From an uncultured bacterium (GTDB taxonomy: Bacteria; Hydrogenedentota; Hydrogenedentia; Hydrogenedentales; JAEUWI01), in the NCBI GenBank assembly GCA_963977445.1, contig CAXBPH010000148.1, positions 1 to 16,723 of the forward strand: a stretch of DNA of 16,723 nt, in the 5' to 3' direction. Of the stretch, positions 1-16,723 are shown in pieces. Under the pieces are notes generated by a model. It worked only from the letters and a program-made list of their open reading frames with translations. It had not been told where the DNA came from and did not search any database. A program made the translations under genes and the position numbers. Position 1 is the stretch's first letter. Each line of letters opens with the position of its first letter.

Positions 1-84
1 CGCGACCCGCCCTACCGATAAAATCCTTCGCACCAAGCCATCCCCACCCCTCGAATCAAATATACGAGGTCGGTGCAGTCCCCG
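1..84. repeat. Copy 1 of an >=84-bp direct repeat (period 228 bp); may extend beyond the left window edge
   Basis: 1..84 aligns without gaps to 229..312 at 74/84 identity (manual count). It includes the exact core ccttcgcaccaagccatccccacccctcgaatcaa. Confidence 0.9.
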
Positions 85-96
85 GGGACTGCACCG
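71..96. repeat. Perfect 26-bp palindrome, REP-like
   Basis: cggtgcagtcccc (71..83) is followed immediately by its reverse complement ggggactgcaccg (84..96). Confidence 0.85.
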
Positions 97-174
97 GCGT
101 CACGTATTTCACCCGCCAAAACACAACACGTGGTTGGCTTTGCTCTGTCCGTACGAAGCAGCGAATTAGATAAC

Positions 175-220
175 CGGGGCCGTCCCCCTGAGGGCAATGC
201 ACTTCAGGGGGACGGCCCCG
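175..220. repeat. 17-bp perfect inverted repeat with 12-nt loop, REP-like; possible terminator or stabiliser downstream of iscS
   Basis: cggggccgtccccctga (175..191) pairs with tcagggggacggccccg (204..220). The arms resemble those of the 71..96 palindrome (GGGGACNGCNCCG). No clear U-tract. Confidence 0.8.
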
Positions 221-228
221 ACCATCTA

Positions 229-312
229 CGCGACTCACCCTACCAACAATAACCTTCGCACCAAGCCATCCCCACCCCTCGAATCAAGGTTACGAGGTCA
301 GTGCAGTCCCCG
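229..312. repeat. Copy 2 of the 84-bp direct repeat; overlaps the last codons and stop of iscS
   Basis: 74/84 identical to 1..84. It carries only the left half of the palindrome. The iscS TGA (298..300) lies inside it. Confidence 0.9.
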
Positions 313-1446
313 ACTCAGCGCTTCCACAATCCGCGCCACCACCACATCCACCTCCGCCGCCGTGGTCATTCGTCCCAGCGAGAAGCGAATGCTCCCGGCC
401 ATTCGTTCGTCGTCGCAGCCCATGGCCGCGAGCACGTAACTGGGTTGGCGCACGGCACTCGTGCAGGCCGATCGGGTGGAAACGTGAATTTCCGGTATGG
501 CCTTCATCAGTTGGTCGGCATTGACCTGGGCAAAACTCAAACTGGCGAAACCCGCCAGCCGTTCCACGCCGTGTCCATTGCGGCACACATCGAGCCGCGC
601 CATCAGTTCGGACTCCAGGTAGTCGCGCAGTCCGGCAACGCGGGCCTCCGCTTCGGCCTGTTCTTCGAGGGCCCACTTCGCAGCGGCCCCCAGCCCCACA
701 ATCCCCGGGACATTCAAGGTGCCCGAGCGCAGTCCCCGTTCGTGGCCTCCGCCGTGTTGCAGGGGCACACACCGCACCCGGGGCCCCTTACGCCGCACGT
801 ACAGCGCCCCTACTCCTTTGGGTCCGTAAATTTTGTGGGCACTCAAACTGAGCAGGTCGATGCAATCCCCTTCCACATCAATCGGCACCTTCCCAAAACT
901 CTGGGTGGCGTCGGTGTGAAAAAGCACGCCCTTTTCCCGACAGAGGGCACCGATCTTACCAATCGGCTGCAAGATACCCGTTTCGTTGTTGCCGTGCATC
1001 ACGGACACCAGAATGGTGGACGGCGTAATCGCGGCCGCCAATTCTTCCAGGTCGATTTGGCCCATTGCGTCCACGGAAAGATAGGTCACGTCCATCCCAC
1101 GGGTTTCCAGCCAGGCGCAACAATCCAATACGGCCTTGTGCTCCGTCGCCACCGTAATCACATGATTGCCCCGGCGCGTATAGTAGGGCGAAAAGGCCAC
1201 CCCCTGGAGGGCCAGGTTGTCGCACTCCGTGGCACCACTGGTCCACACGATTTCCCGGGGATCGGCTCCCAGCGCCGTCGCCACCTGTGTGCGGGCCCGT
1301 TCTACCGCGCTGTGGGCGTAGTCACCGCTGCCGTGTTGACGGCTTGCGGGGTTTCCATAGTGGGTGCTGAAAAAGGGCAGCATGACCTCTAGTACCCGAG
1401 GGTCCACGGGGGTCGTGGCCGCATAATCGAGATAGATATTCGTCAT
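298..1446 (-). CDS. iscS: Cysteine desulfurase, group I (IscS/NifS-like, PLP-dependent), 382 aa
   Basis: Motifs MTNIYLDYAATTP, YGNPAS, TSGATE, EHKAV, NNETG, HTDATQ, SAHKIYGPKG (PLP Lys), RSGT and catalytic loop STRSACTS. The start is set at ATG 1446, which overlaps the cyclase stop (ATGA). The extra N-terminus in the ORF track overlaps the cyclase gene. Confidence 0.93.
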   Translation of the reverse strand: MTNIYLDYAATTPVDPRVLEVMLPFFSTHYGNPASRQHGSGDYAHSAVERARTQVATALGADPREIVWTSGATECDNLALQGVAFSPYYTRRGNHVITVATEHKAVLDCCAWLETRGMDVTYLSVDAMGQIDLEELAAAITPSTILVSVMHGNNETGILQPIGKIGALCREKGVLFHTDATQSFGKVPIDVEGDCIDLLSLSAHKIYGPKGVGALYVRRKGPRVRCVPLQHGGGHERGLRSGTLNVPGIVGLGAAAKWALEEQAEAEARVAGLRDYLESELMARLDVCRNGHGVERLAGFASLSFAQVNADQLMKAIPEIHVSTRSACTSAVRQPSYVLAAMGCDDERMAGSIRFSLGRMTTAAEVDVVVARIVEALSRGLH

Positions 1447-3317
1447 GTCACTTCCGTCACCGCGCTGGACTGGTGAAGCCACTGCCGGGCATGGGCCAAG
1501 GCAGAGACCGTGTGCACCGTGGGATAAAGTTGTTCGTGGTACCAGAGCTTGGCGAAATAGAGTCCAATGGGCGCCGCTGGGAACGCCGTCCCCCCTTCCG
1601 TTGCGTCGCAGAGCCAATCGACCCCACGGTGGATGGCGTCCACGACTTCGGGAACGGCACCATCGGGGTCCTGATAACACAGGGCATCCAGCGCCAGGGC
1701 ACTTTCTTCGATACTGGGCACCACGCCTGGCGCACCGCCCCATCCGCCCTCCACACTCTGGGCCAACAGGAGCCATCCCACCCCGCGCCACCGGGCATGT
1801 TCCCAGTCGTCTCGCAAGGTGCCATAGACCGCAGCGCTTGGGACTCTTGGAACGCCCAGGGTCAGCGCCGTGCCATAGACCGGATTCTCCTGTTCCGGTG
1901 CCGCCTGGTTGCCAAACCACAGGGGCGTCCAATGGCCATCAATCGCCTGGGCAGCAAGCAGGAAGGTGAGGGCCCGCACCGCCGCCTCGTCCAACGTCGC
2001 CTGCTCGGCCTCGTCGAAGACATCCCTCCAGATAAACCAGGCCCGCAGGGTGTGGGCCGTCAAATCGGGACAACTCTTGTCGAAGGGCAACTTCCCCCAG
2101 CCCCGGCAAAAGGTGGGGATGCCCCCGTCTTTATTCTGCAAGCCCATGAGCCAACGCACACCGGCCCGCGCCTGCTCCGTAACCGAAGCGTCAACGGGTA
2201 GTCCTTCGTCGTCTTTCTCCGCCAGATGAAAGAGGGCGAGCAACGCCCCCGGTGTGTCATCCCCATCGGGCACGCCGCCAGAGAGATCGGTCCACGCCCA
2301 TCCGCCTGGCTCGGCGAGGGTGTAGGGGTGGGGCACCCGTCCCTGCTGACCGCCAATCCAATCCAGGAGTTGGCGCCGCTCGTCGTCGTTCAGGTGGCTT
2401 TCCAGGGCACCATCCCGCGCCAGGGCCTTCACACTCAGGGTGGTCACCCAGGTGCACAAATTCGTGTCAATGGGCCAGCTTCCATCGGGGCGCACGGTTT
2501 CCTCAAGAAAGCCAAGGCACGCCGATGTGACCGGGTGGGAAAGATGGCCGCTCCCAATCAGGCTCATGGCCACAAAACTCGTGAGGGGGGCCGCTTCGAG
2601 AAAGCCGCCGGACGCCGGTTGAATTTCCGCCAACACGCCCAACGTCCGGGGCCGCGCCAGGGTCCGAATCAACCGAATCAACGGGTTGCGGCTCGGGCTA
2701 CGGTGATGAATCACCGTCCCCACCGCGATAAGTGCAGGGAGGGCATAACTCACCACGGGCAGCCCCAGTCGGTTAAACCAGCGACGGGGCAGTCCGCCCA
2801 ACTCAAAGGGCAAGGCCGTTACGCCGCGCCAGGCCTTTCGTCCGGTTCCAAAACACCCGGCAAGGGCGCACAAGGTCAGGATGGGTATGGAAAAGGTTTT
2901 GTCCACGCCATAACGCGCGCTGATCGTTTTGGAAATGGCCCGGGGTGTGAGTTCCCCAATTTCACCGGCGAGCCAGAACGCCGCGCGATCCACCCCATCG
3001 GCATCTCCGTCGCCACGCTGGGCCACACGGAGCGCGGCCCAACATAAGGTTGTGGTGCTGATGTTGGTGGGACTCGCCACCGTATCGCCCCAGCCGCCGT
3101 CTTCGTTCTGATGGGTAGTGAGCCATTGGCGCGCACCGTCAATCAGTTCGTCATAGTCCGCCGTTTTGGTCTCTTGTCGGGCCAGTGTAAAGGCGCACAA
3201 GGCCGTCGCCGTGGACAGGGCACTGGACGATAACTCCCCGCACCAATAGCCCTCTGCCGTGCGGCCATTCAACAAGGCCCGTTGGGCATTCCGTAAGGTC
3301 TCTTCCAGTCGTTCCAT
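1443..3317 (-). CDS. Squalene-hopene-cyclase-like class II terpene cyclase (divergent), 624 aa
   Basis: Protonation motif PDGDDT (DxDD) after GGWAW. QW repeats WLTTHQNEDGGWG, WLMGLQNKDGG, FLLAAQAIDGHW and WLLLAQSVEGGWG. DLTAH matches the DVTAH motif of SHC. RBS AAGGA lies 5 nt before the ATG. Confidence 0.88.
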   Translation of the reverse strand: MERLEETLRNAQRALLNGRTAEGYWCGELSSSALSTATALCAFTLARQETKTADYDELIDGARQWLTTHQNEDGGWGDTVASPTNISTTTLCWAALRVAQRGDGDADGVDRAAFWLAGEIGELTPRAISKTISARYGVDKTFSIPILTLCALAGCFGTGRKAWRGVTALPFELGGLPRRWFNRLGLPVVSYALPALIAVGTVIHHRSPSRNPLIRLIRTLARPRTLGVLAEIQPASGGFLEAAPLTSFVAMSLIGSGHLSHPVTSACLGFLEETVRPDGSWPIDTNLCTWVTTLSVKALARDGALESHLNDDERRQLLDWIGGQQGRVPHPYTLAEPGGWAWTDLSGGVPDGDDTPGALLALFHLAEKDDEGLPVDASVTEQARAGVRWLMGLQNKDGGIPTFCRGWGKLPFDKSCPDLTAHTLRAWFIWRDVFDEAEQATLDEAAVRALTFLLAAQAIDGHWTPLWFGNQAAPEQENPVYGTALTLGVPRVPSAAVYGTLRDDWEHARWRGVGWLLLAQSVEGGWGGAPGVVPSIEESALALDALCYQDPDGAVPEVVDAIHRGVDWLCDATEGGTAFPAAPIGLYFAKLWYHEQLYPTVHTVSALAHARQWLHQSSAVTEVT

Positions 3318-3338
3318 GACGATCCTTTGCCGCTGCTC

Positions 3339-4217
3339 TCAGAGGCTGAGGTGCCCGAGGGCCAACAGGGCGTAGTAGGTATATTCAATATCTTCGGCTT
3401 CATCCAGCCAACTCCCACAGAATGCCTTGCCCGTCCAGAGGGAATCCAGAAAGTCGAGGCCCGGTTCCCGGAGGTGCTCCCAGGATACCCGCATCCCCGA
3501 AAGGGCATGGAGGGCCGTGGCCGTGGAAAGGAGGTCGGGCAATTCGATGCCACAAGTGGCCATGAAGCCGCCATCCCGGTGGGCCCGAGCCAATAGCCAG
3601 TCTCCGGCTTCCTCCGGTATGGGCGCGCCCAGGTGACGAAACAGGGTAATAGCGGCCGCCGTTGTGGGCGTCGTGCCCATGGGCAGGTTGGGCTCGTTGG
3701 CGTAACCACCGTCGCTGGTCCGAAGCCCCTCGACGACCCGGAGAATTCCTTCGGGGTCTGGCAGGGTCAGTCCCAGGTCCTGGTAGACGCCGAGGGCCAG
3801 AAAGCTGTGGTAAATGGTGCCGTGCTCCGCCTCGGGATGGGGACCATAGCCACCATCCGTCGTGCGACAGGTCTCAATCGCCGCCACAAGCCCCCGGGCA
3901 TCGGCGGGGTCCATGGCGCTGTCCAGGCTGGCCCAACAACGTGCCAGACACGCGCCGTGCACGAAGTCCAGCGCCGATCCATCTCCGAATCCGGAGAGAT
4001 AGGCCGTGGTCAGGGCCGTCGGTGGGGACACCTGCAGCGCAAGCAACCCTTCCAGCCCGAAAACGGAATAATAAAGGTCCTGGTTTCCGGCGCGGTCCCG
4101 GAAGCCGCCCCCTTCATGGGCCTGTGTCCCGAAAAACTCAGTGACCCGCTCCGTTGCCCCCGCCAACAACGTGGGAGCCAGCCGTGCGACCTGTAGCATT
4201 TCGAGCCTCAAACTCAC
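3339..4217 (-). CDS. Prenyltransferase/squalene oxidase repeat protein (single alpha/alpha barrel, protein-prenyltransferase beta-like), ~292 aa
   Basis: Repeated DGG[F/Y] units: GGGFRDRAGNQDLYYS, DGGYGPHP, DGGYANEP, DGGFMA...DLLST and AFCGSW...DIEYTYYALLAL. GTG 4217 has AAGGA 7 nt upstream; ATG 4199 is an alternative start. Confidence 0.82.
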   Translation of the reverse strand: MSLRLEMLQVARLAPTLLAGATERVTEFFGTQAHEGGGFRDRAGNQDLYYSVFGLEGLLALQVSPPTALTTAYLSGFGDGSALDFVHGACLARCWASLDSAMDPADARGLVAAIETCRTTDGGYGPHPEAEHGTIYHSFLALGVYQDLGLTLPDPEGILRVVEGLRTSDGGYANEPNLPMGTTPTTAAAITLFRHLGAPIPEEAGDWLLARAHRDGGFMATCGIELPDLLSTATALHALSGMRVSWEHLREPGLDFLDSLWTGKAFCGSWLDEAEDIEYTYYALLALGHLSL

Positions 4218-5961
4218 TGCAATATCCTTCGATAAGCTGCTCACTGAATATCTTACCAACGACGCGACGGAGCAAGCCTTTCAACGTCGCGTTGGGCAGA
4301 TAACGAAGGGAGCGCACCGCCTCTTCTTTATAGGCTTCCAACAACTCCTCCGCCTTCTCCAACACGCCCCGACCTTCGAGCACCGTTCGCACCGTCTCCC
4401 GCGCTTCGGCGTAGGTCGTGTCGCCGCACCAGAGGTCGGCGATGCAATCCTGCTGCGCCCCCTCGGCGGCACGCTTGTGGGCAATGGCCAGGATGAGTGA
4501 CGGACGGACCGCATCGAGATCGTGGGAATCCCCGTCATCGCTGTGGTCTTCAATATCGTCGGCAATCTGATAGGCGATGCCCAGGGCTTCGCTGTATTTC
4601 GTCAGCACGTCGTGGGTTTCCCCATCGGCCTTGCCGAGGCAGGCACCCAGACGAAGGGCCACCTCAAAGGCTGGGGCCGTCTTCATGCGGAAGATATCCA
4701 AGATTTCCATGGAGGAGAGCACCGAGCGTTTTTCCGCCCAGCACAATTCTGTGCCCTGTCCCCGGCTCAGCATTTGATGAGAAAGAGCGGCCAGCCGGAG
4801 CATCTCCACCTTGATGGCAGGCTCCGCGTCGATATCGGCGATAAGCTGATAGCCCAGACCCAACATAAAGTCGCCCACATTCAGGGCCACGGGTACGCTC
4901 CGCTCCACGTGCAAGGTCGCCGTGTCGTAACGTTTCTCATCCCCGTCTTCGATGTCATCGTGAATCAGGGATGCCTTGTGAAAACACTCGATAGCCACGG
5001 CCAGTTGGCGCAATGCGTGGCTCAGCTCGGGAGCCTCGTCGTGGTGCTCCCCTTCAATGGCCATATAGGTGCACGCCGCCAGATAGGGACGCCAACGTTT
5101 TCCATCTTTGGCCAGCCAATACCGCGCAATATCATCGGTTTCGCTGATGCATGGACCCAGCAGGTCATCCAGCGCATCCCGGGTAAACCAGGACTGCACA
5201 TCCTTCTTCAGGCCGTCCAGATCGAGGCGATAGGTTCGGTCATCCGAACTCAGATGGATCACATCCCAGACCCAATCCAAGTCCACGGTCGTGTTGATGC
5301 AATCATCCTGCAGCAGGGGAATCGCCACACTCGGAATGGCCGCCGCCTCCATATGGGGAAAACATTTTTCCAGCACGTTGAGACAACTCACCCCCACCAC
5401 CGCGTCAATCTTGCCTGTTTCGATCATCTTCCGCACAATGGCGGAACCCTCCGCCACCAACACGGCATAACCCAGCCGTTCCGCCTCCACCGAGAGATCC
5501 TGAATCGAGCAGAGGCCGCACTCTTTACAGAGCAGGCCAAATTCATCAAAAGGGGCCGGACACTTGCTCTCGACCCGCAGACATTTCGGGACGAGCAACA
5601 GGCGGCGTTCATAGGGTATCTGGGCCAGAGAGTCCGACCACGCCGCGTTGCTGACCAATACGGCCGCATAATCGGCGTACTGAGGATCCACCTGGGCGTG
5701 CTTCAGCACGGCCGCCGTGTGTTCCCGCAGTTCATCCATCGTCAAGGGCGGAACCAGTCCAACCGAACGGGCGTAGAGGCGGGTTACCTCTTTCAAATGA
5801 TTCCGAGTGGCCTTGCCATCGGGAATATCCGATTGGGCCGGGCGATAGGCCTGACGAGGCACCTTGGGCGGCAGCACCAGCGGGGGCAACGTACCATGGG
5901 ACACGCCACCGTTCTCCGGCATTGTAGCTGTCAGAGACCCGTTGCTTTTTTCTTCACTCAT
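4138..5961 (-). CDS. Cys-rich DUF116-like domain fused to a trans-polyprenyl diphosphate synthase, 607 aa
   Basis: C-terminal half: GKRWRP, FARM HKASLIHDDIED, GQ, KTA and SARM YQIADDIED. N-terminal half: RRLLLVPKCLR..CPA..LCKECGLC..VGVSC..DDCINTTVD, which I recognise as the DUF116 pattern. Confidence 0.88.
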   Translation of the reverse strand: MSEEKSNGSLTATMPENGGVSHGTLPPLVLPPKVPRQAYRPAQSDIPDGKATRNHLKEVTRLYARSVGLVPPLTMDELREHTAAVLKHAQVDPQYADYAAVLVSNAAWSDSLAQIPYERRLLLVPKCLRVESKCPAPFDEFGLLCKECGLCSIQDLSVEAERLGYAVLVAEGSAIVRKMIETGKIDAVVGVSCLNVLEKCFPHMEAAAIPSVAIPLLQDDCINTTVDLDWVWDVIHLSSDDRTYRLDLDGLKKDVQSWFTRDALDDLLGPCISETDDIARYWLAKDGKRWRPYLAACTYMAIEGEHHDEAPELSHALRQLAVAIECFHKASLIHDDIEDGDEKRYDTATLHVERSVPVALNVGDFMLGLGYQLIADIDAEPAIKVEMLRLAALSHQMLSRGQGTELCWAEKRSVLSSMEILDIFRMKTAPAFEVALRLGACLGKADGETHDVLTKYSEALGIAYQIADDIEDHSDDGDSHDLDAVRPSLILAIAHKRAAEGAQQDCIADLWCGDTTYAEARETVRTVLEGRGVLEKAEELLEAYKEEAVRSLRYLPNATLKGLLRRVVGKIFSEQLIEGYCSEFEARNATGRTAGSHVVGGGNGAGH

Positions 5962-6021
5962 CGCGCCACCAAATTCCTTTCCAAAAAACCACCACGACCA
6001 TTTACCACGGGGGTAAGGCTA

Positions 6022-7218
6022 TCAGGTGTATGCGCCGAAACCAAAAAACCAGTATTTCTTGGCAATGCGGTACAACCAGTGCTTCTCCGGAATTTCGTTG
6101 CCCGGATTATATTGGCTGTTCAACGAGCTCATCGCCTCCAACTCCGGCATGGCCTTCTTCCGGGCCGTCGTGTCGTGGGCACCGTTGCGCTCTACAATTT
6201 CTTTCAGCAGATCAGGCCGCTCCAACACAATACAACCCCGCGTGGCCTCGGCCGCCGTCTTGCGGAAATCCGCCAGCAATGGGGACTCCGTCATGGTCGT
6301 ATAGATGTCACCATCGTTGTCGTGAATCGATTCACTGGCAAACTGGATAATGGGACAGGGCTCAATATCACCCCAGGGGCTGATGTGGTGGCTGATGCCC
6401 ACCGCAGCCGGACAGAGCGCATTACCTTTGTCATCCCAATAGGCATCGACAAATCCGATGGACTTCTGGTTGCGCATTTCCACACCAAAACGACGAACCG
6501 CAAGAACCTGCTCGGGTTTCAACGCCAGTTCCGGCTTGGGGTCGGGCCCCACGGCGCGATAGGTGTGAAACCACGCGTAGTGCACGCCGCGCTGGATCAA
6601 TTCATCCACCCACGATTCCTGCACCAGGTCTTCAAAGTTATTCTGGCAGACGCTCGTCGCCACCCCCGTAATAATACGATGGCGAATGCAGGCTTCCAGG
6701 CCCCGCAGTGTGTGATTCAATACCTTCTTGCGACCCCGGCGCTCGTCACTGACGATTTCGCGGCCTTCAATGCTCAGCAACACGGTGGCATTGCCCACAC
6801 GGCGCAGTTCGGCCGCTACCTTGTCGGTGATGAAATGGCCGTTCGTAAAAATCTGAAAATAACAGTCGGGGTGGGCTTCCAGGATACGAATCAGATCGGG
6901 ATGCATGAAGGGCTCGCCACCAAGAATGCCAAAAAAGGTATTTCCATGTTTCTTGGCGTTGGTGATGAGCTTGTTCAGATCGTCGAAGGAGATCATGGAC
7001 TCTGGCGCGGCCACATCGACCCAACAGCCCTGACAACGGAGGTTGCAGCTGTTGATGATGGAGATATACAGAAAGGGCGGAAAGACTTTGCCCTTCTTCA
7101 GGCCGCGCTTGAAGCGCTCCACCGAAAGCATCCCCTTGAAGCCGAAGTTATAGCCAAACTTCCAGAGGAGCCGAAGGTCGACGGTGCGGACCATACGATA
7201 TACGAGGGACGGTAACAT
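6022..7218 (-). CDS. Radical SAM enzyme with C-terminal SPASM/twitch-like segment, ~398 aa
   Basis: CNLRCQGC (CxxxCxxC), LGGEPF and FTNG motifs. C-terminal CPAAVG...WGDIEPCP...GC. The start is set at ATG 7218, 4 nt after the upstream stop; the ORF-track start at 7335 lies inside the upstream gene. Confidence 0.9.
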   Translation of the reverse strand: MLPSLVYRMVRTVDLRLLWKFGYNFGFKGMLSVERFKRGLKKGKVFPPFLYISIINSCNLRCQGCWVDVAAPESMISFDDLNKLITNAKKHGNTFFGILGGEPFMHPDLIRILEAHPDCYFQIFTNGHFITDKVAAELRRVGNATVLLSIEGREIVSDERRGRKKVLNHTLRGLEACIRHRIITGVATSVCQNNFEDLVQESWVDELIQRGVHYAWFHTYRAVGPDPKPELALKPEQVLAVRRFGVEMRNQKSIGFVDAYWDDKGNALCPAAVGISHHISPWGDIEPCPIIQFASESIHDNDGDIYTTMTESPLLADFRKTAAEATRGCIVLERPDLLKEIVERNGAHDTTARKKAMPELEAMSSLNSQYNPGNEIPEKHWLYRIAKKYWFFGFGAYT

Positions 7219-7222
7219 AAGC

Positions 7223-8137
7223 TTAAATACCCCAATCATCCTGGGTTGGTGCGGGACGTTTCGCATCCTGGGAACTCCGGGAACGCTCCTGTCGCCGCTT
7301 AAGTTTTTCCCGCGCGCGTGTCGCACGTTCTTCAATATCGCCGGCGGAAGGCAGGGTCATCAAGACCTCATCCGGAATGTCCAGATCTTGTTTCAATTTC
7401 TTCAAACAGCGCTTGCGTTCGAGCAGAGCCTTGGATTCGTCCCGCTCTGTAGAAAACCGATTGCGCGCTTCCTTGGAACGGGATCGGAGCGACGCATAAA
7501 TATCGCCGCCCAGCAGCGATGAAATATCCACCTTCATGGCCTCACGCTGCAAATCTTCGGCACGAACCACGTCCCCGTTGATGGGACCTTTTTTATACTT
7601 GGGAAAGAGAATCGCCACTTCCGGGCACACCCGCGAACAGGCCGGGCAATCGGTTTTGCAATTGCTCTCGTTTTGCACCGTGATTTTTCCGTCCCCATCG
7701 ACCGAATACACGTCGAAGAGACAAAAACTCAGACACTGCATACAATTCGTGCAGCGGTCATAGTCGATAACGGGAAACCAGGGCTTCCAGGCCTTCAGGC
7801 TGCGGCCACCCACCGATTCACGAACGGTATGGGCCAGCTCCACGATGGCTTCGGGCAACAGCCCGCCAATATCCCGAAACTGAATTTCCCCCTCACCCGA
7901 ACCGGCCATCGCCTCTGGAGGGCGCTCGTCCTCGAACTGCCCCAATACCAACAAGGGCGATTCATCCTGGGGCGCCACGGCGCCACCGGCGAGGGGACGA
8001 CTCACTTCAAAACCTTCATCCAACAGAGCGAGCATGGCCGCCCCGCGGGTCTCTTCCTCCAGGGCGGTACTACCGTCCCCTTCGTAGAGCACCACACGCA
8101 GATTGGCTCCCTCGGTTTTGCTGGGTTGGCTCCTCAT
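7223..8137 (-). CDS. 2x[4Fe-4S] ferredoxin-domain protein with N- and C-terminal extensions, ~304 aa
   Basis: WFPVIDYDRCTNCMQCLSFC...NCKTDCPACSRVCP gives two cluster motifs. ATG 8137 overlaps the upstream stop (ATGA). The C-terminal tail is charged and helical. Confidence 0.87.
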   Translation of the reverse strand: MRSQPSKTEGANLRVVLYEGDGSTALEEETRGAAMLALLDEGFEVSRPLAGGAVAPQDESPLLVLGQFEDERPPEAMAGSGEGEIQFRDIGGLLPEAIVELAHTVRESVGGRSLKAWKPWFPVIDYDRCTNCMQCLSFCLFDVYSVDGDGKITVQNESNCKTDCPACSRVCPEVAILFPKYKKGPINGDVVRAEDLQREAMKVDISSLLGGDIYASLRSRSKEARNRFSTERDESKALLERKRCLKKLKQDLDIPDEVLMTLPSAGDIEERATRAREKLKRRQERSRSSQDAKRPAPTQDDWGI

Positions 8138-8535
8138 GACCTGCCTCCACAACCGGAACAGGGGGACAACAAGGCTTCGGAAACAGCAGCGCCACTTTCT
8201 TCCCGCATGTTCAAAATCTCCACGCCCGTTTCGGCCAGGGGGTGCTTTGCGCCGTGAAAGAGCCACCGCACGGCACGGGGGAAACACGCGGCAATGCGCA
8301 GTTGGGGTGCCGCACTCAAACGCGCCAGGGCCGGATCGTTGCGGGCCGCCATGTCACACAAATCGGGCACGGCATCAAAGGCCAGGCCGGAGGCATTCAG
8401 CGCCGCCAACACCTCCCGCTTTACTTCTTCCGGCACCACCTTGGCATAGGTACAATGACAATAGAGAATCCGGGGCATCACCCCGTCCTCCGTTGAACTT
8501 GGGGTCACTTCGTTTTCGATTCGCTCATCGGTCAT
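8134..8535 (-). CDS. Small Cys-rich protein resembling the HdrA N-terminal Fe-S domain, 133 aa
   Basis: ILYCHC...PDLC...IAACFPR matches the CHC..LC..AACSPR pattern of the heterodisulfide reductase A N-terminus. C-terminal CSGC. Coupled to cobW (TGATG) and to the next gene (ATGA). Confidence 0.75.
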   Translation of the reverse strand: MTDERIENEVTPSSTEDGVMPRILYCHCTYAKVVPEEVKREVLAALNASGLAFDAVPDLCDMAARNDPALARLSAAPQLRIAACFPRAVRWLFHGAKHPLAETGVEILNMREESGAAVSEALLSPCSGCGGRS

Positions 8536-9668
8536 CAGGTCGCCCCCACGGTATCGCGATGTACCGGTGTCGGCATGCCGGGGCGAAAGCTTTCCAGATG
8601 CTCAATGTTCAGACGAAGCCCACGGACCCGTGCCCGTTCGGCCACCACCGCTTCTACAATAGATTGGAGCTGGGCAGGATCGGCCTCGGCACGCAGGTTA
8701 AGGATAAGCGCCCCTTCCGACACCGTGTCTCTCACCGATTCACGGAGTTCCGGCACGCCATCACTGCGCACCAGACTCACGGCAGACAACCGGCCCGCGA
8801 TATCACCGCTGTCGAGGGTCATTTTCAGGTGGGCAATTTCGCCCCCCGCCCCATCCGTCGCCTGTTGAATATCCTGGGCGAGTTCTAACAACAACTCGTC
8901 GGGAACAAAACCAGTTTCCGACGTCACCTGAATGGTGCTGTTCAACCAGCCAAGGAGGGCTTCTCCTTCACCATACCGGGCGTAATCAATTTCCATGGTG
9001 GGACGAAGACCATCATTCTCTTCATGAAGAATCTGGTCAAACCAGGCATCCAGTCCCGTTTGCTCCTGCATGGAGCAGCAATGTACGGTGGCCTTCGGAA
9101 AACGCTCCTGGAGCGTGCGTGTCAGTTCGGTGCGAAGGGATTCATCGATGCTGTCGCATTTATTCAATACGATGACGTCCGCCTCTTCCAGCTGCTTCGT
9201 ATAAATGTAGACCACCTTCTCCGAAAAGGGACGTCCCGTTTGCAGGCCAAATATACGGGCCGCACGGGCCGGGTCCACCAGCACACTCAACGGCGATACG
9301 GTAAAGCGCTCCCCATAGATGCGACGCAGGGGATAGGACACGGTAGCAACCAGATCGGTGCAACTTCCCACCGGCTCGGCGAGGAACACATCGGGTGCGA
9401 CCGCATCGGAAAGGCGTTGGGAGGCTTCGAGGAGGGAGTCGAAGCGGCAGCAAAAACACCCACCAGCGATTTCTTCCACCGAAAAGCCACGGGAACGGAG
9501 CACGCCGGTATCCACCAGACCCGTGCTCTGGTCATTACTGATGAGGCCCACCCGTACTCCGGCATCTTTCAGCCGCTGTGCAAGTTCGGCGATGGCGGTC
9601 GTCTTACCCGCCCCAAGGAAACCGCCTATCATGATATAACGTGCTTTATCGCGTGGTGTCGAGGTCAT
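8535..9668 (-). CDS. COG0523 / CobW-P47K family (G3E) GTPase metallochaperone, ~377 aa
   Basis: Walker A GGFLGAGKTT, ND..G.VD, metal motif GGCFCC, Walker B AEPVG and NKCD. RBS AGGAG precedes ATGATG; its spacing favours 9668 over 9671. Confidence 0.88.
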   Translation of the reverse strand: MTSTPRDKARYIMIGGFLGAGKTTAIAELAQRLKDAGVRVGLISNDQSTGLVDTGVLRSRGFSVEEIAGGCFCCRFDSLLEASQRLSDAVAPDVFLAEPVGSCTDLVATVSYPLRRIYGERFTVSPLSVLVDPARAARIFGLQTGRPFSEKVVYIYTKQLEEADVIVLNKCDSIDESLRTELTRTLQERFPKATVHCCSMQEQTGLDAWFDQILHEENDGLRPTMEIDYARYGEGEALLGWLNSTIQVTSETGFVPDELLLELAQDIQQATDGAGGEIAHLKMTLDSGDIAGRLSAVSLVRSDGVPELRESVRDTVSEGALILNLRAEADPAQLQSIVEAVVAERARVRGLRLNIEHLESFRPGMPTPVHRDTVGAT

Positions 9669-9722
9669 CATACTCCTGACCGTGTTCTAAGCTCACGTGG
9701 ACGACTCTTAAGTATAGACAAA

Positions 9723-10211
9723 TTAAGCGGGGGAGTTATTTCCGAGGATGCGGTCTATCGCTTCGTCCAAGACGGACTTATAGGCTTCCCGATCGATACA
9801 TTCACCATCGGGCTCCCCTTCGATTCGGTACAACCAGCCCGCCTGTTGCGGGTCCCGGCCCAAAAGGTCAATATCGGCCAGCAGGGCCTCATTACCACCG
9901 CGAAAGACGCCGGAAAGGGGGGTATAGATGTCACTCACGGCCTTAAAGCCTTCAAGCCAACCAACTTCCTGGCCTTTTTCGACCAAGTCGCCAACTTTCG
10001 ATTCAAAATCCAGCTCTACGGGGTCGCCAATCATGCGGGTGGCAAATTCGGTCAGGCCAACACGCCAGATTCCGTCATCCTCGCGCCGTAACCATGCATG
10101 GGCCGCCGTAAAAAGACAGTCGCCATACAGACGGGTAGAAAACTTCGCCCGGCGGTAACGGATCGACTGCGTCGTCACAGGGGTGCTTCCGGGAGCATGC
10201 TCTTCGGTCAT
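9723..10211 (-). CDS. gcvH: Glycine cleavage H-protein-like lipoyl-carrier protein (stand-alone), 162 aa
   Basis: HAWL...RVGLTEFA..IGD...EGFKAVSDIYTPLSG...N..L...DP...GWLY. The lipoyl-acceptor Lys (K90) is retained. RBS AGGA lies 6 nt upstream. No gcvT or gcvP in the window. Confidence 0.88.
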   Translation of the reverse strand: MTEEHAPGSTPVTTQSIRYRRAKFSTRLYGDCLFTAAHAWLRREDDGIWRVGLTEFATRMIGDPVELDFESKVGDLVEKGQEVGWLEGFKAVSDIYTPLSGVFRGGNEALLADIDLLGRDPQQAGWLYRIEGEPDGECIDREAYKSVLDEAIDRILGNNSPA

Positions 10212-10317
10212 TGAATTCCTGCCATAGGCGTCGACTCAAAACGCCAATCCGCATACCGTAACAACCAAGTCCATCGCCCGGTTACCTCACCAGAACGAAG
10301 ACCCAATCGGTACACGG

Positions 10318-10342
10318 GTAGGCCCGATACGCCTTATCGAGC
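10318..10342 (+). repeat. Single GTAG-type REP-like hairpin in the operon leader
   Basis: GTAG followed by gcccgata-cgcct-tatcgagc (8-bp arms, one mismatch). Confidence 0.35.
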
Positions 10343-10349
10343 AAGGTTC

Positions 10350-10379
10350 AGTATACGATTGAACGCTTGTGCGCCGCAA
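10350..10379 (-). promoter_or_regulatory. Candidate sigma70 promoter for the terpene operon
   Basis: Minus strand TTGCGG (10379..10374), 18 bp, TATACT (10355..10350), about 140 bp upstream of gcvH. The -10 is strong and the -35 is weak. Confidence 0.35.
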
Positions 10380-10390
10380 ATCCCCCATAC

Positions 10391-10449
10391 AGGGCAGCAT
10401 GACCCGAGGATCCACGGGGTCATGGCCGCATAATCGAGATAGATGGCCG
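10391..10449 (-). pseudogene. Relic of the 5' end of an iscS homolog
   Basis: 10391..10444 aligns to 1374..1437 with 2 substitutions, a 9-bp deletion and a 1-bp frameshifting deletion. It reads ...IYLDYAAMTP. Confidence 0.85.
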
Positions 10450-10605
10450 TCAGTTCACTCCCACCGCATCGCGATGTACCGGTGGCGGCATGCCGGGGCG
10501 AAAGCTCTCCAGATGCTCAATGTTCAGACTAAGCCCACGAACGCGGGTCCGTTCGACCACCACCACTTCGACAATAGACTGGAGCTGGGCAGGATCGGCC
10601 TCTGC
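10450..10605 (-). pseudogene. Relic of the 3' end (51 codons plus stop) of a cobW-like homolog
   Basis: Ungapped match to 8535..8690 at 139/156 identity (manual count), with no internal stops. Homology ends abruptly at 10605. Confidence 0.9.
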
Positions 10606-10699
10606 TGCGTGATGGATTTGAAGTATGCTGCCAAAAGTAGAGACTACTCCACCCTCTAGATATTGGCTTTACACTGATATCTTCAGAACGCCACACCTC

Positions 10700-11104
10700 T
10701 TAGCAATGTCGATTCAGAAAATCATTGGCCGAATGGAAATGATAACTGTCAGGCAGAGGCGTGTTCATCTTGTAGTTATTGTCCTTGGCTTCCTTCCACG
10801 TGCCATTTTCGACCATACTATTGACTTGGGCCTTCCTGAAAACCCAGCCGCTCCCGTCGCCTGCCAGAAGAACTAGGTAGTAATCGTTGCAGTGTTCATT
10901 GAACAAGTCGATGTAGGGTTTTCCGACTCCCCAAAAAGGCTTCTCCAATCGGCTTATTTTGACTATCATCAAGTTTTTAAGAAATCGAAAGTAGTTGGGG
11001 CGCTTTAGAATCTGCTTCCACATGAAAAACTGAGCATCTCCTGCCGTTGGTGCCGTCGCTCCAATCGCCTTGGTAAATTCATCTATCTCTTGACACACGC
11101 TCAT
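10700..11104 (-). CDS. Hypothetical protein, ~134 aa
   Basis: RBS AAGGAG lies 6 nt before ATG 11104 (MSVCQEIDEF...). Globular alpha/beta-like composition in low-GC DNA. Family not recognised. Confidence 0.7.
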   Translation of the reverse strand: MSVCQEIDEFTKAIGATAPTAGDAQFFMWKQILKRPNYFRFLKNLMIVKISRLEKPFWGVGKPYIDLFNEHCNDYYLVLLAGDGSGWVFRKAQVNSMVENGTWKEAKDNNYKMNTPLPDSYHFHSANDFLNRHC

Positions 11105-11631
11105 TTCGCTCTCCTTCATTGAGTTAGATCGTCTATTGCCGCTTTCGGCGGCAAAATACGTTTTCCTAAGTACCGACGATTTTGTCGAAGTCATCAGGCT
11201 AACACTGGAAAAATGTTTTTCGGATATCCTCAACAAGTCCGCTATATCTGAGCAAAACACGATCTTTGTGGCTCAGTTGTTGTCGGTTGTGACCGTATCC
11301 GCCCATGGCTCGGTTTTCCCGACTATCGCTTAAGTCGAGTCGGCTTCTTCTATGCTATACCAGAATTATCACACCCACCGCTCAGTTTCACCGTCGCGTG
11401 CTCTGCACGCGCGATGGCCTTGGGTAGTTGATGGCAATCGCTCGTTACAGTCCGCATTTCTTTTTCCAGACAGGTGACATGTTGGAGCCCTGCTGGTGCT
11501 GGGTACTGGCGAACCGTGCCTCGGTACGATGTCCAGACTATCCTGTGTGAAATCTCTCTATTGACGTCTGCTCCTAGCGTGCTCTGAATACACTCACGGC
11601 TACCCATTCATGAATACGGTCTGGGGATCTC

Positions 11632-12285
11632 TTACCAAGCCTGCGGATCAACTGGTATGCCTTCGTTTATTTCGTCGTAAATAGCGCTTTCCAAGTTTTG
11701 AAGAATTATCTCTATGGTGTTCAATCGAGCGCAGATTGGGTCATCGGGAAAGTCTGACAGCGAAGCCTCTACCTTTTTGCGCGATCTGAAAAAACTGTCG
11801 AGCAGTTCCGAGTAGCGCCCCCGTGCTTCCTTGACGGCTTCAATTCTTTTTTTCTCATGTTGCTCCATGAGGATGAGCGCGAGAAGGGCACATCGTTCGA
11901 TAATGTCGTCCCGCGTCAGCCCGTTCGATGATACGAGTTTGTGTTTCTTCAGAACGCGCAATGCTGACAGCGTTTCTTTTTCCACGGTATAGCTTCTGCG
12001 TATACGCGTTGCCTCGAATGGTTGTTCAACGCAGGTATTCACAACGGTTTTAAGCCATGCGTCATCCAGCATATCGAGAAGCGCAGCGATCACTGCCCCC
12101 ACACTGTATTCCCATTTCGATGCCAGTTTGTTCAGATTCGCATATCCAATTTCCGTCATTTGGAACGTAGTCTTCTTAGGCTTGGGCTTCGGAACTCTGG
12201 ATGTAAGTTGCTTTTTCATTTCTTCGCTCAGAGGGATTTCGTCAGTCGCGATTTTAGGGTTTGAGGCTTGCTGCTGCTTTTCCAT
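11632..12285 (-). CDS. Hypothetical protein, probable tandem ribbon-helix-helix DNA-binding protein, ~217 aa
   Basis: Two strand-helix-helix-like units (KKTTFQMTEIGYANLNKLASKWEYSVGAVIAALL and RIRRSYTVEKETLSALRVL...TRDDIIERC) followed by a helical tail. RBS AAGGAG lies 9 nt before ATG 12285. The ORF-track TTG at 12309 abuts the -10 box. Confidence 0.72.
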   Translation of the reverse strand: MEKQQQASNPKIATDEIPLSEEMKKQLTSRVPKPKPKKTTFQMTEIGYANLNKLASKWEYSVGAVIAALLDMLDDAWLKTVVNTCVEQPFEATRIRRSYTVEKETLSALRVLKKHKLVSSNGLTRDDIIERCALLALILMEQHEKKRIEAVKEARGRYSELLDSFFRSRKKVEASLSDFPDDPICARLNTIEIILQNLESAIYDEINEGIPVDPQAW

Positions 12286-12309
12286 TGATTCGATCTCCTT
12301 TACATCCAA

Positions 12310-12338
12310 AACATATCACATCCTTATAGAGATGTCAA
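12310..12338 (-). promoter_or_regulatory. Near-consensus sigma70 promoter of the RHH-like gene
   Basis: Minus strand TTGACA (12338..12333), exactly 17 bp, TATGTT (12315..12310), with an extended -10 TGn. Confidence 0.7.
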
Positions 12339-12353
12339 CATATAAACATCTCT
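12328..12353. promoter_or_regulatory. Inverted repeat overlapping the -35 box, candidate operator
   Basis: agagatgt (12328..12335), 10 bp, acatctct (12346..12353). Confidence 0.5.
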
Positions 12354-12525
12354 CTTTGGACGTCTTATTCTTTGGGATGCTTCTAGTGCAAGCAGGGAGC
12401 AGATAGGTTACGGACGAGACACGACCCCACAGCGCAGTAGAGATTGAATTGTTGATACGGACACCCCTGGCTCTTATATCGGAGCCCTGACGGGGGCAAC
12501 CACGTCCTCCCACAACCAGACATCC

Positions 12526-12930
12526 CTACTGAAACACGTCCCCCGGCATCTTTTTCACCTTCTCCATAATTGGCGTAAAATCCATCAACGCCAACACATC
12601 CCGCTCCACATCAATACCCGGGGCCACCTCCACCAACGCCAGCCCGCCCTTCGTCAAGCGAAAGACCGCCCGCTCCGTGATATAGGTCACTTCCTGGCCG
12701 CATTCCAGGGCATAGGCCGCGCTGAAGGAAAGCTGCTCCACGGCAGCTACAAACTTCCGGCATCGCCCTTCCTTCAAAATACGTAGCTTCCCGTCCACCA
12801 CCTCCGCCTCCAGCCCCCCCGCCGTGAAAGTCCCGCAGAAGACGACCTGCCGGGCCGTCTGGATAATATTGGCAAAGGGACCAATGCCCGCCACCCGACT
12901 GCCTAATCGGGATACATTCACATTCCCCGC
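12526..12930 (-). pseudogene. C-terminal fragment (~130 codons) of a YdiF/propionate CoA-transferase family acyl-CoA transferase
   Basis: GNVNVS...VVFCGTFTAGGL...EG..RKFV..VEQ.SF...YITERAVF.L...L.EVAPGID...DVL..MDF.P is the family C-terminus. The N-terminal ~75% of the usual protein is absent, with only ~200 bp to the upstream gene. The usual GGF motif reads GPF. Confidence 0.8.
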
Positions 12931-13099
12931 CCGAGCATTCCTCGGCCCAATGTCCCGAGCGGCCAACCCCTCCACCGAAATCACCCACACCCACCCAACA
13001 GTCGGGGCTGTACCCCGCCACCGCCTGAGCCAAACCCTAAGCCGATTGGGAGATGGAAGACGCTGGCCCGTTCTCGGGCCACCCGGCTCCTCTTTGGGC

Positions 13100-13135
13100 T
13101 GCAAGTCCGGGGGCTCTCTCGAGCCCCCCGTTGCA
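13100..13135 (-). terminator. GC-rich hairpin just downstream of the FG-GAP gene stop, possible terminator
   Basis: gggggctc-tctc-gagccccc (13109..13128) with outer tgcaa/ttgca arms. A second hairpin, tggcccg-ttct-cgggcca, lies at 13064..13081. No clear U-tract. Confidence 0.35.
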
Positions 13136-13143
13136 GGACAATT

Positions 13144-16100
13144 TTAGCGGTGAAGTAGAACGGAAAGGTTGTTTCCCCCGCTGTTTGCACTGATGATGTC
13201 GGGCAGGTCATCACCGTTCAGATCACCGACGCCAATTCCCATCGTAAAAGTACCGCCGAGGTCATAGCGGGTAAAACCAGAGAAGAAGGTGGTGCCGTCG
13301 CCCAGGAGGATGCCAACGCACTGGTAGGGTTCATAGGAAAATACCAAATCCTGTTCGCCGTCAACGTTGACGTCGGCCACCGAGAGATAACTGATTGTTG
13401 CGGGATCGCGGTGCGCGTTCACATCGTACCGGACCGCAGGGCGAAAGAAACCGTCTCCCGCTCCGGGAATGATCGAGACCATGCCTTCCCGATCGCCGGT
13501 GACAATATCTTGAATACCGTCACGGTCGATATCGGTGAAAACGACACTGATACCGCCGATCTGAAGGTTTCTGGGTGAAGCGAAGGAGCCATCCCCGTTA
13601 CCGAGATAGAGCATCAAGGTGCCCGAGCGAGAGGCGACTAAATCGAGATTGCCATCGCCATCCACTTCACCGAGGAAAACATCCTGGATTACGTTGGCGG
13701 TCGGAATCTCGAATACAGACTGAAAAGTGCTGCCGTTAATACCAAGGCGCACATCAATGCCGCCGGTGGGCCCGGGGACGCTGAGCAGGTCGGGGATGCC
13801 ATCGCGGTCGATGTCACCCACAGCCAGTCCGCGCGCGTCGGCACCTCCCTCAACAAAGAAAACTTCTTGAAATGTGCCGTCGCCATTCCCCAGGGAAATG
13901 CCAATTTGACGGGTGTTCTGGTGGGCCGTAACCACGTCCAGCGCGGCGTCGTTGTTGATATTGGCAACCAGCATATCGAGCACGCGGTTTGCGGTGGAAG
14001 ACGCTATCGCCTCGGAGAATCCGGCGGTGCCGTCTCCCAGTAGAACGAGGATCTCGCCGTCGGAAAAGCGCGCGGTAACCAAATCGAGGTCGTCGTCGCC
14101 GTTCATGTCGACAACCGCGACGCCTGCACTTCCGCCGATGCCCGTGGGAACAGTAATCTGGGTCTCGAAGTCGCCGTTCCCCAGTCCACGTAGGACGGAA
14201 AGGTCACCAAATCCACCACCCGACGCAGTAATCACATCATTGTTGCCATCTTCGTCCGCATCGCCCGCCGCGACAAGCCGCGTGAATCGGGGCACGTCGA
14301 GCACCAGTTCGGATTGGAAACCGCCGATGCCGTCTCCGAAAAGTACGGCAACGAAATCGAAGTTGCCATCCGAGAAGGGTACGACCAGATCCAGCGCATC
14401 ATCCTGGTTAAAATCGGCCGCCGCCAGATCACGTGGGTTTCCTGAAACCGCGTATTCCACGTGATCACTAAATCCGCCCGCACCATCCCCCAGCAACACG
14501 GAAACGCCAGACTGGAAGACGGCTGCCACGGCATCGAGATTGTCATCACCATTGAGATCCGCAAGAATCAAATCATCGGGAGCCGCTGCCGTGGCAAAAT
14601 TCACCGGGTCAGCAAAGGTGCCATCCCCGTTGCCCTTGTGAAATTGAATTCGATTCAACCCGCGGTGGGCAACCACGAGATCGATGTTCCCGTCCTCGTC
14701 CACATCTGCCAATACGGGATTGATGATGTTGGTGCCTCCGATGTTCAACGGGGTTGCGGCCTGCAGGGTGCCATCGCCATTCCCAAGAAACAGGGATAGG
14801 GTTGCGCTACCGGTGTTCCCGGCAACCACATCGAGGGAGCCATCGCCGTTGATATCGGCCGTATCCAGGCGCTGGGTCTGCGTGCCCGCACTAAACTCAG
14901 ACGGGGCACCAAAGGTGCCATCGCCATTACCGACAAGGATAAAAATGCTGTTTCCGATGGCATCGGCGACCGCAGCATCCAGGTTGCCATCGTTGTCAAA
15001 ATCGCCCAATTTTATGGCTGCGGCAGAGTCGCCAACGTCGATTACCTGGGCGGGCAAATAGCTCCCGTCGCCATTGCTCAGGGCTGCACTAACCCGCGAA
15101 AAACGATCGCTGCTCGCGCCACTGACAATCACGGCCACAGCGTCCTGGGAACCGTCGTTGTTCAGATCGCCCAATGCGATATCAACCGGCGGACCGCCGA
15201 TGGCGGATCGTAAGCCAGGATAGAGAATGGTGACGCTGGCACGCACAATGATCGTGCCAACATCGGTAGTACCGCCGGGGAGGATAGTCACGCCCATCAT
15301 TTGACCGCTAAAGCTGTCTGAACCGGACTGAATCCGGGCGGTCACATCGAGTACAGGCAACACGCCGCGGTACGAGCCCGTAAGTTCAAAGGAGAACGCG
15401 CCATCCGAGCCGACGATCCCGTTGCCCCCCAGATTGGTAAATACCTCCGCACCCTCGGCAGGCGCATTGTCTTCAAAGAAGACCTGCCCAGTTACCGTCG
15501 TGGTGAAGGTGATGGGTTCACCCGTCAAAATGCCCACGTCGGTGATACCGCCGGGGATTACGGGAACGAGTCCGGAATCGAATTCCTCATTGTCGACAAC
15601 CACGGTAACGACGACGCCGACCGTCGCAGCAGGCAGGGTAAGATCGAAGGAAAAAAATCCGTTCGCATCGGTGGTGAAATCACCGCCAAACGAAATTGTG
15701 GAGATAGCCGCGCCTTCAACAGGATCTCCATTCTCATCCTGTACCAGCCCTTCGATTCGGGTTGTGATCGTATCGCGAGCGATGTTGACGCGCCGTGTCG
15801 CCGTTACGCCCTGATACGTGGCGGTAACAAAGGCAGGGCCTGAGTCGTGAGAAGAGATCAGAGCGGAATCGTCGATGGTGATGATGTCCGTATTGCTCAC
15901 GCGGTAGGCGGTGCCGGCACTGACGGGCGTGACGTCTTGCATGCGTCCGTCAAAGTAAATCGCCGTGGTCGTGGCCTGGCTGGTGGCGTCCGGCGCAAAG
16001 GTGGTGGGGTCCGCCGTAATCCGAAGTTCCTTGGGAAACAAGGGGGGAGAGGCACCTCCCGAGAAGCTACTGACATTCACCACCTGGTCTTGGCTAAGAT

Positions 16101-16722
16101 AAAAAGATTCGCTCGTAAAGTAGCGTATCTGGCCCGCCATCGCCCCCCTGCCGACCCCCACGCCGATGATACTGATTCGGTCGTCTGAAATTTGATCGGG
16201 GGGCGTCCCCGGACCACCGCGACCAAAGAGATCAGGTGCGCTCACGTTGAAGAGACAATAAGATCCGTCGTCATCCACCCGGTAAACCTGGCCATTGGCG
16301 AAGAGCGTTATGACATAGTCGGGCTCGTCCAGCACACCGACAATCTTACCGGTGACGGTATACGGGGGGCAGCTGCCTCCCCAGCCTGCAACATGGATTC
16401 CGGAACCGGGATCGCTGACAATTTCCGCGCCATCGTCGCTCACGCTGGCAGAGGTGACGATTTCAAAACGTCCCGTTTCATGATTAAAACTGAGGAAATA
16501 GGCGATGGCCCCAGGAGCCAGGCCGCTCATATTTGGATAGGTGATCTCCACCGGCGGATCGAAGTGGGTGCCGCCCGGCTGGAGGGTCCAGGCGAAGGGC
16601 GGGGACGCGCCGTCGGGCAAGGGCATGGGAATGTCATCGAAATGAACTTGATTGAGTGAGAGCCGAATGGGATTGGCCGCGTCCGGGCGGGATCCGTCCA
16701 CATTGGTGACGGAACCCGCTTT
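13144..16722 (-). CDS. Large extracellular FG-GAP/VCBS repeat protein with Ig-like and carboxypeptidase-regulatory-like domains; 5' end lies outside the window
   Basis: 14 DxDxDG-type repeats (GDLNNDGSQD through GDLNGDDLPD). One Big_2-like Ig unit (LRITADP...DVT...VTATYQG). Two CarboxypepD_reg-like units (IEGLVQDENGDPVEGA..TTDANGFF; VTGQVFFEDNAPAEGA..DGAFSF). The frame is open to the window edge (KAGSVTNVDG), so GTG 16701 is probably not the true start. Confidence 0.9.
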   Translation of the reverse strand, partial: KAGSVTNVDGSRPDAANPIRLSLNQVHFDDIPMPLPDGASPPFAWTLQPGGTHFDPPVEITYPNMSGLAPGAIAYFLSFNHETGRFEIVTSASVSDDGAEIVSDPGSGIHVAGWGGSCPPYTVTGKIVGVLDEPDYVITLFANGQVYRVDDDGSYCLFNVSAPDLFGRGGPGTPPDQISDDRISIIGVGVGRGAMAGQIRYFTSESFYLSQDQVVNVSSFSGGASPPLFPKELRITADPTTFAPDATSQATTTAIYFDGRMQDVTPVSAGTAYRVSNTDIITIDDSALISSHDSGPAFVTATYQGVTATRRVNIARDTITTRIEGLVQDENGDPVEGAAISTISFGGDFTTDANGFFSFDLTLPAATVGVVVTVVVDNEEFDSGLVPVIPGGITDVGILTGEPITFTTTVTGQVFFEDNAPAEGAEVFTNLGGNGIVGSDGAFSFELTGSYRGVLPVLDVTARIQSGSDSFSGQMMGVTILPGGTTDVGTIIVRASVTILYPGLRSAIGGPPVDIALGDLNNDGSQDAVAVIVSGASSDRFSRVSAALSNGDGSYLPAQVIDVGDSAAAIKLGDFDNDGNLDAAVADAIGNSIFILVGNGDGTFGAPSEFSAGTQTQRLDTADINGDGSLDVVAGNTGSATLSLFLGNGDGTLQAATPLNIGGTNIINPVLADVDEDGNIDLVVAHRGLNRIQFHKGNGDGTFADPVNFATAAAPDDLILADLNGDDNLDAVAAVFQSGVSVLLGDGAGGFSDHVEYAVSGNPRDLAAADFNQDDALDLVVPFSDGNFDFVAVLFGDGIGGFQSELVLDVPRFTRLVAAGDADEDGNNDVITASGGGFGDLSVLRGLGNGDFETQITVPTGIGGSAGVAVVDMNGDDDLDLVTARFSDGEILVLLGDGTAGFSEAIASSTANRVLDMLVANINNDAALDVVTAHQNTRQIGISLGNGDGTFQEVFFVEGGADARGLAVGDIDRDGIPDLLSVPGPTGGIDVRLGINGSTFQSVFEIPTANVIQDVFLGEVDGDGNLDLVASRSGTLMLYLGNGDGSFASPRNLQIGGISVVFTDIDRDGIQDIVTGDREGMVSIIPGAGDGFFRPAVRYDVNAHRDPATISYLSVADVNVDGEQDLVFSYEPYQCVGILLGDGTTFFSGFTRYDLGGTFTMGIGVGDLNGDDLPDIISANSGGNNLSVLLHR

Positions 16723-16723
16723 C

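Follow-up and report, generated by a model that had tools for sequence, protein, structure and literature searches.

A clade of SHC-like cyclases, two-domain proteins of about 620 aa, occurs in the PVC group and in Acidobacteriota (PMC7306690; PMC12414744). A polyprenyl synthase is a published neighbor of such cyclases (PMC7306690), and the function and structure of the clade are stated as undetermined (PMC12414744). Some cyclase-bearing groups are without a known squalene route (PMC7306690), and the nearest enzymes form a sister clade of epoxy-polyprenyl cyclases, which act on head-to-tail (epoxy-)polyprenyl chains (PMC12414744). The SHC-like enzymes have no known substrate or product and are suggested as a possible source of still undiscovered polycyclic terpenoids that would bear on the fossil record (PMC7306690, PMC12414744).

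Other described systems bear on the partners of the cyclase discussed below. Hopanoid (hpn) clusters share with the present locus a DxDD class II cyclase encoded beside a radical SAM enzyme. The bacterial membrane-spanning lipid synthase Mss, also a radical SAM enzyme, joins fatty-acid tails, and its homologues are recognized by at least 30% identity and E ≤1e-50 to assayed enzymes (PMC13159169). A 2026 review proposes that the auxiliary Fe-S cluster of Tes and Mss, and the cobalamin of Grs, hold the first radical during C-C bond formation (PMC13459092). A fusion of DUF116 to a prenyl synthase is likewise already in print (PMC5898192). An earlier, sequence-only reading of the locus had called its pathway a candidate undescribed one; this does not extend to the cyclase clade or the DUF116 fusion, and the pathway itself is uncharacterized. 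The radical SAM slot, the Fe-S genes, the single-barrel partner and the accessory module are not described in the accessible text of PMC7306690 and PMC12414744.

Organization and conservation of the operon

The window, the whole 16,723-nt stretch of DNA that was analyzed, contains an operon of nine open reading frames, all intact and all on the minus strand (Table 1). The junctions, taken in gene order, are 51, -1 (TGATG), -4 (ATGA), 4, 60, -80, 21 and -4 (ATGA) bases, and these recomputed values match the overlaps and gaps first reported for the nine co-oriented genes. Their spacing suggests that the genes are co-transcribed.

Table 1. Genes of the operon, listed 5' to 3' in the direction of the genes
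Feature	Coordinates	Strand	Remarks
GcvH-like carrier, 162 aa	9723..10211	-	accessory; PF01597 74.7 bits
CobW/G3E-type metallochaperone GTPase, 378 aa	8535..9671	-	accessory; PF02492 86.3 bits
133-aa four-Cys protein, probable Fe-S domain	8134..8535	-	core; invariant Cys
2x[4Fe-4S] ferredoxin-domain protein, 304 aa	7223..8137	-	core; Fer4 families
Radical SAM enzyme, 398 aa	6022..7218	-	PF04055; CNxxCxGC + three C-terminal Cys
DUF116 (Cys-rich) + trans-polyprenyl diphosphate synthase fusion, 607 aa	4138..5961	-	core; PF01976, PF00348 above cut-off
Single alpha/alpha-toroid (single-barrel) protein, 292 aa, GTG start	3339..4217	-	core; PF00432
SHC-like class II terpenoid cyclase, 624 aa	1443..3317	-	core; PF13249 + PF13243
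IscS-type cysteine desulfurase, 382 aa	298..1446	-	accessory; NF002806

Eighty genome loci were fetched by way of the prenyl synthase, and 45 of them are flanked by 6 kb or more on each side. Eight genes (all but iscS) are found in 36 of these well-flanked loci, many of which come from related Vicinamibacterales and are hence not independent; order and strand are the same in 35, and all nine genes are present in 28. The operon is distributed over about six phyla, and the co-occurrence of its genes is far beyond chance. The ferredoxin gene is present in 45/45. The position of iscS varies: it follows the cyclase in 17 loci, precedes gcvH in 12, lies further off in 4 (inside the fetched locus in 33/45) and is missing from 12.

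Three genome loci without the operon radical SAM enzyme have a B12-type radical SAM protein in the same slot. Among 80 metagenome loci with this B12-type enzyme, 66 of the 67 with sufficient room have the prenyl synthase after it, and 69 of 72 have the ferredoxin in front. Of the 43 loci of this second form whose upstream sequence is long enough, a single one has iscS, gcvH or cobW, and iscS never follows the cyclase (0/30), while the other six slots are kept. From the comparison of the two forms, the minimal gene set would be the six core genes. The replacement proteins are about 530 aa long, combine a radical SAM core with a B12-type region at the N terminus, and bear generic names in databases. 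We presume a sequence kinship to the Grs/Gmm/Ted-type B12 radical SAM lipid enzymes; the criterion for a Grs GDGT ring synthase is E ≤1e-40 with at least 20% identity to S. acidocaldarius GrsA/GrsB. The architecture agrees with the description of Grs in the 2026 review (PMC13459092). Occupation of the same slot does not in itself imply C-C coupling, because methylases and a desaturase are also found among B12 radical SAM lipid enzymes, and the Fe-S and B12 forms may make different products.

A proposed route to a cyclic isoprenoid lipid

This widely conserved bacterial operon very probably makes a cyclic isoprenoid lipid without squalene, and the product is highly likely to be a non-hopanoid cyclic isoprenoid. 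The general proposal of the sequence-only reading is supported: a conserved isoprenoid pathway, distinct from that of hopanoids, in which a prenyl synthase and a class II cyclase work with a radical SAM enzyme fed by the ferredoxin. In the full scheme, to which we assign a probability of roughly 0.5, the six-gene core would make a cyclic polyprenoid lipid, again without squalene, from a head-to-tail chain that is both cyclized and radically C-C linked.

The DUF116-prenyl synthase, judging from its motifs, would build a head-to-tail prenyl diphosphate whose chain is probably at least C20. The single-barrel protein might then bind this prenyl diphosphate and take care of its diphosphate end, through transfer to a non-thiol acceptor or by passing it on. 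As a third step, the SHC-like enzyme would protonate the terminal alkene through its DxDD motif and close several rings. Supplied with electrons by the 133-aa Fe-S protein and the ferredoxin, the radical SAM enzyme would abstract hydrogen from unactivated chain carbons, and the outcome would be a C-C bond that either joins two chains (as in Mss and Tes) or closes one more ring (as in Grs). Finally, the IscS, the CobW GTPase and the GcvH-like carrier would be a dispensable support module that probably serves to assemble or repair Fe-S and metal sites. The sequence of these steps is not constrained.

The prenyl synthase and the supply of squalene

The fusion protein has both marks of a trans-isoprenyl diphosphate synthase, a PF00348 domain (132.2 bits against a cut-off of 27) and two DDxxD motifs (D335/D336/D339 and D468/D469/D472). 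Two small residues, A330 and S331, stand just before the first DDxxD, where residue size presumably serves as a chain-length rule, and the N-terminal GKRxRP-type motif, which we take to be the IPP site, is intact. Downstream of the first DDxxD, an invariant Tyr345 comes after Arg344, at a position usually taken by a second Arg in chain elongases. The DUF116 part has seven conserved Cys, and its structure model gave no clear fold match. The C-terminal Cys581 is conserved, also in 8/8 loci where the next gene does not overlap.

Squalene/phytoene synthase (PF00494) has 0 matches in the host genome, whose 94.23% completeness leaves room for a missed gene. Of 39 other carriers, 11 also lack it, including one whose genome is a single chromosome of 7.9 Mb, and the remaining 28 have it.

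These absences would also suit a pathway in which coupling comes first: by a new route, the Fe-S-fused prenyl synthase, the radical SAM enzyme or both would link a pair of prenyl chains to give a squalene-like hydrocarbon, from which the cyclase would then make an unusual polycyclic triterpenoid. Tyr345, the DUF116 cysteines and a cyclase with the two-domain size and DxDD motif of squalene cyclases point the same way. We nevertheless consider this order of events unlikely, given that the GKRxRP-type motif and both DDxxD motifs are intact and that Mss-type coupling takes place at chain tails, not at C1. The literature cuts both ways, with cyclase-bearing groups without a known squalene route on the one hand (PMC7306690) and head-to-tail substrates in the nearest characterized cyclase clade on the other (PMC12414744).

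The radical SAM enzyme

The radical SAM enzyme has no close NCBIfam family (best score 60 bits, best E 2e-16) and no cobalamin domain in Pfam and NCBIfam searches. Its three auxiliary C-terminal cysteines are C269, C288 and C329. A profile made from five proxies with the six Mss blocks, which were assigned from the block descriptions in the Mss paper and are not assayed enzymes, scores the operon enzyme at 202 bits (E 3.8e-59) and the other radical SAM proteins of the genome at 44 bits or less. Pairwise identity to these proxies is 26-30% over 254-352 aligned residues (E 2.6e-49 to 3.9e-34), at or below the published homologue cut-off (PMC13159169). Measured against the text description in that paper, blocks I-IV are largely present and blocks V-VI partly so (IEPC; no GG before the Cys; fewer Pro). 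In a small tree with only five outgroups, all long-branched, the operon and Mss-like clades group at 96/91 with each side at 98/95, and the operon enzymes form a sister clade instead of nesting inside the Mss-like one.

As far as sequence goes, then, the enzyme is sister to proteins with the Mss blocks. It appears to share with Mss the CNxxCxGC, GGEP, GN..S.EG..D.RRG and (V/I)EPC blocks and the three auxiliary Cys; it differs in several block V/VI residues and in its setting among isoprenoid genes, whereas the substrate of Mss is fatty-acyl tails. Tes is a weak match (E 4e-4). The earlier suggestion that this enzyme couples the chain gains support from the kinship, with the reaction itself still an extrapolation, and the kinship points to lipid-tail-joining chemistry as worth testing.

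A rather small chance remains that the enzyme is confined to tailoring (methylation, desaturation or HpnH-like adenosyl addition) of a cyclized polyprenoid, which the two operon forms would decorate differently. HpnH, which adds 5'-deoxyadenosyl to a cyclic terpene, is a precedent, and the two radical SAM classes in one slot fit, as do the methylases and desaturase among B12 lipid enzymes. However, the HpnH family (TIGR03470, cut-off 225 bits) is not among the best 25 of the 46 families matched, and the non-B12 enzyme lacks a cobalamin domain and is closest to tail-coupling Mss-like proteins.

Iron-sulfur proteins, accessory genes and the single-barrel protein

In the preferred scheme of cyclization plus C-C linkage, electrons would come from two Fe-S proteins. 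The 133-aa protein has four invariant Cys (C26, C28, C60 and C84) and is often fused to ferredoxin; a 4Fe-4S domain was found in 18 of 21 longer homologues tested. The label HdrA-like, given to it before, is faintly suggested by comparison with the HdrA N-domain (hhalign E 0.0035, probability 9%; best hmmsearch E 0.073), in which the alignment places three of the four invariant Cys, as well as the AC-x-PR and N-x-R motifs, in register; a PDB search gave no HdrA match.

The GcvH-like protein keeps the lipoyl-site Lys90 in a changed motif (K in 62/62 rows, aligned with the Lys of the top PDB H-protein) and falls below the NCBIfam GcvH equivalog cut-offs (70.5 vs 115.85, 86.2 vs 117). Another GcvH-type gene lies on C11. 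The CobW-type GTPase has a conserved GCxCC motif (C72/C74/C75) and is below all NCBIfam cut-offs; the IscS-type protein reaches 305.6 bits against a cut-off of 304 for NF002806 and has the catalytic Cys328. Because the second operon form is mostly without these three proteins, they are accessory, which makes sulfur insertion into the product unlikely; the sequence-only reading had counted them, with IscS as sulfur donor, among the parts of the pathway, and they do not belong to its core.

The predicted structure of the single-barrel protein (pLDDT 97.4) is closest to GGTase-I beta (Z 25.9, rmsd 2.8 over 265 residues). The top seven matches are all beta subunits of protein prenyltransferases (FTase, GGTase-I, RabGGTase; Z 22.6-25.9, identity 12-17%), cyclases reach at most 19.6, and Foldseek agrees. 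We take the zinc ligands of these subunits to be Asp-x-Cys ... His. The Asp of the PDVC motif, presumably one of these ligands, has its aligned counterpart in Asp228 and is kept, but the Cys and His are replaced by Leu230 and Tyr279 in 63 of 64 alignment rows, the His position being placed from the repeat register. Unlike FTase and GGTase systems, the operon has no recognized alpha subunit. The model thus shows a protein prenyltransferase beta-subunit fold without two zinc ligands, and since it is the Cys and His ligands of thiol prenyltransferases that are missing, the transfer role once proposed for the barrel remains a guess.

A sulfur-containing product, formed if IscS, the lipoyl-type carrier and the radical SAM enzyme inserted sulfur as in lipoate synthesis or if the barrel prenylated a thiol, appears improbable. 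The frequent presence of iscS in the locus, the invariant carrier Lys and the fold shared with thiol prenyltransferases are what recommend it; the near-absence of the three accessory genes from the B12 form, the lost Cys and His ligands and the lack of a LipA family among the best 25 matched by the radical SAM enzyme tell against it.

The cyclase

The cyclization step of the preferred scheme falls to a protein that fits the published clade described as SHC-like and of unknown function. With its catalytic residues kept, it is inside the 550-700 aa range of PMC12414744, and a polyprenyl synthase adjoins it, a feature of the clade in the supplement of PMC7306690. Its DxDD motif (D351-x-D353-D354; D in 47/47 rows) aligns to the DVDD of the top PDB squalene-hopene cyclase, 1gsz, and aromatic cavity residues are conserved. 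The DxDD motif suggests an alkene substrate. Lon15, AtoE and SqhC cyclize head-to-tail chains, but Lon15 and AtoE use epoxidized substrates and SqhC a C35 curcumene; no epoxidase was recognized in this operon.

The sequence-only reading recognized no squalene synthesis or hopanoid tailoring genes, and profile searches bore this out: there is no hpnCDE, sqs, hpnG or hpnH-grade match inside the operon. Unlike hpn clusters, the operon has a built-in prenyl synthase and a cyclase far below the SHC cut-off (69.8 bits against 431.1 for TIGR01507). A hopanoid cluster was rejected on three counts: the missed SHC cut-off, the lack of a squalene synthesis gene in operon or host, and a radical SAM enzyme that is not HpnH. 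An SHC above cut-off is lacking in 29 of the 39 other carriers. That this is an ordinary hopanoid cyclase with unrelated neighbors, making diploptene from host squalene, is very improbable despite the kept DxDD and the PF00494 in 28 carriers, given the low TIGR01507 score, a host without squalene synthase, the fixed gene order and the canonical SHC that 10 of the 39 carriers have elsewhere as well.

Wider significance

The operon adds substrate-making and tailoring genes around the SHC-like cyclase, and with the core reduced to six genes the proposed pathway is directly testable. If the radical step is indeed C-C coupling, Mss/Tes-type chemistry would extend to bacterial isoprenoids, with Fe-S and B12 solutions to one step. 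It is possible, if speculative, that several phyla share a squalene-independent route in which the SHC-like cyclase polycyclizes a head-to-tail polyprenyl chain and one or the other radical SAM class links a pair of such chains at unactivated carbons. The outcome would be a cyclic isoprenoid of bipolar or membrane-spanning type in bacteria, a class of lipid not found in the literature searched. Cheilanthanes are listed among biomarkers without a fully characterized pathway, and it is quite doubtful, though conceivable, that the monomer of such a lipid is the biological source of these orphan tricyclic terpane fossils. Of 301 Planctomycetota genomes searched, 69 contain the single-barrel gene, and the product could accordingly be widespread in seas, sediments and soils. 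Two cultured carriers are Gemmata obscuriglobus, with an SHC-like protein (PMC12414744), and Pirellula staleyi, with the DUF116 fusion.

Gene content and conservation of the operon

The nine genes of the operon lie on the minus strand of the window, and every reading frame is intact. The sequence-only reading had described overlapping starts and stops, one 80-bp overlap and otherwise short gaps, and these junctions were confirmed (successive gaps of 51, -1, -4, 4, 60, -80, 21 and -4 bases). Pfam and NCBIfam identify a GcvH-like protein, a CobW-type GTPase, a 2x[4Fe-4S] ferredoxin, a prenyltransferase-repeat barrel, an SHC-like cyclase and an IscS-type desulfurase, as well as a DUF116 domain fused to a polyprenyl synthase; the same databases gave no family for the 133-aa protein and no close family for the radical SAM enzyme. 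A promoter and terminator scan of both operon ends found no telling site.

Searching genomes with the alignment of the prenyl synthase returned at least 585 relatives, from which 80 loci were kept, and conservation was counted over the 45 of these flanked by 6 kb or more on either side. Eight genes (all but iscS) are present in 36 of the 45, in the same order in 35, so the genes do co-occur in other genomes, as the sequence-only reading requires; all nine occur together in 28. The position of iscS varies: it follows the cyclase gene in 17 loci, precedes gcvH in 12, lies further away in 4 and is absent from 12. Record titles place the operon in Hydrogenedentota, Acidobacteriota, Planctomycetota, Armatimonadota, Verrucomicrobiota and Gemmatimonadota, many of the rows being related Vicinamibacterales, and the closest named relatives are Hydrogenedentota MAGs at 93% identity. 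The operon is real and conserved, and it has in part already been noted in print. No account of the operon or of the Mss link discussed below was found in the literature searched, which took in few subscription papers; PMC13274423, 10.1101/2025.10.20.683597, 10.1101/2022.08.15.504015 and 10.64898/2026.01.29.702649 were among the sources.

Among close kin the distribution is patchy. The barrel gene occurs in all 8 other genomes of the same genus and in only 2 of 32 others, and the radical SAM enzyme was found in 8 of 61 genomes of the phylum. In Planctomycetota, 69 of 301 genomes carry the barrel gene; among 20 of the 69 that were examined, the operon is rearranged in some and the barrel stands by itself in 12 (about 9 kb seen on each side). 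An SHC-like gene was present elsewhere in the genome in 4 of 4 stand-alone cases tested; in a fifth genome tested it lay nearby. The stand-alone Planctomycetota homologues (L199-L204, L207, L209-L211, L213 and L215) are more divergent and retain the polar set given below for the barrel.

A second form of the operon

The usual radical SAM enzyme is missing from 5 of the 45 loci. Two of these are reduced loci, and in the remaining three (L043, L057 and L073) a B12-type radical SAM enzyme of 530-560 aa fills the same slot; alignment A5 excludes L073 owing to a stop codon within its range. A metagenome scan with the B12-type enzyme turned up 146 relatives, and 80 of these were kept, on contigs that are partly redundant. 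Where there was room to see the neighbors, the prenyl synthase gene follows directly in 66 of 67 loci and the ferredoxin gene precedes in 69 of 72. Across the 80 metagenome loci, gcvH and cobW were found in 3 and iscS in 1; with at least 4.2 kb visible upstream, accessory genes occur in 1 of 43 loci, and iscS follows the cyclase gene in none of 30. These counts therefore define a core of six slots, namely the 133-aa protein, ferredoxin, radical SAM enzyme, synthase, barrel and cyclase, and the GcvH-like, CobW and IscS proteins are accessory. Enzyme type does not strictly dictate the accessory genes: gcvH and cobW are retained in the three genome loci that carry the B12 form. Across 201 Acidobacteriota genomes, the closest relatives of the B12-type enzyme outside the operon are B12 radical SAM proteins of a generic kind (24-29% identity). 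The enzyme may resemble the GDGT ring synthase (Grs) family.

The radical SAM enzyme and its kinship with Mss-like proteins

The motif pattern of the usual radical SAM enzyme resembles the six blocks described for Mss, the membrane-spanning lipid synthase that joins lipid tails, in the supplement of PMC13159169; blocks I-IV are largely present and V-VI in part. An Mss-like profile was built from five proteins picked by that block description rather than from assayed Mss: two from plasmids and three from gut-derived records, two of the latter being named proteins of [Ruminococcus] lactaris and Roseburia. Against this profile the window enzyme reaches 202 bits (E 3.8e-59) and the other radical SAM proteins of the genome reach 44 at most; pairwise identities to the Mss-like proteins are 26-30%. 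A tree of 23 rows puts the operon enzymes and the Mss-like proteins in separate clades (98/95 each), the Mss-like one taking in a shorter Methanosphaera protein. The two clades group together at 96/91 against five other radical SAM proteins, which are long branches. With these proteins as proxies for Mss, the separate clades thus make the operon enzyme a member of a sister family and not Mss itself. Three C-terminal cysteines are invariant, a pattern compatible with a single auxiliary cluster that has an open iron. Atlas searches gave no informative name for this enzyme. The plasmid genes with Mss blocks (L094:5809-7110 and L107:2254-3633) are on Klebsiella pneumoniae (IncF) and Escherichia albertii plasmids, near a rep gene.

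The synthase, the 133-aa protein and the barrel

Both DDxxD motifs of the synthase are kept, with Ala or Ser preceding the first, and an invariant Arg-Tyr follows it at residues 344-345. Chain elongases usually have Arg-Arg after the first DDxxD, and the Arg-Tyr may change substrate use. The C-terminal cysteine of the synthase is retained in loci that lack the 80-bp overlap. Its DUF116 part has seven conserved cysteines, and a model of it (pLDDT 78.3) matched mostly generic Rossmann and periplasmic-binding folds, with a best Z of 5.7. The DUF116 fusion was noted, and electron transfer predicted, in PMC5898192; the cluster in 10.1101/2025.11.21.689855 is a different one, in which DUF116 is stand-alone and near an SHC.

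The 133-aa protein, with 701 representatives, has four invariant cysteines and at most a weak likeness to the HdrA N-domain. Among 21 longer homologues picked from 150 listed, 18 have a 4Fe-4S domain fused to it. A PDB sequence search with its alignment returned only repeat proteins of designed origin plus a single weak match, and atlas searches gave no informative name.

For the modelled barrel (pLDDT 97.4) the best fold matches are protein prenyltransferase beta subunits, at Z 25.9 and rmsd 2.8 over 265 residues; cyclases reach at most 19.6. Of the zinc ligands of those subunits the barrel retains only the Asp. A conserved polar set (R42, D47, Y49, Y50, Y136, D228, D276, E278, Y279 and Y282) is largely kept in distant homologues, suggesting an active site of another kind than that of the zinc prenyltransferases. 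Among 8000 longer candidates, three hits suggested barrel fusions, but each of them resembles a frameshifted or chimeric gene prediction, and long open frames in genomes are overlapping frames; no genuine fusion has emerged.

The radical step and the product

Gene set, order, motifs, folds, Mss-like kinship, slot replacement and the dispensability of the accessory genes are observed here; we infer every reaction of the pathway. On the simplest reading, a prenyl chain would be built, a class II cyclisation would occur and one radical C-H activation would take place. The radical step is most likely C-C bond formation. This is favored because the nearest characterized relative of one of the two enzymes filling the slot couples lipid tails, and because a review (PMC13459092) proposes Fe-S (Mss and Tes, which also joins chains) and cobalamin (Grs) as alternative means of holding the first radical. 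The result is a sharper, testable hypothesis for the radical step.

Coupling ahead of cyclisation ranks first of four rival explanations. Second comes a radical step that serves for tailoring only, and third a sulfur-containing product. The last, an ordinary hopanoid, fares worst: the sequence-only view that this is not a hopanoid cluster holds up, the cyclase scoring 69.8 bits against an NCBIfam SHC cut-off of 431.1 and no squalene/phytoene synthase match being seen in the host genome (94.23% complete).

Besides the operon enzyme, no cyclase of this kind was found in the host. The D351-x-D353-D354 motif of the operon cyclase is kept in 47 of 47 rows, and aromatic positions are conserved too. 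Tricyclohexaprenol has been an idea put forward to explain tricyclic terpanes. Among 39 carrier genomes, PF00494 is absent from 11 and present in 28, and canonical SHC passes the cut-off in 10; carriage of the operon is thus independent of genes for squalene and hopanoids. SHC-like enzymes with a polyprenyl synthase nearby, and a predicted non-squalene precursor, appear in PMC7306690, and PMC12414744 calls the function and structure of the SHC-like clade undetermined.

Surroundings of the operon

Features of the window around the operon
Feature	Position	Remarks
REP-like repeats, downstream of iscS	1-312	84-nt direct repeat (88%)
25-nt inverted repeat	167-228	
Cyclase	1443-3317	624 aa
Barrel	3339-4217	292 aa
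DUF116-synthase	4138-5961	
Decayed remnant, just upstream of operon	10394-10623	cobW 3'-end copy joined directly to frameshifted iscS 5'-start copy
Two ORFs, 186 and 225 aa	10700-12309	no Pfam/NCBIfam match
FadX-type family fragment	12526-13104	matches C-terminal part only (373-506 of 523)
Large FG-GAP repeat protein with carboxypeptidase-regulatory-like domains	13144-16722	runs past window end

The cobW part of the remnant covers 161 nt at 88% (77% over 57 aa) and the iscS part 47 nt at 85%. It looks like an old duplicate that lost everything from the start of the 133-aa gene to the start of iscS; a search for it in 81 loci matched only the genes themselves. A second CobW-type paralogue (G000:C26 9709-10674, locus L081; 43% identity) has no other operon genes in the 15 kb fetched. 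The region of the two ORFs is low in GC (48-49% against 55-65% in the operon), and the FadX-type fragment is probably a broken gene.

PQQ_2/BamB-like beta-propeller genes adjoin the operon in 37 of the 80 loci of the B12 form and in 13 of the 81 from genomes (for example L176:4750-6096). Such propellers are common in these phyla, so their link to the operon may be weak. Upstream of the B12-form operon, NuoF-like genes occur in 10 of 80 loci and Fe-S flavoprotein genes in 13 of 80. The REP-like repeats have copies on many further contigs of the host genome.
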